Assembly: GCA_000004695.1 (NCBI GenBank) | Contig: CM000150.2 | Location: 3,456,001 to 3,520,000 of the forward strand | Length of the DNA: 64,000 nucleotides | DNA from: Dictyostelium discoideum | Lineage: Eukaryota | Reading direction: 5' to 3' | Shown: positions 1 through 64,000 of the stretch, piece after piece | Layout of the letters: the number at the start of each line of letters is the position of its first letter | How positions within the stretch are numbered: the stretch's first letter is position 1 | Notes under the pieces: generated by a model | Database searches by the model: none | Told to the model about the DNA's origin: nothing | The model's input: the letters and a program-made list of their open reading frames with translations, nothing else | Program-made: the position numbers and the translations under genes

Positions 1-362
1 TTGGTGTTTATGGTATGACTTATTTAGTATTATCAAGTTTAATGTCTGTTGGTTTCCTTTTACATCCATTAGGTGCTCGTTGGATCGCTGAACATTTCGC
101 TGTTACTCAATCAGAACAAGAAACTTATTCAACTTATGGTTTAATTAATACCATTGGTTTCAATATTGGTTATCATAATGAACATCATGATTTCGTTCGT
201 GTTCCATACGTTTATTTACCAACTCTCACTAAAGTTGCTCATGAATTCTATAAAGGTGGTCTTAAATATCATACTTCCTATTGGAGAGTTTTATATGAAT
301 TCTTAAATCAAGATGGTTTCACTTTTAATAGTAGAGTAGTTAGAAATCCAAAAGTTAAATAA
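1..362 (+). CDS. sphingolipid delta4-desaturase / dihydroceramide desaturase (DEGS, Des1-like), C-terminal part; 5' end upstream of window
   Basis: Frame open from window edge (codons from nt 3) to TAA 360-362; third histidine box ...GYHNEHHDF... and C-terminal region typical of the DEGS fatty-acid-desaturase family. Confidence 0.8.
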   Translation, partial: GVYGMTYLVLSSLMSVGFLLHPLGARWIAEHFAVTQSEQETYSTYGLINTIGFNIGYHNEHHDFVRVPYVYLPTLTKVAHEFYKGGLKYHTSYWRVLYEFLNQDGFTFNSRVVRNPKVK

Positions 363-446
363 ATAAATAAAAAAAAAAAACAATTTTAATTTATTAAAAA
401 TAAAATAAAATAATAATTCGAAAATTTGCGTTGTATTGTTGAGGTT

Positions 447-480
<34 letters not shown>

Positions 481-575
481 TCTTTTTGTAAAAGCACAAG
501 CAAACCACACCACGAAAACACTTTCCTTTTTTATTTAATTTTTTAAAATTTTTTTTTTTATTTTATTTTCATATT

Positions 576-662
576 ATGAAAAGTATATACTTTATATTTA
601 TTTTATTAATAGTAATAGTAAATAGTATAGTAAAATCTCAAGAGATATTAAATTATTATATA

Positions 663-747
<85 letters not shown>

Positions 748-3719
748 GTAGTGATGGTGGTAATGGTACAATTACAAATCCATACCAAAGTTTATGTCAA
801 TTAAATAATAACTTAAATAAAAATTATTCGCCTATTATAATTAATATTGCATTTGGTTTTTATAATTCTACAAATTGTACAATAGAAATTAATAATATTA
901 ATGAAATTAAAATAATTCCATATAATGATAATAATAATATTAATAATTATAAAAATGTAATAATAGAAAATATTAAATTAATAATTAATAATTCAAATTT
1001 AAATATAAATGAAATAATAATTACATTTTCATTTAATTATTTTAAACCATTATATATTTGTAATGGTAGTAATGTTAATTTTAATAATGTTGAAATAAGT
1101 TCACCACCATCATCACAATCACTATCACAACCACCATTACCATTATTATTATTATCAACCATAAAATCATCATTTATGTTAATAAATATTATTGATTCAA
1201 ATTTTATACTTTTAAATCAATCAAAATTAATAAATAATGGTGAAGTTGATTTAATAAATTCAAAATTAATTTTAAATGAAAATTCAATATTGGATGGTTT
1301 ATTTATTAATGGTAGAGATAATAGTTTAACAATTATTGAAAATTCTGAAATTATTGATCCAAATTTTTATTTTGAATCAAGTGAATTGTTTATAAATAAT
1401 TCAAAGATTTCAATTAAAAATACAATTTATGAATTCTTTGGATTAAATTATTTTTATTGTTTTAAAATTTCAACATCAATTTTTAAAATGGAAAATACAA
1501 TTATTAAATCATCAATTTATTCTGGTAATGTAATTCTAGTTGGTACTCAAGGTTCTCAATCTACAAATGTAACATTAAACAATATCATTTTAACAGGTTT
1601 AAAAAGTTTTCAATCAATTTTTAAATTTACACTTGGTACTTTTAATATTAATAAAATTACATTTGAAAATTGTATATCATCATGTTTATTTTATATTGAT
1701 TTAATAATTGGTGAAACTTTATTATCAATTAATAATATAAATTTAATTGGTAATAAAAATATAAAATTCATTGAAATTTTAAATCAATCACCATTCTCAC
1801 CACCATTATTAAATATTACAATTTCAAATTTAATTACAACTTGTGATAATACGTACCAAAATTTTATTACAACAATTGAAAATAATAATAGTAATAATAA
1901 TAATAGTAGTAATAATAATAATATTAATTTAAATATTATAAATTCAAAATTAAATTGTATTGGTGAAAGTTGGTTTAGGAATTGTTTAATTTCATTTGAA
2001 AATTTAATTATTGAAACTAGTTTTAAAAATAATTTATTTAATTTTAATAATAATTGTAATGTAATAATTAAATCAAGTATATTTAAAACAAGTAATTATC
2101 CAAATGGTGATGGATTTTTATTTTCAATTGATAATTCAATAGTTGATATTGGTAATTGTACAATTAATAATTGTGAATCACCATTTTTACAATCAAAATT
2201 ATCAAATCTAACAATTAATTCCTGCAATTTTACAAAATCAATTTCTATTGAAAATTCATTACTTTATTCAATTTCATCTATGATGTTAATTAAAAATTGT
2301 AATTTCAATCAATTGAATTATCCAATTTTAATTCATTCAAAAAATTCAAATATTTCTATAATTAATTCAAATATATTAAAATCATCATTTGGTAGATTAC
2401 ATTTAGCATTAATAGAATATTCAAATATAATTTTTAGTGAATTTAATATGACAGAATGTTTCTCTTCAAATAGTTTACTTTATTTTAGTTTAGATAATAC
2501 TACAAGTACTAAAAATTTAAATTATAATTTTTTAATTGAAAATTCAACATTTTTAAAAAATTATGATATGCAAAGTTTAGATGTTAGTTTAATTTATAGT
2601 AAATATATGAATGGAAATATTATTAATAGTAAATTCATTGGGAATTCATTTAGTCCATTAATTAAATCAACTCAATCAACATTATTAATTAAAAATGTAA
2701 CTTATTCAAATAATAGTGGTTCTTTTCATTATGGAAGTAATGATTATTATATTGAGGTTAATGGTTTCACATTAAATAATAGTAGAATTCAATTAGATTA
2801 TCTTTTTGCATTTGAAAATTATTTTAATGTTTTTTTTAAAGATATATTCATCATTAATAATTATCTTAGTCAATATTTATTCATTTTTAATGGTTATATG
2901 TATAATAGTATAACTTTTAATAACTTATTATATATTGATAATTTAATTGTAAATATAAATGGTACTTCAAGAATTCCATTTAATAGTATAATCAATTCGT
3001 CATCTTTATCAACCACATCACAATTTATATTTATAAATAGTGGCTCAATATCATTTAATTCATCAAATATTATAAATAATTTATTACTTTCTTCAATGAT
3101 AAGTATTGAAAATTCAATATTATCATTTTCAGAATGTAATTTATCATTAAATAAATTTCAAGATGTAAATTCTTCAAAATTATTAGACTCTTTTAAATCA
3201 TTAATTATTTTTGAAAATAGTACAATAAATTCAAATATTGGTTCATCAGGTAATGACGAAGGAGTTTTAGTTGGTAAATTACCAGGTTTAATAAATTTAT
3301 TAAATTCAGGAATAAAGATATCATTTTGTAAATTTAAATATAATATATTCCCATTAGATAGAGGTTCTATTATTAGTTATTTTTCAAATAGTTATTTTGA
3401 TAATTATCAATTCAATGTATTTTCATCAGAATTCTCTTCAAATGTTGCAGATATAGGTGGTGTTTTTTATTTTTCAAGTAATTTATTTGATAGTGTTACA
3501 CCATATAATCGTTATAATATTGAATATAATAATTTTTCAAATAATTTTGCAAAAACTGCTGGTGGTGTAATTTGGAGTGATGATTTATTATTTACAACGC
3601 AATTAAATCCTTTTATTTTATCTGTAAACAAATTTTATAATAATTCTTGTATTTTTGGTGAAAATAATTTATCAATTAGTATGTAATTAAAGTATTTTTA
3701 ATTAAAATAATTAAAAACA

Positions 3720-3756
<37 letters not shown>

Positions 3757-4406
3757 AAAATATATTAGTGCCAAAAGATATTTATTTATTTAATAATGAA
3801 CAATATAGTGATGAAATTATAGAATATATATTTTTAGTTAAAAATTATTTTGGTGAAATAGCAACTCAAGTATTTGGTAAATTTAATACATCAATTAAAA
3901 TTAAAACTAATGAAACAATTTTAATTAATGAAACATTTATAACATCAACAATTTATTCTGGTAAAGGTACATTTCAATATAGACTTTATGGTAAAGATTT
4001 AGTTTATACAGTAACAATATTAGATTTAAAACCACAATTATCAATGGATATAAAAATAAAAAATTGTTCACCATTTAAATATTTTGATGGTAATTCAATG
4101 AATTGTATTTATTGTCCAATTGGATACTCATTAAGTGATGAAAAATCAAATTCATGTGTAAAATGTAATAGTGAAATTGTAACTTGTCAATATGGTCAAG
4201 TGTTTTCAAATGAAAATTATTATATGGTTGATAATAGTCCTTTAAAAGTTTATTCATGTGCTAATGATATGTGTAATGGGAATAACACATGTATTGGTGA
4301 TAATAATATTGGTGATTTATGTTACTATTGTACAAATTATCATGAAAGTACTTCAATACAAGCTTCAAAGAATGGTATTCAATGTTGTTCAAATTTCAAT
4401 TTTTAA
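576..4406 (+). CDS. large secreted/membrane Asn-rich glycoprotein precursor (signal peptide, poly-N tract, beta-helix-like Asn/Ile-rich repeats, C-terminal Cys-rich EGF/TNFR-like module); exons 576..3678 and 3769..4406
   Basis: ATG 576 followed by hydrophobic signal peptide MKSIYFIFILLIVIVNSIVKSQ; (AAT)27 encodes poly-N 664-746; many N-x-S/T sequons; GTATGT donor at 3679 and (T)28..TTAG acceptor ending 3768 give a phase-1 intron (90 bp) that joins ORF 576..3686 to ORF 3768..4406 (which itself lacks an ATG) as ...NNLSI-M-PKDIY...; exon 2 has >20 Cys in C-x2-C / C-x-C spacing. Confidence 0.55.
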
Positions 4407-4572
4407 CTTGAATGAAAATTTTTCTTTTCATATAGAATTAGTATTTTACCATTATTTAGAATTTCTATTGATTTCTTTGATGGTTATTGTTATTTTAGTG
4501 GTTTAAATTATTTACATAAAGTTTTAATATCAAATTTAATTATTCTCTTTTTATTTATTATTAGTTATTCAG

Positions 4573-5399
4573 ATTTAACAATATGGTTGTTAAATAAATT
4601 TTTAAAAAAAAGAATTATAAATTTACCAAAATCAATTAGAATTATTTTAAAAAGAAATAATAATATTAATAATAATGATATAGTTTATAAAATTAAATGT
4701 TTATGGTCACTATTTCAATTATTATTTATACCAATAATGTTTAATTCAATATCATTATTAGTTAATAAAGTTGTAAATAATGAAAATTTATTAATAATAG
4801 ATTTTACAATTAAATACTTTGGTGGTAATGAATTTCAAATATTATTATCAACATTTTCAATTATAATTATTATTTTAATTTCATTTATTTTAATATCATT
4901 TACAATTATTAATTTAAATTTAATTAATAATAGATTGTTATTATCAAATCATTATTATTTAAATTTAAAAAGAATGATTTCAAAATTAAATTATAGAAAT
5001 GGATTTAAATGGTGGGATATAGTCATTTTAATAAGATCAATCATTTTCATAACACTTTCATTATCAATGATATTCAATCCAATTGATTTCATGCCAATTA
5101 TAATTGCAATTCAATTAATTTATACAATAATTTTCATTTTTATTAATCCTAAAAAAAATGAATTATCAACTTCATCTTTTAAAAAATTAAATATAATAAC
5201 CTCAACAATCACAATATCAGATCCACATAATATTTTAAATATAATTCAATCATTTATATTCATTAGTGTTGGTTCATCATTATTTTTAAAACTTTTACCA
5301 AATATTAGAGGTTTAATTATAACTTGTACATCACTTTTTTTATTTATTTTTTTTATTTTTATATTTAAAAATAATAATAATAATTATAATAAAAAATAA
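4573..5399 (+). CDS. polytopic (about 6-7 TM) membrane region, probably the 3' exon of the 576..4406 gene; junction unresolved
   Basis: Frame 0 (same as exon 2) is open 4416..5399 and encodes 6-7 hydrophobic helices; separated from exon 2 only by stops at 4404 and 4413; a 3n-length intron from a weak phase-1 donor (GTATTC 4375, or GTTGTT 4384 / GTTCAA 4387) to acceptor ttattcAG 4571-72 would join them; no ATG with upstream context for an independent gene except Met at about 4972. Confidence 0.35.
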
Positions 5400-5466
5400 T
5401 AAGATGGTGGGAATAATTTATATATACAATATTAGTTGTTTTTATTATTTTTTTATTTTTTTTTTT

Positions 5467-6113
5467 TTAATTTGCAGTTGCTTTAATTATTCTAATTTCA
5501 TCAATTGGTTTATCGTTATTTGTTTGCATTGCATTCATTTTTTGTACAACTTTCATTCCAGATTTAACTCTTCCAAAGATTGTATGCTTTCCATCTAACC
5601 AAGGTGTAGGCCCAAATGTAATGCTTTTTCCACACAAAATTAAAGATTAAAAAAAAAAAAAAAATTAAAAAAAAAAAATAAAAATTAGAAAAGATGAATT
5701 GGGTAGGTGTTATATATATATGTTTGTAGATAAGAAAATAATTACAAAAATTGTGATCCATTAGAATTAACACCACTGTTTGCCATTGATAATATTCCTG
5801 CACCTGTATGTTTTAATTCTTTTGTAATTTCATCTTCAAATTTTTTTCTAAGGATTTTATTATTAAAATTATTATTTTCATTTTTATTATTTTCCAAATT
5901 TTAATTCAAGTTAGTTTAATATTATTTTCTAAATTTCTAATTTTATGTAATATTTTTAAATGAAAAATTACCCATATATACTTTCACCTCCACGACCATT
6001 TCCTAATGGATCTCCTCCTTGTATCATAAAATCCTTTATGTTTTATTTAATTTTTTTTTTTTTTTATTAAAAATTTTAAAAAAAATAGTGTTAATGATTA
6101 ATGGATCTTATGA

Positions 6114-6190
<77 letters not shown>

Positions 6191-6395
6191 TAAAATATAG
6201 TAATAATAAGATAAACGAGACCAAGCCAATTGTTTTGTGACATACTTTAATAAGTCTGTGAAAAATTGTATTATCATAATATCCTCTTTTTGACAATTCA
6301 TAAAAGTTTTTACATGCTTTTGGTGCATGGTTATAATATAATTCCAATGTAATATCACCAACTGTTGTTTGAAGTGTTACTGTTTGTTCTGTCAT
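5467..6395 (-). CDS. peptidyl-prolyl cis-trans isomerase, PPIL1-type cyclophilin; 4 exons complement(6246..6395, 5972..6033, 5746..5847, 5467..5623), 156 aa
   Basis: Exon 1 MTEQTVTLQTTVGDITLELYYNHAPKACKNFYELSKRGYYDNTIFHRLIK then GTATGT donor; exon 2 DFMIQGGDPLGNGRGGESIYG (donor GTAATT, phase 2); exon 3 [34 protein letters not shown] (phase 2); exon 4 ITFGPTPWLDGKHTIFGRVKSGMKVVQKMNAMQTNNDKPIDEIRIIKATAN*; collinear with human PPIL1; all splice phases consistent. Confidence 0.85.
6114..6186. repeat. (AAT)n microsatellite (about 24 units) inside PPIL1 intron 1
   Basis: Perfect ATA/AAT triplet run; source of poly-I/poly-L ORF artefacts 6019..6395 in the ORF track. Confidence 0.95.
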
Positions 6396-6535
6396 TTTTT
6401 AAATTTCAAAAATAAACAAAAAAAAAAAATAAAAAAAAAAAAAAATGAAAATGAAAATCAAAAAAAGTGTGTGATTTTTTTTTTTTTTTTTTATTCATTG
6501 TATTATTTTTATTTTTAATTTTATTTTTATTTTTT

Positions 6536-6791
6536 GGAATGTGGAATAAACCTCACACAGATTTTTAATAATCCTTTTTATAAATATTTTTATTATTTTA
6601 AATCAAGTTATCAAAATTTTAATTTTTTATTTGTGTTTTTAATTTTTTTTTTTTTTGTTTTATTTTTTTTTTTTTTTTATTTGTTTATTTTTTAAAAATG
6701 TGAAATGAATCCCACAAAGATTTTTAATAATCATTTTTACTAATATTTTTTATTATTTCCAAACAAGTTATCAAACTTTTTTTAATTTTTT
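6536..6791. repeat. two about 93-bp direct repeats (6536-6628 and 6695-6791, about 85% identity) in the PPIL1 / LRR-IPT intergenic region
   Basis: …aatgtggaataaacctcacacagatttttaataatcctttttataaatatttttattattttaaatcaagttatcaaaattttaatttttt versus …aatgtgaaatgaatcccacaaagatttttaataatcatttttactaatattttttattatttccaaacaagttatcaaactttttttaatttttt. Confidence 0.85.
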
Positions 6792-6819
6792 TTTAATCTC
6801 CCAAAAATTAAAAAAAAAA

Positions 6820-6851
<32 letters not shown>

Positions 6852-7058
6852 GTTGACCAGTGGAATTAAACAAAAAAAAAAAAAAAAATAAACAAAAAAA
6901 TTTCAAAATTTTTAACCTGTTTAAATAATGACAAAATCAATCAAAATATTACCAGGAACAGTAATTTTGAAAAAAAAAAAAGAAAAAAAGAAAGATTTGA
7001 AAAAAAAAAAAGTTCGCACATAATTTTTTTCATACTTGTAAAATATATAATAAATTAA

Positions 7059-7090
<32 letters not shown>

Positions 7091-7313
7091 TTAAAAAATA
7101 ATAATTAATAAAAAAAAAAAAAATAATAATAATAATAATAAATAATAAATAATAAATAATAAATAATAAATAATAAATAACAATAATAAAAATAAAAATA
7201 AAAATAATTAATAATAAATAATAATAATAAATAAAAATAATAAATAATAATATTAATAATAAAATAAAAATAAATAAATAAATAAAAATATTTATTATAA
7301 ATAAATTTGGAAA

Positions 7314-7758
7314 ATGAAAAAAAGAAATAGTTTTCTTTTTATTATATTTCTATGTCTAATTTGTATGATTAATATTGCTTCATCACAAAATTTTATACCA
7401 TTACATGGGGATCAAGATAAAATAGCAGATAAAATTTGTCAACAAATTTCTCAAGGTGCTGTTCAATGCCTAGACCCATGCAAAGAAAGTTATGAGATTT
7501 TCACTTGCAAACTTAGACCAAATACCGATAAATATGATATAGATACAATTAACTTAAAAATAGTTCCTTCATCAGGTATTGAAACCTCTGAAGTTATAGA
7601 AAGTTTTGTTCAATTTAGTCATCTAACCAAATTAACAATTACCGAAGAAATTACAGTTAGAGATCTTTGGGGAAAACTTTTATATGAATATCCAAGTCCT
7701 TTAGAAATGTATGTAAAAATAATAACCTTTTAAAAAATTTAAATTTCTTGTATAATTT

Positions 7759-7804
<46 letters not shown>

Positions 7805-9781
7805 ATATAGTTATATTGTTAGACAAATGGAAAAAATGCCAGATAATTTAACAATGCCAAAAAGATTATGGAAACTTACATTTGGAAAGATTGGTGTACA
7901 AATGCCTTCAAATATGTTTAATGTTACAAGTGATTTAGAATTTTTACAAATTGATACCATTTTGAACACTGGTGTTAATGTATTTCCAGCAAAACATCCA
8001 GAACCAAAGAGTTTGAAAACTTTTATTGGACCAATTACATATTATTCAAATTTCTTCCCATATCCAAGTTATGCATTGCAATTTTGCGAAACCATTCGTC
8101 TTAGAGTCTGGAATGATTACTCTGGTACAAATTATAAAGATTTTAGATTACCAGTTCTATCAAATTTATTATATCTCAAAGATTTAACATATGAATTTAT
8201 TAATAATGATTTTACCGCTCAAATTTTTACATTTGATTATGCAATCTCATCAAATAAAGCTTTGAAATCTTTAACTATTACTGGTAAAGGTATGAGAATG
8301 ACAAGAGATCTTGATCTTTCAAATTTAGCAAAAGGTGCTCATATTTCAATTGATAGAAGTTGTGATGAATTTTTAGCATGTGGTAGTGAACCATGTTTAA
8401 AATTACCAGTAGATGGTTCTTTGTAAGTTTTTTTATATATATATAATATAAATTTTCATTACTTTTATAATATTACTATGTATTAATTAATATATTTTTT
8501 TTTTTTATAAAAATTTATAGATATATTAATAAATGTAATTTCACACTTTCAAAAATTGATTTTTTAAATGCTGTATCAGTTACAATTTTAAATAATAATC
8601 TTGCACAAAATTTACCAAATTTAAGAATTAATTATCCAAAATTAACAAGATTTGATCTTGGTGATAGTAATTTCGCAGGTACAGTTCCAAATGAATATTG
8701 TTTAATTAAAGAAAGTGTATTAAGTGTTGGAAACAATAGATTATCAGGTGTTGTACCTTCATGTTTCGGTTGTGTTGGTGGTGCATTTGTTGCTAGTCAA
8801 GGATTATTCCCAAATAGTTTTACAGATTTTTCAGAGAGTGCTGCACCAACTGCTTGTGAAACTTTCCAAGTATTCGATAATTATTCAAAGGTTGCAAAAA
8901 CTGATGGTAGTTCAGTTATTACTGTTTATGGTCAAGATTTCGGTTGGACATCTACAACCAAACAAGGTGACGCAAGCATTAACATAATTGTACCAAATAG
9001 ACAATTAGAACTTGTTATTCCAAAAGGTGTTGGTACAGATTTGAAATATGTAGCAACTTTCCCTGTTGGTCCAAATGGAATCGATAAAGAGTTTACATTT
9101 AGTTATCAACAACCAGTTATTCGTTATTATTCATTCCTTAAAACTGACACTGCTAATTTCTTTGTTATTAATGGTGATGGTTTCGATTATCAAGGTATTA
9201 ATTCAGTTGAAATTGAAAAAAGTGAATTTCCAAAAAAAACATACGATGGACCAAGTGCTGACGTCGGTGCAACATATGGTGAAATTAAATTACCATTGGA
9301 TGATGTTATTATTGATAATGAACTCGCATCTGGTGCTGTTTTCAAAATTACAGTAACTGTTGGTGGTCAAACCTCAACACAACAATTCACTTATTATGAT
9401 TCAATTACAATCTCTGATGTTGATACTATTAAATTACATACAATTGGTGGTGTTCAAGAATTCAAGGGTCAATTCCCCCCAGTTGATGCAAGTGCCGTCC
9501 AAGTTACTGTTAATAATGTTCCATGTGATATTCGTAAATATTCTGAAACTTCCATTGAAATTGCTTATCCAGCTGTACCAGGTGCAAGTCATTATCCAAT
9601 TAAAATAGTTGTTGGTGGTCTCACTGCTGGAGAATTGGTTGAATTCATTGAGTTACCAACACATAGACCAACATTCGATCCAAATGATGGTTGGATGCCA
9701 ACTGGTTCATCATCAACTTTATTACCAAGTTTCTTTTTAATTTTTATTATTTCTTCTTTATTAATTATTAAATTATTTTAA
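7314..9781 (+). CDS. secreted, probably GPI-anchored leucine-rich-repeat + IPT/TIG-domain protein; 3 exons 7314..7708, 7811(or 7823)..8422, 8521..9781, about 750 aa
   Basis: Signal peptide MKKRNSFLFIIFLCLICMINIASS; GTATGT donor 7709, acceptor tatatAG 7810 (alternative AG 7822), GTAAGT donor 8423, acceptor tttatAG 8520; exon 3 frame open 8521..9781 with plant-type LRR motifs (LSGVVPSCFG, NFAGTVPNEYC) and Ig-like IPT repeats, ending in hydrophobic GPI-signal-like tail SSSTLLPSFFLIFIISSLLIIKLF*. Confidence 0.7.
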
Positions 9782-10539
9782 ATAAAAACCATAAAAAAAA
9801 ATATATATATATATATATTTAAAACAAAAAAAATAAAAAAAACAAAAAATATAATTATATTTTTAATTATTTTATTGCCAATAATTTAATTTAATCAACT
9901 CATTTTTACTTTTAATATTGATTCAATATCCACCAATATAAATATATTTAAAACAAAAAAAAAAAAAATAAAAAAAAAATAAAAAAAATAAAAAAAAAAA
10001 TAATAATAATCAAAATAAATCAGATTCTTTGAGATACTCATTCTCATTAGTTAAATGGATTATTATAATTTTTTTTTTTTATTGTTATCTAACTTAAGTT
10101 AATTATTTTCAACATTTTTTTTTTTTTTTCTTTTTTTTTTTTAAAAAAATTCTATAATCAAAATTTTATATTTTTTTTATTTTTTATTATTTTTTTTACT
10201 AATTTGAGTATTTTTATTTAGGTTTTGTATTTGATGTGGTTTTGTTTTACAAATAAAAAAATTCAAATTATTTTGGGATAATTAATAATTAATTCCCGCA
10301 TTATGACGCAATATAGGGTGTGATTGATGAATAAAAAATATCAGCTAAATTTTTTTTTTTTTTTTATTTTTTATTTTTTTTTTATTTTTTAATTTTTTTT
10401 TTTTATAAAAACTCAAATAAAATAAAAAAAAAAAAAAAAAAAAAAAGTTCATTTTTTTGAAAAGACACAACCACCAAATATAATTATAATCATTTTCTTT
10501 TTTTTTTAATTTTTTTTTTTAAAATATATTAAATTCCTT

Positions 10540-10583
<44 letters not shown>

Positions 10584-10586
<3 letters not shown>

Positions 10587-12271
10587 AGGACAGATAACAT
10601 TAGAAATAGAAAAGAACAATTAAAAAAACAAGAGAAAAAAGATTTTGATTCGTCAAAAGATGAAGAAACCAGTACATCTGATGAAGAAGAAAGTAGTGGA
10701 GGGAATAGAAGTAAAATAGCAGGAAAAGAGAATCATCAAAATAAAAATATAATAAATCAAAAAACAAATAATAATAATAATAATAACAATATAAAAGAGA
10801 AAGATATAATTGATAGTTCAGTAAACAATGCTGACAATTTAAAAGCAACAGATCCGCCATCTGCAAAATATAAAAAATTAGCAATTCGTTCAGTTATGGG
10901 TGCATTTATGATTGGTTTCTTTACAATCGTATTATCAACTGATCATTTCATCGTTGCATTATTTGTAATCGCCCTTCAATTATTAGTATTCAAAGAGATG
11001 ATTGCATTAAGATACATTGAAGCAAAAGAGAAAAAGATTCCACACTTTAGAACTCTCAATTGGTTCTTTTTATTCACTTCTTTCTTCTTCTTTTATGCTA
11101 AACCAATCTTAATCACTTTAGCAAACTATTATCCTGACATCTTTCAACATTTTGTAAGATATCATCTATGGCATTCTTTCTCATTATATTGTATTGGTAT
11201 GTATTTTAATTATTATTATTATTTTTATAATTAAAATGTATATTAACCATTTATAAATAATTATATAAAGGATTCGTATTATTTATTTTAACATTAAGAA
11301 AGGGTGTTTACAGATATCAATTTTCACAATTAACTTGGACTCTTATGATTTTAATGATGGTAGTTGTTCAATCAAATTTCTTAATTTCAAATATTTATCA
11401 AGGTCTCATTTGGTTCATCTTACCAGTATCTATTATCGTTTGTAATGATATCTTTGCTTATTTCAATGGTTTCTTTTTAGGTAAAAAGTAAGTTCACATA
11501 CTATATTCAATATTAATATTTCAATTAAAACTAATTTTTTTAATTTTTTTTATTTATAAATTTAGATTCATTAATAGACCATTAATGAAGATTTCACCAA
11601 ATAAAACATGGGAAGGTTTCATTGGTGCAACTGGTTGGACATTATTATTTGCTTATTATTTCTGTGGTTTCTTACTTAAATATGATTGGATTGTATGTCC
11701 AAAAGGTAATACTGGTTTTATGGAATCATTACATTGTACTAGAGATCCAGTATTCTTGGAAAAAGAATTTATTTTCCCACCAGAAATAACTACAATTGCT
11801 TTTAAATATGTAAGTTTATAAAAATATTTTTATTAATTTAATTAAATTATTTTATTTTATTAATTTAAAATTTTATTTATTTTATTTTTAAATTTTATTA
11901 TATAGTTGGGTATTACATTATTACCATTTACATATATTCCAATTCAATTCCATGCATTAGTTTTAGCATTATTTGGATCATTGATTGCACCATTTGGAGG
12001 TTTCTTTGCATCAGGTATTAAGAGAGCATACAAGGTTAAAGATTTCGATACTATCTTCCCAGGTCATGGTGGTGTTACCGATAGAACTGATTGTCAATTC
12101 ATTATGGGTCTTTTCATTCACGTCTATTACAATACCTTTATCAAAACTCTTGAAATCGATCCAACCTTTATTTGGCAAAATATTATGATGTTGTCAATGG
12201 AGGAGAAAATGGTAATCTATGAGAAATTGAAACAATCCATAGAGTTTACCACTGGTACTATTACTGCATAG
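10584..12271 (+). CDS. cdsA: phosphatidate cytidylyltransferase (CDP-diacylglycerol synthase); 4 exons 10584..11196, 11271..11487, 11566..11809, 11906..12271, about 479 aa
   Basis: Collinear with human CDS1: ...FRTLNWFFL..., exon 2 [72 protein letters not shown], exon 3 [21 protein letters not shown]..., exon 4 ...[42 protein letters not shown] (CTP-transferase signature); donors GTATGT / GTAAGT / GTAAGT, phases 1 / 2 / 0 all consistent. Confidence 0.85.
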
Positions 12272-12361
12272 TCCATGTATCTTTATCATCCAACATTTAA
12301 ATTAATAATAATAATAACTTTTAGTTTTAATTATAAAATATTATTCAAATTTAGTCAATAA

Positions 12362-12396
<35 letters not shown>

Positions 12397-12499
12397 AAAA
12401 ATAATAATAATAATAATAATAATAGTTCGATAAGATTTAATAAAATTTAATAATTTTAGAAAAACAAAAAAAAAAACATTTATTATTTTAAAATTATAT

Positions 12500-12838
12500 T
12501 TATTCATCATTATCATCATCTTTATATACACTATATTTATTATATGATGAGTCTGTTAAAATAAATTGATCATTTTTTGATTGTTGTTTACTAATACCAT
12601 AAAAGTCATCAGCCGAATCATCAGAGTCATCGTCATCGTCGTCTGTTTGAAATTGCCCCCAACCATTATTATTATTATTTATGATTGGTTTATTATAAAA
12701 TTGATTTGTATTATTCAATTGATTTGTATTATTGATACTATTTAGTTTATTTTCATTTTCATTATTAGTTTGTGATTTTCTTATAAGATCCAAATATTTT
12801 TCATTGTTTTTTGAGTTGATTTCATTATTGATGTTATT

Positions 12839-12874
<36 letters not shown>

Positions 12875-12995
12875 TACAGGTTGTTTAGTATTATTATTGG
12901 TTGTTGATGCTTTTGAAATATTTTGATATGAAGGCTTGGTTGGTAGTGATGGTCTTATCGTTGTTGTTGTTGTTGTTGTTGAAATGGTTTGATAT

Positions 12996-13028
<33 letters not shown>

Positions 13029-13879
13029 GAAGCTGATTGGGGATTAAGTTTATAAGGCGAAAGAGATGGTTTTGGGATTGTTGATGACTGTAAAACAGTT
13101 TGTGAAGATGAAATGAAATTTGATGACGATGATTTGCTTTGGTATGGAGATGCTGTTGTTGGCGTTGTTGTTGATTGGTGTGAGATAGTTTGATATTGTG
13201 AAGTTGGAGTTTTAGTTTGATATGGTGAAGGCTTATATTTATTTTGATAGCTTGAAGTATTTGCTCCAACTGAACCTGCATTTTTATACTTTTTATTTGC
13301 AGCTGGTTTACCATTACCATCACCACAAGTACTACCAAAACTATTTGATTTTCTATTATTAAATCTTCTTTTTTTACTCAACTCTGAAGTTGTAACAAAG
13401 CTACTATCATCCAAATCTTCACCTACACCATAAAAGTCATCAATTTCATCAATTTCCGGATCACCATCATTATCTTTATCATCATCTAAAAATGCACTCC
13501 ATTTATTAGGTTGTGATGATTGTTGTTGTTGCTGTTGTTGTTGTTGGTTCCTATTGTTTTCATTATTATTATTTTTATCATTTTCATTGTCATCTTCATT
13601 ATTATTATTATTATTATTATTGTTAACTTCATCTTCATCTTCATCTTCATCATCTTCAAATTCATTGTGTTTTATTGGTTTTGGTGGATTTGATTTCTTT
13701 TCGATATTATATTTCTTAACGAGTGTTGTTAAATCCTTTCCCATGAAACTAATACCATAGACTTTTCTGATTGATTGCTTTTCATTACATATTTTACATT
13801 GAAAGTCTTTTTTCTTTTTCTTTTGACTAACCTGAAACATTGTACATGAATAACATTGTACTAATAAATATTCTACCAT
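12500..13879 (-). CDS. MRNIP (MRN-complex-interacting protein, C5orf45)-like protein; conserved N-terminal zinc-finger followed by long low-complexity poly-N/poly-Q/Ser-Thr-rich tail; single exon, 459 aa
   Basis: N-terminus MVEYLLVQCYSCTMFQVSQKKKKKDFQCKICNEKQSIRKVYG matches the MRNIP C-x2-C...FQV.Q.KK...W.CK.CGEKQS motif; the rest is repeat-encoded low complexity. Confidence 0.65.
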
Positions 13880-14540
13880 TGTACTTTATTGGTAGATATG
13901 TTTTGAGTTTGAAAAAAATAAAAAAAATAAAAATAAAAATAAAAATAAAATAAAATTAAAAAAAAACAAAAATTTGCAAATATAAAAAAAAAAAAATGGT
14001 AATGGGGGTTGTGTGAAATAAAATATTTTTTATTTTTATTTTTTTTTTAATCCCCAATTGTCCATATTCATCCTTTGAAATAAATTAGGATTGCAATTAA
14101 TCACATCAATGTGGGATGAATAAAATTAACCGACTGTTTGGAAGGAAAATAATAAATTAAAATATAATAAATTAAATTAAAAAAAATAAATAAACAACCT
14201 CATCCTTTTTATAAAATTGTGGGTTACATCATGCCCACCAAAAAAATCAAGTGGTGTTGTTATTAACACACACTATAGTGTGTGATAATAAAGAAATATA
14301 AAAATAGAAGCTTTCCCCTAATTTGGTCATACTCCAAACTACAACAAAAACGGAAAAAATAAAAAAAATAATAAAAAAAAAAAATATAAAATATAACAAA
14401 AAAATATATTAAAGAAAAAATATAATAAATGTAGGTACTACTCTTTGTGTGTTATTATTTAATAAACAAATATCGTATAATTAAAATTTTCAACGCATTG
14501 TTTTTTTTTTTTTCTTTTTTTATTTATAATTTTTATTAAA

Positions 14541-15348
14541 ATGAACACATATTATCATAACTGTATGTTAAAATTTTTATTTATTTATTAAAATATTATT
14601 TTACTAATATTATGATTTTTATAAAAAAAAAAAAAAAAATTATTTATTATTTATAACTATTACTTTTTATTTTTATTATTATATAGTATTGGAATGTGCA
14701 AAAGAGATCTCTGAACATGTTTCATCCAAACATGTAATTGATAAAGAAAATTTCGATATGTTGGAAACATTTTTATTTTATAATGATATAATTTCCCAAT
14801 TAAATTGTTGGAATTCAAGTTATCCTTACTTTTATTCTAAATTAAATGACCATCTGATAGAACAGATTACAAAAGAGTGGTTTTTAGGTAGATTTCATGG
14901 GATTAAAGGTTTAAATTATATTTTATTAGATATAATAAATAATAAAAATGAGTATATCAATAGATATGCAACAGTAGCTGATAAACAATTGGTTTTTAAT
15001 AATTTTAATTTTATTTCCAATTTAATTCAACAATTAACAACTCAATTAATTACTGGTTATTATAATAAAATTTTAGAACTTAAATTTAATAAAATATCAT
15101 CAAAATACAAATTAAACATCAATTTTAATAAAATTTATAAAATTCCAATTCATGTCATAGACCCATTCACTTCATACACTCACCTAATAAAAGATTGGAG
15201 AAATCAAGCAGTCTTTAAATTTTTAACAATTTATAATGATTTAAATGTTGAAAAAAAAGAAAAATTAATTATACTATTTAAGAATATTAAAAGAAATTTA
15301 TTAAAAATTCATAAAAATAAAATTTTAGGTTCAGATTTTTTATTGTAA
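14541..15348 (+). CDS. hypothetical protein (about 228 aa), 2 exons 14541..14562 and 14687..15348
   Basis: ORF 14689..15348 has no ATG; it is preceded by acceptor atatAG (14685-86); upstream mini-exon ATG 14541 MNTYYHN + GTATGT donor at 14563 gives a phase-1 intron (124 bp) and an in-frame join; no recognisable domain. Confidence 0.4.
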
Positions 15349-15502
15349 AAAAAAAAAAATGTAAATATAAAATATACACTATTTTTTATTTTTTTTTTAA
15401 CATAAGAATAATTTATTCAATTTGAAATTATTAATTCTATTTTTATATTTATTTTAATCAATTTCCTAATTTTAAAAAAGTGGAAAAAAAAAAAGTCAAA
15501 AT

Positions 15503-15539
<37 letters not shown>

Positions 15540-15588
15540 AAAATTTCACATTTTAGTTAACCCTCATCACAATTATTAAAATAAAGAA

Positions 15589-16824
15589 ATGGGTCGAAAT
15601 AATACATTACCAAATGATTTTACAGTTGGCTACTACTTGTCAGATTCCAAAATCAATAAATTAAAATGGAATTTATTTGTAGATATGTGCAAGTATGTTT
15701 ATTTCAATCTTTTTTTTTCATCACATACTAATACCCATACTAATTATTTTTATATGATATTAATTTAGAGAAAAGTATAATATTAATGTTGTACCAATTG
15801 ATATGAATAAAGATATTAATTCAATCAATACAAGACCATATCATGTAATAATTGATAAACTAACTGATGAGTTAGGTGACCTTGATAATCCATCAAATAA
15901 ACAAAAAGTTGATTATATTCAAGTAAGTAATATTTTAATTTTTAATAACCTTTTTGTAAAAAAAAAAAAATAATAAATAATAACCTTGTTGTAAAAAAAA
16001 AAAAGAGTTTAATTGATAAATTCCCATCAATAGTTGAAGTTGATCCATTAGAATCACAAAAACCAGTATTAAGTAGAGATACATTAACTAAACTTTTAGA
16101 TAAATTAAATGATGTATCACCAGAATTAAATATAAAGAATCCAAAATTTGTATTAGTACCAGAAGATTATAATAATAATGATTATAATCAATTATTAAAA
16201 GATGCAAATATTAAATTCCCTGTTGTTTGTAAAACGATTAAAGCTTGTGGCTCAAAAGAATCACATTATATGGGAATTGTATTCAATGAAAAAGATATTC
16301 ACCAATTTAAACAACCAATGTTAATTCAAGAGTTCATTAATCATAACGCAATTATTTATAAAGTATTTGCAATTGGTGATTTTATTCAAGTTGTACATAG
16401 AAAATCAATAAGAAATATGAATGAAAATGGTAAATATATCAATAATAATTATTATTATTATTTATTTATTATTTATTTTAATTATTATTAATCAATATAA
16501 TCATTTTTTGTTTAAATGAAAATAGAAAATGAATTAATTAAATTTGATAGTCAAAAACCATTCCCAACTAGTTTATTACCAACAGATGGACAAGAATTAA
16601 AGATAGAAATGCCAAGTAAATCAACATTATCAGTTATTTCAAAAGATATTCAAAAGAATTTAGATATTTCTTTGTTTGGTTTTGATGTAATTGTTGATTG
16701 TGAAACAAAGAAACTAGCAGTTGTTGATATTAATTACTTTCCAACTTTTAGTGGTGTAGATGATTTTTATACTTTATTAATTGAACATGTAATTAATGTT
16801 TATAAAAGAAAATCATCGGTATAA
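15589..16824 (+). CDS. inositol-tetrakisphosphate 1-kinase (ITPK1; inositol 1,3,4-trisphosphate 5/6-kinase, ATP-grasp); 4 exons 15589..15692, 15769..15922, 16006..16429, 16526..16824, about 326 aa
   Basis: Collinear with human ITPK1: MGRNNTLPNDFTVGYYLSDSKINKL..., ...VIIDKLTDE..., ...FPVVCKTIKACGSKESHYMGIVFNEKDIHQFKQPMLIQEFINHNAIIYKVFAIGDF..., ...SLFGFDVIVDCETKKLAVVDINYFPTFSGVDDF...; donors GTATGT / GTAAGT / GTAAAT with consistent phases 2 / 0 / 1. Confidence 0.85.
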
Positions 16825-17012
16825 AAACAAATAATGTATTAAACAAATAATGTATTAAATAAAAAATATATATATATCTCTTTTTTTTATAAAAATATAT
16901 GTTCAATATTATTTTATTTTTTTTTTATTTTATTTTTCTTTTTTTTAATATTTAGTAAAAAATAAATTAACCTTGTTTAAATTAAAATTATTATTATTAT
17001 TTTTTTTTTTTT

Positions 17013-18525
17013 TTAAGATGATCTGTGTGAATCATCATCATTATTGCTATCATTATAATTACTATTATTATTACTATCATTACTATCATTATTATCACTA
17101 TTATTATTATTATTATTATTATATTTATTTCTTTTATCTTTTGAATAAATAACAGCAAAAATAAAACCTGGAATCCAAATTACAGCAATAATAATTTCAG
17201 AGATAACCATACGATTAACACTTTCAATAAGTTCATCACAATAATTATTTCTAGTATAATTTAAATAATCTTTAACGAATTGACATTTTGCCATATTTTT
17301 TAATCTTGGAACAGAGAGAATTGCTGGAATAGTTTTACCATCAAATTTAGAATCGAATAAAGCTACTTGATCAATTGGAATTACAGCTCTAAGTTCATCC
17401 AATTTCAAAGTTAAAAGATTTGATTTTGTATAGGTTTTATTTGTATATGCAGAAGAGAAAAGGTTAATCATTTTCAATAATTTACTAATTTCACCTTCAC
17501 TAAATTCAACAGCATCAGAGATAGAAACATCAACATCACAATTGATCCAGTTTGTCATCCAAGTTGGTTTTATATCTTTATCAACATATTGATCTAATGA
17601 ATTACAGAAATCTGATGAGGCTGCTGATAATGGAATATGCATACCCATTGCTAATAGAATTATTGAAATTGTTAACAATGATAAATAAGATAAAAACATG
17701 AATGACCAGGATTTTCCATTTGCAACACCAAAAATACCCCATGCACATGTAATAATTGCAATAATATAACCCATGATTGTAATTGATTCACGTAAATTAT
17801 TTAAATTTGTTTCTTCAACTAGAATACGATGTGTAGTTTGAGTCATATTATTCATTTCAGTGGTTAATGGTAACAAATTGGAAAGGACGGTTTTGGTGAT
17901 ATCGGTTTTACCTGCAAATACATGCACTAAATTATTTGATGTTTTTCTAGCATTATTTGCCATAATATTCATATTCTTAAAGAAATTATCCAAATCTTTA
18001 CCCGCTTTTGAATTTGATGCTAATCCTAATATTGCACCAACAACTGTAGTTATAATAATAAGAAATACAAAGAATTTAACAATTTTCAATAGAATTGATG
18101 TTGGATTATCTCTTGATGGTTGATATTCCGATATAATTGAACCATTATCATCATCTCCACCTGGGGTTTCATTTTCATCTTGAATTTCATTTTTATTTCT
18201 TTTTCCACTACATGTTATACAATTCCTTAAGAATAATGCAATAACTCCCAAAAACATTATAAAAATACCTAATAACAAACCTGGAAAACTTAATACAATC
18301 AATGATTGTTTATAATTGCTATCATCTAAATTAAATTCTGTCTCAACTTTTTCCCTTTTAAAATTATATCTTGACATTGTAACTGGTGTAATAAATGATG
18401 AAACTAAAAATAATAATAAAAAAAAAAAAAAAAAAAAAAATTAGGTAAAAATATATTAATTATAATAATTCATTGTATTTTTTTATTTAATTTATTATTT
18501 TAGTGTATTTTTTTATTTATTTGAA

Positions 18526-18624
<99 letters not shown>

Positions 18625-18697
18625 ACTTACAATCAGCCGATGCAACACTAATTAATGCAGTCGATGCAATTAATATAGTTTTAAAAGAAATTGTCAT
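17013..18697 (-). CDS. tweety (TTYH)-like 5-TM membrane protein with a signal-peptide mini-exon; exons complement(18631..18697, 17013..18403), about 485 aa
   Basis: Exon 1 MTISFKTILIASTALISVASAD + GTAAGT donor (phase 1); (ATT)n-containing intron 18404..18630; acceptor ttttAG; exon 2 FSSFITPVTMSRYNF... is in frame; TM segments at about 27-50, 95-118, 205-225, 235-255 and 398-420 with two long loops reproduce the tweety-family topology; Asn/Asp-rich C-tail. Alternative model: start at the internal Met at 18377. Confidence 0.5.
18526..18622. repeat. (ATT)n microsatellite inside the tweety-like gene intron; a second (ATT)n lies at 18757..18832
   Basis: Perfect triplet runs; translated as poly-N in ORF 18500..18697. 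Confidence 0.95.
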
Positions 18698-18755
18698 GTT
18701 TTTTTATTTTATTATTTTTTGAATTTTTTTTTATAATTTACAAATACAAATAAAC

Positions 18756-18824
<69 letters not shown>

Positions 18825-19074
18825 ATAAAATTTATAGTCTAGTTTGAATAAATATAATTTTTTTTTTTTTTTTATACAATAATAATTTAATAAAATTTGT
18901 AAAAAAATTAATTAATCTTAAAGCAAATTAATGATGGATGAAAAATAATTTATATGATGTCTCTATATTTATGAGTGATTTGTGTAAAATTTTTTTAATT
19001 GCTTAATAATTAATTTACAATTAATTGGATTGGATTGATAAATGATCAAATTATTATTTTTTTTTTTTTTTTTT

Positions 19075-19105
<31 letters not shown>

Positions 19106-20258
19106 TTTGGAATAAATTAAAATAATAATTATTAACAAAGCTTTTAAAAATTATAAATAAATAAATAATAAATAAATAAATAATACCAATGAGAAAATTT
19201 ATAAAATGTATATAGTGAGGTAAAGTTTTATTGAAATAACTATGGATATTATAATTATTAACAATAAAAAAAAAAAAAAAAAAATTAAATATACTTTGAA
19301 AATAATTAAATTAAAAGAATATTATAATAAAAAATAAATTTAAAAAAAAACAAAAAAAATGGTTGTTTTGGATGCTTTTATTTGTATTGTTGTATTTTGT
19401 CGTTTTATTTTTGAGAGTGTGTAAAAAATAAAATATATATAAAAAATAAAAAGTGTGTGTGAGTTAATTTATAAAATATTAATTAAATAAAATACTCGAT
19501 TGTTTTTTGATTTTTTAATTGTTTAAAAGAATGAATAATTAAGAATTTAAATATTAAAAATAAATTGTTGTTTAAAAAATTTAAAAAAAAATAAAATAAT
19601 AATAATTACTATCAAAAGCACACAATAGAAAAAATTGTTCAAATACACATATTATTTAATTTATTTATATAACACAATAATAACCCATTCTTTAATTCAC
19701 CCCATATCTTAAATAAAACCCATTCATTCTCCCACCCACACACCCTATAAAACCACCATACCACACAAAAAGATAAATAAGATTCGTGTTAATTAAAATT
19801 TATATGCTTGGATAATAGCCCACCGTCCAATAATTAGGTGTGAATTGAAGGCTTAAAGATTTATAAATATGGGAAATAATGGTGGTGAAAACTAAGATAA
19901 ATACAATGACAAAAAATAAAAACCACTCCACGCAAACACCCTAAAATTAAAATAAAAAAAAAAAATTAAAAAAATAAAAAAAATAAACACACACATAAAT
20001 TAATCTATTATTTGTATTGATTTGTTTTATTATAAAAATAAATTGATTATTAATTGTTACTCTTTACCACTCTATGTAAATGTTTTCAATTAAATTTTAT
20101 TTTAAAAATATAACAACTATAATTATAATTAAAAATAAAGAAAATAAAATTAAAAAATAAATTTTAGGCCAAAATTAAGATAAATATATAAAAATAAATG
20201 CCAAAACAAGTGAAAAAGAAAAGTATAAAATGACTCACGAAAACCACCTTTTATATAT

Positions 20259-20283
20259 GTGTGTGTGTGTGTATGTGTGTGTG
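20259..20283. repeat. (GT)n dinucleotide microsatellite
   Basis: tgtgtgtgtgtgtgtatgtgtgtgtg in the intergenic region 3' of cas1. Confidence 0.9.
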
Positions 20284-20703
20284 ATAATAATATAATAAAA
20301 TGATAATGAGTTTATTGAATTACATATAAGAAATAATTAACAATAAAAATAGTAATAATAACAATAATAAAAAAAATTAGTTGCACTGTCGATATAATGT
20401 TTTATTAAACACCATATAAATGAACAAACTTTTACCTAAAAATTATTATTACTATTATTATTACTATTATTATTACTATTATTATTATTTTATAATCGAC
20501 TTATTATTATTATTATTATAATTATTATTATTATTATTGCTATTCATATTACTATTATTATTTATATTTATGTTTTACTATTATTATTATTATTATTATT
20601 ATTATTTATTATTTTTAAACTATTATTGTTATTATTATATTTTTTAAAATTATTATTATTATTAATAGAATTTTTTTAATATATTTGTTTTTTTTAGAAA
20701 TAT

Positions 20704-23389
<2,686 letters not shown>

Positions 23390-23877
23390 TCTTTTGGATT
23401 TGCTAAAGGAAAAAAAAAAAAAAAATGAAAAACTAAAAATGAATTGTGAAAGTAAAAAAAAATTAAAAAAAAAAAATTAAAAAAAAATCATAAAAAAAAA
23501 ATCAGTGCGATCATGTGATGATTGATAGCGAATTTTTACGAATTTTCCTTTCGTTTAGTAATTTATTTGTTGAAAACAATGTGATTTAGTTGAATTCCCA
23601 TTATAATTTTACTCTTCAAATAAAGAAAAATATAATTTTTTGAGGAAAAAAAAAAAAAAAAAAAAAAAGAAAATTGTATTCAATCAAAAGGATTTCCAAT
23701 ATACTTTGGCTTTAAAAATAAATTTATTCAATTTGATTTCTTATTATTATTTATTAGACAAAAAAAAAAAAAAAAAAAATAACTTTAATAAATTTGGGTC
23801 CAAATAAAAATGATAGCCAATATACTGGCATTAATAATAGAATTTTTTAATTTTATTATTTATTTTTATTCATTAAC

Positions 23878-23911
<34 letters not shown>

Positions 23912-24475
23912 TTTATTAATGGTTAATTTAATTCAATTTTTATTTTTATTTTTAAAACTGAAAAAAAAAAAAAAAAAAAATAAAAATAAATAAATAAAAA
24001 TAAAAATAAAAATAAAAATGCAAAAAAAAAAAAAAAATAAGCACTAAATTTTAAAACTTTATAGGATAATTATTTCCCTAAATTAATTAACTATTTTTTA
24101 AAATTTTATTTTATTCATTTTTTATTTTTTATTTTTTATTTTTTATTTTTTTCAAAGTATTATTTAAATATTAAATATTAAATTTAATCCATTAATATTT
24201 TTTCTGTAATTGCATATACAACAAACGGGTGCAAAAACGAGAAGGATATTTTTAATTTTAAATTTTTTTTTTTTTTTTTTTTTTTTTAGCATGTAAAAAA
24301 AAAATTGGTTTTTTATTTTTTTTTTTTTTTTTTTTTTATTTTTATTTTTGCAACCTTTTTTTTTTAAATTGTAATAATAATATCAATCACATATAAAATT
24401 ATATTTATTTTAAAAAGAATTAAAAAAAATAAAATAAAATAAAAAAGGAAATATAAAAGAAATTAAAAAAAGAAA

Positions 24476-25471
24476 ATGTCTTTTAAAGCTATAATACTAT
24501 TGTGTTTGATAGCACTTTGTAAGTATTTATTATTATTTTATTTTATTTTATTTTATTTTATTTTATTTTATTATAATTATTATAATTCTAATATTTTTTA
24601 TTATATTGCAATTTTATTATTATTTCTAAATAAAAAAAAAAAAAATAAAAATAAAAAAAAAAAAAAAATAAAAAAAAAAAAAAAATAAAAAAAAAAAAAA
24701 ATGGGTAATAGGTGCTGAAAAAGCTTTAGGTGCAATTTTTGAATTAAAAATTGAAACACCTGATGTACAATTTTGCACTATATCAAATGGAACCTATAAT
24801 GTTGATTTTAGTGGTCCATTCTTTAGATTTTCCGATTCATCTTTAGCAGAAGAATATATAGTTAGAGACGTAGTAGGTGGATTTTATTATATTAATCAAG
24901 CAGGAAGAAATGCCAGATTTCACTTAGACGAATTCATTTACAATTCTCTCTATGGTAATAATTCCTATGAATATGCAACCAACTCAACCCTTGCATGTGC
25001 TTCTAATATGGCAACATATATGTGCAGTTACACTTTTGTTGGAAGTAAGTTTACTATTTTTACTATTATCAATTTCATTCTATTTTTTGTATATAACAGA
25101 AATTCTAACCATTTTTTCAATATTTATTTATTTATTTATTAATTATTCAAAAAGCTACACCTCCATGTAATGCACTTTGTGACCCAGTAGCTACATGTGC
25201 AGATGGATTTACTTATGGAGGTCAAGTTATTCCACCTGCATCTGTTTCAGACTGTGAATTCCAAGGTTCAAGTGCATCTGATTGCTCAGCAATTAATATG
25301 AAAGGTTTAATGGGCGACTGGAAACACAAAGTCGTAGAATTTATACCTCCAACTATTGATATACATCCAGGTGGTTTAGTAAGAGGATCTTTGTTAGGTT
25401 TTGGTGTTTTAATCGGACTCTTATTGGTAATCGGTTCATTAGGTGTCATCATGAAATTCCAAAATAAATAA
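24476..25471 (+). CDS. small Cys-containing type-I membrane / secreted protein (about 230 aa); 3 exons 24476..24518, 24712..25044, 25155..25471
   Basis: Exon 1 MSFKAIILLCLIAL (signal peptide) + GTAAGT donor; acceptor taatAG 24711; exon 2 CAEKALGAIFELKIETPDVQFCTISNGTYNVDF...MCSYTFVG + GTAAGT donor 25045; acceptor caaaaAG 25154; exon 3 TTPPCNALCDPVATCADGF... ends in TM helix GSLLGFGVLIGLLLVIGSLGVIM KFQNK*; phases 1 / 1 consistent. Confidence 0.6.
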
Positions 25472-25522
25472 ATTATCTTTTAACTAGAAGTAGAAAAGTA
25501 ATGAAAAATAGATAAAAAAAAA

Positions 25523-25651
<129 letters not shown>

Positions 25652-26258
25652 AAAAAGTGTAAATATACTATAAATAGCTTATCATATTAATGTAATCATA
25701 ATAAAACCAGTCGAAAATTTTTTAAAGAACAAAACAAAATAAAAAAAATAAAAAAAATCATCACCAAGTCTTTTTTATATGAATGGCCCATTCATTATCT
25801 CTTCAAATTTCAATTATCATATATATTAACATGTTTTTTAAAGTTTCCATTTTTTTTATTTTTTTTTTTTATTTATTTTTAAATATTAATAATAGTAAAA
25901 CGATTTAAAAAAATAAAAAAAATATTGTGTCTAATAAAAAAAAAAAAAATAGTAGAAATGTTGTTAATTTTATTTATCATTTTAAAATTGATCAGATTTA
26001 ATTATTTTATTTTTTATTTATTATTATTTCCCACACCACCCTTTTTAATCTTTTTCAAAATAATAATAATGATAAATAATAATAAATAATTTCTAAAAAT
26101 AAATATTATTTTAACTTTGTACCAATAATATAAAATTATTATTTAAAAAAAATCAATATCCGTTTTATTTATGTTAATATTATTGGTGGTATAAACTAAA
26201 TTATTAATACTATAGTATGGTAATTGGTTATATTTAAACTATTGACAATCAGATTATC

Positions 26259-26293
<35 letters not shown>

Positions 26294-26393
26294 GTTGATC
26301 TCTACATCCATATATAAATTATTATCTGAGCTAATGGTACTATTATTATTATTACTGGAGATGTTGTAAACTAATAGCAAATATTAATTAGTC

Positions 26394-27644
26394 TTACTCA
26401 TCATGATTTGGTGTATAAATACCCTCACGTGATAAATGTAATGCTTCTTTACTTTTTGAAATAATACCGTCACTAGATAAAAGAGCTAAACGCAAATTAT
26501 TTTTAATATTTTGGTTTTTACACTTAATTACACTATTTATCATTCTATCAATTGTTTTGTATGTTTTAAATCTACTAAATAGTTCTCTGTTGATTATATT
26601 ATTCCAAACTTTTGGTTCAATTCCTCCATTTTTGATGAGTAGTATGTTTATAAAATCACCAATAATGTTTACAAATCCTTTATGACCATTGGTAAGAGTA
26701 TAGGTATCTTTAATAATGGATTGACTAATAGTTCTTCTTTTGAAAAATTTTGGACCAACATATTACTTTGTGCATTAAAAGGAGAAGCATTTGATTCTGT
26801 TTTAAGTTCTAAAATTGCAAATGTTCCTACTACAGTAATAGACTTTTTGTAATAAAATTAATAAATGGGGAGTAGTGTATGTGTAAGCTATTTTAAAGTT
26901 ATTTACTTTTATTGCTATTAAAGCAGAAGTTTTCCATGATCTGAATTCAGACAAGATTTCAGTGATAATTTCTTTTTTAAAACTAAATATGGCATCGAAT
27001 TCATCAATGACAAGATAAACTTTGTTATTACCAAATAATTTTGAACCAACTTTTAATAAAGATTTAATTTCAATCCAATCCATTTTAAATATATCTGTAT
27101 CCCCAGGTTTAAATGGAGGATTAAGATAATCATATATTTTGAGAATGAAGTTTCTCCAGAAATCAATTGATTCACAAACAACAATTCTACCTTCTAAATT
27201 AAAACTTTGAAAATAAAAATGTAATTATTTAAAAATCAATATTCACATGACATATATTTGAACTAGTTATATTAATTAAAACAATATATATATAATATAA
27301 GTATACTTACTATATTGATGAGTGACCATCAAGCTCATAAACCAATTCGGTGGCTCTAACCACTGTTGTGGTTTTACCAGAAGATCTTGGTCCACAGAGG
27401 CAGGTATATTCATTATCCATCATTGGATCTTTTAATACTCGGCCTTGTTCTGGTTCTAAAAAATAATAGGTTGAGTTTCTTTGTGGTTCTAAAATCGGTC
27501 CATGTATACTAAATCTAATGTTAACTTGAGGTTCTGATTTTTTTTTGTTAATAAAGTTGGTGAAGATGGTGGGGCATCTTCAGTATTTGCAGTTGTTGTG
27601 ATTGTTGAACTTGTTGATGTTGTAATTTTCATTTCTTCTAACAT
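26394..27644 (-). CDS. P-loop NTPase (AAA+/ORC-Cdc6-like Walker A GPRSSGKTT, Walker B LVIDEFD); reading frame interrupted, exon structure unresolved, possible pseudogene
   Basis: ATG 27644 MLEEMKITTSTSS...PTLLTKK runs into a T9/A9 homopolymer (27538-27546) after which the Walker-A exon ...EPEQGRVLKDPMMDNEYTCLCGPRSSGKTTTVVRATELVYELDGHSSI is in a frame one base off; clear GTAAGT donor at 27310 / acceptor AG 27205 (intron 27205..27310); exon 26802..27204 YFNLEGRIVVCESIDFWRN...KVYLVIDEFDAIF...TSALIAIK...; C-terminal segment ...IGDFINILLIKNGGIEPKVWNNIINRELFSRFKTYKTIDRMINSV...HDE* (stop 26394) is in the same frame but separated by three in-frame stops. Confidence 0.4.
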
Positions 27645-28287
27645 AGCAAAATATATATCGAATTCCTTTTACTTAATTTCTCTAATGCTTCTTTATCCAT
27701 GTTTATTATTAATATATTAATTGTTACTCTTTATAATAAAAAAAAATGTAAAAAATTATATTTTCAAAAAAAAAATTAATAATTAAAAAAATAAAAAATA
27801 AAAAAAATAAAATAAATAGCTTTTTGAATAATACAATAAAAAGAATATATTAAATAAATACTATACCCAGTAAAAAGAAGGTTACAATTCAATATTCAAC
27901 AATCACTGGTTTTGGTCCATGTTATGCTAAATTTGTTTTATCAGGTATGTCCAAAGCATTGGATGATGAACTTACAATTTCATAGTTGGTTGGAACATCA
28001 ATGTCATTTGCTATTAATTTAATTCCAGACTATAAAACTTGTGAAGGTGATCCAATGGAAGAAATTGCAAAACAAACACCAGTTGATGCAAATTAAGTTT
28101 TCAATAAGATATAAAATTTATAGTGAGTCATTAAAGTTATTTATATATATAATTTAAATTATTTTTTAATAATACAAGAATTGATGACTCACTTTTTTTT
28201 TTTATTTTTTTATTTTTTTATTTTTTTTATTTTTTTTGCAATTTCACCTTTTTTTTAATTTTATTTCATTATTATTAGATATACAAA

Positions 28288-29533
<1,246 letters not shown>

Positions 29534-29741
29534 AATTTAAATTTTTTATACATATTTGTAGGATGAGTGGTATTAATAAATAAATATTTTAAAATGTAGC
29601 AAACCCACACAAATTCAAAAATAAAATAAAATAAAATAAAATAAATGTAATAATAGAGTTAACCAGTCAAAACATTTGTATTACAATACGATAATTGTTT
29701 ATTAATAATAAATATAATAATAGAGTGTTATTTATTTATTT

Positions 29742-29781
<40 letters not shown>

Positions 29782-29943
29782 TTATTGATGTTAAATTATT
29801 TTAAAAAGAAAAAAATAAAAATTGATAAAAACATGATACTGAGTGCTCGAGCACTACTTTTAAAAAAATGTTATCAATTTGATAGCGGTTTTAATAAAAT
29901 GGATATTGTTTTTTCCCTCACCTCGTCTTTGTAGGATATTACA

Positions 29944-31242
29944 CTATTTACAACAACAAGGAATACCAAAATAATGGAGATGGTCATAAATACTTAAACC
30001 TATTACAGAATCTGAACATATTGGATCTTCACCGCTATCATTACAAACGATATAAGTTGTGTTGGTTGGATAATAAACTTCAGTTGGTACATGATGATAA
30101 TCTAATAATCCTTCCATTGGTACATGTGGTACTAAATCATGTTGATTAACTAATTTTATTAATTATTAATTATTAAATTAGTATATTTATAACTATTATT
30201 ATTATTTTTATTTTTATTTAATTTCAATAAAAAAAACCTTACCAACACGATAATTATTCTTATGAATTTGGTTGAAATATCCAACAAAAATTGAATCACC
30301 AACACGTGGTGAACCATATGTGTATGAATATGTTGGTAATGTGTACCATCCTTGAACCTCTGCAACACATAATGTTGCTAAAGCTGCACCCAAACTATGA
30401 CCAACAACCCAAATTTCTTTGCAATCTGATCCACATTTAGCCAATGCTGTATCTATTGATGTTCTCACTTGACTACTAACTGACTATATTTTTTAAAATT
30501 ATTTACAAAAAATAAATAAAAAAAAAAAAGTTAATAAACTATTTTGTTCATTTGTTTTATTTTTTTATTTTTTTTTTTTTTCTTTTTTTTTTCTTTCTCA
30601 AATAAAACTACAATTAATACCTACAGCCCAACCTCTATAAAAACCATCATGAACTTTAGCTTGTGGATAAGGTGGATATATAGTTTCTAAAAATTTAAAA
30701 TTTGTAATCCATGAATCTAGATTTCATTCATTCATTTAAATTATTAATTGATTGAATAAATAATTGGATTATTAATTGTTTGAATAAATAAATAATTATT
30801 AATTGATTGGTTGATTAATTAATTAATTGTTTGTATTAATTATTTAAAATTTATGAATTATTAATTTTGATAATAAAAAATACTAACCAACATCCATAGA
30901 ACCACGGAATGAAACAATCACTTGATTATTAGTGTAACCAACAAAGGCCTGAGTATTTGTAGTTACATTAAAAATTGCTGATACTATATTAAAACCAGGT
31001 AAGTTTTTACAAGTTGTGCAATTCCAATTTTGAATATCTGGTCCGTTGCAATATGCAGCATATGAAAATTGAACAAAAATTTCTGCTACTGCTTGATCAT
31101 ATGGGAATGAAGGTAATGAATTCTCTAAATTTATTTGTTGTTGTTGTTGTTGTTGTTGTCCATCACCATTTATTTTAATACTATTACAAAAGTTTATCAT
31201 TAAAAATGAAATTATAATACATGAAATTATTGATTTAATCAT
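29944..31242 (-). CDS. secreted class-3 (fungal-type) triacylglycerol lipase; 4 exons complement(30888..31242, 30625..30716, 30243..30483, 29944..30149), about 297 aa
   Basis: Signal peptide MIKSIISCIIISFLMINFCNS; ...VSFRGSMDV / DSWITNFKFLETIYPPYPQAKVHDGFYRGWA / SVSSQVRTSIDTALAKCGSDCKEIWVVGHSLGAALATL (GHSLG nucleophile elbow)...YRV / VNQHDLVPHVP...; collinear with Rhizomucor/Thermomyces lipases; donors GTTAGT, GTAGGT, GTAAGG; phases 1 / 0 / 1 consistent. Confidence 0.85.
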
Positions 31243-31410
31243 TTTATTATTATTTATTATTATTATAATTATTAATATTATTATTATTATTTTTTTTTTT
31301 TTATATGAAACTGAAATTGAAAAAGAAAAAGCAAGTAAACATAAAGATTAAAAAAAAAAAAAAAAAAGCGCAAGTGTGTTTAATAAATAAAAAAAATAAT
31401 GTATGAAAAG

Positions 31411-31451
<41 letters not shown>

Positions 31452-31536
31452 AAATGAATAATTATTAATTAAAAATAAAAGAATTAAGGTGTTTTTTTAA
31501 GTTGATCTGATTTGTGCAGAAAATAAAAAACTGCCA

Positions 31537-31542
<6 letters not shown>

Positions 31543-31592
<50 letters not shown>

Positions 31593-31622
31593 TTTGCAGT
31601 TTTAAGAGACACATAAAAAGAT

Positions 31623-31665
<43 letters not shown>
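31543..31665. repeat. bipartite poly(T) tract: T48 (31543-31590) and T40 (31626-31665) separated by a 35-bp spacer
   Basis: Directly visible; generates poly-K ORF 31484..31687 on the minus strand. Confidence 0.95.
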
Positions 31666-31666
<1 letters not shown>

Positions 31667-31995
31667 TGTGAAAGTAAAATTTCCCAAGATATTTATTTTA
31701 TTTTTTATTTTTTTTTTTTATTTTTTTTATTTTTTTTTGGATATGTTGGTACCCAAATTTGATCATTTTAATCTTAATCAAACCATCATTTTCTATTTTA
31801 TTCCAATATACACCATCAAAAAACAATCAAATTAAATTATTATAATTAACTCGTTTATCACTAAAAATATGAAAAAAAGATTATATTTTTATTTTTTATT
31901 ACTTAAAATCGGGTTCAATCAAAAATGATAGCCAATATACTTTGTCTTTAAAAATAGAATTATTTAATTTTATTTCTTATTTTTATTTATAAGCA

Positions 31996-32027
<32 letters not shown>

Positions 32028-32125
32028 AAGAATTTCTTTCTTAAATATTATTTTTACAATTTATTTATTTTTTCCTTTATTTTTTATTTTTTTTTACATT
32101 TTTGTATTTTTAAAAGTTTTTCTAA

Positions 32126-32251
<126 letters not shown>

Positions 32252-32277
32252 TAATAATAATAATAAATAAATTAATA

Positions 32278-32292
32278 TTATTGTTTTTTTGT

Positions 32293-32330
<38 letters not shown>

Positions 32331-33009
32331 TATCAAAATAATCAAAATTAAAACTTACATGTAAAAGATTTTTTTCATTTAATTTTTCTTTTGAAAGGAA
32401 AATGAAATAAAATGAAATACCAATAAAGAAATGCCAAATTCCATGATTAATACGAAGATAATCATTATTATCATCTAAACCACGAGCGAAAAAGAAAGCA
32501 GCAACGCCAAAGAAACCAAAACCATATAAAAAGAATTTTGATTTAATCCAATCTGGAATTTTTCTACGTAAAGAATGACGAATGATTAAAAGGATTAATG
32601 CAGAAACTATTGGTATAATTGTGAATTCTATTTGCCATGGTGCACGTTCTTGACAATATAAAGTGATAACTAAAAATGTCCAACGTAATAGTTCTGTGCT
32701 TTGTTGACTTTGAATATCCATTAAAAAGAAACATAATGCTTGAAATGTTAAAATCGTGAAAACATTATCCAATCTATGCCATTGACCTGATGTCATACCC
32801 GATAATTTAAACCACCATGTATTTTCAAAAACTTCACCAACATGATACATCATTGATGCTAATGCACATGATATACCAATAATACCTTCATAAGCACTTC
32901 CTCTCTTCAAACAATGATATACAACTGGTATAACTGATAAATTGGTTGAAAATGCTATAAATGCTTGTAATACTTTTTCAGTTGTTATAATTGCTTGTAC
33001 TGCTGACAT
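32278..33009 (-). CDS. 7-TM CREST-superfamily putative hydrolase (TMEM8 / Per1 / alkaline-ceramidase-like); 3' end possibly spliced
   Basis: 243-aa ORF with 6-7 hydrophobic helices and spaced conserved His/Asp residues (YHCLKRGS, MMYHVGE, WHRLDNV, HGIWHFF) as in CREST hydrolases; GTAAGT donor at 32353-58 directly after ...EKNLLH suggests the poly-Lys tail (from a homopolymer) is intronic read-through; an (AAT)n tract at 32127-32262 lies downstream. Confidence 0.45.
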
Positions 33010-33329
33010 TTTTATTTATATTTTCTCTCTCTCTTTGTCAAGACGTGTTTCTTTTATGTGTGTGAACATGTAAATAAAAAAAAAAATAAAAAAAAATAAA
33101 AAAATAAAAAAAATGAAAAAAAAAAATTAGCGAAAAAGTAAAAAATGAAAATGAAAATTAAATAAATAAAAATTAAAAAATAATCGTTTTTTTGATCAAT
33201 CAATCAAAAAAATATAAATCTTTTTTTTTTTTTTTTTTTTTTTAATAATACTGTTTTTTTATTTTTTTATTTTTTTTTTTTTTATTATTTTTTTTATTAT
33301 TTGTTTTTTTTTTTTTTTTTTTAAAAAAT

Positions 33330-33910
33330 TTATAAAGTTGCCATATCAATTTCACTCATTTCAGTGAGAATTGAAGCAGAATTTCTATCGATTTGATATT
33401 TATCAGAACGAGCACCTTTGAAGAAGATTTCAATGGCATCATCATAATCCTTTGTGAATGGATTACCAGTATGAGCCTCAAAGACTGATCTAACTTCACC
33501 AGATAAAGTGAATTGATTTAAATTGAAATATTCATTGAGAACATCTTCAAACATTAAATAAGTGGATTTGAATGGTGTTAATTTTAATACTGATTCAGCA
33601 GTTGGTGGTTTATAGTTTATGATATCATCAATCAATTTGTCATCAACTTCTGTATATGATTTATGTCTCCAAATTGGTTCTCTACTATCAATCAAATTTG
33701 CTCTAATACCTTCCCAAAGATCACTTTCACTATCATTTACTAATGCCATTGAAATATTATAATCTCTTTCAAAATATTCATTTGATGATAAATCAGTTGG
33801 TGATTCATTAAATAATCTCATTGTTAACTATTATTATTTATTAAAAAAATAAAATAAAATTAATATAAAATTATTATTATTATTATTATAAATTATTATT
33901 ATATATTATC

Positions 33911-33963
<53 letters not shown>

Positions 33964-34951
33964 CTCTACTTACTTTAATACTAATTGGTGATGATTTATT
34001 AATATTTTTAATACAACGTTGTGCCCAATCATAAGTTTTATCAGATTCATTTTCTAAAGCTTCAATGACTTGTTCAATTGTAGTTTTATTTTCAAAACAA
34101 CGTTTGATTGCATCTCTATAGATATCGAGATGAGTTTCTCTACCATCTAATTGAGTTTCAGCAGGTACTGAGAAGGTTGCGATATTTGCAATTAATCTTT
34201 CATGATTTTTCAATGGTAAACGTGAGAGTTGATCATCCAAGGTTGGGATCATATTGGTTGGAATTAAGAAATCGACGAGACCACATTGAATTAATTCAGC
34301 ACCTCTGACACGACGACCGGTCAATGCTAAATAGAGACCAACACCACCATCTAAACGATTTAAGAAACGAATGTTACCAGCGTTTGGGAAGAAACCAACG
34401 GCACAATCTGGGATGGTTAAAATCGAATTTTCACTACCAATACGGAAACCAGAGTTTGCGGTGAACCCAACACCTGCGCCAATCGTCAAACCATCGATAA
34501 TTGATACTTGTGGTTTTGGTGCAACCGACATCAAATAAAACATCTTTGAAACCTTCTTGAAATATTCGCTCAAGAATTTGGTATCGTTTTTGGATTGATA
34601 CAATTTAACAAAATCCAAACCACCGCATTGAATCACACCTGGTGTCGTTGTATGTATACTGTAGGCTGAAACAACCTCATTTGCAATTTGATATTTTATA
34701 AAATGCTCAACTTCTCCCATTGTCATCATATCCAATGCATTCAATGTATCCCTATTATTTAACATACCTCTACTATAGGTTTGTCCAAATGTTGATGGTA
34801 CACAAACTATTGGTGCTCCTTGTCCTGATATACGTGGGAATGGTACACTAAAACCACTTGAATTCTTACCCATTTCAATCTTTGATTTAGTTGAAAGTGT
34901 AAATGATGATCCTGTTTCTACACCTTTTTCATTTGTATCACCTTTAAACTA

Positions 34952-35012
<61 letters not shown>

Positions 35013-35399
35013 TAAATTTATTAATATATTTCATATAGTTTTTGAAAATTTGAAAATTTAAAAAAATTAAAAAATTGTACTTACATGACCCCAATTTTCA
35101 TTTAATTCATTTACATTTGCTAAAACACCTAATTTTGAGAAATTTGGTGAATAATAAAATTTCTCTTCAGATTTTTTATTTGATTCTATATTTGTTAATC
35201 TTTTATCATTAGTTGGTGGAGTTGAAGTTGGTACGAATGGTTTTGGTTGAATTGGTTCAACTTTTTCTAAATTTTTAAAATCAATTTTCTTTCCAAAATC
35301 TAAACCACTTTTTGATGCTTTTCTTTTAACTATTGTAGCATAACTTCTTGAAATATATGTTTTATTACCACAATTTGAAATTTTTCTTAATCCTAACAT
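33330..35399 (-). CDS. 3-hydroxyisobutyryl-CoA hydrolase (HIBCH, enoyl-CoA hydratase/isomerase family), mitochondrial; 3 exons complement(35085..35399, 33974..34939, 33330..33827), about 592 aa
   Basis: Exon 1 begins MLGLRKISNCGNKTYISRSYATIVKRKAS (presequence-like), donor GTAAGT 35084, (ATT)n intron, acceptor tatttAG; exon 2 ...GMLNNRDTLNALDMMTMGEVEHF...GGLDF...SIIDGLTIGAGVGFTANSGFRIGSENSILTIPDCAVGFFPNAGNIRFLNRL... (ECH fold), donor GTAAGT 33973; intron with (CAA)n read as poly-Val in ORF 33899..34873; exon 3 LTMRLFNESPTDLSSNEYFERDYNISMALV..DLWEGIRANLIDSREPIWRH... matches the HIBCH C-terminal domain; all phases 0. Confidence 0.8.
33910..33964. repeat. (CAA)n/(GTT)n microsatellite in the HIBCH intron; (ATT)n at 34944..35011 in the upstream intron
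   Basis: Perfect triplet runs lying between confirmed splice sites. Confidence 0.95.
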
Positions 35400-35703
35400 G
35401 TTGTGTTGTTATATATATATATAATTTTGCTGTTTTTCTTTTTTTTTTTTTATTATTATTATATATGTATATATATATAACTCTATATCTACAATAATTC
35501 TATTTATAAAAAAAAATAATAAAAAAAAACAGAAATTTTATATGATGATGATTGATCAACACACACTGACAATGAAAGCTGAAAATGAAAAAAATTCGAA
35601 AAAAAAAAAAAAATAAAAAAAAATTAAAAAAAAATAAAAAAAAAAAAAAATTACAAAAACGATTAATTTTCATTTTTATTTTTTTCCCGCACTTCTCTTT
35701 AAG

Positions 35704-35735
<32 letters not shown>

Positions 35736-35737
35736 TT

Positions 35738-35776
<39 letters not shown>

Positions 35777-36336
35777 CATTTTTTTAATATCTCCTTTGGG
35801 CAAAGATGAAAAAAGATAACAAAATATAAAACAATTAAAAAAGTTTACCAAATCATGTCATTAGAATTTGGAATTTCAATATGATTCAATCAATGTTGCT
35901 ATCAGTTAATAATATATTTCTATATCAAATCCAACCAACCACAATTGGCATCCAGTGATCCATTTGGTGAATGTAAACCAGGTATTTAGATAAATCATTA
36001 AATGATAATTAATGTGGTCAAAGTACAATCAATACAGGTAATATATTAATGTTAAACAAATAGATACAGAGATGATTACAAGTAATAATAATAATAATAG
36101 TGTATTTGCCCAACAACAACAATAGCACAAAAAAAAACAATTACAAAAAAATGAATGGTAAATAATTATTTTTGAGTAATCTATTTATCTATACTAAATC
36201 CATATTAAAAATAAATAAAACCATTTTTTAAAAATATTTTTTTTTCCAAGTGCCAAATCTGTTACTTTTTTTTTGTCCTTGATTATTTTATTTTGTCCTA
36301 TTTTTATTTTTTTTATTTTATTTTATTTTATTTTAT

Positions 36337-36968
36337 TTAGTCTATTTTTATTGGTGAAACAGTGTTGTTAAATGATGAAGTTGTAGCACCATCTTCATTT
36401 TCTTCATTTTCACAGGTGTTTTCATCAGTAATTTGAATATCACCAATTAAAGATTCATCATCCATAATACAACAATAGTTATCACAAATATTGTTAATTG
36501 TTGAGATGTGATTGATTAATGGTAAAATACTAATAATTATTGGATTTAATATAAAAATTATAACTATTATCATCAAAATATTAACAAGGAATATGAGTTG
36601 ATTCCTATCATTTAAATATTTCAATAAAATGATTTCAATTTCTTCAATAATTAGTTTAATATTAAATTTTACATTAAAATTATTATTATTATTATTATTA
36701 TTATTGTTATTATTGTTTTCTAATGTTTGATTATAATTAAATTCGAAATGGTTATTACTACTACTACTACTATTATTGTTTTCTTCTATATTTAAAATTC
36801 CAGTTGTATTTGAATTGATTTGAGTATTATTTTGTTGTTGCTGTTGTGATTTTTTAATATTTACATCATAAAAATTTGTTACATTTGCAGGAAATATGGT
36901 ATTGATATCTTGAATATTATCATTTACATCTGGTAAGTCAGTATCATAATTTCCTTGATTTCCAAAGA

Positions 36969-37003
<35 letters not shown>

Positions 37004-37748
37004 GTATTCATCATAAATGATAGATTGAATAAAACTAAACATAACATTGCACAAATAATAGTTATAACCTTTAATATATAAATTAAACCTAAAATATCAA
37101 ACTCAATAGTTTGTTTTAATTTACTATTTCGTTTCTTTTCAGTTTTCACAAATTTCGATGTTGATTGAATATTATTAATTGTTGTTGTTGTTATTGTATC
37201 TTCTTCTCCTTCTTTTTCTACTTCCTCTTCATTCAATTTTGTTGAGTTTTTTAATTTTGATAATTTTATTTGTTGTTGTCGCTGCTGCTGTGAAAAAGTT
37301 ACTTGTTTCTTCTTTTTATTAGCAGTTTGTGATTTTTGACTATTATTATTATTATTATTTTGATTATTTGATGATGAAGAAGATAGTTGTTTTGATTTTG
37401 ATTTTGATTGAGGTTGTGATTGGGGTTGATTTATTTGTGTTTGTTGTTGATGTTTATTATTTGTATTGGTTAGAATTTTATTATTATAATTTAAAAATGA
37501 GATTGAAAAGATCAATAATATAGAAGAGGATAATAATAAAGTAAAAGTGACATAGGTTATAGTGTATAAAACTTTATCTATACTCCATATACCTGTCAAT
37601 TGATGAATTTCAATATGATCTAAATATAATCTAATTGATAACCATGAAATCAATAAAAATACCAATATTGTTATCCATGGTATTTCTAACATCCTTTCAA
37701 TCACTGTTTCAATATAATCATTTTGAAATTTTAATATATATTTCTTTA

Positions 37749-37821
<73 letters not shown>

Positions 37822-38799
37822 TATTATATCAGTAGTTTTTATATTATTGAATGATAATGTGTATTTTTTTAAAATATATGATATGGTTGAATATGAAATG
37901 TTATTTTGTTTATTATTATTATTATTATTATTATTATTTTCTAATTTATTTAATATTATTGATTGAAATAAAAAGTAAATATAATTGAAAGAATAATAAA
38001 TTAAGAATGTTATTATGATTTGAATTGATGTACTTAGGAATTTATTATCATTCATTTGTAATGGTAGTCTAAGTATTGATTTACTTTTGTAAAAAATATT
38101 ATTGTTATTATTATTAATACATTTATTAATATTTATAGAAGTAATTAATAAATTTTCATCAAAAATCCAACTTAAATAATTAATTAATCCACTACTTTCT
38201 AGTGAATACCATAGCATTACTAGTATACCAAAACAAAAGAATATTCTTTCAATATATTTTATAAAATACTTTTTTATCTTTAATTTAAATTCACAATATT
38301 CTCTCTATAAAATATATTAATATATTAGTATATATATATATATTTATATATATAATTATTATAATAATTTATAATTTACCATTAATAATGAGGATTTGAT
38401 AAAATTTAATAATGATATTGATATTATTATTATGAATATTGATATTAATGATAGAAATAGAATTGATGTTAAATCATTTCCAAAACTATACCTAATTGGT
38501 AGATCTCTTTTAAATGTACTTGTATTACTATTGAATAGATTTATAATGTCATCATAGTTTGGTTCTTCAGTTATCATTGATTCTAATGTATTATTATTAT
38601 TGGATATGAGTGTTGTTTGATTTACTTTATTTGATTTTAAAGTATCATTAACTATAGTTTCAATCTCTGCAACTGATTGTGTAAATTCTATTGGTGGTGG
38701 TGGTGGGGGTGGTGATGATTCTTGATGAGCAATTGGTTCGAAAAAAGCACTCATTCTTTTTCTTTTTAAAACAGAGTTTCTAATTTCATTTCCAATCAT
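36337..38799 (-). CDS. multi-pass membrane protein of unknown function, low-complexity (poly-N, poly-Q) rich; 2 exons complement(38380..38799, 36337..38304), about 795 aa
   Basis: ORFs 38359..38799 and 36337..38217 are joined in frame by a 75-bp phase-0 intron (donor GTAAAT 38379, acceptor tttatAG 38305); poly-Pro P7, several hydrophobic helices, coding (AAT)n/(ATT)n tracts. Confidence 0.55.
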
Positions 38800-39621
38800 T
38801 TTATTTAATTTTTTATTATTTATTACTTAATTATTTGATTATTATTTATTTAGTTTTATTTAATTAGTTTTATTATTAAGTTTTTGTGTGGTGTGGTGTG
38901 TTATAATGAGTGCATGCTTTCCTTTTAAAAAGTTTTTTTTTTATTTTGTATTGTTTGAATAAGTGTTTTGTTTTTTTTTTTTTAATTTTTTTTTTTTTTT
39001 TTTTAAAACTGATAAACTTTTTTTTAAAAAATTTAAAAAAAAAAAAAAAATAAAAAAAGAACTGTTTGGTCACCAATTTTTTTTTTTTTATATTTTTATT
39101 TTTATTTTTTGATTTAATTTCAAATTTTCTATTTAATGGTAGTGAAATCTTTTTCAGATGAATTAAATAATGAATGTAATAAAATCAATTATCTAGCACC
39201 AATGCAATGATCATTTGAAAAATTATCATTATCAAATTATCATTACATTGTTGTTATATAATTTGGACATATCCAACTCTTACTTTAGATTCACCTTTAT
39301 ATTTAGATACATCAACCATTTTTAAACCATCAATTAAAAGTTAATTCATCACAATTATTACCTAAAACTTTATTATTTGTACCATGGTTCATTATTGAAA
39401 ATTGATTTTGTTGTGGTTTAGATCCAAAAACTATGTTTTTTTGATGTGATTATAAACTTTTTTTTTTTTTTTTTTTTTTTACTGATTTTTTTTCTCTCGT
39501 AGAACCTCACTCCTTTATTCATTGATGCGCATTAGATGGCGCAATCATAAAAAGAAATAAATTTAGTAGTTTCCAAGAAATAAACACTTCTTCCAAGTTC
39601 ATCTACATAAAACAAGGTGGT

Positions 39622-40401
39622 ATGATAGTCATTATAGAAACTCTTTTAGGTAAACTTCATGGTTATGTAACCGACTTTATTTCTCATTCAATTGGCATCC
39701 AGACTGCATTATTTACCAACCCATTCTCTGTAGAGTTTTATGCTAATGTCTCTCTACAATTAAATAACGGTGATTGTATTAATGCTGATACCTCTGTTGG
39801 CCCTTTTGGAAGAAACGTTAATTCTCCATCATTTATCATTGAAACTTGTATTTCACAATCTCTTCCAAGCGGAATTGAAAAGATTAGAAAGTATTTCCGT
39901 TCTCCAAATATCATGGTAACTCTTTTATTGAAGATTTTTGGAAGACGTGCAGATGGTACCTATGTAGGTCTTGCAATTTTACATAGAAGGGTTGGAACTG
40001 CAGGACAATGTACTTCTATTATTTCATTTGGTTCTCATCCAACAACACCTGAATATGAAGAACAAATTAGAAATTTATTAAACACAGCCACAAACGTTGT
40101 TGGATTTACACCCATAAATCCAGTTGGTAATGTTGCTTTAAATACACCACCATATGTTGTTGATGTATGTATTATGATTAATAATGAAATTAATTAATAT
40201 TATAGCAACTATAAATCATAAATAATAATTGTACTTTATTTAACACCTCTACAGATTCCAATCGCTCAAGTTTTTCACGGTGCTCCACAACCAGTTTTCT
40301 TACAAAATGTTGCACCAATTCAAGACTTTACAATCGATCTCTTTAGATTAAAACAAAAGATTGATACAATTGAAGATTTTACTGCTCCTTTCCATCAATA
40401 A
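39622..40401 (+). CDS. hypothetical protein (about 230 aa), 2 exons 39622..40164 and 40255..40401
   Basis: ATG 39622; GTATGT donor 40165 and acceptor ctctacAG 40254 (90-bp phase-0 intron) extend ORF 39622..40197 into IPIAQVFHGAPQPVFLQNVAPIQDF...FHQ*; no domain recognised. Confidence 0.5.
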
Positions 40402-40895
40402 TCACTCGCAACAATTAGAATTAAAATAATTATATAAAAAATAAAAAATAAATCCCATAGATTAGAACTTTTTAAATTTAAAATATATTCTTAATAAATC
40501 TCTCACATAGTTTGGTAGAGAATTTCCAGTAGAAATGTATGTTATACAAAATTTATTGGGGGATGGAATGAAATATAAAGAATTCATCAAAGACAATCTT
40601 CATTAAATTGCATATAATAGGTATGCCAGTATAATTTAAAAAAAAACTGAAATTTTTAATCCTTTGATACCTTTTACAATTTTTACTCAAAAAAATAAAT
40701 ATATAAAAAAAAACAAAAATGACTAGAAAAAAAAAAATATCTATTAATAGATAGTGTTTTACAAATTCCATCATAAATATCAAATAATATTTTTTTTTTT
40801 TTTTTTTTTTTATCAGTTAGAAATAAAATAATGCCATTTTTGACATATTTTTTTTTTTTTTCTTTTACTTTTCTTTTTTTTTTTTCTTTTACTTT

Positions 40896-40937
<42 letters not shown>

Positions 40938-40968
40938 TTTCATTCATTTACCAATTTTAAAATACAGA

Positions 40969-42286
40969 ATGTTATCTACAGAAATATTATTTTGGAAAGT
41001 TATAAGAAATAAATATTTATTTAGGAAAATATTTGAAAAAATTGAAAACGAGTTATATTATACAGATTATCAAAAGTATCATGTTTTAAATAGAATCAAA
41101 TTTAAGAATATTCATTCATTCGATTGGATGATAAAACAAAAGTTGTACTCATTAATAAAGAGTAAAATCAAGTTTAATGATATTATTCATTTTGAACCAA
41201 CATCAATTACAAATTTTTTCTTAATAACATCAACATCAACAACAAGTACAACTATAACTACAACTTCATTTGAAAAAGAGATTGAAAATGAAAATCAAAT
41301 TAAAATCTTTAAACAATTATTAAAATTATTAATGAATTATAGAAGAGGTGAATTTGAAATTAAAGATTTAATAGAGACATCAATTGCAACTAGTAATCCA
41401 CATGCTATTGAATTATTTATATGTACAAAGAATAATTATCAATTATCATTGACATCAAGACAATTTAGATATATTATATTTAATGATAGTTTTTCAATTG
41501 AACTTATAAAATCATTATTTAAACAACAAACTAAACAACAATTAGAAGAGAATCAATTAGATAGTTTTAATTTTGAAAAGAATTATTATAATAATAACAA
41601 CAATAACAATAACAATAACAATAACAATAATAATAATAATAATGGTGATGATTATTATTGGTTAAAAGAATTAAAAAAATTCATTCTTTTAACTTCAATT
41701 TATTCATCTAATAGTAGTTTTAGTGATAATATTAAAAAGGAATTCCAAAAATTTTACAATCACTATTTAGAAATTTATGATGAACCAATTGAAGAATTAA
41801 ACCAAGATTTTGATTTAATTTATAGATATTCAATAAAAAGATATAGTTTAAAATCATTAAAATTCTTAATTAAAAATAATTATTTTGAATCACAAATTTT
41901 AGATAAAAAAAGAAAATTACAACAACATAAACAAGGAAATAATAATAGTAATTATAGTATTAATAGTATTAATAATAATAATAATAATAATATTAGTAGT
42001 GGAACAAAAATTATAGCACCAATAGAATTTATACATAATAATCCAGATCAAGTGATTGAATTTATTAAATTATATTATTCTGTTGGAATAAACCCAGACT
42101 TTCCACCATTCGATTTCATTGAAACATTTCGTTCAATATTATTTAATGATAATGCATCAACTCTATATAATAGGTTAGTTAAATCAATACCAGACCCTGA
42201 AATAAATATTGCTCAACTTCCACTTGAATTTCATCCAGTATTACCATACCTATTTATAACAAAAAAAAGTTCACCTTCCTTACATT

Positions 42287-42375
<89 letters not shown>

Positions 42376-42751
42376 TTGACAATGATGATATTAAATAAAG
42401 AAACCATCGATTGGATTTCAAATACAATAAAGAAAAGTAAAAGTAATTTAAGTTTTATTAAATCAAAATTATATGATGCATTGAAAGATGGTAATTTAAA
42501 ATTTAAATCAATTCAAATGGCAAAGTATGCATTCGATTTATTGGTACCAATAGATTTTGAAAAATCAAAAATGCAAAGATTTTTTTATTCTGCAGTTATA
42601 AATGTTAATTCCCAACTATTAGAGAATTCAATATTATTACTTGGTAATCATAGTTTTAGTTTCGATATCGAAACTATTAAATTACCATCACTTCAATATC
42701 AAACATTAAATGAAATTATAACAATGATCAACTATTTTTATAATTATACTA

Positions 42752-42790
<39 letters not shown>

Positions 42791-44265
42791 TTAATAATAA
42801 TAATAGCAATAGTAATAGTAATAATAATAATAGTAGTGGTAATAATGAATTAATATTAAATGAAAATGAAATTCAATCATTATTATTACATTTATTAAAA
42901 GAGATAACAATTATTAAACCAGATTATTATTGTTTAGATAAAATTGGGTTCAAATTTTCAAAATTTAAAAATGCTACAATGAAATTAGTATATCATTCAA
43001 TTAAGGAATTAAATGAATGGGCATTGAAATGGATTTTATATAGTGATTTTGATATAAATGAATGTGATGCACATCTAATTTATAATGATGATTTTCATTC
43101 CAATGTCTTTGACATTAAAACAGGTACAATTGAATATTTATCAACAACAACAACAACAACAACAATAAAAAATTTTAGTTTTACTATTGAAGATATTATA
43201 GAATCAATTAATTATTGGTTAAATGAAATTAAGAAACAAAAACGAAATTATCAAATTGAAAAACAAAAACAAAAACAAAAAAGATTCTTTATAATAATTT
43301 TAAATGAACTTTATAAAATGTTAATATCAATGAAGGCAATGACAAAGGATATTCTATTATCGGTCCATAATTTATTTAATGAGAATCAAATTGATATTGA
43401 AAATCAACTTTTATTAGAAGAAACAAAAGAATCAATGTTTATCACTTTATTTAGACATTTATCAATTATTGATAATAGATATATTTCATTCATAATGACA
43501 ATTTTAAAAGGTACCGATGAATATTTTTATATTTTAGAATGTTTAAAACATCAAACAATCACTGTATCAACAATATGTAATTTATCATTTGATGAGATTT
43601 TAAGTAGATTAAGATCATCTTTATTGAAATATGAAGAATCAATATTACCAAACACAACTTTTTATAATATTTTAACTCCATTATTACTGGATTATTGTTT
43701 ATCTTACTATTTAAATATAAAAAGGGTTGATTTATTTTTCAAAGAGTTGGATGAAATAAAGAAATTTCTTTTTCAAAATGAAAAAACTAGAAAAAGAATT
43801 AATAATTCTACATTTTCAAGGGCAATAAGAAACGCAACCAATATTCTCAATGAAGAGGAGATAGATAATCTCATCAGTATTTTACCAAATAATGCCAATC
43901 ATTTTCAATCTATTTTTATTTCTTCAGTTTCACAAAATAATTTTCAAATTGTTAAACATATCCTTAAAAATTATAATGATAGGGAACTATTTCCAGATTC
44001 TGATTCTCCATTATTGAAAACTGTTTTTAGAGAAAATAACTTGGAAATGTCAAAAATTTTATTAAATCATTTAAAATATAGATTTACAAACAATTCTAAA
44101 GATTCACTTTTCACAGAGTCGTTCAATAATGGATTTTTAAAACTTTGTGAATTATTGGTTCAATCATTTCCAGATTATAATTTTAAAATTTCAGATTCAA
44201 TGATAAAAGATATAAAATTAAAAGGATATAATCATATGTTTTTTTCTTTAATTATTAAATATTAA
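40969..44265 (+). CDS. large (about 1098 aa) Asn-rich hypothetical protein, single exon
   Basis: ORF 40831..44265; the first 46 codons are translated from a T-rich tract, so the likely start is ATG 40969 (MLSTEILFWKVIRNKYLFRKIF...); poly-N tracts (41600-41640, 42290-42372); C-terminal region has weak ankyrin-like periodicity; no catalytic motif seen. Confidence 0.55.
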
Positions 44266-44587
44266 AAAAAAATAAATAAAAAATTAAAATAAATAATAAT
44301 TATATCAGTACTATAAATTCAGTAAATCTTTTTTTTTATTATATATTAAAATAATTTTTAACTTTAAAAAATAAAATGAAAAAAAGAAAGAAAATTATTT
44401 ATATAATTTTTTTTTTATATATTTTTTTTTATTTTATTATTTATATTTTTTTTTTTTTTTTTATTTTTTTTTTTTTTATATATGTAACATATGTTGTTAT
44501 TTGAGTAAAAAAAGGTGAAGCATTAATGTTGTTATTAATTTTAATAATATATTTTTTTTTTTTATAATTTTTTTTTTTTTTTTTTTT

Positions 44588-47500
44588 TTAACCAACTCTA
44601 GGAATACAAACTTTGACATCAACAAAGAGTAATACCAAGAAACCAAGTACCAAGAATAAAACAATATTGTGAGCATGGTATGAAGAAGCATATGGCCATT
44701 GTTTTTCACTTTGACGAAGAGCCATTGGAATGAAAGACCATAAATGCCATAAGGTAGAGAAAGAGAAACCAGCTACGACAACCAAAAGCCACATATCATT
44801 TTGGAAACAATTAAATCTAAGTACAGCACTCATCATAGCCAAGATATTAACAACAAAGAGGATAATATTTGGAAGGAAAAGTCTTGAATTTTTAATGGTA
44901 TCAGATTCTTTGTTTGAAGTACGGAAAGATTGTTCAGCCTTATGTTTACCACTTGATTCTTGAGCATTATCATTTTCATTGACCAATTTAGTTTGACGGA
45001 AAACTTCACAAACTACTGGTTTCTTTACGAAATCTCTCTTCCAATTCCACATGGCTAACTTATGACGACTAATCTTTCTAGCTTTAAGAAGTTTAACGAT
45101 TGAAGCGGAACCTTCTCTCCATGATGAAATATAAGTACCAGCAAAACCAAAGAAAGTTTGTTCAGCTCTCCAAAGATCAGTAGCTTCTACCCAAAGTGAT
45201 GGACCACTCTTACCGGCTTCATAAGGTCTCTTGGCTCTAAGAATCATATATTGAATGACTCTTGGTAACACCATTACAGGAATCATACCGACGAGAATGA
45301 AAATGATTGGATCTTTTACAACGATTGGTACAGTCCAAATACTCATAATTAATGGAGAAGCACCATAGAAGAAAGCAGTTGGTGAAAGGAATGGATAAAT
45401 ACAAGAATCAAGATTGTAAAGCATCTTTCTCCAACCAAGTTTACCTCTAATGTAACCCCAAGGAGTGAGAGAGAAAATTTCAACTGCACCTTGAGCCCAA
45501 CGTTTTCTTTGTTCCAAAGTTTCTTTAAGATCTACTGGAGCGGTACCAACTACAAGTACTTCATTGTGATACCAAGATTTGTAACCACTAACTTGTAATT
45601 TCATACCAGTATACATATCTTCTGTTACAGAGTTATACATAATACCACCGATATCATAGAGTGGTTGACGTCTGAAAATAGCGTTTGTACCTACGAAAGG
45701 ACAGGCATTGTTTGCAGAACGACCTTCCATTACTGGACCATAAAACTCCATATTACGATGACCTAATGGATCGTCTACTGGATAAATGTTACTAAAGAAT
45801 TGTGGTGTTTGAACAAAAGCCAAATCTTGACCTTCATCACTGTAAAAGTATGGTAAAACTCTTTTGAGGAAATCTGGATGAGGTTGTTGATCTGCATCAA
45901 GTAAACCAAGGAACTCGTAATCGGCTTTAGTTGATTCATTAAAGAGGGCATTATTGATGTTACCTGCTTTATTATGTGGAATGGGTGGTTTACGTCTACG
46001 AAGGTAGGTACATTTTGGTGAAACTATTGGACCATCACAAGTATCGAAATCTATACGTACATTACCGGAAGAGATTTCATCCCATGGTAACTCTTGTCTA
46101 CCCATCATCAACACTTGATATTGTGCCATTGCTAATGCTTCAGTATTGAGGAATCTAAGACGATGTTGATTATTCAATTCGGAAACAAAGTTTCTAACAT
46201 AATCTTTCTTTAAGAGAATTGAACGAATCAATGGACGGAAGAATGCTGAACCATGCCATAATGATTGGAGGGAGTCAATGGTAAAGTTGGAAATCTTTTC
46301 ACTCTCACTCTTTGTGAATGTACGATATGGTGAGAAATTATCATCACGAAGTTTAGCGATTAAAGCACGTTCAGCATCATCGGCATCTCTTGGAATCTCT
46401 TGACCAACACCAAACCATGAATTCAATAGGAAATATTCAATAAACCATTGAACCTCTGCTTCAATGACTTCCTTTGTTGAGGATTCAATCTTTGAACTGG
46501 TTTCATTTAGAATACCATGTGGATCTTCATGTTGACTTGTTACAGGTGGACGAATATTGTGAACGGAATAAACTGCCTTTTGTAAGAGTACATAAAGGAA
46601 ATTCTTTTCAACCGATTGAAGATGTGCCCAACCTCTTGATTCACGATAATTTACAGAATCATCCAATAAACCAATCCAAAGGTTTTCACTTGGATAATCC
46701 ATAGAGATTGCAGTTCTAAAAGTACGTGATACAATGGATGGTGGTTCTTTGTAAGTACAAACGTACATCATAACGGTTGGATGCTTCTTTCTTCTCTTGG
46801 CAAGGATTTGTTCCAATGTTACCACCAAAACAAAAGTACATGGATTGGTAAAGTTATTCAAATGCAATGCTGAACCCAAAAATGAGATAAACTCTACAAT
46901 GATGAAAAGGATTGAATAAGAGAATGTGATATAATCGGTTCTATTCATTGTCCAACCGGCACGATATGCAAAGTAAAAAATATTCCAAATTAAAAATACC
47001 GCCATGGTTGCTTGAAGAATTGCATGAGAAAAGTATGGTTTAACTTCAAATACAACCTCCTTCTTCTCTTCACCAATGATTGTCTCTAATGTTTCAGAAT
47101 CTTCTTTGGCGACATGTTTCTTTTTACTTAATTGCATTGATGATGGTTTCTTCTTTTGTGATGACAACTCTTTATCTTTTTGCTTTTGTTGTTGTTGCTG
47201 TTGTTGTTGTTGCTGTTGTTGCTCTTGGTATACCTTGTGTTGACGCATTTTCTCTTCCATCTCTGCTAAACTAATATCAGGATCAACCAATGTATCAAAT
47301 CTTTGACCGCCACTTGTTGTGCCATATTCCGATGATGGAGAATTCATTTCCTTTGGGAACTGTTTCTTTTGTTCATCATTACCGCTGCCGCCACGAGAGT
47401 TTGAAGATGATGGTAAATCATCCATACCTTCACTAATTGGTAAACCTTCGGTTATATTACCATCGTCACCACTACCACCATCATCTTCACCAAAGTCCAT

Positions 47501-47767
47501 CACAGTATTCTTTTTCTTTAAAACACCACTACTCTTTAACTTTCTCTCTGAATCTTTTCTAACAGATTTCTTTTTTAAATCTCTTGCTATCCATTTCAAA
47601 TTGCTTTGTGATGGTTTTGGTTTTAAATTTCTACTACTTTGATTATTACCAATATCTCTACCAATATTATTACTACTATTATTCATACTATTATTATAAC
47701 TACCCCCACTACTATTTATATTATTAGGGGTGTTTATTGGGAAATCACCCCCTTCATTTCTATCCAT
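44588..47767 (-). CDS. dcsA: cellulose synthase (processive GT2 beta-glycosyltransferase), 1059 aa, single exon
   Basis: Uninterrupted 1059-aa ORF with multiple TM helices and the GT2 signature D, D, D, QxxRW (…VLVVGTAPVDLKETLEQRKRWAQGAVEIF…), QTPQFF motif, N-terminal Ser/Asn/Gln-rich region; the length matches what I recall for Dictyostelium DcsA (1059 aa). Confidence 0.92.
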   Translation of the reverse strand: MDRNEGGDFPINTPNNINSSGGSYNNSMNNSSNNIGRDIGNNQSSRNLKPKPSQSNLKWIARDLKKKSVRKDSERKLKSSGVLKKKNTVMDFGEDDGGSGDDGNITEGLPISEGMDDLPSSSNSRGGSGNDEQKKQFPKEMNSPSSEYGTTSGGQRFDTLVDPDISLAEMEEKMRQHKVYQEQQQQQQQQQQQQKQKDKELSSQKKKPSSMQLSKKKHVAKEDSETLETIIGEEKKEVVFEVKPYFSHAILQATMAVFLIWNIFYFAYRAGWTMNRTDYITFSYSILFIIVEFISFLGSALHLNNFTNPCTFVLVVTLEQILAKRRKKHPTVMMYVCTYKEPPSIVSRTFRTAISMDYPSENLWIGLLDDSVNYRESRGWAHLQSVEKNFLYVLLQKAVYSVHNIRPPVTSQHEDPHGILNETSSKIESSTKEVIEAEVQWFIEYFLLNSWFGVGQEIPRDADDAERALIAKLRDDNFSPYRTFTKSESEKISNFTIDSLQSLWHGSAFFRPLIRSILLKKDYVRNFVSELNNQHRLRFLNTEALAMAQYQVLMMGRQELPWDEISSGNVRIDFDTCDGPIVSPKCTYLRRRKPPIPHNKAGNINNALFNESTKADYEFLGLLDADQQPHPDFLKRVLPYFYSDEGQDLAFVQTPQFFSNIYPVDDPLGHRNMEFYGPVMEGRSANNACPFVGTNAIFRRQPLYDIGGIMYNSVTEDMYTGMKLQVSGYKSWYHNEVLVVGTAPVDLKETLEQRKRWAQGAVEIFSLTPWGYIRGKLGWRKMLYNLDSCIYPFLSPTAFFYGASPLIMSIWTVPIVVKDPIIFILVGMIPVMVLPRVIQYMILRAKRPYEAGKSGPSLWVEATDLWRAEQTFFGFAGTYISSWREGSASIVKLLKARKISRHKLAMWNWKRDFVKKPVVCEVFRQTKLVNENDNAQESSGKHKAEQSFRTSNKESDTIKNSRLFLPNIILFVVNILAMMSAVLRFNCFQNDMWLLVVVAGFSFSTLWHLWSFIPMALRQSEKQWPYASSYHAHNIVLFLVLGFLVLLFVDVKVCIPRVG

Positions 47768-48233
47768 TATTTTTTATGACAAGAAATTGAATTTATATAT
47801 ATTTGTATTATTATTATTATTATATTTAAATAAAAAAAGGATATTAAACTATAGTAAGTTGATTTTTTTTTATTATTATAATTAAAAAAAGAAAAATCTT
47901 AAATGGTTAATAATTAATTATAAATAATATAAAAAAAAAAAAAAAAAAAAACAAACAAATAATTATTTTTTTTTTTTTTATTTTTAAAAAAATAAAATTG
48001 ATTGACACAAAACAATATTTAATTTTAAACACACAAAAACATAAATATATATATATTATATTTATTTTTTTTTGATTTAAGAATTTTTTGGAGATTTATG
48101 TTAATTAATTTAATTATTACCCTAAATATTATTAATTTTATATGGATATGGTATTACAAATATATTTAATTTATAGTTTTATTTTCTTATTACAACAATA
48201 AAAAATATAAAGTAAAAACTGTTGTTGTTGTTT

Positions 48234-48264
<31 letters not shown>

Positions 48265-48528
48265 ATTATTTATAAAATTAAATAATAAAAAAAAAAGAAA
48301 AATAAAAAGTATAAATAAATAATTTTAAAAAAAAAAAAAAAAATAATAAAAATAAATAATTAAATAAAAATTAAAATAATTGTTGTATATAAGTGTGATG
48401 TATATAATAATTATTATTACTAAATTATTGTGGTTTGTTTTTTTTTTTTCTATATTTTTTATACATATCACCCAAACTAATAATAAAATAATTAAAAAAT
48501 AAATAAATAAAAAAAAAGGCAAAAAAAA

Positions 48529-48640
48529 CACACACACCCTGTATATGTGCATGCACATATATATATTTAAAAGTGCTAAATCTAAACAATTTGATGGGGT
48601 GGTTGATGTATGTGTGTGGGTGATATTGTGTGTGGTTTTG
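48529..48640. promoter_or_regulatory. candidate upstream regulatory module of dcsA: CA-box CACACACACCC (48529-39), 20-bp perfect palindrome TATATGTGCATGCACATATA (48542-61), inverted G-boxes GTGTGTGGGTG (48611-21) and GTGTGTGG (48629-36)
   Basis: GC-richer island in AT-rich intergenic DNA about 760-870 bp upstream of the dcsA ATG (47767, minus strand); GTGTGGG/CACACCC resembles G-box / CA-rich elements bound by GBF in post-aggregative Dictyostelium promoters. Confidence 0.3.
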
Positions 48641-49576
48641 AAAAATAGTGGTATATTTTGTGGAGGTGGTGGTAGTAGTGATTATTTTAATTGTTTTTTT
48701 TCTTATTATTTCCCTTTTTCAATAAGTTATTGATTGTTATGACAATATTTTTATTATTTTTATTAAGAGCGTTAAATTTTTTTTTTATTTATTAATACTA
48801 ATATGGTGATGATATTACTTTTTCTTTTTTTTTTTTTTTTTTTTTTTTAATTTTATAATTATTTTATTTTATTTTTATAATAAAACCATACAAATATAGA
48901 GTATTTGATTACTAAAAAAAAAAATAGTTATTTTGTAGTTTTTTTTTTTTTTTTTTTTTTTTTTTTGTTTTTTTTTTTTTTCTTTTTTTTGTTTTTTTTT
49001 TTTTGTTTTCTATTCAAATAAAAATAATACAATGAATAAATAATAATTATGATTTCAATGAAAACTTACTTTTTTTTTATTTTGCCAATATTAGATTATT
49101 ATTATTTTGGACAGTATTAAAAAGTTTTTTAAAACTAAAAATAAATAATTGAAAAAAAAAGGGGTTAATAATTATTATTATACATATGGAAATTAATTTG
49201 TTGATAACAAATAATTTTTTTTTTTCCAAATCTCCATAAATTTGTTATTACTCTTTATACAATCAAAATTAAAATAAATAATTAAATAAAAACACACGCT
49301 ATTGCTACACTACTAATACTAACGACTACCGTTTCTACTCTCTCTCCTCCCTTAAACAACAATATATTAAAAAAAAATTTAACTGGCTGTTATTATTTTT
49401 ATAATTATTATTATTATTTGAGATTAAATTATTTCAATTTTTTTTTTTAAAAAAAAAAAATTTTAAAAAAAAGATATTGAATTAAAAAAAAAATATATGG
49501 AATTATTCTTTTTTAATTAAACTATTAGTTAAATATAATTATTATTATTTTTTTTTTTTTTTTTCCAATTAATTTT

Positions 49577-49610
<34 letters not shown>

Positions 49611-49802
49611 TACAATTATATTGTGTTTAAATAATAATTATAAATATTGGAAGAAAAAAAAAAAAAAAAAAAAACTTGAAGGGGGTAGTGAGTGTGAGAG
49701 TAAAAGATAGTGGTGAAGTGTGGTTAAAACAAATAATAATTTAATTTTCAAAAATAGATAGAGATGGGTTGTGCAATTATTTATATTTATAGGTTATTTA
49801 TT

Positions 49803-49849
<47 letters not shown>

Positions 49850-50833
49850 AGGGTCCTTACAAATTTTAATACAAATAATTCGGGTATAATTAAATTAATA
49901 TTGAACAAACTTTATCGTTTTTATATTGTTGTTTCTCTTTTTTTTATATATATATATTTTTTATATATATATATTTTTTTTTTATTTTTTATTTTTTATT
50001 TTTTATTTTTTTTTATTTTTTTATGTAATGTTACTATTATATTGTTTATTTTTTTATTAATTATATATTATCTACAACTAATTAAAGTGTGAAATTCATA
50101 ATTATGAAGTTATTTTTATGATCAAAAAAAAAAAAATTAAAAATTAAAATTAAAAAATAAAAAATGAATAATATTTTAAAATAGATTAAAATAAATTCGA
50201 TGTTATTATTGTTAATTTTTTTAAAAAAAAAAAAGAACAAATAAAAATACTTGAATTGTTTAATTATTTGAGTATTCAAGAATTTGGGTGAGTGAGTGTG
50301 GTAGAATATGTTTTTCCATAAAAAAAAATATATTTTTTACTGAAAGTGAAATTACAAATACTAACCCAAACACGACTTTTTATTTTAAATTGGGTAATAA
50401 AGTAAAAAAAAAAAAAATAAATAAATTTGAAAAAACAATATTTTTTTTATTTTTATTTTTTAATTACAATAACCTCTAATTGTTGTAAAATAAAATAAAA
50501 TAAAATAAAAATACCTACTTTGAATTATACAAGTTTATTATTTTTTTTTTTTTTTTTACTTTATGGTTTGTTTTTTGATTAGAATTGGAAAAAAAAAAAT
50601 TTGTTTGTTTTTTTTTTTTTTTTTTATTTATTTAAAATTAAAAAAAAAAAATTTGAATAAATAAATAAATAGAAAATAAAAAATTAAATAAATAAATAAA
50701 ATATGGTCTTTATAGATTAAATTATAATTTTGATGAAGCGTTTATCAATATTATTTTTTTTTTTGTGTATGTGTTTAAATAATTTAATTGAAATTAAATA
50801 AATAACTTTTTTTTTTTTTTTTTTTTTTTTTTA

Positions 50834-50874
<41 letters not shown>

Positions 50875-51158
50875 TTAAAAAAAATATATGTATATATTAA
50901 AAAAATTAAAAAAAAATGGAAATTATAAAAAATAAATAAAAAAATAAAAAACAAATTTATTTGTATATTTTAATTGGCTTCAAAGTAAAACTTGTGTGGG
51001 TACATTCATTTGTGTTTTGTTTATTTTTTGATGATGAAAGAAATCAATTTGGGGAGAGAGTTTAGCACATATTTATAAAATTTATTTTCATATATAAACC
51101 ACACTCACACCCAAAATCATCATTGGGGTGTTTATACAAACACACAAATATTATTTTT

Positions 51159-51212
<54 letters not shown>

Positions 51213-52369
51213 TTTGTGTTTGTGTGTGTGTATGTTTTAAAACACCAAAACTGGTTTTTTTTTATTTTTTTAATTTATATTTTTTATGTAAGATGATACG
51301 ACACAGAATTAATCAATTTGATATGAATTGAAAAACAATAAAAAAAATAACAATAGCAGTATAACGAGAAAAAAATAATAAATAAATTAAAAAATTTAAA
51401 AAAAAAAAATGGAAAATATTAATAAAAAAAAATTTTATCTTATTATAGACGATATGAGTGTACCATTTTCGACTTTAAAACTTTCTAATAAAACATTTCT
51501 TTCTTTTTTTTTATCATTATTTTTTTTTTTTTTATTTTTTTTTTTTTTAAAGTGGTATCACTGACCTTTTTGAGCAACTTTTAATTTTTTTTTTTTTTTT
51601 TTTTTTTTTACTATTTCAAAAAGTTACTTTTCACTACAACTATTTTTAGAAGGTAATCGAGAACTAATCACTAATCTTTTTTTTTTAATACAATCATTTC
51701 TATCGAACTTTAATTTCTATTATCTAACTATTTTTAAGATTTAGTATCAAAAAATAAAAAATAAAAAAATAAAATAAAAATTTTTGGTTAAACGACTGAA
51801 AAAAAAAATATAAAAAGGAGTTTTTAAACAAAAAAAAACATTTACACAAAAAAAAAAGGCGCCTTTTTTTTTTTTTTTCAAAAAAACCACAAACATTGTT
51901 ATTTGCTGATTTTATTTTTTGGATTTTTTTTTTTTTTTTTTTTGATTTGAATTTTTTATTAATTAAAAAAAAAAAAACAAATTATAAATACCAATATTAA
52001 TTGTTGATTATTTTAAAAAAAACTGTTATTTTATAGTTAATTTTTATTTTTCTATTGGGCAATAAATATATTTTTTATTTTTTTAATTTTATTATAAATT
52101 AAATCATTCAACTCTCCAATACATTTCTTGGTCAATAGTTTGATCTTTAACCTTGGACAATGTACTTTTTAAAGATTTGTTACATATTTTGATTTCACCA
52201 GCTGATATTATGGATTAAAAAAATTTTTTTAAACAGTCTTTTCCAAATTTTGTTTTTTTTTTTTATTTTTTTGCACAATAATTTAAAAAAAAATTTTAAG
52301 TAAATATAAAAATATTTTATTTAATTAGATATATGTTAAGAATTTTTTTTATTTTTTTATTTTATTTAT

Positions 52370-53356
52370 TTAATTAAAAAAAAAAAAGAAAAAGAAAGAT
52401 ACAAAAGTTAAAGCAAATGAGAATAAATTGATTTTAATAAGATTTGAAGAATTAATTTCACTAAAATCAACAACGTCATTAATTTCAAAGAATTCATTTC
52501 TTATTCCACTATTACCATTTTCATTTTCATCGAAATTAGTATTAATACTACTCAATGAGAATTGATCGATATCTCTAATTGGAATCTCTTTTGAATTTTC
52601 AATTTCACTACTAAAACTTTCAATTTTATCATCACTTTGACTAGACTGATAACTATCAAATGAATTAATATTATTATTATTATTATCACTATTATTACTA
52701 TCACTATTATTACTACCACTACTACTACTACCACTACTACTACTACTTTGACTAATATTATTAATTATTGTATGATTATTAAAGAAATTTAAATCATCTA
52801 ATGGTATAATTTCAATATGATTAAGTGGAATAATTAAAGGATCATTTGAAATTGAAGTTGGATAAATATTTGGTCTTTTAATATAGATTTTAATGTAACC
52901 ATCATTTTGATCCACATTTTCAATTTTAAATTTTATGTATTCACCATTAATAGCACGGAATGAATATGATTTACTGAATGGACCTAATGGTTCTTGAATT
53001 GATTCATAGAAATCATAATAATATAATTTGAAATTAATATTTGAAATAACTTCAATTGTGAAAAACTTTTGATCACCATTATTAAAATATCCTAATGATT
53101 GGTTTGCACCTAACATTATCATATCTGTTGAAATTTCACCACCTGCTAAATGATATTTATTATTATTATTACTGTTACTACTACTATTATCATCAACTAA
53201 AACCTCTTTAACTCTTGAATAAACATAATCTATTGCACCTTCATGATTTGAATAAAATACAATAAAATGATTTTGTTGTTCTTCATCTTGAATATTTTGT
53301 TGACAAGAAATTAGTTTTATTAAAACTAAAAAAATAAATAATAATATTAGTTTCAT
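52370..53356 (-). CDS. secreted / GPI-type protein of unknown function (328 aa), single exon
   Basis: Signal peptide MKLILLFIFLVLIKLISCQQ, Ser/Asn-rich central region, hydrophobic C-terminal tail [23 protein letters not shown]. Confidence 0.55.
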   Translation of the reverse strand: MKLILLFIFLVLIKLISCQQNIQDEEQQNHFIVFYSNHEGAIDYVYSRVKEVLVDDNSSSNSNNNNKYHLAGGEISTDMIMLGANQSLGYFNNGDQKFFTIEVISNINFKLYYYDFYESIQEPLGPFSKSYSFRAINGEYIKFKIENVDQNDGYIKIYIKRPNIYPTSISNDPLIIPLNHIEIIPLDDLNFFNNHTIINNISQSSSSSGSSSSGSNNSDSNNSDNNNNNINSFDSYQSSQSDDKIESFSSEIENSKEIPIRDIDQFSLSSINTNFDENENGNSGIRNEFFEINDVVDFSEINSSNLIKINLFSFALTFVSFFFFFFFN

Positions 53357-53474
53357 TACTATTTTTAATTCTTTTTTTTTTTTTTTCCAAATATTTTTTT
53401 TATTTTTTTTTTTTTCGGATGGATTTTAAACAAAAAAAAAAAAAAAAAAAGGCTGGTATGTAAATGGGTATTTT

Positions 53475-53508
<34 letters not shown>

Positions 53509-54528
53509 TTTATTTTTTTCTTTTTTCGATTTTAAAAATTAAAATTTTAAAAATAATTGGTTATAAAAATGACAATAATATATCTGTTTGTATTTATGTG
53601 TGAATATTAAAATCTTGTCTCTTTTTCTTTGTAATTTTTAAAAAGAAAAAATAAAAAGATAAAAAAAATAATTTAAAAATGAAATAAAAAAATAAATAAA
53701 TAAAACATTACATATCTAAATGAATTTTCGAATGTGGGTTTTTTTATTTATTATAAAAAAAAAAAAAAAAAAAATAAAAAATAAGAAAATAGAATATTTT
53801 ATTATGTCAAATTTTAAAAAAAAAAGAAAAAAAAAAAAAAAAAAAAAGAAAAGAAAAAAATATTAAAGATGATGGGATTGAGGAAAAATTATTAAAAAAA
53901 AAAAATCATTTGGATGAATTGAATATTAAATCAATACTAAATTTAAATATTCATCAAATCAATAAATTCCATTGAACAATAATTTAATTTATTTTCTAAG
54001 ACATAGTTAAATAGAAATATAAAAAAAATATCCTAATTTATTTTTTTAATTTTTTTTTTTTTTTTTTTTTTTATTATTTTTTTTTTTTAACCTATGTTTG
54101 AATATAAATATCTTGTTTCTTTTTCTTTGTAATTTTTATAATAAATAATATCATGAATTGACAATAAAAAAAAATCTGAGTCAGCACACAGACAAGGTGT
54201 TATTTCTGAATAAAAAAAAATTCAAAAAAAAAAAATTTAAAAATACAAAAAATAAAAAAAAAATAAAAAAAAATAAAAAAAAAAAAAATAAAAACAAAAT
54301 ATTAATTAATTTTATGTCATTAATAAAACAAAACATAATAATAAAAATAAATATTATTTATTATGAAATAAAAAAAATAAAGAAAAAAAAAAAAAAAATA
54401 AAAGTAAAATAATATTGTGGAAATAAAAAAAAAATAAAAAAATAAAAAAATGAATAAAATATATGAAAATAATAATAATTTTGAAAACCAATTATTTAAA
54501 AAACTATCTTTATGTAAGTATGTTCCAC

Positions 54529-54636
54529 AAATAAATTTAATTTATTAATATCCCACAAACCCCTCCCACCAAAAACAATTTTTAAAAAAATATTTTTACA
54601 TGTTGATGTGTGGGATATTAATAAACTAATTTATTT
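54529..54636. repeat. about 29-bp imperfect inverted repeat (AAATAAATTTAATTTATTAATATCCCACA / TGTGGGATATTAATAAACTAATTTATTT) flanking a 50-bp loop; foldback element 130 bp upstream of the KCTD9-like ATG
   Basis: Arms 54529-54557 and 54609-54636 are reverse complements with 2 mismatches and 1 indel. Confidence 0.8.
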
Positions 54637-54663
54637 CCATTTTTTTTTTTTGTTTTTTTTTTG

Positions 54664-54694
<31 letters not shown>

Positions 54695-54768
54695 TTTTTC
54701 AAATTTTTTTTTTTTTTTTTTTATTAACACCAAATACCACACAATATTAAAATAAATATGTAGCTACC

Positions 54769-55836
54769 ATGAATGATGAACAGATAACAACAATTAATAA
54801 TCATAATACTCTAGATGAACAAGAAGATGAAATAAACAAATTAACAACATCTTCATCATCATCAACTTCATCATCACCATCAACTTCTTATATTACATTA
54901 AATAATGCACCACCACCAACAACAACACAACCAAAAATTCCAATAATAACACCACCAACAACAACAACAACAACAACCACTACTACTACTTCGAATACTG
55001 CTAATACTACAATAAATAATGATTCAATTTTAAAATTAAATATTGGTGGTGAAATTTATTATACGACTGTATCAACGATATTATCAGACTCAAATTCAAT
55101 GTTTTATTTAATGTTTGGTACTGGTAGATTTAATGTACAGAAAGGAGATGATGGTACTATATTTATTGATAGAGATGGTAGATATTTTCATTACATATTG
55201 AATTGGTTAAGATCAAAATTTATACCATTCATAAAGGATGATGCCATAAGGGATAGTGTTATGAATGAGGCTAAATATTATCAAATCACAAGTTTAATAG
55301 AGTATATGCAATACCAAATAGCATCACAAGCACCACCACCCGATATTGAAAAATTCTCACAAAAAGAAATATTACAATTGGTGAATCTATCACACCCAAA
55401 CCAACCTATTCAATTACCGTCTGCCAATCTATCAGGTTTGGATTTATCAGGTTTGAATTTAAAGAATGCTAATCTTAGATTTGCAAATTTAGAAGGTTCT
55501 CTATTGAAATATTGTAATTTGGAGGATGCAAATCTTGAATCTGCAAATCTTAAAAACTGTGATCTTAGATTTTCAAATATTTCATGTTGCAGTCTACAAA
55601 GAGCTCAACTTCAAAATTCACAACTTCAATACTCTTCCTTTGTTGGCTCAAATCTATCTGATGCTGAATTATGTGATGCACAACTTCAAAGTGCTGATTT
55701 TCAAAGTGCAAATCTTCAAGGTTCAAATCTTCAAGGTGCAAATCTGTTAGATACAAATTTACAAAATGCAAAAGTTCAAGGTACTTCATTTAGTAGAGTT
55801 CTTAATGTTCAACGTGCTAAAAATTTAAAAAGATAA
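54769..55836 (+). CDS. KCTD9-like protein: BTB/POZ (T1-type) domain followed by pentapeptide repeats, 355 aa, single exon
   Basis: BTB core ILKLNIGGEIYYTTVSTILSDSNSMFYLMF...DGTIFIDRDGRYFHYILNWLR; C-terminal tandem A(N/D)LxxA(N/D)L pentapeptide repeats (ANLSGLDLSGLNLKNANLRFANLEGS...ANLQGSNLQGANL); Thr/Ser/Pro-rich N-terminus. Confidence 0.8.
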   Translation: MNDEQITTINNHNTLDEQEDEINKLTTSSSSSTSSSPSTSYITLNNAPPPTTTQPKIPIITPPTTTTTTTTTTTSNTANTTINNDSILKLNIGGEIYYTTVSTILSDSNSMFYLMFGTGRFNVQKGDDGTIFIDRDGRYFHYILNWLRSKFIPFIKDDAIRDSVMNEAKYYQITSLIEYMQYQIASQAPPPDIEKFSQKEILQLVNLSHPNQPIQLPSANLSGLDLSGLNLKNANLRFANLEGSLLKYCNLEDANLESANLKNCDLRFSNISCCSLQRAQLQNSQLQYSSFVGSNLSDAELCDAQLQSADFQSANLQGSNLQGANLLDTNLQNAKVQGTSFSRVLNVQRAKNLKR

Positions 55837-56074
55837 AATAAAAAAAAATAAAAAAATATATAATTGTATAAATTTAAATTTAATGAATATTTTTTTTTTT
55901 TTTTTTTTTAAACTATTTGTTTTTATTTAATATTTTAAAAATTATTATATTTTATTATTTATTATTTATTTTATTTTATTGATATTACTTTAATTTATTT
56001 ATTTATTTTATTTTTTTCTTTTTTTTTTTTTTCTTTTATTTTATTTTTTTTTTTTTAATTTATTTTTTTTTTAT

Positions 56075-58549
56075 TTATTGTTTATCTTTACCATAGACTT
56101 TATTAAGATCATTATTTTCCATACCAAATTCCATTAATACTTTTTCTTGTTGTTTACCCTTTGGAAGTTCAACAGCCTCAGTCCAAGTAGGTTTAAATCT
56201 TAATTCTTTGCTAGCTTCATACTCATCGTAGACTTGTTGTAACTCTTCTTTAGTGTAAGTACCATTCAACCATTTGTTGTATTCTTCCAACTCTTGATTG
56301 GTGAGACTATATACATTTGGATTATAAATTGTGAAAGTACCATTCTTGTAGGAGAAGATACCTAAAGATTTAGCTTGTCTAATGGTTTTAACGATCTTCT
56401 TTTGATGTTTTAAACAATTACCACTGAAATGTCTTGGAAGCATATCACCGGCTTTATTTAAATAGATGGAAAGGAAAGGAGTATTGAGTGGATCAACTTG
56501 CCAATTTGGATTTTGACAAAGGAGACATTTTGGATTCTTTTTTTTTGGTGTAAATAATTTACCAGTGACAGGATGATAGATTGGTGGATCGATATTTGAT
56601 AGGGAACCTTGAGAAACCTCTTGAACGATTTCATTCATAGTTGAAGTGTGATCGTTGTATTCTTGTTCCTTCTTTTGATCGAGTAACTCTTTTTGTTGAT
56701 CGTATTTGTATTTAATGAAATTACGAATCATCATTGGATCTCTGGTCTCGAGTAAATCTTTTTGGAGTTGTTTCTCATTTTCATAGAGTTTAGCTTTGTA
56801 CTCTTCCATGAAAAGGTGGGATTCATATTGTGGTTGATCATTGACGAGATCGATCTTGGTTTGGAAATCATTTAAAAGACCCTCTTGAATGACTCTATCT
56901 TTGAATGCTTTAACCATTGGTGAATCCTCTTTGGTGACCAATACTCTATCCTCTGGGAGCATAATTTCATGGGTTGGGAACTCTTCAGCTTCATTTGGTG
57001 AAAGAGTGACGTGATCACGGAATGAATCACCTAACATCATTGTTCTCCTCTCCTTTTCATTTTCAAGATATTCATAGACTGCGTCCATATATTTACCTTC
57101 AGAAGGTAAGTTAAGACTATATTCAACTAAATCACTACCAAACATATCAATGAAAGTATGTAAGGCATCCATTTCTGATAGAGAAAACTCTTCCAAGATC
57201 TCTTCAACCTCTCTTGCTGATCCTTTTCCATTGGTAAAGCAAATCAACTTGTTGGCAGCGGATTTCAATTTATCAAGTTTTTTTTGACTCTTTACATCCT
57301 CTTCATACAATTTCTCGTATGGCATGGTGAAACCATCATCGAATTGTTTCAATAATTGACCATCTTGATAGATGTAATTACCAGAGTTTTCACTCGAGAA
57401 ATCCAATGAATAACGAGTTAAATCTTCAATACCAAGTGGTTGTTGTAAAAGTTTTTTCATATCAATTGAACCATCCTTTTGAATTGCACCTGCCTCTTTA
57501 GCTTTATATCTTAAAATAGTATTATTTCTAAAGAGAATATCCAATCTCTTCTGCTCCAATGATGAATTGAATTTATAATCTTTTGCTATCTCTTTAATTT
57601 GTAAATCTAAAATCTTTTGTTGAGCTATTCCAATGACTTTTTTCTCTTTCTCTGATAATTCAACTTGAGAGTCGAGTTGGTCGTCATCGGCTTCATTCAC
57701 CATTGAAAATGACTTTAAAGTTTCTGCTGAAATTTCAAAATCATCTCTAAATATTAATTTATCTTTTAATGGAATACCATCATCGAGGAAATTCATAACC
57801 ATGAGTTTAAATTGTGGGTCTTTGTTTGATTGATCTTCCATCTTTTCAATTAACATTTTGATTTTACTTTCTTTATTCTCTAATGAAAATTCTTCATCAT
57901 GATCTTCTTCATCAAGTTGATCAATTTCTTCATCTATTCCTCCAACTTTTTGATCTGCAACCAATGGTGATGGGAATGCATCACGCAAAATTGGGTCATA
58001 TCTGATTTTTTCGGTTTGTGTAACTTTGTGGATTGGAATTTTCATACCAGTGGTTTCATCAATTGGTCTTTTAGATTCAAATTCTTTCTCTTTATCTTTT
58101 TTTAATTTCTCTGCTTCGGCATCCAAGAGACCGTTGGCTTTAAAACGTTCAAATTCAAATTTATTCACTGATGCAAGTTGTGATCTAGTGACAACACCTT
58201 TTTTCTCTAAAAATCTCTTCCACAATTGTAATTCTGCTTCTTTTTGTTCTTTACTTTGTATTGAGAATTGTTCAATCTTTGGATCTAATGCATTTTCAAT
58301 TGATGAAACTTGTTGTTGAAGATTATTAACTGTATCTAATTGTCCTAAAAGTCTTGATTTTGTTATCTCTTTAATTAATTCTGATTTCTTTTTAATTAAT
58401 TCTCTATTCTCTTTAAATTTTTCAAATGATATTGAATGATCATGATTACCACTATGATCATTACAATAATTTCTTGTAATTGAAATTTGACCTTTATTTT
58501 TTAAAAATAAATTTTTATTTTTAATTGATAATCTTATTATTGATTGCAT
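56075..58549 (-). CDS. 824-aa mitochondrial protein with a C-terminal ribosomal protein bS18 (MRPS18) domain and long coiled-coil N-terminal extension
   Basis: C-terminal ...CLLCQNPNWQVDPLNTPFLSIYLNKAGDMLPRHFSGNCLKHQKKIVKTIRQAKSLGIFSY matches the S18 signature (C..C...I.YKN..LL..FI...GKILPRR.TG.C.K.QR.L..AIKRAR..GLLP); N-terminus MQSIIRLSIKNKNLFLKNKGQISITRNY is presequence-like; the remainder is charged coiled-coil; continuous ORF. Confidence 0.65.
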   Translation of the reverse strand: MQSIIRLSIKNKNLFLKNKGQISITRNYCNDHSGNHDHSISFEKFKENRELIKKKSELIKEITKSRLLGQLDTVNNLQQQVSSIENALDPKIEQFSIQSKEQKEAELQLWKRFLEKKGVVTRSQLASVNKFEFERFKANGLLDAEAEKLKKDKEKEFESKRPIDETTGMKIPIHKVTQTEKIRYDPILRDAFPSPLVADQKVGGIDEEIDQLDEEDHDEEFSLENKESKIKMLIEKMEDQSNKDPQFKLMVMNFLDDGIPLKDKLIFRDDFEISAETLKSFSMVNEADDDQLDSQVELSEKEKKVIGIAQQKILDLQIKEIAKDYKFNSSLEQKRLDILFRNNTILRYKAKEAGAIQKDGSIDMKKLLQQPLGIEDLTRYSLDFSSENSGNYIYQDGQLLKQFDDGFTMPYEKLYEEDVKSQKKLDKLKSAANKLICFTNGKGSAREVEEILEEFSLSEMDALHTFIDMFGSDLVEYSLNLPSEGKYMDAVYEYLENEKERRTMMLGDSFRDHVTLSPNEAEEFPTHEIMLPEDRVLVTKEDSPMVKAFKDRVIQEGLLNDFQTKIDLVNDQPQYESHLFMEEYKAKLYENEKQLQKDLLETRDPMMIRNFIKYKYDQQKELLDQKKEQEYNDHTSTMNEIVQEVSQGSLSNIDPPIYHPVTGKLFTPKKKNPKCLLCQNPNWQVDPLNTPFLSIYLNKAGDMLPRHFSGNCLKHQKKIVKTIRQAKSLGIFSYKNGTFTIYNPNVYSLTNQELEEYNKWLNGTYTKEELQQVYDEYEASKELRFKPTWTEAVELPKGKQQEKVLMEFGMENNDLNKVYGKDKQ

Positions 58550-59588
58550 TTTTTTTTTTTTTTTTTTTTCTATAATAATTGATAAAAAAAAAATTAAAAA
58601 AAATAAACAAATAATAAATAAAAAATAAAAAAAAAAAAAAAAATTTCAAAAAAACGAAAAAAGTTTGCTCAAAATCAAAAAAAAAAAAAAAAAAAAAAAT
58701 AGCTTTGAAAAAAAAAAAAAAAAAAAAATAATTTATTTTTTTATTTTTTTATTTTTTTTTTTTTCCAAAATGAATTTCATTTTTTTATTTTTATTTAATT
58801 TCTGATAAAAATAATTTAATGTTATTTATTTTTTAATATGAATTTAGTATAGATAAATAGAGAACTTTAAAATACACAAAATCATATAAAATAAAATAAA
58901 AAATAAAAAATAATTGTATCCATTTTGTTTTTTGAATTTTTTTTTTTTTTTTTTATTTCAACCAAAATTTCGGGCTTAAATAATTTTTTGTAATTGTTTT
59001 TTTATTTTGATGAACAAAGAATAGGGAATATATTTATATAAAAATAGATTTTTTAAAAAAATAAAAAAATAAAAAAATGATTTGATTGAATTGGTTTATT
59101 TTTTATTAAAATATCTAAATTTTTTTTTTTATTTTATTTTATTTTATTTTTTTTTTTTTAATGCAATAAATGAGGATTATTTATTTGGGTTTGGATTTGA
59201 AAAAAAAAAAACAAATTTCAAACAAATAATCTTCACTTATTGCATTAAAAAAAAAAATAATAAAAAAAAATAAAAAAAAAGAAATAATAACAGAAATAAA
59301 AAGAAATAAAAAGATGAAAAAAAAAGTTCACACAAAACTAAAAAAAAAAAAAAACAGAAATAAAAAAAGTTTGAAAAAAAAAAAAATTAATGCATTGAAT
59401 TTTTAGGCGATTCATGAAAGTTTCAAAAAAATTTAAAATTGTCAAACTTGCTCAATTCGAATGATGATGAAATTGATAATGACTTTTCCAACCGAAAAAA
59501 AAAAAAAAGACAGTTTTATTTTAGATATTTATTATTTTTTTTTTTTTTTTGATTTTTTTTATTTTTATTTTTAATTTTTCTTTTTTCT

Positions 59589-59631
<43 letters not shown>

Positions 59632-59794
59632 ATATCAGATATATAAACAATATTATTATTTATAATTATTTTTTTTTTTTTTTTTTTCTTAATTTATATA
59701 TGCATGTAATATATATTTTTTTATTTTATTTTATTTATAAATAGTTTTTTTTTGATCAAAAAAATAAAAAAAAAAAAAAAGAAAAACAAATAAA

Positions 59795-61258
59795 ATGTTT
59801 TCAAAAAAAATATCATTGTATAATAAAACTAATGGAAAAAAAGATAATTCATCAAAAGTATTTTTATTTGTAATATTATTTGTTGTTTTAGTAATTGTTT
59901 TTGTGCAAAGTTTAAGTATTTCACAATTTAACAATGAAATCTCACAAACAACCTCAATAACTATAGATACTAAAGAAAGTAATGATAATAATAATTTAAT
60001 TATTAATAAAAATAATAATAATGAAAATATAAATAATAATAATAATAATGATAATAATGAAAGTGATGAAGATGCATTATTAAGAAAACAACATCAAGAA
60101 TTTAAAGAAGCAGAAGAGAAAGCAAATAAAGGAAAAAGTTTATCATATGCAACAAGATCATATGCAACTAGAAAACCAAAAGAAAAATCAGAACAACAAA
60201 TTGAAAATGAAAAATTAACATTATTAGAGAAAGATATTTTAAGAGGTAGAGTTTTTAAAGAGTTTAAAGATGAAGTTGAAATATTAAAGAGTCTTGACAC
60301 TGATCCAGGTTATGCAAGCATATTGAATTTACCAGATTATAAGCCACCAACAGGTGACGAATTGGTAGACAAAGTTAAAGATACCACATGGAAATTAAGT
60401 AAAGAGGAAAACCCATTCTATTTACCAAAACCACATATTTTCATCCACGTTCCAAAGGCAGCAGGAAGCAGTTTGGGTGGAATTTTCAAGAGAAATGAAA
60501 AGCGTGATAAATTTGCGCACCATTGGAAACATCCATCCTATTCAGAACTTGAAAGTACTATGCAAAAAGATTCAATTTTCGGACATATTAGATACGGTCT
60601 TCATTTCTATTTCAATGATAATGACCCAACTAGAGTACCAGAGAATCCATATGGTTTAAATAAGTATTCCTATATGACAATGTTAAGAGAACCAGTGGAT
60701 AGAGTCATCTCAAATTACTATTATCATAGACAAAATAGAAAAGATCCATTCCATGAATTAGCAATGAATCATAATTTAACAGAATGGATTAAAGTTGCTG
60801 CAGCTGGTAATAATGAGCAAGCCAGAATGATTTGTGGTATGGGTTGGGAGGATTTCGGTAACCAAACCATCTACGATATGGCACTCCATCATTTAAAATA
60901 CACTTTTAAATTTGTCGGTATAACTGAACAATTTACAGAGAGTTTGGTTTTATTTTCCCATTATAGTGGTTTTCAAAATATTAGATACTCTAAAATCAAT
61001 ACCGGTAGACAAAGAGTATCTGTTGATAAAATTCCTGACGATTTAAGAAAAGAGATTGAAGAAAGAAATTGGATAGATGTTGCACTCTATAAAATGGCTT
61101 TAGATATCTATAATAAACAAATTGATCAAATTGGTAGAGATTTCTTTGAACAAGAAGTAGCCGCTTACAAAGATAGATATTTATCTGGAAAATATAAAGT
61201 ACCAAATATTTTACATACAACTAAACCAGTTGAACAAACTCAACAACAACAACAATAA
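59795..61258 (+). CDS. type-II membrane sulfotransferase (Sulfotransfer_2 / HS6ST-like family), 487 aa, single exon
   Basis: N-terminal TM anchor VFLFVILFVVLVIVFV; 5'-PSB motif HVPKAAGSS and 3'-PB motif LREPVDRVISNYYY; poly-N/acidic stem region. Confidence 0.8.
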   Translation: MFSKKISLYNKTNGKKDNSSKVFLFVILFVVLVIVFVQSLSISQFNNEISQTTSITIDTKESNDNNNLIINKNNNNENINNNNNNDNNESDEDALLRKQHQEFKEAEEKANKGKSLSYATRSYATRKPKEKSEQQIENEKLTLLEKDILRGRVFKEFKDEVEILKSLDTDPGYASILNLPDYKPPTGDELVDKVKDTTWKLSKEENPFYLPKPHIFIHVPKAAGSSLGGIFKRNEKRDKFAHHWKHPSYSELESTMQKDSIFGHIRYGLHFYFNDNDPTRVPENPYGLNKYSYMTMLREPVDRVISNYYYHRQNRKDPFHELAMNHNLTEWIKVAAAGNNEQARMICGMGWEDFGNQTIYDMALHHLKYTFKFVGITEQFTESLVLFSHYSGFQNIRYSKINTGRQRVSVDKIPDDLRKEIEERNWIDVALYKMALDIYNKQIDQIGRDFFEQEVAAYKDRYLSGKYKVPNILHTTKPVEQTQQQQQ

Positions 61259-61399
61259 AAAAAAAAAAAAAAAAAAAAAAAAAATAAAAATTAAAAATTA
61301 AATTAAATTAAATTAAAAAAAAAAAAAAAAAGATTTAAAAAAGTTTAATATTTATTTGTTATTATTATTGTTTTTTAAAAAAGATAAAAAAATTTAAAA

Positions 61400-61872
61400 T
61401 TAATTTCTTAAAAATAATGATTTATCTAATGTCATTCCTAAAATTACCCAACCTGCCATAAACAAGAATCCACCAATTGGAGAAACACCCTATTATTAAG
61501 TTTTAAAAAATTTTAAAATTTTTAGTATTTTTTTTTTTTTACCAAAGTCTGGATAAATTTTTTTTTTTTTTTTTTTTTTTCTTTTTTCAAAATAATTACT
61601 ATTTTTCTATTTGTAAGTGATAAATTATATAATGATCCACTAAATAATAAAATTCCAGTTAAAAACATTGGACCAACAATATTTTGTTGTGTTGAGAATG
61701 GAACAAGGAATAAGGCAAATGAATGATAAAGATGGTATTGTTGTGCAGTTTTCCAAATATCTTGACGTGCTACATCAGTAACTTTTTTCTTTAATCCATG
61801 TCCACCATAAGCACCTGAAATAATAGCACTACAAGCGCTAATTCCACCAATTTTCCACCAAAGTTCGTTCAT
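61400..61872 (-). CDS. TMEM256 / DUF423-family small membrane protein, paralogue A; exons complement(61600..61872, 61400..61489), 120 aa
   Basis: MNELWWKIGGISACSAIISGAYGGHGL...YHLYHSFALFLVPFS...GPMFLTGILLFSGSLY... matches TMEM256 (GAHG, HxxLHSxAL motifs); donor GTAATT 61599, acceptor aataatAG 61490; exon 2 GVSPIGGFLFMAGWVILGMTLDKSLFLRN*; phase 0. Confidence 0.75.
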
Positions 61873-61892
61873 TTTTAATAATATTGAGATAA

Positions 61893-61923
<31 letters not shown>

Positions 61924-61940
61924 TTAAAAAAATTTTGGCC

Positions 61941-61972
<32 letters not shown>

Positions 61973-62241
61973 AAAAACATATCAAATCAAAATAATTAAA
62001 CTATTTTGTAATCATTCAAAAATAATTAAGATTAAAAAAAAAAAAAAAAAAATTAAATATAGAAATTTAAAAAAAATGAATTGTTTTGAGTGATTAAAAA
62101 AAAATAATTCAAAATAATAAAAAAAGTTAAAACACCATGGTGAAAATATTAATTTCCCAAAATACATCCACATAAAAAAAATATAATTATTGTGTGTTTG
62201 TATTATTATCCACTTTTGAATTTTATTTATTATTAATAAAT

Positions 62242-62306
<65 letters not shown>

Positions 62307-62439
62307 TAATTATTGGGCACAATTACACTAATAACTTAATCAATTAAGAAAAAATAAATAATAGGACAAAGGTAAATAAAATTTGAAAAATAAAAAAAAA
62401 AATATAAAAAAAAAAAGAAATAATAATCATTTTCTTAAT

Positions 62440-62734
62440 CTGATTCAGCGGTTCATTTGGTTTAGGTTAAACAGGTACAGGCTCATAAGGTATAAAGCAT
62501 TTATCCGGTACAGGTTTATTAGGTTCATCAAGTAAAAATGCATATTTAAGGTTTATCAGATTCAAAAATTTTAACATTTGATAGGTACAGGTTTAACAGG
62601 TACATGTTTATAAGGTACAGCTTAAGCAGGTTCATCAGGAACAGGTCTAACATGTTCATAGGGTTTATCAAGTTTTTAAAGTGCAGGTTAAACAGGTGCA
62701 GGCTTGACAATTTCATCAAGTTTTACAGTTTAAC
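62440..62734. repeat. GC-richer degenerate minisatellite-like array (about 10-12-bp units around ACAGGT(A/T)CAGGTTTA) at the duplication junction
   Basis: Recurring caggtacagg / aggttcatca / aaggtacag / caggtgcagg motifs over about 300 bp; composition is atypical for Dictyostelium intergenic DNA; no long ORF. Confidence 0.6.
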
Positions 62735-62807
62735 ATATAGATATTTATCTGGAAAATATAAAATATTAAATATTTTACAAACAACTAACAACTCAAAAAT
62801 AAAATAA
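62735..62807 (+). pseudogene. duplicated 3'-terminal fragment of the sulfotransferase gene (relic at the tandem-duplication junction)
   Basis: 62735-62800 atagatatttatctggaaaatataaaatattaaatattttacaaacaactaacaactc is about 85% identical to 61193-61258 (…DRYLSGKYKVPNILHTTKPVEQ…); it encodes ...RYLSGKYKILNILQTTNNSKIK* with no upstream coding body. Confidence 0.55.
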
Positions 62808-62934
62808 AATAAAATAAATTTAAATAAAATAATTATCTAATAAATTAAATTAAATTAAATAAAAAAAAAAAGATTAAAGAGAGTGTAAAATTTATTTATT
62901 GGTTTTTAAAAAAAAGGATGGAAAAAAATTAAAA

Positions 62935-63427
62935 TTAATTCTTCAAAAATAATGATTTATCTATAGTCATTCCTAAAATTACCCAACCTGCCATAAATGA
63001 TACTCCACCAATTGGAGGAAGTTTCTATAATTTTTAAAAAATAAAAATTTTAGTTTTTTTTTTTTTTTTTAATAATTACTATTTTTCTATTTGTAAGTGA
63101 TATATAATATAATGATAAATTTTTTTTTTTTTTTTTTTTTTTTTTAATAATTACTATTTTTCTATTTGTAAGTGATATATAATATAATGATCCACTAAAT
63201 AATAATATTCCACTTAAAAACATTGGGCCAACAATATTTTGTTGTGTTGAGAAGGGAACAAGGAATAAGGCAAATGAATGATAAAGATGGTATTGTTGTC
63301 CAATTTTCCAAATTTCTTGACGTGCCACATCGGGAACTTTTTTCTTTAATCCATGTCCACCATAAGCACCTGAAATTATAGCACTACAAGCAACAACTCC
63401 ACCAATTTTCCACCAAAGTTCATTCAT
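62935..63427 (-). CDS. TMEM256 / DUF423-family small membrane protein, paralogue B (about 90% identical to A); exons complement(63155..63427, 62935..63024), 120 aa
   Basis: MNELWWKIGGVVACSAIISGAYGGHGL...; donor GTAATT 63154, acceptor aaattatAG 63025; exon 2 KLPPIGGVSFMAGWVILGMTIDKSLFLKN*; the intron contains a second, micro-duplicated copy of the exon-1 end + donor (63061-63106) separated by T25. Confidence 0.7.
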
Positions 63428-64000
63428 TTTTAATAGTATTGAGAAAATAAAAAAAAAAAAAAATTAAAATAAAATTTTATTTAAAAAAAAAAATATCATA
63501 TACAAAATTACAAAAAATGTTATATTAATATTTTTAAGCGTTGTATGAAAATATTAATTTTTATAAAAACAATAATAAAAAAAAAAGTATTTATTAGTGT
63601 GTTTATGTTATTATTCACTATTGAATTATTATCATAATTAATGAAAAAAAATTGATCTATTAGAAAAAGAATTAACCGGTAAAGTGGTTTATCTAGATTT
63701 TTTTAAAAATTGTAATGTTTATCTAATTAAGATTTAAAATATTTTTTTAGTCTGAAATTATAAAAAAGAATTACAAATTACATCAAAAACTAAAAATAAA
63801 CTAACGTTTAATGATAAAAAAATTAATAATTCCAATAATAATTGTCTTAATTATAATTTCATCTAAATTTCTTTTTTTTTAATTTACATTAATAAAAAAA
63901 AAAAAAAATTTTAATAAATGAAATTCATTTTTTTGGGTGTTTTTTGTTTTCCTTAATTTACATTAAAAAAAAATAAAAAAAATTAGCGGTGGGCAAAAAT

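Follow-up and report, generated by a model that had tools for sequence, protein, structure and literature searches.

An apparently disrupted allele of a dictyostelid gene family pairing a beta-helix ectodomain with a polytopic membrane domain in Dictyostelium discoideum

Background

Among animal cell-surface proteins, PbH1 beta-helices are carried by fibrocystin/PKHD1 and by CEMIP/TMEM2, which have one transmembrane (TM) helix together with G8 or other domains. The gene described here resembles them in specifying a eukaryotic surface protein that displays parallel beta-helix repeats, with no homology claimed, and differs from them in that their anchor is single-pass. It occupies positions 576–5399 of the window, a stretch of 64,000 nucleotides of D. 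discoideum DNA (chromosome 1 of AX4 or of a strain nearly identical to it), and all of its features lie on the forward (+) strand. The relatives of this gene named below are annotated only as 'hypothetical' or 'transmembrane protein', and searches of the literature, with two AX4 paralogue identifiers and for Dictyostelium proteins of the beta-helix or PMP type, turned up no papers. We propose that the window carries an allele, disrupted recently, of a gene family specific to dictyostelids, and consider it quite probable that this family member was cut by one 108-nt deletion and two stops.

Gene organization

The first ORF, of 1,036 codons, is opened by an ATG at 576. Exon 1 (576–3678), defined by the ORF, splice phase and homology to family ectodomains, is followed by the only real intron of the gene (intron 1, 3679–3768; GTATGTAAT...TATATTAG), which is canonical (GTATGT...TTAG), in phase 1 and has a GC content of 5.6%. 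For isolate L004, the same intron is implied by the lengths of the gene and its product. Splicing exon 1 to 3769–4403 gives a 1,246-aa product of the secreted type (window 576–4406). Frame 0 is closed by TAA at 4404–4406 and TGA at 4413–4415, and is open again from 4416 to 5396, with a stop at 5397–5399. The stranded tail ORF (4416–5399; 327 codons plus stop) covers the extracellular loop between TM2 and TM3 (FFSYRISILPLFRISIDFFDGYC) and TM3 to TM9.

For DNA of ~15% GC, with a per-codon stop probability of ~0.10, the probabilities of the three open stretches arising by chance are 1.6e-48, 1.5e-10 and 3.3e-15, far beyond chance expectation; the longest ORF in any other frame has at most 103 codons. 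The coordinates and reading frames proposed by an earlier, sequence-only reading of this DNA agree with these ORF and stop positions.

Membership in a dictyostelid family

A phmmer search with the tail against 1.84 billion proteins returned 14 matches, with E-values to family members from 3e-162 to 4e-6; all 11 matches for which the source was looked up are dictyostelid. In the full-length homologues (1,494–1,655 aa) the tail stands at the C-terminus, immediately following a beta-helix and Cys-rich ectodomain of the same kind, and the ectodomain homology also extends across the family proteins. Using tblastn, family protein P0003 covers window positions 1566–5336 and P0006 covers 1950–4763. 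The conserved motifs WSLFQ..IPL.FN, FKWWD, IQ..Y and QLIIF are present in the window tail, and a homologous beta-helix ectodomain with a Cys-rich module ending in KNGIQCCS precedes it; an uninterrupted ORF through TM1–TM2, as expected of the family, was not found in the window allele.

The relatives include D. discoideum DDB_G0272102 (Q55A59; 1,652 aa), D. firmibasis RB653_007406, D. purpureum DICPUDRAFT_76333, Tieghemostelium DLAC_10210 and Acytostelium SAMD00019534_016050. They share with the window gene the architecture, the motifs GNGTI.NP, PMP-like FxxN...GGxxY and KNGIQCCS, and further IFIQxNSxxFFSY.GIYILPLFR.SID, WSLFQ..IPL.FN and FKWWD, whereas in the window allele TM1 and TM2 are gone and two stops interrupt the frame. 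About five loci belong to the family in D. discoideum, and its range extends from Acytostelium to Dictyostelium. On these sequence matches, the gene is a member of an uncharacterised dictyostelid-specific family.

Ectodomain

A putative signal peptide (MKSIYFIFILLIVIVNSIVKSQ; 576–641) was read from the sequence by its Met-Lys start, 13-residue hydrophobic core and small-residue c-region, and is conserved in orthologues P0002 and P0016. It is followed by a poly-Asn tract ((AAT)n, 663–746), which exceeds that of isolate L003 by 63 nt, and by a smaller N-terminal beta cap (768–1085) in the AF2 model. The main body of the ectodomain, ~820 residues (1176–3638; window aa 201–1021), is modelled as a right-handed parallel beta-helix. 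In the AF2 model of a 95.7%-identical orthologue (mean pLDDT 77.8, mostly 85–96 along the beta-helix) it shows the pattern of rungs with three short strands. The top Foldseek matches of the ectodomain in the PDB are all beta-helix proteins, including PL6 alginate lyase (2e-4), tailspikes, pertactin and Ag43. The Pfam Beta_helix family (PF13229) is matched by family member P0013 at 48.1 bits (cutoff 25.9), and lies below the Pfam threshold in the window protein itself. The beta-helix-like periodicity suspected from the letters is backed by model, fold search and profile.

Downstream of the beta-helix, AF2 strands (model residues 973–1077) define a beta-sandwich domain of ~105 aa (3771–4085; window aa 1036–1140). 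It is probably this domain that accounts for the Foldseek matches to Ig-like, macroglobulin and FnIII-like domains, which have a probability of about 1.0. The stalk (4086–4403) is a Cys-rich module of ~110 aa with 13 Cys (aa 1134–1241), ending in the family motif KNGIQCCSNF; its Cys columns are kept across the family alignment. The Cys-rich module had been proposed to span ~200 aa; it is present at about half that length, with the beta-sandwich upstream of it. Dozens of N-x-S/T sequons had also been reported, and there are indeed 40; composition shuffles give 39.5 +/- 5.3, and the count carries no signal in itself.

Membrane domain

AlphaFold predicts nine TM helices for the intact domain (pTM 0.69), in a model of moderate confidence built from an 11-sequence alignment. 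Loops assigned to the cytosol contain 20 K+R residues and outside loops 6, and the predicted topology of the intact protein has the N-terminus outside and the C-terminus inside. Mapped onto the window, the model helices are TM3 (4509–4568), TM4 with a cytosolic extension (4668–4754), TM5 (4830–4919), TM6 (5013–5069), which the family alignment places just after the conserved FKWWD motif, TM7 (5079–5144), TM8 (5223–5288) and TM9 with a short basic cytosolic tail, KNNNNNYNKK (5298–5393). The tail ORF indeed has seven hydrophobic segments, in keeping with the six to seven helices first proposed for it; they are what is left of a predicted nine after the loss of TM1 and TM2.

Polar residues are conserved within the helices (Q/N/S in TM2, R/K in TM6, Q in TM7 and TM8), and the AF2 model contains two extracellular beta-hairpins. 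Together these suggest that the domain would sense or transport rather than only anchor. For the TM domain, neither the Pfam families nor the solved structures gave a match.

Lesion and intact alleles

In two other D. discoideum isolates, the syntenic gene is one uninterrupted ORF with a product of about 1,590 aa (KAM9960609.1, 1,581 aa; KAM9961660.1, 1,587 aa), located, as in the window, between FA_desaturase and Pro_isomerase. These alleles read through the junction without intron or stop (...NGIQCCSNFKPILLLPVFLIFLIFALLLSILKYTIFNSILGSIIIFIQVNSVVFFSYRISILPLF...). Alignments of the window with L003, L004 and D. dimigraforme place the lesion at 4393–4421, as a net deletion of 108 nt (36 codons). 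Pairwise and multiple alignments to intact alleles indicate that it took out TM1 and most of TM2. The deletion is followed by a scrambled 18-nt remnant with 8 substitutions, which holds both the TAA and the TGA. A search for a local template of the filler sequence at 4400–4421 found none. The lesion is identical in a second assembly, GCA_054883475.1 (L001), which shows 1 SNP relative to the window over 4.1 kb, and a length offset of 24 nt somewhere between window positions 6600 and 12500. The GenBank automatic annotation of that assembly contains one 1,517-aa gene spanning the break.

The tail ORF is 95% identical to residues 1269–1575 of P0002. Other coding indels between the window and L003 are all multiples of 3, except for a compensated cluster at 1102–1138 (net -6 nt), and dN/dS is 0.24–0.30 in the ectodomain and 0.27–0.30 in the tail. 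The indels and the ratios in both halves point to a gene kept under purifying selection while most of the divergence accumulated, and hence to a recent break. When substitutions were polarised with D. firmibasis P0003, an outgroup that is not syntenic with the window locus, the ratio of window-derived to isolate-derived changes came to 3:1 for the tail and 6:4 for the ectodomain, most sites being ambiguous. The fully intact ectodomain ORF fits a young pseudogene and a still-useful secreted protein equally well.

Decay is something to which this locus is prone, its copy in D. dimigraforme being a shattered pseudogene. The family shows birth-and-death turnover: the window copy is broken, that of D. 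dimigraforme is shattered, and DDB_G0268930 looks truncated.

Alternative explanations

The sequence-only reading had joined ectodomain and TM tail into one gene by a splice from the region 4375–4390. Comparison with orthologues, which it had suggested, bears out the single gene, the two halves being fused in full-length homologues, and goes against the splice: intact alleles code straight through the junction, which contains no intron, and the window lacks 108 nt of it. All single and double GT-AG intron models that restore the frame were enumerated. Short introns with plausible acceptors (4435, 4441, 4459) were rejected as their lengths are all 1 mod 3, and in-frame introns across the stops were rejected as the primary explanation on account of poor donors. 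A +1/-1 double frameshift, prompted by the TM-like 'LEFLLISLMVIVILVV' in frame +1, was dropped, since frame 0 is ancestral according to the intact alleles.

The splicing alternative holds that this is one functional gene in which a weak new intron (for example 4384–4521, 138 nt; 4387–4521; or 4375–4521) skips the stops, and that the product is a seven-helix variant with the ectodomain fused straight to TM3–TM9. In-frame GT-AG pairs do exist; the annotated 1,517-aa product of GCA_054883475.1 ends at window position 5435, and its length fits the 138-nt intron 4384–4521 plus a terminal intron. Loss of the TM1–TM2 hairpin would keep the N-out topology of TM3–TM9, and the tail ORF remains open, at a dN/dS of ~0.3. 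Against this, the donors would be GTTGTT, GTTCAA and GTATTC, whereas 7/7 verified window introns follow GTA[AT][GT]T, beginning with GTAAGT, GTATGT or GTAATT. The candidate intron has an exon-like GC content of 18.5%, compared with the 5.6% of the real one; the homologous stretch is coding in every intact relative, and its excision would lose the best-conserved family motif, IFIQVNSVVFFSY.GIYILPLFR.SID..DG.C, plus NGIQCC. Moreover, the same annotation pipeline made a demonstrably false terminal intron in P0002, and an exact look-up of the reconstructed 1,517-aa model gave no match. We regard such an intron as unlikely.

Two independent genes, one for a secreted beta-helix glycoprotein (576–4406) and one for a seven-TM protein (about 4573–5399), might be proposed since stops part the ORFs, and an ATG and a signal peptide are present in the ectodomain ORF itself. 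This is very improbable: the first ATG of the tail is codon 108, which falls within TM4 as mapped, the ~10 nt between the ORFs leave no space for a promoter, and the full-length homologues are all fused.

Equally hard to credit is a giant seven-TM receptor akin to a known GPCR class, as the adhesion-GPCR-like architecture first suggested for this locus would require. Searches of 11 tail sequences against Pfam gave no match at E<=1 to 7tm_1/2/3, Frizzled, Dicty_CAR or GAIN/GPS, and six full-length proteins gave none to any of these at E<=0.1; no PDB sequence matched at E<=1. No seven-helix bundle with the GPCR fold was found, the predicted number of helices being nine when the domain is intact. 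The same reading had itself remarked that the protein matches neither the cAMP-receptor, the Frizzled-like nor the GABA-B-like dictyostelid GPCR families.

An error of sequencing or assembly is extremely unlikely as the source of the stops and of the 108-nt gap, for even in AT-rich, homopolymer-rich and error-prone DNA such a gap with 8 clustered substitutions is unlike a homopolymer slip, and the identical junction stands in the separately deposited GCA_054883475.1, whose differences from the window elsewhere speak for its independence.

Proposed function

We propose that the intact gene has two exons encoding about 1,590 aa, in the order signal peptide, ~820-residue beta-helix, beta-sandwich, ~110-aa Cys-rich stalk and nine-helix membrane domain, such that the beta-helix would be held on the stalk above the polytopic domain. 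One complex deletion-plus-filler event would then have removed 108 nt (TM1 and most of TM2) and left two in-frame stops. Translation that starts with the ATG at 576 would be expected to stop at 4406, giving at most a 1,246-aa glycoprotein without membrane anchor, which would hence be secreted, or else no stable product. The TM3–TM9 frame lacks its own start codon and would be a relic that is not translated, still open only because the lesion is young. On the best reading, the allele is either null or encodes a secreted ectodomain.

The most likely role of the intact family protein is in binding at the cell surface, because the beta-helix fold is typical of carbohydrate-binding adhesins and polysaccharide-active proteins. 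With a bacterial-adhesin-like beta-helix joined to a nine-helix domain that has no recognisable relatives, it is a reasonable candidate for recognising prey, matrix or kin at the surface of social amoebae. More tentatively, the nine-helix domain may be an undescribed membrane-protein family, possibly a new fold, detected only in Dictyostelia, which would couple a carbohydrate-binding-type beta-helix to sensing or transport. If so, the laboratory-strain allele is a natural experiment in which the TM1–TM2 hairpin has been cleanly excised, leaving a free ectodomain or, with a weak splice, a topology-preserving seven-helix variant. The membrane domain is a target for structural work.

For annotation, the locus would be neither a spliced 1,517-aa gene nor two genes, but a strain-specific broken allele that is intact in other isolates; work on the family in AX4-derived laboratory strains would be work with a natural truncation.

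Comparison with known systems

Like the adhesion GPCRs (family B2), the window family combines a very large, adhesive-looking ectodomain with an N-out/C-in polytopic domain; it differs from them in having no GAIN/GPS, a predicted nine helices instead of seven, and no detectable kinship in sequence or fold.

The stalk resembles Ephrin-receptor-like, TNFR and furin-like Cys-rich repeats in its C-x2-C spacing (NCIYCPIGY...CVKC) and in a weak match to Ephrin_rec_like (PF07699; aa 1139–1174, 15.6 bits), which is under the Pfam cutoff of 23.1; the AF2 confidence of the module is low (<50). Foldseek also gave matches to the insulin and IGF1 receptors, of the L-domain plus Cys-rich region type, at probability 0.5–0.75.

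With chlamydial PMPs (Chlam_PMP), pertactin, Ag43, polysaccharide lyases and phage tailspikes the window family shares the long right-handed parallel beta-helix, as well as FxxN/GG(A/V)(I/V) repeat motifs and Foldseek matches (among them 5gkd, 1dab and 7koh). Chlam_PMP (PF02415) scored 17.4 and 14.7 bits in P0006 and P0010, below the cutoff of 20.6, and had no match in the window protein, though FSNNFAKTAGGVIW-type motifs are visible there. In contrast to these bacterial proteins, the window family is eukaryotic, adds a beta-sandwich and a Cys-rich stalk to the beta-helix, and would be anchored at its C-terminus by nine helices and not by a beta-barrel.

Gene layout and relatives

AT content is extremely high across the window, and translations of its open reading frames matched exactly those of AX4 genes DDB_G0269762 and DDB_G0269764 on chromosome 1, which identifies the DNA as that of AX4 or a strain nearly identical to it. 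On the plus strand, an ORF scan located a frame of 1,036 codons starting at the ATG at 576, followed by a phase 1 intron of textbook Dictyostelium type (intron 1, 3679–3768; GTATGTAAT...TATATTAG, 5.6% GC), the removal of which joins a second coding stretch (3769–4403) to give a 1,246 amino acid product. Frame 0 is then closed by TAA (4404–4406) and TGA (4413–4415), and reopens from 4416 to a stop at 5397–5399. At a per-codon stop probability of approximately 0.10, the chances of these three open frames are 1.6e-48, 1.5e-10 and 3.3e-15, respectively; all other frames in the region span 103 codons or fewer. The reopened frame, or tail, specifies seven strong hydrophobic segments and has no ATG upstream of its codon 108. 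The 1,246 amino acid protein is rich in Asn (18%), Ile (13.5%) and Ser (13%), has 40 N-glycosylation sequons against 39.5 +/- 5.3 expected from its composition, and carries 13 of its 31 cysteines within residues 1134–1241. The sequence-only reading had described the open frames, the two stops and the polytopic tail correctly, with small adjustments to sequon and cysteine details. Large in-frame length polymorphisms between alleles involve (AAT)n or Ser-rich tracts (663–725, 1886–1909 and others), among them a poly-Asn tract (63 nt) and indels of 21 and 24 nt. The next gene downstream of ppil1 (7314–9800, plus strand) would specify a secreted, cysteine-containing protein of about 738 amino acids with a faint TIG-domain signal. 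TIG/IPT domains also occur in Tgr-type recognition proteins.

An exhaustive phmmer search of 1.84 billion proteins with the tail (4416–5396) returned 14 matches, and all 11 that were looked up are from dictyostelids. The full-length relatives (1,494–1,655 amino acids) match the tail at their extreme C-terminus, and their ectodomains are also homologous to that of the window (tblastn). Since they carry both halves, the earlier proposal that ectodomain and tail form one gene is upheld. The top match, P0002 (95% identity), and P0016 are each encoded by another D. discoideum isolate, and their genes are syntenic with the window, flanked by a fatty-acid desaturase on one side and a cyclophilin gene on the other. 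At the junction both genes are coding sequence without a break (...KNGIQCCSNFKPILLLPVFLIFLIFALLLSILKYTIFNSILGSIIIFIQVNSVVFFSYRISILPLFRISIDF...). At the sequence level this evidence is decisive on how the halves connect: they belong together, and splicing is not the link. Divergence from the two isolate loci is 2–3% overall and approximately 4% in intergenic DNA, with dS of 0.04–0.06 even in the desaturase; given that D. discoideum diversity is reported to be very low in a 2025 preprint, these isolates may represent a divergent lineage. At the 3' end of the gene (in the region 5326–5435 of the window and approximately 7800–7893 of the L003 isolate locus), a spurious terminal intron removes TM9 from two GenBank models, P0002 and a 1,517 amino acid model from the near-identical second assembly GCA_054883475.1, which end '...IIT(C/Y)G(G)NNLY(L/I)QY'. 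The natural end, ...FIFIFKNNNNNYNKK*, is found in P0016 and the paralogues.

The lesion

Alignment to the intact isolate alleles revealed that a net 108 nt (36 codons) is missing from the window at approximately 4393–4419. Over the next 18 nt the window has TAA CTT GAA TGA AAA TTT in place of the CAA GTT AAT TCA GTA GTT of the intact alleles, a difference of eight substitutions, two of them making the stops, against a background divergence of 2–3%. This looks like a single complex deletion-plus-filler event; a local search found no template for the filler. The remaining coding indels relative to L003 are multiples of three, the single exception being a compensated cluster within a linker of low complexity, and dN/dS is 0.24–0.30 in the ectodomain and 0.27–0.30 in the tail. 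The gene thus looks healthy otherwise, and the break is recent relative to the synonymous divergence between these alleles (about 6–7%). Outgroup polarisation of the substitutions was uninformative. Most likely, the window carries an allele, disrupted not long ago, of a gene from an orphan family of dictyostelid surface proteins. The alignment demonstrates the lesion, from which we infer that translation from 576 would stop at 4406, that this strain would make an unanchored 1,246 amino acid secreted glycoprotein or nothing stable, and that the TM3–TM9 frame would be an untranslated relic.

The main rival, a weak intron giving rise to a seven-helix variant, is improbable. Loss of the TM1-TM2 hairpin would keep the topology of the remaining helices, and the automated 1,517 amino acid GenBank model implies such an intron; however, its splice signals are poor, its GC content is exon-like, and its removal would delete the most conserved block of the family. 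Moreover, the same pipeline produced the false terminal intron in P0002, and no exact match to the reconstructed model was found. The adhesion-GPCR-like receptor spliced across the stops, as initially proposed, fails: the intact alleles are continuous at the junction, in-frame donors are poor and searches of Pfam and the PDB gave no GPCR signal. Every short GT-AG candidate flanking the stops has a length of 1 mod 3, and the in-frame candidates open with GTTGTT, GTTCAA or GTATTC, whereas GTAAGT, GTATGT or GTAATT is the donor in 7/7 verifiable introns of the window (intron 1, two in cycloartenol synthase, one in DDB_G0269748 and three in ppil1). The cycloartenol synthase and DDB_G0269748 introns (22549–23272 and 18402–18631, minus strand) are made up for the most part of perfect (ATT)n/(AAT)n arrays that are very long, approximately 100–190 nt. 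GPCR identity is unsupported by any check: no Pfam family was found on the membrane domain in 11 members, even at E<=1, a profile of this domain retrieved nothing at E<=1 among PDB sequences, its best Foldseek match among solved structures reached E=0.22 with a TM-score near 0.1, and Pfam revealed no GAIN/GPS domain. An assembly error was rejected because GCA_054883475.1 has the identical junction yet differs elsewhere: there is one SNP in 4.1 kb, as well as a 24-nt length offset somewhere in window 6600–12500.

Decay and possible turnover in the family

The syntenic copy in D. dimigraforme (L002:6400–11700) is a shattered pseudogene with several frameshifts and ORF fragments of 113–178 amino acids; approximately 760 nt of the beta-helix and everything past TM4 are lost, and an unrelated insert of about 1.3 kb lies at about 8184–9500. 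Some lineages can evidently do without this locus. A second AX4 member, DDB_G0268930 (P0009, 987 amino acids; outside the window), looks truncated, its gene model being devoid of the signal peptide, Cys-rich module and TM1–TM3 relative to its closest D. firmibasis relative, P0003 (L005:4001–8815; 1,578 amino acids). Together with the D. dimigraforme wreck, it suggests birth-and-death turnover. The P0003 gene is followed by a neighbour of at least 1,654 amino acids, possibly a tandem paralogue. In the model of another paralogue, P0018 (ACTFIT_000850, 1,820 amino acids; outside the window), TM8 is followed by about 330 hydrophilic residues (…NWRTAFIKRLLQIINRK…) unrelated to the family; an ORF from a neighbouring gene or a mobile element has probably been fused on here. 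The Logan fragment P0004 has the normal TM9 ending.

Predicted architecture and comparison with known proteins

The family appears in databases only under the names 'hypothetical' or 'transmembrane' proteins, and we found no literature on it. Its membrane domain has no recognisable relatives outside the family in Pfam, PDB sequences or Foldseek comparison with solved structures. Modelling of the C-terminal 489 amino acids of P0016 from an 11-sequence alignment (pTM 0.69; helices mostly pLDDT 70–90) predicted nine TM helices and two beta-hairpins, which lie in the loops TM2-3 and TM4-5. The roughly seven helices counted initially are explained by the window retaining TM3 to TM9; for the intact domain that number does not hold. 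With the N-terminus placed outside, cytosolic loops contain 20 Lys+Arg and outer loops six, which points to an N-out, C-in topology. Polar residues are conserved within the membrane (Q/N/S in TM2, R/K in TM6, Q in TM7 and TM8) and, with the extracellular hairpins, suggest that this domain does more than anchor the protein.

The ectodomain was modelled with AlphaFold2 on an orthologue 95.7% identical to that of the window (pLDDT 77.8 on average and 85–96 over most of the helix). On the plus strand, a small N-terminal beta cap is predicted, then about 820 residues of right-handed parallel beta-helix with three-strand rungs (1176–3638), a beta-sandwich of about 105 residues (3771–4085) and a poorly modelled Cys-rich module (4086–4403). 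Pfam lends little support: only the Acytostelium member has a significant Beta_helix match, and Chlam_PMP and Ephrin_rec_like score below threshold. The architecture is unusual. In a Foldseek comparison with the PDB, the ectodomain model matched the beta-helix proteins PL6 alginate lyase (2e-4), pertactin and Ag43, along with phage tailspikes and capsule depolymerases of the same fold; further matches were to Ig-like or macroglobulin-like domains and to the insulin-receptor L/Cys-rich region. The intact family protein is probably a surface binding protein, in which a beta-helix of the carbohydrate-binding type would be held by a Cys-rich stalk over the polytopic domain.

Follow-up and report, generated by a model that had tools for sequence, protein, structure and literature searches.

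The locus annotated as DDB_G0269752 lies on the minus strand of the Dictyostelium discoideum AX4 genome, at positions 27700-26350 of the window, that is, of the whole 64,000-nt stretch analysed here (contig CM000150.2, positions 3,456,001 to 3,520,000 of the forward strand). Database records give it as a 323-aa protein (XP_646248.1, UniProt Q55D83), and no papers were found in the literature for DDB_G0269752, its paralogue DDB_G0277693, the SRA run numbers or the assembly accessions. All features described below are on the minus strand unless otherwise noted. The remnant of exon 1 (27311-27700) begins at ATG 27700-27698 (MDKEALEKLS...) and ends at the GTAAGT donor of intron 1. This stretch is in a single frame throughout in the orthologue of D. 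cf. discoideum, and in the intact paralogue P0003 it is one uninterrupted exon of 169 codons. It contains a Walker A motif, GPRSSGKTT (27367-27393), which occupies the invariant G, K and T columns of the family alignment. Intron 1 (27205-27310; 106 nt, GTAAGT..AG, 14% GC) and intron 2 (26843-26906; 64 nt, GTAAAT..AG, 23% GC) are genuine, and both are found at the same positions in P0003. Between them lies exon 2 (26907-27204) with a Walker B motif, LVIDEFD (27014-26994), whose columns are also invariant in the family alignment. A sub-threshold tRNA-like Rfam match in exon 2 was set aside as chance, as ARAGORN found no tRNA there and the orthologous stretch gave no tRNA match. The remnant of exon 3 (26398-26842) stops, in the frame as written, after ...PMVIKDL. 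The relic of an intron 3 donor follows at 26386-26397 (GA/GTAAGACTAATT), and the annotated stop codon (TAA, 26396-26394) results from reading through this donor; an intron begins at exactly that codon in both D. cf. discoideum and P0003, with exon 4 beyond it.

Nucleotide alignment of AX4 with D. cf. discoideum gives gaps of 1, 13 and 43 nt in addition to a missing exon 4. The first lesion is a 1-nt deletion near 27668 (27660-27673), where AX4 has AGTAA-AAGGAATTC against AGTAATACGGAATTC in D. cf. discoideum; it puts MDKEALEKLS out of frame with EFDIYFAML..., at a point where P0003 has LSDKEF. The second lies at a run of nine A (27538-27546), where AX4 reads TTAAC, a gap of 13 nt and then AAAAAAAAATCAG, against TCAACTCCAGAATCAATAATAAAAGAATCAG in D. 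cf. discoideum. The net loss of 13 nt changes the frame by -1 and removes an (S/T)P(E/Q)SI motif that the family alignment shows to be conserved in relatives. Exon 3 has lost 43 nt at a junction between 26734 and 26733; this deletion takes out EVTKIMEMNIKQKGV and shifts the frame, and the helix lost with it (EEV..LF..Y...KG) is present in all seven of the relatives aligned. The fourth lesion, a deletion of about 760 nt with its junction at 26350-26361, corresponds to D. cf. discoideum positions 9422-10184. Gone with it are the remainder of intron 3, the whole fourth exon, which encoded a PD-(D/E)XK-like domain of about 210 aa, and the original stop codon. A tblastn search with orthologue residues 368-577 found no trace of exon 4 in the whole 64-kb window. 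Every AX4 lesion sits in coding columns conserved in the orthologue and seven relatives, and lesions 1, 3 and 4 are not within any long homopolymer.

All four lesions are genuine genomic states common to at least two D. discoideum haplotypes. The A run is nine letters long in de novo Logan contigs of five different runs (SRR26869246, SRR26869266-268 and SRR28564543) and in the assembly GCA_054883475.1 (L007), and the five contigs differ from the window at five to seven other positions, which makes them a different haplotype that is independent of the reference. Every other lesion recurs in these two sources as well: the Logan haplotype and the ACTFIT assembly both show lesion 1, and the 43-nt junction is seen in the Logan contigs and L007. 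Additionally, all five Logan contigs carry a further deletion of 2 nt (AT) at the end of exon 1 (27318-27319), a polymorphic frameshift at a site where AX4 and D. cf. discoideum retain the ancestral ATATAG. A 37-aa ORF of exon 1 is not on record.

The D. cf. discoideum orthologue is syntenic, with a divergent metallophosphoesterase gene and a squalene-hopene cyclase-like gene on its flanks. It carries three lesions of its own, all unlike those of AX4: a TAA in frame, a loss of 14 nt following Walker A, and a frameshift in exon 4. No lesion is demonstrably common to the two. Over 305 codons dN was 0.071 and omega 0.66 (sd 18.5, nd 49.5), small counts that pool both lineages and from which we estimate that omega cannot be clearly told apart from neutrality. 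Among the flanking genes, most have an omega of 0.009-0.34, and dN at the locus is 3- to 70-fold above that of its neighbours. For exon 2 alone omega was 0.44. The overall value of 0.66, being below 1, may reflect some constraint during part of the divergence time, or constraint persisting on the ATPase core. The decay is not recent, contrary to a possibility raised from the sequence alone, since the orthologue too is non-functional and dN/dS lies close to neutrality. Constraint was probably lost at about the split of the D. discoideum and D. cf. discoideum lineages or before it, with drift since.

The sequence-only reading of the window had described a P-loop NTPase gene starting at ATG 27644 and disrupted at the A9 run, and several of its observations stand. 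A T9 lies on the plus strand at exactly 27538-27546, corresponding to A9 on the minus strand; the ORF from ATG 27644 reads MLEEMKITTSTSSTITTTANTEDAPPSSPTLLTKKNQNLKLTLDLVYMDRF to a stop codon (27644-27489); and the frame with Walker A (SEPQVNIRF...GPRSSGKTT) is one base off, such that a single added A fuses both frames. The resulting ORF of 51 aa (MLEEMKITT...TKKNQNLKLTLDLVYMDRF, then stop; 27489-27644), found as an exact protein on eight Logan contigs, combines about 35 codons of decayed N-terminal coding sequence with a tail that is out-of-frame read-through beyond the A9. Each half of the broken stretch has homology to the N-terminal part of the syntenic orthologue and of paralogues that are intact, so the stretch is more than a chance ORF. 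Among the 280 A/T runs of at least 9 nt in the window, the A9 is one of only four with exon-like composition. The interpretation of the break needs revision, however. The ancestral start is ATG 27700 and not ATG 27644, the two being parted in frame by the 1-nt deletion; the event at the run was the 13-nt loss described above and not a slip from A10 to A9; and the A9 is one of at least four disabling lesions and not a single one. The pseudogene that had been offered as one alternative is supported by these several lesions relative to the orthologue and the intact paralogues.

The annotated 323-aa model (P0001) could be rebuilt exactly, and two atypical introns were thereby exposed. The first, intron A (27534-27672; 139 nt, GTAAAAGG...TCAG), covers lesions 1 and 2, with its donor upstream of ATG 27644 and its acceptor 4 nt past the A9. 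The absence of intron signals between the two frames, as previously claimed, holds from ATG 27644 to the A9, but a GT..AG intron of the annotation (27672-27534) spans the whole region. Intron B (26734-26759; 26 nt, GTTGGT...GAAG, 31% GC) ends exactly at the 43-nt deletion junction. Typical Dictyostelium introns measure 60-250 nt and have less than 15% GC (Goldberg et al. 2006, PMC1420674), with a median of 104 nt (PMC4683709); intron B is far under this length range, and both introns exceed this GC content. The intron A stretch has exon-like GC and is homologous to coding sequence in D. cf. discoideum, P0003 and P0004. P0001 omits the EFDIYFAML...PPSSPTLLTKK segment encoded inside it, which is homologous to the N-termini of the orthologue and of P0003. 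P0003 itself has introns only at the three positions inferred for the DDB_G0269752 locus. A second pipeline's model, P0155, has a 5' patch identical to that of the reference, but differs at lesion 3 and in its other patches. Introns A and B are most probably annotation patches that cover lesions.

It is very unlikely that the annotation is nonetheless right, with real introns at 27672-27534 and 26759-26734 and a functional 323-aa P-loop protein made from ATG 27700. Both intervals do have GT..AG ends, the spliced CDS is open and two pipelines agree on the 5' patch; moreover, D. cf. discoideum retains both splice dinucleotides of the 139-nt interval, and taking this interval out keeps the frame in both species. 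Yet this interval, at 30% GC, encodes N-terminal homology across two shifted frames where the intact paralogue has no intron, while the 26-nt interval, with GTTGGT as its donor, falls well below the usual intron length of the species and adjoins the deletion of a family-wide helix. The product would also be without the C-terminal domain found in every full-length relative examined, the pipelines disagree on the remaining patches, the non-reference haplotype adds a 2-nt frameshift in exon 1, and omega is 0.66. An intron bridging the two frames or an intact upstream start, either of which had been named as evidence against a broken gene, is thus formally echoed by the annotation, but the intron is not credible and the start is not intact.

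A truncated functional remnant, in which a short P-loop protein would be translated from an internal Met-Met at 27423 (MMDNEY...) through exons 1-3, fares no better and is scarcely probable. It would retain Walker A and Walker B and the canonical splice sites of introns 1 and 2, and the omega of exon 2 agrees with it. Against this, the start falls just 10 residues before the P-loop, with loss of the conserved FSTNG...YYYLEP block, and past the 43-nt deletion the frame comes to its end within the lid domain. In the non-reference haplotype the frame across the junction of exons 1 and 2 is broken, the D. cf. discoideum orthologue is frameshifted by 14 nt directly after Walker A, and the elevation of dN over the neighbouring genes argues against it as well.

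Two further explanations centre on the A9 itself. A sequencing or assembly error hiding an intact gene with a true run of A10 (or A7) would find some support in the abundance of A/T homopolymers in this genome and in the fusion of the frames by one A, but the miscall is refuted by the repeated A9 of the five contigs of a distinct haplotype and of GCA_054883475.1, and an A10 would leave the 1-nt, 43-nt and exon 4 lesions in place, so its probability is negligible. Recoding by programmed -1 ribosomal frameshifting or transcriptional slippage on A AAA AAA, yielding a full-length product, is just as remote: the A9 does hold a classical slippery heptamer and the shift needed is -1, equal to one extra A, but the orthologue has no A run, 13 more nt and a single frame at the site (ATAAAAGAA), no downstream RNA structure was found (MFE -2.4 kcal/mol, z = +2.1, weaker than all 200 shuffles), the ORF entering the A9 is severed from the ancestral start by lesion 1, and translation would run into the 43-nt lesion all the same, with exon 4 missing as well. 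Programmed frameshifting was rejected on the fold test and the orthologue comparison.

The locus very probably descends from a gene with four exons, a member of an amoebozoan family whose proteins combine an AAA_35-type AAA+ ATPase with a PD-(D/E)XK-like domain at the C-terminus. Homology to proteins above the AAA_35 (PF14516) threshold is strong (tblastn of P0003 against the window, E = 1e-79; phmmer of P0002 against P0001, E = 3.6e-146). The gathering score of 27 bits is passed by P0002, P0003, P0004, P0005 and P0019, the orthologue scoring 29.6 bits and the paralogues 30.4-52.6 bits. The frame-repaired AX4 translation reaches 18.6 bits and P0001 has no precomputed Pfam domain; because this score is below the gathering threshold, we file the locus as a decayed descendant and not as a member of AAA_35. 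The core AAA+ fold was confirmed by matches to RFC, ORC/Cdc6 and 2qen. Every full-length relative examined has, at its C-terminus, a domain of about 200 aa with the signature E..Y / R.D.V / LE.VA / H..R..Y, which the AX4 locus has lost. Because the AlphaFold2 model of P0003 is confident in the ATPase core only, assignment of this domain to the PD-(D/E)XK fold draws on motif alignment and the order of secondary structure, and not on a fold match. A PDB sequence search with P0004 returned no match, and PADLOC defence-system models gave no significant match to the intact family members. Searches of a protein word index with P0003 and the family profile were dominated by words of low complexity and did not recover family members already known.

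Prokaryotic homologues among the PF14516 proteins are about 533 aa long and have a C-terminal PD-(D/E)XK domain, whereas the AX4 locus has no nuclease-like domain. These homologues show GRMDL...IIETK...Q..L..Y together with sub-threshold PDDEXK_9 and NERD matches, and the motif aligns with D550, E568 and Y588 of P0003. In the eukaryotic branch, in contrast, the Lys of ExK is replaced by Val or another residue (ELV), and nuclease activity is uncertain even in the intact eukaryotic members. P0003 was considered as an intact syntenic orthologue that would date the decay, and was set aside as a paralogue in view of its different neighbourhood (ILEI and NUDIX genes). The intact AX4 paralogue DDB_G0277693 (P0004), on another chromosome, shares its domain order and conserved blocks with this family (FSTNG..YYYL.P, Walker A/B, SPFNI, TNGHKGLVN and, C-terminally, R.DLV..LE.VA..H..R..Y..WV.HFT) and is 39% identical to the orthologue. 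Unlike the window locus, P0004 is open over its full 674 aa and keeps the whole C-terminal domain, and other D. discoideum assemblies conserve it as intact models. The family might have come from prokaryotic AAA_35 + PD-(D/E)XK proteins (STAND/NTPase-nuclease, defence-like), with parallel decay reflecting birth-and-death turnover of an immune-like family. This is a speculative proposal that we regard as unlikely, and it draws on the non-overlapping decay of one syntenic copy in two sister lineages, the segregating frameshift and the intact paralogues elsewhere.

Taken as a whole, the evidence leaves us highly confident that window positions 27700-26350 hold a non-functional, multiply disabled pseudogene. 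The reading frame is broken by a 1-nt deletion after about codon 10, by the net 13-nt loss that left the A9 and by the 43-nt deletion in the lid region of the ATPase, and the deletion of about 760 nt took away exon 4, so that translation would end on the read-through donor of the former intron 3. The 323-aa reference protein would then be an artefact of automated gene prediction, in which the breaks were presumably bridged by a 139-nt exon-like 'intron' and a 26-nt 'intron' and the truncated end was accepted. Such a protein almost certainly does not exist, and we infer that no functional protein is made from the locus. The genuine intron positions are common to the intact parent or paralogue, which points to duplication followed by decay, rather than retroposition, as the source of the locus.

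DDB_G0269752 is a pseudogene of an ordinary kind, in need of curation: it should be relabelled as such, and both patch introns should be dropped from intron datasets. Two more recent assemblies, of D. discoideum and of D. cf. discoideum, mask the damage in a like manner but with other fake introns. Pipelines thus still hide pseudogenes in AT-rich genomes, with inflated proteome counts and contaminated intron statistics as the result. The comparison also outlines an undescribed family of AAA_35 ATPases with a PD-(D/E)XK-like domain, whose intact AX4 member DDB_G0277693 may merit functional study.

Masked pseudogenes in D. discoideum have already been documented, with criteria for their recognition, in an analysis of the kinome (Goldberg et al. 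2006, PMC1420674). DDB_G0269752 shows features of this kind, namely frameshifts in conserved regions, coding sequence inside an annotated intron, implausible introns, lesions that are real in the genome and relaxed constraint. As in the masked kinase pseudogenes, its probably bogus introns are coding-like and depart from the 60-250 nt and less than 15% GC of genuine ones. Unlike those cases, it derives from an AAA_35 ATPase-nuclease-like gene and not from a protein kinase, and its syntenic orthologue in the sister lineage is independently dead.

DDB_G0269752 of Dictyostelium discoideum AX4 (27700-26394, minus strand; window GC ~20%) is an old pseudogene with at least four defects, the frame break at a run of nine A being one of them, rather than the product of a recent inactivation at one break, which a sequence-only reading had offered as one of two alternatives. 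The details noted in that reading were recovered: T9 lies exactly at 27538-27546 of the plus strand, the minus-strand ORF from ATG 27644, MLEEMKITTSTSSTITTTANTEDAPPSSPTLLTKK, runs into A9, the Walker A frame (SEPQVNIRF...GPRSSGKTT, with GPRSSGKTT at 27393-27367 on the minus strand) is offset by one base, and one added A fuses the two frames.

Lesions in AX4 were scored by nucleotide alignment with the syntenic orthologue of Dictyostelium cf. discoideum (protein model P0002, 577 aa), which shares gene order with AX4 and is flanked by a divergent metallophosphoesterase gene and a squalene-hopene cyclase-like gene. On the minus strand, a 1-nt deletion lies at ~27668 (AX4 AGTAA-AAGG, D. cf. discoideum AGTAATACGG). 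In-frame gaps of 9 and 15 nt in AX4 precede a 13-nt gap located exactly at A9 (AX4 TTAAC, 13-nt gap, AAAAAAAAATCAG; D. cf. discoideum TCAACTCCAGAATCAATAATAAAAGAATCAG), and a 43-nt gap in exon 3 has its junction at 26734/26733. The fourth lesion is a loss of ~760 nt (D. cf. discoideum 9422-10184) comprising most of intron 3, the entire exon 4 and the stop. From 26349 downward AX4 is 93-95% identical to the D. cf. discoideum 3' flank. What reads as a stop in AX4, TAA at 26396-26394, is the read-through GA/GTAAGA donor of the former intron 3, and tblastn found no trace of P0002 residues 368-577 in the whole window.

An exhaustive phmmer search returned 288 relatives, the best-scoring mostly 500-700 aa long, including the intact AX4 paralogue DDB_G0277693 (674 aa) and proteins from Tieghemostelium and Nolandella. 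Also among them is an intact, non-syntenic paralogue of 652 aa from another D. cf. discoideum isolate (P0003). Its gene has four exons, the first an unbroken 169-codon ORF that runs from ATG across the N-terminal region and includes Walker A; the positions of its three introns coincide exactly with those of AX4 introns 1 and 2 and of the AX4 donor-stop. In the family alignment, the sequence under annotated intron A is coding, with P0003 LSDKEF... opposite the 1-nt lesion and an (S/T)P(E/Q)SI.K motif at the A9 position. The 43-nt deletion removes a helix, EEV..LF..Y...KG, present in 7/7 relatives, and the C-terminal domain is universal. Because intact relatives keep coding sequence at these sites, all four AX4 states are derived and disabling.

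Intact relatives pass the gathering score of Pfam PF14516 (AAA_35), and the repaired AX4 translation falls below it (18.6 vs 27 bits). In an AlphaFold2 model of P0003, the AAA+ core is modelled with confidence and gives matches to RFC, ORC/Cdc6, 2qen (an archaeal Walker-type ATPase) and TnsC. At the C-terminus of prokaryotic homologues (~533 aa) lies a PD-(D/E)XK signature, GRMDL...IIETK...Q..L..Y, accompanied by PDDEXK_9 and NERD matches below threshold; in the alignment it falls on D550, E568 and Y588 of P0003, all nearly invariant. The ExK lysine is replaced (ELV) in the eukaryotic branch. We infer a PD-(D/E)XK fold for the C-terminal domain from these motifs and from how its secondary-structure elements are ordered, rather than from a fold match.

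The D. cf. discoideum orthologue is also dead. Its exon 1 keeps a single frame between MEKEAL and Walker A, yet contains an in-frame TAA. Additionally, the loss of 14 nt immediately past GKTTT causes a frameshift, and exon 4, a single exon in P0003, is divided between two frames with only 4 nt between them. None of these lesions was seen in AX4, where the exon-4 lesion is not scorable, that exon having been lost. Because the gene carries these three defects, P0002 (8001-10153 of its locus) is itself a patched model, avoiding the TAA via a 51-nt GC..AG "intron", the 14-nt frameshift via an alternative donor and acceptor, and the exon-4 frameshift via another "intron". Over 305 alignable codons, AX4 and D. 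cf. discoideum differ with dS 0.108, dN 0.071 and omega 0.66 (sd 18.5, nd 49.5), a ratio that, as estimated from the sd and nd counts, cannot be clearly told apart from the ~1:4 expected under neutrality. Most flanking genes have omega 0.009-0.34 and dN 0.001-0.027.

Independent D. discoideum sequence carries the same lesions. Eight Logan contigs are on record for the exact 51-aa ORF from ATG 27644, possible only with A9, and eight for the 93-aa exon-2 ORF. Five contigs were examined, from runs SRR26869246, SRR26869266, SRR26869267, SRR26869268 and SRR28564543. All five share a single non-reference haplotype, which differs by substitutions at 27489, 27426, 27339 and 26740, by 9 inserted nt at 26384 and by one additional T at 27746. 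Wherever these contigs cover the sites, A9, the 1-nt lesion and the 43-nt junction are present, as are the donor-stop and the two genuine introns. This haplotype has an extra 2-nt deletion at 27319-27318, absent from AX4 and D. cf. discoideum, which is a further, polymorphic frameshift. Across 28000-26000, the independent assembly GCA_054883475.1 does not differ from the window.

Three observations make a truncated but functional remnant unlikely: this polymorphic exon-1 frameshift, the frame break that immediately follows Walker A in D. cf. discoideum, and the raised dN. Recoding at the slippery A-run lacks support: the D. cf. discoideum orthologue lacks such a run and is in frame at the site, there is no downstream structure (MFE -2.4 kcal/mol, z +2.1), and the remaining lesions would persist.

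The annotated model is very unlikely to be correct. Its 323-aa protein, P0001, is exactly rebuilt from five exons (27700-27673, 27533-27311, 27204-26907, 26842-26760 and 26733-26394) and starts at ATG 27700 (MDKEALEKL), not at ATG 27644. Annotated intron A (139 nt, GTAAAAGG...TCAG, 30% GC) takes out the ORF from ATG 27644 together with A9, and annotated intron B (26 nt, GTTGGT...GAAG, 31% GC) ends at the 43-nt gap junction. Intron 1 (27310-27205, minus strand; 106 nt, GTAAGT, 14% GC) and intron 2 (26906-26843, minus strand; 64 nt, 23% GC) look genuine. Introns of the species typically measure 60-250 nt with <15% GC (PMC1420674), and the median intron length is 104 nt (PMC4683709). The GC of introns A and B, the short length of intron B, the coding homology under intron A and the comparison with intact relatives all speak against the model; the reference annotation masks the pseudogene. 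The 336-aa model from GCA_054883475.1 (P0155; 3001-4532 of its locus) departs from the AX4 model in how it patches the 43-nt lesion and the 3' end, and its C-terminus is made up from 3'-flank sequence. Differing patches between pipelines would be expected of a dead locus, and P0002 and P0155, from two recent assemblies, are patched models of a dead gene. Of the two explanations first offered for the A9 break, the pseudogene stands and a homopolymer miscall is excluded, since independent assemblies also read A9.

Several other features were observed in the window. A tRNA candidate in exon 2 (27146-27208, minus strand; Rfam 27.3 bits vs gathering 29, E = 0.0065) was judged a chance match; ARAGORN finds no tRNA there, and the orthologous D. 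cf. discoideum stretch has no tRNA match. In the divergent promoter region, an exon-like relic at 27875-28093 (plus strand; 32% GC vs 7% in the 5' flank 27701-27860) translates as KKVTIQYSTITGFGPCYAKFVLSGMSKALDDELTIS, stop, LVGTSMSFAINLIPDYKTCEGDPMEEIAKQTPVDAN, stop, with a single in-frame stop. No Pfam match was found for it, nor a parent sequence in either the window or the other loci compared; it is only partly kept in D. cf. discoideum (~7650-7810 of locus L001), with a local duplication, and could be a second decaying gene fragment at this locus. The interval that separates the pseudogene from the metallophosphoesterase gene, which is transcribed divergently, contains an inverted pair, GTGAGTCAT ... 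ATGACTCAC (28184-28192 and 28123-28131), of TGA(G/C)TCA heptamers ~60 nt apart; as both copies are conserved in D. cf. discoideum, they are candidate promoter elements. A small, Cys-rich neighbour gene (24702-25384, plus strand; L001 10766-11739, model of 230 aa; ...ATPPCNALCDPVATCADGF...) has no Pfam domain, and its two exon blocks give dN/dS of 1.7 and 2.8 between AX4 and D. cf. discoideum (nd 23 and 18; sd 3.8 and 2.0), pointing to positive selection or to strongly relaxed constraint. Among 280 A/T runs of >=9 nt in the window, the only others with exon-like flanks (GC >= 0.28), at 23082-23090, 39458-39480 and 56538-56546, could point to additional frame problems or to low-complexity runs in coding sequence.

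The value of the DDB_G0269752 finding is chiefly for curation. Masked pseudogenes are well documented in D. discoideum (PMC1420674), and this locus is therefore a further instance of a known phenomenon.

What the first reader, a model, noticed from the sequence alone, without database searches (positions are those of the whole stretch)
61190..64000. About 1.5-kb tandem segmental duplication carrying the TMEM256/DUF423 gene and the 3' end of the sulfotransferase gene
Two TMEM256-like genes sit head-to-tail on the minus strand: 61400-61872 and 62935-63427. They share about 90% identity over exons, intron positions (GTAATT donor after codon 91, phase 0) and 5' and 3' flanks (for example ttcttaaaaataatgatttatc... 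and ...taatattgagataaaa in both). The last about 65 bp of the sulfotransferase CDS (61193-61258) reappears at 62735-62800 in the same position relative to copy B. The unit therefore runs from the sulfotransferase 3' end through the TMEM256 gene. Copy 2 keeps only a sulfotransferase stub. This is a recent duplication with one intact and one possibly diverging small-membrane-protein gene.
Basis: seen in the sequence. Interest (0 to 1): 0.55.

Follow-up and report, generated by a model that had tools for sequence, protein, structure and literature searches.

The report
Tandem duplicate of TMEM256 gene
Two neighbouring copies of a small mitochondrial-type membrane protein gene (TMEM256/DUF423) in Dictyostelium discoideum come from a real but ordinary tandem duplication that is already annotated; one copy keeps the ancestral protein and the other evolves about five times faster.

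Summary
The window is D. discoideum AX4 chromosome 1. The two minus-strand genes are the annotated paralogues DDB_G0269766 (copy A, "TMEM256 homolog") and DDB_G0270942 (copy B). Both encode 120 aa, match Pfam DUF423 and have a phase-0 intron after codon 91. Collinear similarity runs 61173-61925 <-> 62737-63476 (BLAST E 5e-169), with a weaker upstream block at 62141-62246 <-> 63546-63651. It covers exons (91%), intron, both flanks and a 64-bp stub of the sulfotransferase 3' end.

It is not an assembly artefact: the copies differ by 9-20%, and other assemblies carry both. It is also not recent. A basal discoideum-clade isolate has an orthologous copy B with 11 shared derived substitutions. Another isolate keeps a deleted remnant of B. 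Two D. discoideum isolates, D. citrinum, D. dimigraforme and D. firmibasis have one gene. The duplication therefore dates to about the base of the discoideum clade and has since been remodelled or lost.

Copy B is intact and constrained (tip dN/dS about 0.3) but evolves far faster than A (24-28 versus 4-6 unique changes). The AX4 junction holds an unexplained 289-bp, 15-nt-periodic insert. Overall this is an ordinary, annotated tandem duplicate of low interest.

The parts
59795..61258 (+). Sulfotransferase-family gene DDB_G0269764 (487 aa). It is convergent with copy A, and its last 86 bp (61173-61258) are the source of the stub.
   Evidence: ORF. Pfam PF03567 Sulfotransfer_2, E 5e-12. Exact match to XP_646260.1.
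61173..61399 (.). Copy-A side of the duplicated 3' region: the sulfotransferase 3' CDS end (61173-61258) plus the 141-bp stop-to-stop intergenic region (61259-61399).
   Evidence: Aligns to 62737-62934 at 89-90% ungapped identity.
61400..61872 (-). Copy A: DDB_G0269766, TMEM256 homolog (Q55D70), 120 aa. Exon 1 is 61872-61600, the intron 61599-61490, exon 2 61489-61400. This is the conserved copy.
   Evidence: Gene model and translation. Pfam DUF423, E 4e-22. Exact match to XP_646261.1. It differs by 1-3 nonsynonymous changes from the inferred ancestor.
61873..62246 (.). Upstream region of copy A that belongs to the duplicated unit: a proximal block (61873-61925), an expanded AT-rich middle with an 82-bp-period repeat (61946-62125), and a diverged distal block (62141-62246).
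   Evidence: Alignments to 63428-63476 and 63546-63651. TRF result.
62247..62447 (.). AT-rich spacer (12% GC, with a 59-nt poly(A) run at 62243-62301) between the two units. It is shared with isolates L003 (to window 62447) and in part L002, and is absent from single-copy genomes.
62448..62736 (.). A 289-bp, 34% GC, degenerate 15-nt-periodic insert exactly at the duplication junction. It is AX4-specific among the genomes compared, and its origin is unknown.
   Evidence: TRF consensus AGGTACAGGTTTAAC. No match in the window or in L001-L008. No protein or Pfam match. In L003 the stub abuts the equivalent of window 62447 directly.
62737..62800 (+). Sulfotransferase stub: a 64-bp truncated copy of 61173-61258 with two deletions. 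It marks the junction of the duplication.
   Evidence: 93% identity over the first 43 bp. Full alignment.
62801..62934 (.). 3' flank of copy B, a copy of 61259-61399. An AATAAA motif is retained, as seen directly in the sequence.
   Evidence: 90% ungapped identity. Sequence read.
62935..63427 (-). Copy B: DDB_G0270942 (Q55D69), DUF423 protein, 120 aa. Exon 1 is 63427-63155, the intron 63154-63025, exon 2 63024-62935. This is the fast-evolving copy.
   Evidence: Gene model. Pfam DUF423, E 1e-21. Exact match to XP_646262.1. Relative-rate tests.
63048..63191 (-). A 75-bp tandem duplication inside copy B. The last 37 nt of exon 1 plus the GTAATT donor (63123-63191) are repeated within the intron (63048-63116). 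The second donor G is at 63079.
   Evidence: 97% identity over 69 bp. Spacing of 75 nt and the in-frame alternative product. Absent from the orthologous B copy in L002, whose intron is 84 nt.
63428..63726 (.). Upstream region of copy B. This is the ancestral upstream DNA that leads towards the divergently transcribed SET-domain gene beyond the window end. 63428-63651 is the part duplicated upstream of copy A.
   Evidence: About 93% identical to the upstream region of the single-copy gene in L004. BLAST to L004 and L005 at 87-88%.

Best explanation
This is a lineage-specific tandem gene duplication in Dictyostelium discoideum AX4 chromosome 1.

Ancestral arrangement (shown by relatives): SET-domain gene, then a shared upstream region, then one TMEM256/DUF423 gene, then a convergent sulfotransferase gene.

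Origin. A segment was duplicated in tandem. It ran from inside the sulfotransferase 3' coding region, at least about 300 bp from its stop, through the TMEM256 gene to at least 225 bp upstream of its ATG. The mechanism is inferred to be unequal exchange or replication-based rejoining in poly(A/T)-rich DNA. The result was: SET, upstream, B, sulfotransferase stub, spacer, upstream copy, A, intact sulfotransferase.

Timing. This happened at about the base of the D. discoideum clade, after the split from D. citrinum.

Later changes.
- Copy A, next to the intact sulfotransferase, kept the ancestral protein.
- Copy B, next to the ancestral upstream region, took 11 nonsynonymous and 3 synonymous changes on its stem (dN/dS about 1). 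It then settled under purifying selection (dN/dS about 0.3).
- The junction and copy number kept changing. AX4 trimmed the stub to 64 bp and gained a 289-bp periodic insert and a 75-bp intronic duplication. One isolate gained a partial third copy. One deleted most of B. Two D. discoideum isolates have a single gene, from clean loss or lineage sorting.

Function (inferred from the family). Both proteins are small multi-pass membrane proteins of the TMEM256 type. [quoted passage not shown] Copy A probably carries the ancestral role. Copy B is probably a dispensable, specialising or sub-functionalised paralogue.
For: Identity of the locus and genes: exact protein matches to XP_646259-62 of AX4, with Pfam DUF423 and Sulfotransfer_2 hits.

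Extent of similarity through intron, flanks and stub.

Unduplicated state: D. dimigraforme, D. firmibasis, two D. citrinum isolates and two D. discoideum isolates each carry one gene between the SET and sulfotransferase genes (tblastn). In these genomes the upstream region matches B's upstream and the downstream region matches A's.

Same duplication in other isolates:
- L002 has B, a partial copy and A.
- L003 has B's upstream plus 21 codons with B-type codons 11-12, a sulfotransferase fragment, and then A.
- AX4_B and the L002 B copy share 11 derived substitutions.

Local tree: ((((AX4,(FIR,FIW)),FIY),FIZ),citrinum...).

Timing: 3'-flank identity is 90.3% for A versus B, 89.5% for AX4 versus FIZ, and 85-88% for AX4 versus citrinum. 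dS is 0.19 for A-B and 0.13-0.14 for AX4-citrinum, on about 77 synonymous sites.

Selection and asymmetry:
- For constraint on the two B tips combined, binomial p = 0.001.
- Tajima relative-rate tests give 24-28 unique changes in B against 4-6 in A, p <= 0.001.

Family function: PMC8664129.
Against: - The coding sequence is only 363 nt, so dS values and branch counts carry large errors. dS for A-B (0.19) is nominally higher than for AX4-citrinum (0.13-0.14), so an older origin cannot be excluded.
- The L002 A and B copies share 4 exclusive sites, and their dS (0.12) is lower than that between the two B copies (0.25). This points to some gene conversion, which blurs dating.
- The constraint test for the AX4_B tip alone is only marginal (p = 0.06).
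- B has been lost or is absent in three of the six discoideum-clade genomes for which there is evidence, so it is dispensable.
- There is no expression, localisation or knockout evidence for either Dictyostelium gene. No paper mentions them.
- The spacer and the 289-bp insert at the junction have no identified source, so the rearrangement was not a simple two-breakpoint tandem copy as it now stands.
Confidence: 0.85

Rival explanations
1. Assembly artefact: a single gene was written twice, or an allelic or strain variant was placed in tandem in the AX4 reference.
For: The region is full of long poly(A)/poly(T) runs that are hard to assemble. The AX4 contig itself could not be re-fetched for checking.
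Against: - The copies differ at 32 of 363 coding sites and by many indels in the flanks. Artefactual duplicates would be near-identical.
- D. discoideum is haploid (stated in the abstract of PMC5391098, listed).
- Both proteins occur with identical sequence under a second set of accessions from another assembly: KAM9941051.1 and KAM9941052.1.
- An independently assembled Nanopore genome (L002) has B and A in the same order, and L003 has a B remnant.
Confidence: 0.01
2. A much older duplication that predates the discoideum-citrinum split or earlier, followed by independent clean losses of B in D. citrinum, D. dimigraforme, D. firmibasis and some D. discoideum isolates.
For: dS for A-B (0.19) is nominally above dS for AX4-citrinum (0.13-0.14). 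Clean loss clearly can happen or be mimicked, since FIW and FIR lack B although they nest inside the clade that has it. Gene conversion could have rejuvenated the copies.
Against: - It needs at least three extra independent losses that leave no remnant.
- Neutral 3'-flank divergence between A and B (9.7%) is below AX4-citrinum (12-15%) and equals AX4-FIZ (10.5%).
- In the NJ tree of coding sequences, the B clade nests within the discoideum-clade A sequences.
Confidence: 0.1
3. Copy B is a non-functional or decaying duplicate in AX4 whose open reading frame survives only by chance.
For: - B is deleted in L003 and absent in L004 and L005, so it is dispensable.
- dN/dS was about 1 on its stem.
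- AX4_B has lost a 58-bp proximal upstream segment.
- AX4_B has acquired a duplicated splice donor in its intron.
- The constraint test for the AX4_B tip alone is marginal (p = 0.06).
Against: - The 120-codon ORF, splice sites and stop are intact in both AX4 and L002 after long independent evolution.
- The two B tips together have 16 synonymous and 19 nonsynonymous changes, against a neutral expectation of about 7.5 and 27.5 (p = 0.001).
- The Pfam DUF423 score is almost unchanged (77.1 versus 78.7 bits).
- There are no frameshifts, even though indels are abundant in the adjacent non-coding DNA.
Confidence: 0.15
4. Independent, recurrent duplications of the same gene in the AX4 lineage and in the cryptic-species isolates, rather than one ancestral event.
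For: - The sulfotransferase stubs differ between strains: window 61173-61258 in AX4, the equivalent of 61148-61194 in L003, and the equivalent of 60950-61031 in L002.
- L002 has made at least one further partial copy, so the site is prone to duplication.
- The L002 A and B copies share 4 exclusive sites.
Against: - The AX4 and L002 B copies share 11 derived substitutions, 6 of them amino-acid changes (V11, P32, Y83, I84, P95, I111).
- The L003 remnant carries the B-type GTT-GT codons and the same proximal upstream deletion as AX4_B.
- AX4 and L003 share the same spacer and the right-hand junction sequence at window 62447.
- The different stub pieces are compatible with different deletions from one longer stub.
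Confidence: 0.03

Closest known systems
TMEM256 / DUF423 family (Pfam PF04241; human TMEM256; bacterial YgdD-type proteins)
   Same: Both copies match PF04241 over its whole length (profile positions 2-86 of 86) well above the gathering score. UniProt names copy A 'Transmembrane protein 256 homolog'. They are about 120 aa with several hydrophobic segments. Related single-copy genes occur in D. purpureum, Heterostelium, Acytostelium and bacteria.
   Different: The function in Dictyostelium is untested. The association of TMEM256 with the TIM23 core and TIMM21 is shown only for the human protein (PMC8664129). No solved structure of the family was found by sequence search. Two adjacent paralogues were seen here only in part of the discoideum clade.
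Ordinary young-to-middle-aged tandem gene duplicates with asymmetric divergence (birth-and-death evolution); in Dictyostelium, for example, the tgr gene arrays described in PMC12745789
   Same: It shows head-to-tail copies, a truncated neighbouring gene at the junction, partial copies and remnants in other strains, presence/absence variation, some gene conversion, and one conserved and one accelerated copy. [quoted passage not shown]
   Different: Here there are only two copies of a housekeeping-type gene. There is no large family, no evidence of diversifying selection and no hypermutable hotspot.
Large segmental duplications of laboratory D. discoideum stocks (PMC2643946; the AX4 chromosome 2 duplication)
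   Same: These are also duplications within D. discoideum genomes.
   Different: Per the abstract shown, those are duplications of 15 kb or more that are common in axenic laboratory stocks. They are therefore recent copies (inference). This one is about 1.5 kb, 9-20% diverged, and shared with wild isolates of sister lineages.

Membership tests
DUF423 / TMEM256 (PF04241) | Significant full-length match to the family HMM above Pfam's gathering score | tested here: met
   Copy A scores 78.7 bits (E 4e-22) and copy B 77.1 bits (E 1e-21), against a cut-off of 25. Residues 20-98 match profile positions 2-86 of 86.
DUF423 / TMEM256 (PF04241) | Small (about 110-130 aa) multi-pass membrane protein | tested here: met
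   Both copies are 120 aa. A Kyte-Doolittle scan gives hydrophobic stretches at about residues 4-22, 66-86 and 95-115. This is only a crude hydropathy test, and topology was not modelled.
DUF423 / TMEM256 (PF04241) | Mitochondrial inner-membrane location and association with TIM23/TIMM21, as shown for human TMEM256 | not testable with these tools
   Known only for the human protein (PMC8664129). No Dictyostelium data were found.
Tandem segmental (DNA-level) gene duplication | Two collinear copies in the same orientation, with similarity extending beyond the CDS into intron and flanks | tested here: met
   61173-61925 <-> 62737-63476 and 62141-62246 <-> 63546-63651. The intron is at the same codon and phase.
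Tandem segmental (DNA-level) gene duplication | A junction signature, meaning a truncated copy of a neighbouring feature at the internal boundary | tested here: met
   The sulfotransferase 3' stub lies at 62737-62800. Other stub pieces sit at the same place in L002 and L003.
Tandem segmental (DNA-level) gene duplication | An unduplicated state at the syntenic site in outgroups | tested here: met
   There is a single gene between the SET and sulfotransferase genes in L001 and L004-L008.
Tandem segmental (DNA-level) gene duplication | Directly abutting units, with the end of unit 1 joined to the start of unit 2 and no foreign DNA between them | tested here: not met
   In AX4 a 490-bp spacer (62247-62736) separates the recognisable units. 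It includes a 289-bp insert with no counterpart anywhere examined. This is read as later remodelling, because L003 lacks the insert.
Tandem segmental (DNA-level) gene duplication | Not an assembly artefact | tested here: met
   The copies differ by 9-20%. Both genes appear under a second accession set and in an independent long-read assembly. Read-level support was not testable.
Retrocopy (processed duplicate) | Loss of introns, a poly(A) tail at the 3' end, and no shared flanks | tested here: not met
   The intron is retained at the same position, and both flanks plus the neighbouring-gene stub are copied.
Sulfotransferase family (PF03567), for the neighbouring gene | HMM match above the gathering score | tested here: met
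   46.8 bits against a cut-off of 22, with residues 215-433 matching profile positions 12-250 of 252. The stub at 62737-62800 is far too short to encode a domain.

The most novel reading that the evidence does not exclude
Copy B may be a neofunctionalised TMEM256 paralogue. For example, it could be an alternative accessory subunit of the mitochondrial presequence translocase or respiratory-chain assembly line, arising by a burst of amino-acid change right after the duplication. Its presence/absence and structural polymorphism among D. discoideum and its cryptic sister species could then have fitness or mito-nuclear compatibility consequences. Separately, the AX4-only 289-bp periodic insert together with the sulfotransferase stub forms an open 86-codon frame (62550-62807) that could be a nascent chimeric gene.
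Probability: 0.08. Interest if true: 0.4.

Novelty: already known. Interest (0 to 1): 0.2.

Why it matters
It matters little beyond bookkeeping. Both genes are in the AX4 reference annotation, and tandem duplicates with asymmetric divergence are commonplace.

It has three modest uses:
1. It is a small, fully resolved example of birth, remodelling and loss of a duplicate across the new discoideum-clade genomes: intact pair, pair plus partial third copy, deleted remnant, and single gene.
2. Anyone studying the poorly understood TMEM256/DUF423 family in Dictyostelium needs to know that AX4/AX2 carry two paralogues while other isolates carry one. A single knockout may therefore be buffered.
3. The junction shows how poly(A/T)-rich DNA in this genome accumulates secondary duplications and insertions.

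Tried and rejected
1. The AX4 or AX2 contig beyond window position 64000 could not be retrieved by exact-protein look-up. Four look-ups (copies A and B, the sulfotransferase and the S18-like protein) were all 'not on record'. As a result, B's upstream region as far as the SET gene, and the presence of the 289-bp insert in AX2, could not be checked.

2. The source of the 289-bp junction insert (62448-62736) was not found.
- There was no blastn or tblastx match in the window or the eight related loci.
- There was no homologue of its Pro-rich conceptual translation among 5.8 billion proteins.
- There was no Pfam hit for four conceptual readings.
- It shows no similarity to the sulfotransferase body, so it is not a decayed stub.
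- A weak resemblance to the pentapeptide-repeat gene at 54769-55836 (E 0.47; 61% nucleotide identity) was judged to be chance.

3. Extension of the duplicated unit beyond 63651 was tested by matching 62247-62595 against 63652-64000. No similarity above the AT-rich background was found.

4. A first significance control using random window segments was confounded by poly(A) runs. It was replaced by a whole-window ranking.

5. tRNA and Rfam scans of the window found nothing.

6. Literature searches found no paper naming either gene. The 2005 genome paper is not held. PMC3188802 has nothing on tandem duplicates.

7. The PDB sequence search gave only a spurious designed-protein hit.

8. The multiple alignment of the upstream regions was too AT-rich to add resolution on whether the single-copy D. 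discoideum isolates lost B by unequal crossing-over.

Full report
WHAT THE WINDOW IS

The window is 18-30% GC. Exact-sequence look-up places it on the 4.92-Mb chromosome 1 contig of Dictyostelium discoideum AX4. Four translated genes are identical to consecutive RefSeq proteins:
- XP_646259 (DDB_G0269762), an 824-aa protein with a ribosomal S18 domain, at 56075-58549 on the minus strand.
- XP_646260 (DDB_G0269764), a sulfotransferase-family protein, at 59795-61258 on the plus strand.
- XP_646261 (DDB_G0269766), which UniProt names 'Transmembrane protein 256 homolog'.
- XP_646262 (DDB_G0270942), a 'DUF423 domain-containing protein'.

Both genes of the finding are therefore already annotated.

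CHECK OF THE OBSERVATION

- Copy A is 61872-61600 plus 61489-61400.
- Copy B is 63427-63155 plus 63024-62935.
- Both have a GTAATT donor after codon 91 (phase 0) and encode 120 aa.
- Both match Pfam DUF423 over the whole profile, at 78.7 and 77.1 bits against a cut-off of 25.
- The coding sequences are 91.2% identical (32 of 363 differences), and the proteins share 104 of 120 residues.

A low-complexity-filtered self-BLAST gives 61245-61925 <-> 62780-63476 (E 5e-169) and 61173-61215 <-> 62737-62779 (93%). By segment, ungapped identity is as follows:
- sulfotransferase stub: 89%
- stop-to-stop 3' flank: 90%
- exon 2: 84%
- alignable intron: 95%
- exon 1: 93%
- proximal 5' flank: 90%

A further collinear block, 62141-62246 <-> 63546-63651 (81%), is the best match to that segment anywhere in the window on either strand. 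The recognisable unit therefore reaches at least 225 bp upstream of the ATG.

The stub corresponds to 86 bp of sulfotransferase CDS (61173-61258), shortened to 64 bp in copy B. The region 62247-62736 has no counterpart upstream of copy B inside the window. So the 1.5-kb period is not 1.5 kb of duplicated sequence.

NOT AN ARTEFACT AND NOT A RETROCOPY

Four points argue against an artefact or retrocopy:
- The copies are 9-20% diverged with many indels.
- The intron, both flanks and a piece of the neighbouring gene are copied.
- Both proteins occur under a second accession set (KAM9941051.1 and KAM9941052.1) from another D. discoideum assembly. This is probably AX2-214 of PMC12745789, which is my inference from the accession order and Table 1 of that paper.
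- An independent Nanopore/Illumina assembly has both genes in the same order.

COMPARATIVE EVIDENCE

I fetched the syntenic locus from eight genomes. All show this order: proteasome subunit, MINDY, SET-domain gene (divergent), DUF423, sulfotransferase (convergent), S18.

Six genomes have a single DUF423 gene, confirmed by tblastn:
- D. dimigraforme (L001)
- D. firmibasis (L006)
- two D. citrinum isolates (L007, L008)
- two D. discoideum isolates (L004 ACTFIW, L005 ACTFIR)

In L004 the upstream region of the single gene is about 93% identical to the upstream region of AX4 copy B. The gene and everything downstream match copy A. This is what a tandem duplication of an ancestral single gene predicts.

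L002 ('D. cf. discoideum', ACTFIZ) has the following, in order:
- B at 6001-6447
- a sulfotransferase fragment equivalent to window 60950-61031
- spacer
- a partial third copy at 7261-7552 (exon-1 end, intron, exon 2 and 3' flank)
- the same sulfotransferase fragment again
- A at 7949-8407

L003 ('D. cf. discoideum', ACTFIY) has A plus a remnant of B. The remnant consists of B's upstream region and the first 21 codons, with the B-type GTT-GT at codons 11-12. A sulfotransferase fragment equivalent to window 61148-61194 follows, and then the same spacer that lies upstream of AX4 copy A from window 62447 downward.

The three strains keep different pieces of the stub. The original breakpoint in the sulfotransferase gene was therefore at or beyond about position 60950, and the present AX4 stub is a trimmed remainder.

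ONE ORIGIN AND ITS AGE

The AX4 and L002 B copies share 11 derived substitutions that are absent from every discoideum-clade A sequence. These include six amino-acid changes. The event therefore happened once.

A neighbour-joining tree of 1 kb of the adjacent sulfotransferase gene gives ((((AX4,(FIR,FIW)),FIY),FIZ),citrinum...). JC distances from AX4 are:
- FIW: 0.023
- FIY: 0.029
- FIZ: 0.054
- citrinum: about 0.105
- firmibasis: 0.131

B or its remnant is present in FIZ, FIY and AX4, so the duplication predates the radiation of this clade.

Neutral 3'-flank identity is 90.3% for A versus B, 89.5% for AX4 versus FIZ, and 85-88% for AX4 versus citrinum. dS is 0.19 for A-B, 0.13 for AX4-FIZ_A and 0.13-0.14 for AX4-citrinum, on only about 77 synonymous sites. 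Together with six remnant-free single-copy genomes, the most economical reading is an origin near the base of the discoideum clade, after the citrinum split.

The authors of the assemblies put discoideum-firmibasis divergence at 50-100 My (PMC12745789). By crude proportion, the duplication is on the order of tens of millions of years old. This is my inference and is very rough. 'Recent' is not the right word.

FIW and FIR nest next to AX4 yet lack B and any remnant. I could not tell whether this reflects a clean secondary loss, such as unequal crossing-over between the units, or lineage sorting of a presence/absence polymorphism.

FATE OF THE COPIES

Parsimony branch counts are as follows:

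| Branch | Synonymous | Nonsynonymous | dN/dS |
|---|---|---|---|
| B stem | 3 | 11 | about 1.0 |
| AX4_B tip | 6 | 8 | 0.36 |
| FIZ_B tip | 10 | 11 | 0.30 |
| A lineages | 3-6 | 1-3 | 0.09-0.27 |

Other tests:
- The two B tips together depart from neutrality (16 synonymous of 35 changes against 21% expected; p = 0.001).
- The AX4_B tip alone is marginal (p = 0.06).
- Tajima relative-rate tests with four outgroups give 24-28 changes unique to B against 4-6 unique to A in AX4 (p = 0.001 to 2e-5). In FIZ the counts are 24-30 against 0-3.

So A keeps the ancestral protein. B changed quickly after the duplication and is now constrained, though dispensable in some lineages. Four sites exclusive to FIZ_A plus FIZ_B hint at limited gene conversion there. 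No such sites are seen in AX4.

WHAT THE GENES DO

This part is inferred. The family has no solved structure by sequence search. Human TMEM256 is an abundant mitochondrial protein, presumed to sit in the inner membrane. It co-purifies with the TIM23 core (TIMM23, TIMM17B, TIMM50) and TIMM21, and its depletion mildly impairs precursor import (PMC8664129). No paper in the library mentions either Dictyostelium gene.

UNEXPLAINED DETAIL

Exactly at the AX4 junction lies a 289-bp stretch (62448-62736) with these properties:
- It is 34% GC in 12-20% GC surroundings.
- It has a degenerate 15-nt period with consensus AGGTACAGGTTTAAC.
- It is absent from the same junction in L003.
- It has no nucleotide, translated, protein-database or Pfam match.
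- One plus-strand frame is open for 86 codons (62550-62807) and runs in frame into the stub.

I regard it as a lineage-specific insertion or an expanded minisatellite of unknown source.

VERDICT

The finding is a correct observation of an ordinary, already annotated tandem gene duplicate. The interpretation needs three amendments: the duplication is old rather than recent, both copies are intact, and the junction has been remodelled. Interest is low.

Noticed in passing
window 63048-63191 (copy B intron / exon-1 end): A 75-bp tandem duplication (69 bp at 97% identity) repeats the last 37 nt of exon 1 plus the GTAATT donor inside the intron. Use of the second donor (G at 63079) would stay in frame and add 25 aa ([25 protein letters not shown]). 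That product is not in the protein collection. The orthologous B copy in L002 lacks the duplication.
   Followed up: partly
window 62448-62736: A 289-bp, 34% GC, degenerate 15-nt-periodic stretch lies at the duplication junction. It is AX4-specific among nine genomes and has no detectable homologue at DNA, translated or protein level. Its origin is unknown.
   Followed up: yes
window 62550-62807 (+), ORF 62604-62807: An open frame of 86 codons (67 aa from the first ATG) with an 'RYRFN'-like 5-residue period reads from the junction insert, in frame, into the sulfotransferase stub (…YRYLSGKYKILNILQTTNNSKIK*). It is not annotated, and it is unknown whether it is ever transcribed.
   Followed up: partly
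window 61946-62125 and 62243-62301: Copy A's upstream region contains an 82-bp-period repeat (2.2 copies, 73% matches) and a perfect 59-nt poly(A) run. These account for much of the length difference between the two upstream regions (215 bp versus 69 bp in the middle segment).
   Followed up: no
L002 6448-7948 (D. cf. discoideum ACTFIZ, GCA_054859235.1): Between B and A there is a partial third copy (7261-7552: exon-1 end, donor, intron, degenerate exon 2 and 3' flank). There are also internal repeats of the spacer (6787-7030 ~ 7616-7861), of the sulfotransferase fragment (6493-6534 ~ 7553-7593) and of B's upstream region (5687-5831 ~ 7056-7194). The locus has duplicated again in this lineage.
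   Followed up: partly
L003 4957-5536 (D. cf. discoideum ACTFIY, GCA_054859205.1): A remnant of copy B is present: its upstream region plus the first 21 codons (with a 9-nt insertion), then a deletion of about 660 bp, then a sulfotransferase fragment equivalent to window 61148-61194. That fragment extends 25 nt further into the gene than the AX4 stub.
   Followed up: yes
L002, CDS positions 57, 159, 192, 241 of the DUF423 genes: Four substitutions are shared only by the A and B copies of isolate ACTFIZ. Their dS (0.12) is lower than the dS between the two orthologous B copies (0.25). This suggests gene conversion between paralogues in that lineage.
   Followed up: partly
window 56075-58549 (-): DDB_G0269762 is an 824-aa protein in which the ribosomal protein S18 domain occupies only residues 689-731. 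The very long N-terminal extension is conserved in length (822-867 aa) in the other Dictyostelium species fetched.
   Followed up: no
window 54769-55836 (+): A 355-aa single-exon ORF with pentapeptide repeats in its C-terminal part (…ANLSGLDLSGLNLKNANLRFANLEG…). Its orthologue in L006 carries Pfam BTB_2 and Pentapeptide hits. It has a weak, probably chance resemblance to part of the junction insert.
   Followed up: partly
window 63868-63910 and 63940-63984: A small direct repeat (87% over 45 nt, 'ttaatttacattaa…aaaaaaaa') lies in the far upstream region of copy B.
   Followed up: no

Follow-up and report, generated by a model that had tools for sequence, protein, structure and literature searches.

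The window analysed here, a stretch of 64 kb, belongs to chromosome 1 of Dictyostelium discoideum AX4 and contains, in this order, the sulfotransferase gene DDB_G0269764 and two DUF423 paralogues, DDB_G0269766 and then DDB_G0270942. The first of these genes was recognised as a 487-residue open reading frame (ORF) that is 100% identical to DDB_G0269764 and whose product matches the Pfam family Sulfotransfer_2 (E = 5e-12). The spliced products of the two paralogues are exactly DDB_G0269766 (Pfam DUF423, E = 4e-22) and DDB_G0270942; the latter gene is intact, and a stretch of 47 nt is perfectly duplicated within it where exon 1 meets the intron. The features of the locus, in window coordinates, are the following:

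59795-61258, plus strand: coding sequence (CDS) of the sulfotransferase gene DDB_G0269764
61127-61258, plus strand: 3' end of this parental gene, source of the duplicated stub, as its homology to the stub indicates
61400-61872, minus strand: DUF423/TMEM256 paralogue 1, DDB_G0269766, with two exons
62348-62439, plus strand: far end of duplication copy 1, whose last bases are ...AATCATTTTCTTAAT; its counterpart in copy 2 is 63754-63851 (collinear local alignment, offset 1406-1412)
62440-62447, plus strand: CTGATTCA, which bounds the variable interval on its left; L001, the sister lineage, has exactly these bases and the AATCATTTTCTTAAT before them
62448-62734, plus strand: degenerate repeat array with base unit AGGTACAGGTTTAAC, detected by Tandem Repeats Finder, autocorrelation and a consensus scan; absent from the related loci L001-L008; no ORF
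62735-62800, plus strand: sulfotransferase pseudogene stub (RYLSGKYKILNILQTT..., then duplicated 3' flank), detected by tblastn and blastn
62935-63427, minus strand: DUF423 paralogue 2, DDB_G0270942

The segment 62737-63476 is 80.4% identical to 61173-61925 at an offset of 1564 bp (blastn), and the upstream regions are also alike (62141-62250 resembles 63546-63651, offset 1405), the right breakpoint of the duplicated unit falling at about 62439. The locus is thus a tandem segmental duplication, in which the 3' end of the sulfotransferase gene, the DUF423 gene and its upstream region were copied. Copy 1 ends at about 62439, copy 2 begins with a truncated 3' end of the sulfotransferase gene (the stub), and the array lies between these points, with the junction common to AX4 and L001 (cttaat/ctgattca) directly to its left. 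The stub is identical to residues 461-476 of the sulfotransferase at 13 of 16 positions (tblastn; RYLSGKYKILNILQTT against RYLSGKYKVPNILHTT), and its homology reaches from 62711/62737 to 62788, against 61145/61173 to 61224 in the parental gene, where 61171-61188 reads AGATAGATATTTATCTGG. The initial annotation, made from the letters of this DNA alone, had placed the repeats directly upstream of a duplicated sulfotransferase stub, and the extent of the stub homology agrees with that placement.

Composition and architecture of the repeat array

The G+C content of 62440-62734 is 34.2%, against 13.3% in the 300 bp to its left and 9.9% in 62790-62930, as the initial annotation had perceived when it called the base composition unlike that of the AT-rich surroundings; for comparison, it is 28% in the sulfotransferase CDS, 28-32% in neighbouring coding sequence and 21.4% in the whole window. 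Several short motifs are strongly over-represented in the array: ACAGGT occurs six times (0.05 expected from shuffles), CAGGT eight times (0.2 expected) and GGTACAGG three times (0.01 expected), these last being the sole plus-strand copies in the 64 kb. No other 300-bp window, either in the 64 kb or in the eight related loci, has an AGGT/ACCT density near that of the array, and no second copy of the array was found in the same sequences.

The same stretch had been described as about 300 bp of variants of a 10-12-bp unit. The repetition is real, AGGT being present 14 times when shuffled sequences contain it 1.4 +/- 1.1 times, although the unit is longer than proposed: the base unit has 15 bp and is composed of a 6-mer (AGGTAC) and a 9-mer (AGGTTTAAC), with variants of 9 and 24 bp. 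The highest autocorrelation lags are 15, 9 and 24 (z = 6.2, 5.0 and 4.6, respectively) and the repeat families show spacings of 9, 15, 24, 33 and 42. Formal repeat analysis with Tandem Repeats Finder also detects periodicity, in no more than two stretches: 62583-62631, with period 15, 3.3 copies and 76% matches, and 62602-62660, with period 24 and 2.5 copies. The 15-mer consensus AGGTACAGGTTTAAC has nine copies in the array at a threshold of at least 11/15, when 0.05 are expected, and all seven plus-strand matches at 12/15 or better in the 64-kb window fall inside it. The units are 61-87% identical to the consensus, and those that match at 10/15 or better cover about 46% of the 295 bp, which means that the array is not uninterrupted. 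Head-to-tail repetition of a 10-100-bp unit above chance, by which minisatellites are recognised, is nevertheless present. The parts of the array are the following:

62458-62532, plus strand: cluster 1
62464-62483, plus strand: left copy of a 20-nt direct repeat, AGGTTAAACAGGTACAGGCT, 19/20 identical to 62685-62704
62533-62582, plus strand: AT-rich spacer of 50 bp with a small palindrome, separating clusters 1 and 2
62583-62673, plus strand: cluster 2
62674-62734, plus strand: cluster 3
62685-62704, plus strand: AGGTTAAACAGGTGCAGGCT, second copy of this 20-nt direct repeat, at a distance of 221 bp from the first

Higher-order repeats, with periods of about 110-125 and 221 bp, are superimposed on the base unit. 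Blocks 62459-62492 and 62584-62617 match at 82% of positions, and blocks 62500-62530 and 62607-62637 at 81%, while the period of 221 bp corresponds to the near-perfect direct repeat AGGTTAAACAGGTRCAGGCT, which starts at 62464 and again at 62685. These 20-nt repeats are themselves composed of array units, and excising the insert between them fails to restore the L001 sequence. TTYATCAAG motifs recur across the array and at its right edge. The GGT triplets (n = 18) are spaced by multiples of three in 15 of 17 intervals, forming two phase blocks with the shift located in the spacer.

The junction in related genomes

The orthologous locus was taken from seven related genomes (loci L001-L008, L001 and L003 both belonging to D. 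cf. discoideum ACTFIY), covering +/-10 kb around each of the eight loci, about 100 kb in total. In D. citrinum (L002), L004, L005, D. dimigraforme (L007) and D. firmibasis (L008) the gene content is a sulfotransferase gene, one DUF423 gene and a SET-domain gene, with neither duplication nor array; L004 and L005 come from lineages labelled D. discoideum and are about 91-92% identical to AX4 at the locus. D. cf. discoideum ACTFIZ (L006) has another architecture, with two full and one partial DUF423 copies and no array; its stubs derive from the sulfotransferase at about 60935-61031, and its distal DUF423 copy forms one 90% protein cluster with copy 2 of AX4.

ACTFIY (L001), by contrast, has the junction and the stub as in AX4. 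Both flanks are identical in the two genomes, the left one over 23 nt (…AATCATTTTCTTAATCTGATTCA) and the right one over ATAGATATTTATCTGG, and between them L001 has 38 nt (TCTTGTTTTTTTAGGAAAAGAAGTTTCATCTCACAAAG) where AX4 has about 288 bp, that is, the length of the locus varies between related genomes. The 46 nt formed in L001 by CTGATTCA and TCTTGTTTTTTTAGGAAAAGAAGTTTCATCTCACAAAG are ungapped and collinear with 61127-61172 of the sulfotransferase (29/46; empirical p = 5e-4 against all window positions), so the L001 stub runs right up to the junction, and no AGGT motif is present in the L001 interval. The flanking non-coding DNA of the two genomes diverges by 13-19%. In L001 the second DUF423 copy has been shortened by a deletion of about 560 bp, and another 90 bp or so are missing from the upstream region.

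The array is absent from all eight loci and, among the genomes examined, is specific to the AX4 lineage, where it replaces the first 40-46 bp or so of the stub. Since L001 has the junction without the array, the array is later than the original junction. The initial annotation had also suggested a recombination-prone sequence that mediated the duplication. This role is contradicted by the comparison: duplication and junction are present in L001 without the array, and nothing similar exists at either breakpoint of the unduplicated genomes, from which it is concluded that the array did not mediate the duplication.

Coding capacity and RNA

Each of the six reading frames of the array contains between 4 and 11 stops. 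One frame of the minus strand has a proline-rich appearance, reading LDEPNKPVPDKCFIPYEPVPV, a stop and PKPNEP…, and also …KPYEHVRPVPDEPA, a stop, AVPYKHVPVKPVPIKC and another stop; in all, it is interrupted by five in-frame TAA codons, and the spacer shifts the frame. When its stops were patched, no Pfam domain was recognised in it, no relatives were found at E <= 10 among 5.8 billion proteins, and a composite of the other five frames gave no protein match in the same way. The protein collection searched includes the AX4 proteome, as exact matches to DDB_G0269766 and DDB_G0270942 show. An exhaustive HMMER search with a 36-aa ORF of the array returned one match, a hypothetical protein of the spider Araneus ventricosus in which (EPVPDKCS.P)n is fused to a transposase-like tail; the score is inflated by its eight repeats, and this protein was dismissed as a chance match and not as a homologue. 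Similarity to a known gene, which in the initial annotation would have made of this stretch a plain pseudogene, was looked for in all frames, with the sulfotransferase included, and neither tblastn and blastn outside the stub nor Pfam and protein searches detected any.

At the RNA level, no Rfam family was found in the array at E <= 1 and no tRNA was detected in it, nor any sign of a tRNA-targeted retroelement context. The DNA fold z-score is -2.35, a weak signal, since 4 of 200 shuffles fold equally well. The triplet spacing was considered as a strong sign of coding ancestry and rejected, because the 6 + 9-bp units, both multiples of three, explain the phasing of GGT/AGG, and indels of 3n are common in this organism (PMC7466956). 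The array is non-coding and probably non-functional, its proline-rich reading on the minus strand being a by-product of triplet-phased AGG/CCT. For annotation, this reading and the plus-strand ORF of 67 codons that is in frame with the stub should be taken as repeat artefacts and not as genes.

Origin of the array and likeness to known systems

The array is a lineage-specific degenerate minisatellite, and the reading that best fits these data, with a probability of about 55%, is that it grew in situ at the 5' edge of the stub by slippage or unequal exchange; including the variant in which the array was later lost from L001, in-situ growth receives roughly two-thirds. According to this model, in the AX4 lineage the first few dozen bases of the stub, around AGATAGATATTTATCTGG, would have been multiplied into the 15-bp (6 + 9) unit through replication slippage or unequal sister-chromatid exchange. 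Whole blocks of units would then have undergone further duplication, at about 24/39, 110-125 and 221 bp, and small indels and point mutations would have eroded the copies. Unit lengths of 3n, in an organism with many 3n indels, would explain both the phasing in triplets and the proline-rich appearance of the minus strand. In mutation-accumulation lines of AX4, the indel rate exceeds that of base substitutions, many indels are 3n and there is a 4.5-fold deletion bias (PMC7466956).

Several comparisons give modest statistical support to an origin from the 5' edge of the stub. Block 62448-62509, anchored at the shared flank, can be aligned to the L001 unit over its full length with a score of 13, for which the genomic null is 3.8 +/- 2.2 (p = 0.001), and this alignment ends in CATTTATCCGG in the array against TATTTATCTGG in L001. 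Between the consensus 18-mer AGGTACAGGTTTAACAGG and the parental AGATAGATATTTATCTGG, 12 of 18 positions agree without gaps, a level reached by only 27 of 127,324 positions. At the other end the last unit merges into the stub, since 62724-62748, which spans the junction, agrees with unit 62586-62611 of the array at 21/26 (p = 0.016). A 21-nt position weight matrix (PWM) of the unit scores poorly on the parental sulfotransferase at 61161-61163 and moderately on the stub at 62728 (rank 41). The p-values that support the in-situ origin (1e-3 to 1e-2) come from comparisons that are partly overlapping and partly post-hoc. The unanchored interior of the array gave no significant similarity in Smith-Waterman alignments to sulfotransferase 61100-61172 (p = 0.63), to the L001 seed (p = 0.36), to the stub at 62737-62800 (p = 0.66) or to 61173-61236 (p = 0.58), and the recurrence of the L001 junction unit as k-mer modules through the array was not significant either (p = 0.07-0.09). 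Of the three proposals of the initial annotation, that of a decayed coding remnant expanded by slippage fits best, on the strength of the L001 interval (29/46), the anchored block and the 18-mer, and it is not sustained by the unanchored interior. Two other properties count against growth in place. The units differ among themselves by 20-40%, more than the flanks of AX4 and L001 do, so that growth restricted to the time after the split needs faster-than-background change, or else an older array that was lost in L001; and the repeated enrichment in G (AGA to AGG) runs counter to the A/T mutation bias of the genome (PMC7466956).

A different source for the array, considered possible and distinctly less probable than growth in place, is captured filler DNA, the initial annotation having likewise proposed an unrelated inserted repeat. 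In this reading, a repair event in the AX4 lineage would have inserted an already degenerate repeat at the 5' edge of the stub, taken perhaps from a mobile element, from organellar or extrachromosomal DNA or from a proline-rich coding repeat in decay. Such a capture would account for an unanchored interior that resembles neither sulfotransferase nor stub nor L001 seed to a significant degree, for internal unit divergence (20-40%) in excess of that of the AX4-L001 flanks, and for a G+C of 34% and a G-rich motif that are atypical of local non-coding DNA. The near-perfect 20-nt terminal direct repeat that brackets 201 nt also speaks for it, and under capture the copies at 62464 and 62685 would mark the insertion or the last re-duplication. 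Against it, no donor was found in the 64-kb window or in the eight orthologous loci (+/-10 kb), where there is no exact match of 15 nt or longer; no frame has a protein match, the AX4 proteome included; and in scans of metagenomes and prokaryote genomes nothing appeared beyond isolated matches of 21-22 nt, located in contigs with a G+C of 57-65%. Moreover, when the 221 bp between the 20-nt repeats are removed, the remaining 67 nt align poorly to the 38 nt of L001, arguing against a clean insertion, and the first block of the array does align with the L001 unit, as described above (p = 0.001). Less probable again is an array that arose shortly after the duplication, in the common ancestor of AX4 and L001, and was collapsed to one unit in L001 by deletion or unequal exchange, an unlikely alternative that involves the same kind of element as the favoured reading and differs from it in timing and polarity only. 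The divergence between higher-order blocks (about 20%) resembles that between the duplication copies (80.4% identity), L001 has suffered the other nearby deletions mentioned above (some 560 bp in copy 2 and some 90 bp further upstream), and the deletion rate of D. discoideum is 4.5 times its insertion rate (PMC7466956), all of which would suit a collapse. No AX4 unit, however, is as near to the parental sulfotransferase as the L001 interval (29/46, ungapped), which also lacks AGGT; since a collapsed, diverged array should resemble the array and the L001 interval is instead more sulfotransferase-like, this observation speaks for expansion in AX4.

Function was also weighed, in the form of a proline-rich (PVPVK-like) exon on the minus strand, a small RNA or an array of cis-acting ACAGGT/CAGGTA sites, which would lie upstream of DDB_G0269766, at 570-860 bp, and downstream of DDB_G0270942, at about 200 bp; it is judged very improbable. 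The triplet phase of GGT/AGG within each block, the minus-strand reading (LDEPNKPVPDKCFIPYEPVPV and similar), the eight CAGGT and the fold z-score of -2.35 are the observations that led to this idea. The phasing is accounted for by the 6 + 9-bp units, the proline-rich frame is broken by five TAA and a frameshift with no open frame left, the fold signal is weak (4 of 200 shuffles are as good), neither protein homologues nor an Rfam match exist in the collections searched, and the array is absent from 7/7 other genomes, one of them with the same junction. It is just as improbable that the array represents the birth or death of a PVPVK-type proline-rich coding repeat out of pseudogene DNA, or that its eight CAGGT motifs, which are 5'-splice-site-like, insulate or terminate transcription between the DUF423 paralogues. 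The least probable explanation, close to negligible, takes the array for the collinear decayed body of a second sulfotransferase copy. Its position directly upstream of the stub invites this idea, the stub of L006 comes from a more upstream part of the gene (about 60935-61031), which would be consistent with an originally larger duplicated piece, and on the plus strand 62604-62807 can be read without a stop in the frame of the stub. Nevertheless, tblastn (word size 2) and blastn (word size 7) match 62739-62786 only, while the stub itself has remained 80% identical to its parent, and in L001 the junction lies immediately to the left, with just 46 bp of stub beyond the obvious homology. In a loose sense, then, the array does occupy the place where the initial annotation expected the body of a second sulfotransferase copy, although the junction directly adjoins the array on its left and no part of a gene body is lacking there.

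The array carries little weight for biology at large, and it offers a neat, datable case of fast reshaping of pseudogene DNA in D. discoideum: about 290 bp of G-enriched repeat in triplet phase stand in AX4 at a place where the sister lineage retains 46 bp that are still recognisable as sulfotransferase. The interval between the DUF423 and sulfotransferase genes has been repeatedly restructured in the D. discoideum species complex, with three architectures among close genomes.

Among known systems, the array resembles the degenerate minisatellites produced by slippage or unequal exchange, with which it shares head-to-tail variant units of about 15 bp, nested higher-order periods, occurrence at one locus only, sharp differences in presence and length between sister lineages and no coding capacity. 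This is the class of degenerate tandem repeats that Tandem Repeats Finder, reportedly described by Benson in 1999, is said to detect. It departs from such minisatellites in being very degenerate (61-87% identity to the consensus) and about 46% unit-like, with an AT-rich spacer. Tandem-duplication breakpoints can carry scars, in the form of filler DNA or products of microhomology-mediated repair. The array is similar to these scars in lying within about 10 bp of the junction at which copy 1 ends (…CTTAAT) and copy 2 starts with its truncated 5' end, and differs from them in that the sister lineage has the junction without the array, which makes of the array a later event. The adjacent 62735-62800 and the homologous interval of L001 are sulfotransferase (Pfam PF03567) pseudogene fragments, while the array itself, unlike them, has no detectable similarity to the gene. 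Finally, simple repeats, defined as having units of up to about 10 bases, make up 14.3% of the D. discoideum genome (Kucukyildirim et al. 2020, PMC7466956; Eichinger et al. 2005 cited there). In this organism indels outnumber base substitutions and a high share of them are 3n (PMC7466956), which matches the 3n spacing of the array. The unit of the array is longer than those of simple repeats, and its G+C of 34% is above even that of neighbouring coding sequence (28-32%). In a genome with about 14% of simple repeats, the array is an ordinary kind of object.

Restructuring of the sulfotransferase-DUF423 locus in relatives

Within the species complex, the sulfotransferase-DUF423 locus has been rearranged time and again. 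L006, from D. cf. discoideum ACTFIZ, carries a third architecture of this interval (reverse-complement coordinates 4001-6455), with the following set of DUF423 sequences, in the same coordinates:

copy 1
~4940-5137, partial copy
5947-6455, full distal copy

The sulfotransferase stubs of L006 have their source further upstream in the gene, at ~60935-61031 of the window, and in one of them a short piece is duplicated locally in tandem (agttttggtatttttt / agttttgttaatttt). In the orthologous locus of D. cf. discoideum ACTFIY (L001), comparison of L001 12590-12660 with window 62800-63357 shows that DUF423 copy 2 is a pseudogene. A deletion of ~560 bp has taken away the 3' part of the stub and, of the gene itself, exon 2, the intron and some of exon 1. 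The region upstream of copy 1 also has ~90 bp missing or replaced (window ~62302-62375). Between DUF423 and the SET gene, an intergenic segment of 66 bp (window 63815-63878) matches L004, a single-DUF423 locus, at 4855-4920 (reverse-complemented) with 92% identity, but is inverted with respect to the sequence on either side. This points to a small inversion, or to a duplicate in reverse orientation, in one of the lineages.

Divergence and internal duplication of DUF423 copy 2

Exon 1 of copy 2 (window 63158-63427), when compared with that of copy 1 (window 61603-61872) and with the orthologues, forms a long branch, differing by 6.7% from AX4 copy 1 and by 7-10% from the single-copy orthologues, while the copy-1 orthologues of AX4, L001, L004 and L005 (the other single-DUF423 locus) differ from one another by only 2.2-2.6%. 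Either copy 2 has evolved faster since the duplication, or the duplication predates these lineages and was followed by loss in L004 and L005. Copy 2 (DDB_G0270942) also contains an internal duplication:

63071-63117 and 63146-63192, perfect 47-nt direct repeat TAATAATTACTATTTTTCTATTTGTAAGTGATATATAATATAATGAT, with an AAA+T26 spacer

Read on the minus strand, this repeat doubles the end of exon 1 together with the 5' splice site, thus providing two identical candidate donor sites in the gene. The 100% identity of its copies suggests that it is very recent.

Simple repeats and readings of the array

The intergenic DNA around the duplication contains very long A homopolymers or near-homopolymers, shorter and interrupted in L001:

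62243-62301, 59 uninterrupted A
61898-61969
61257-61331

The degenerate repeat array adjoining the AX4 stub takes part in one reading frame:

62604-62807, + strand, 67-codon ORF (MFIRYSLSRFIRNRSN…YRYLSGKYKILNILQTTNNSKIK) that covers part of the array and continues into the stub, in the frame of the parental sulfotransferase

No homologue of this ORF was found, and it is explained by stop-free repeat units of 3n length. The proline-rich reading of the array has a single database match, a hypothetical protein of the spider Araneus ventricosus (GBN54224.1), in which at least eight 11-aa repeats (EPVPDKCS[LM]P[MI]) are followed by a mariner-transposase-like tail, and which is itself probably a mis-predicted chimera of repeat and transposon.
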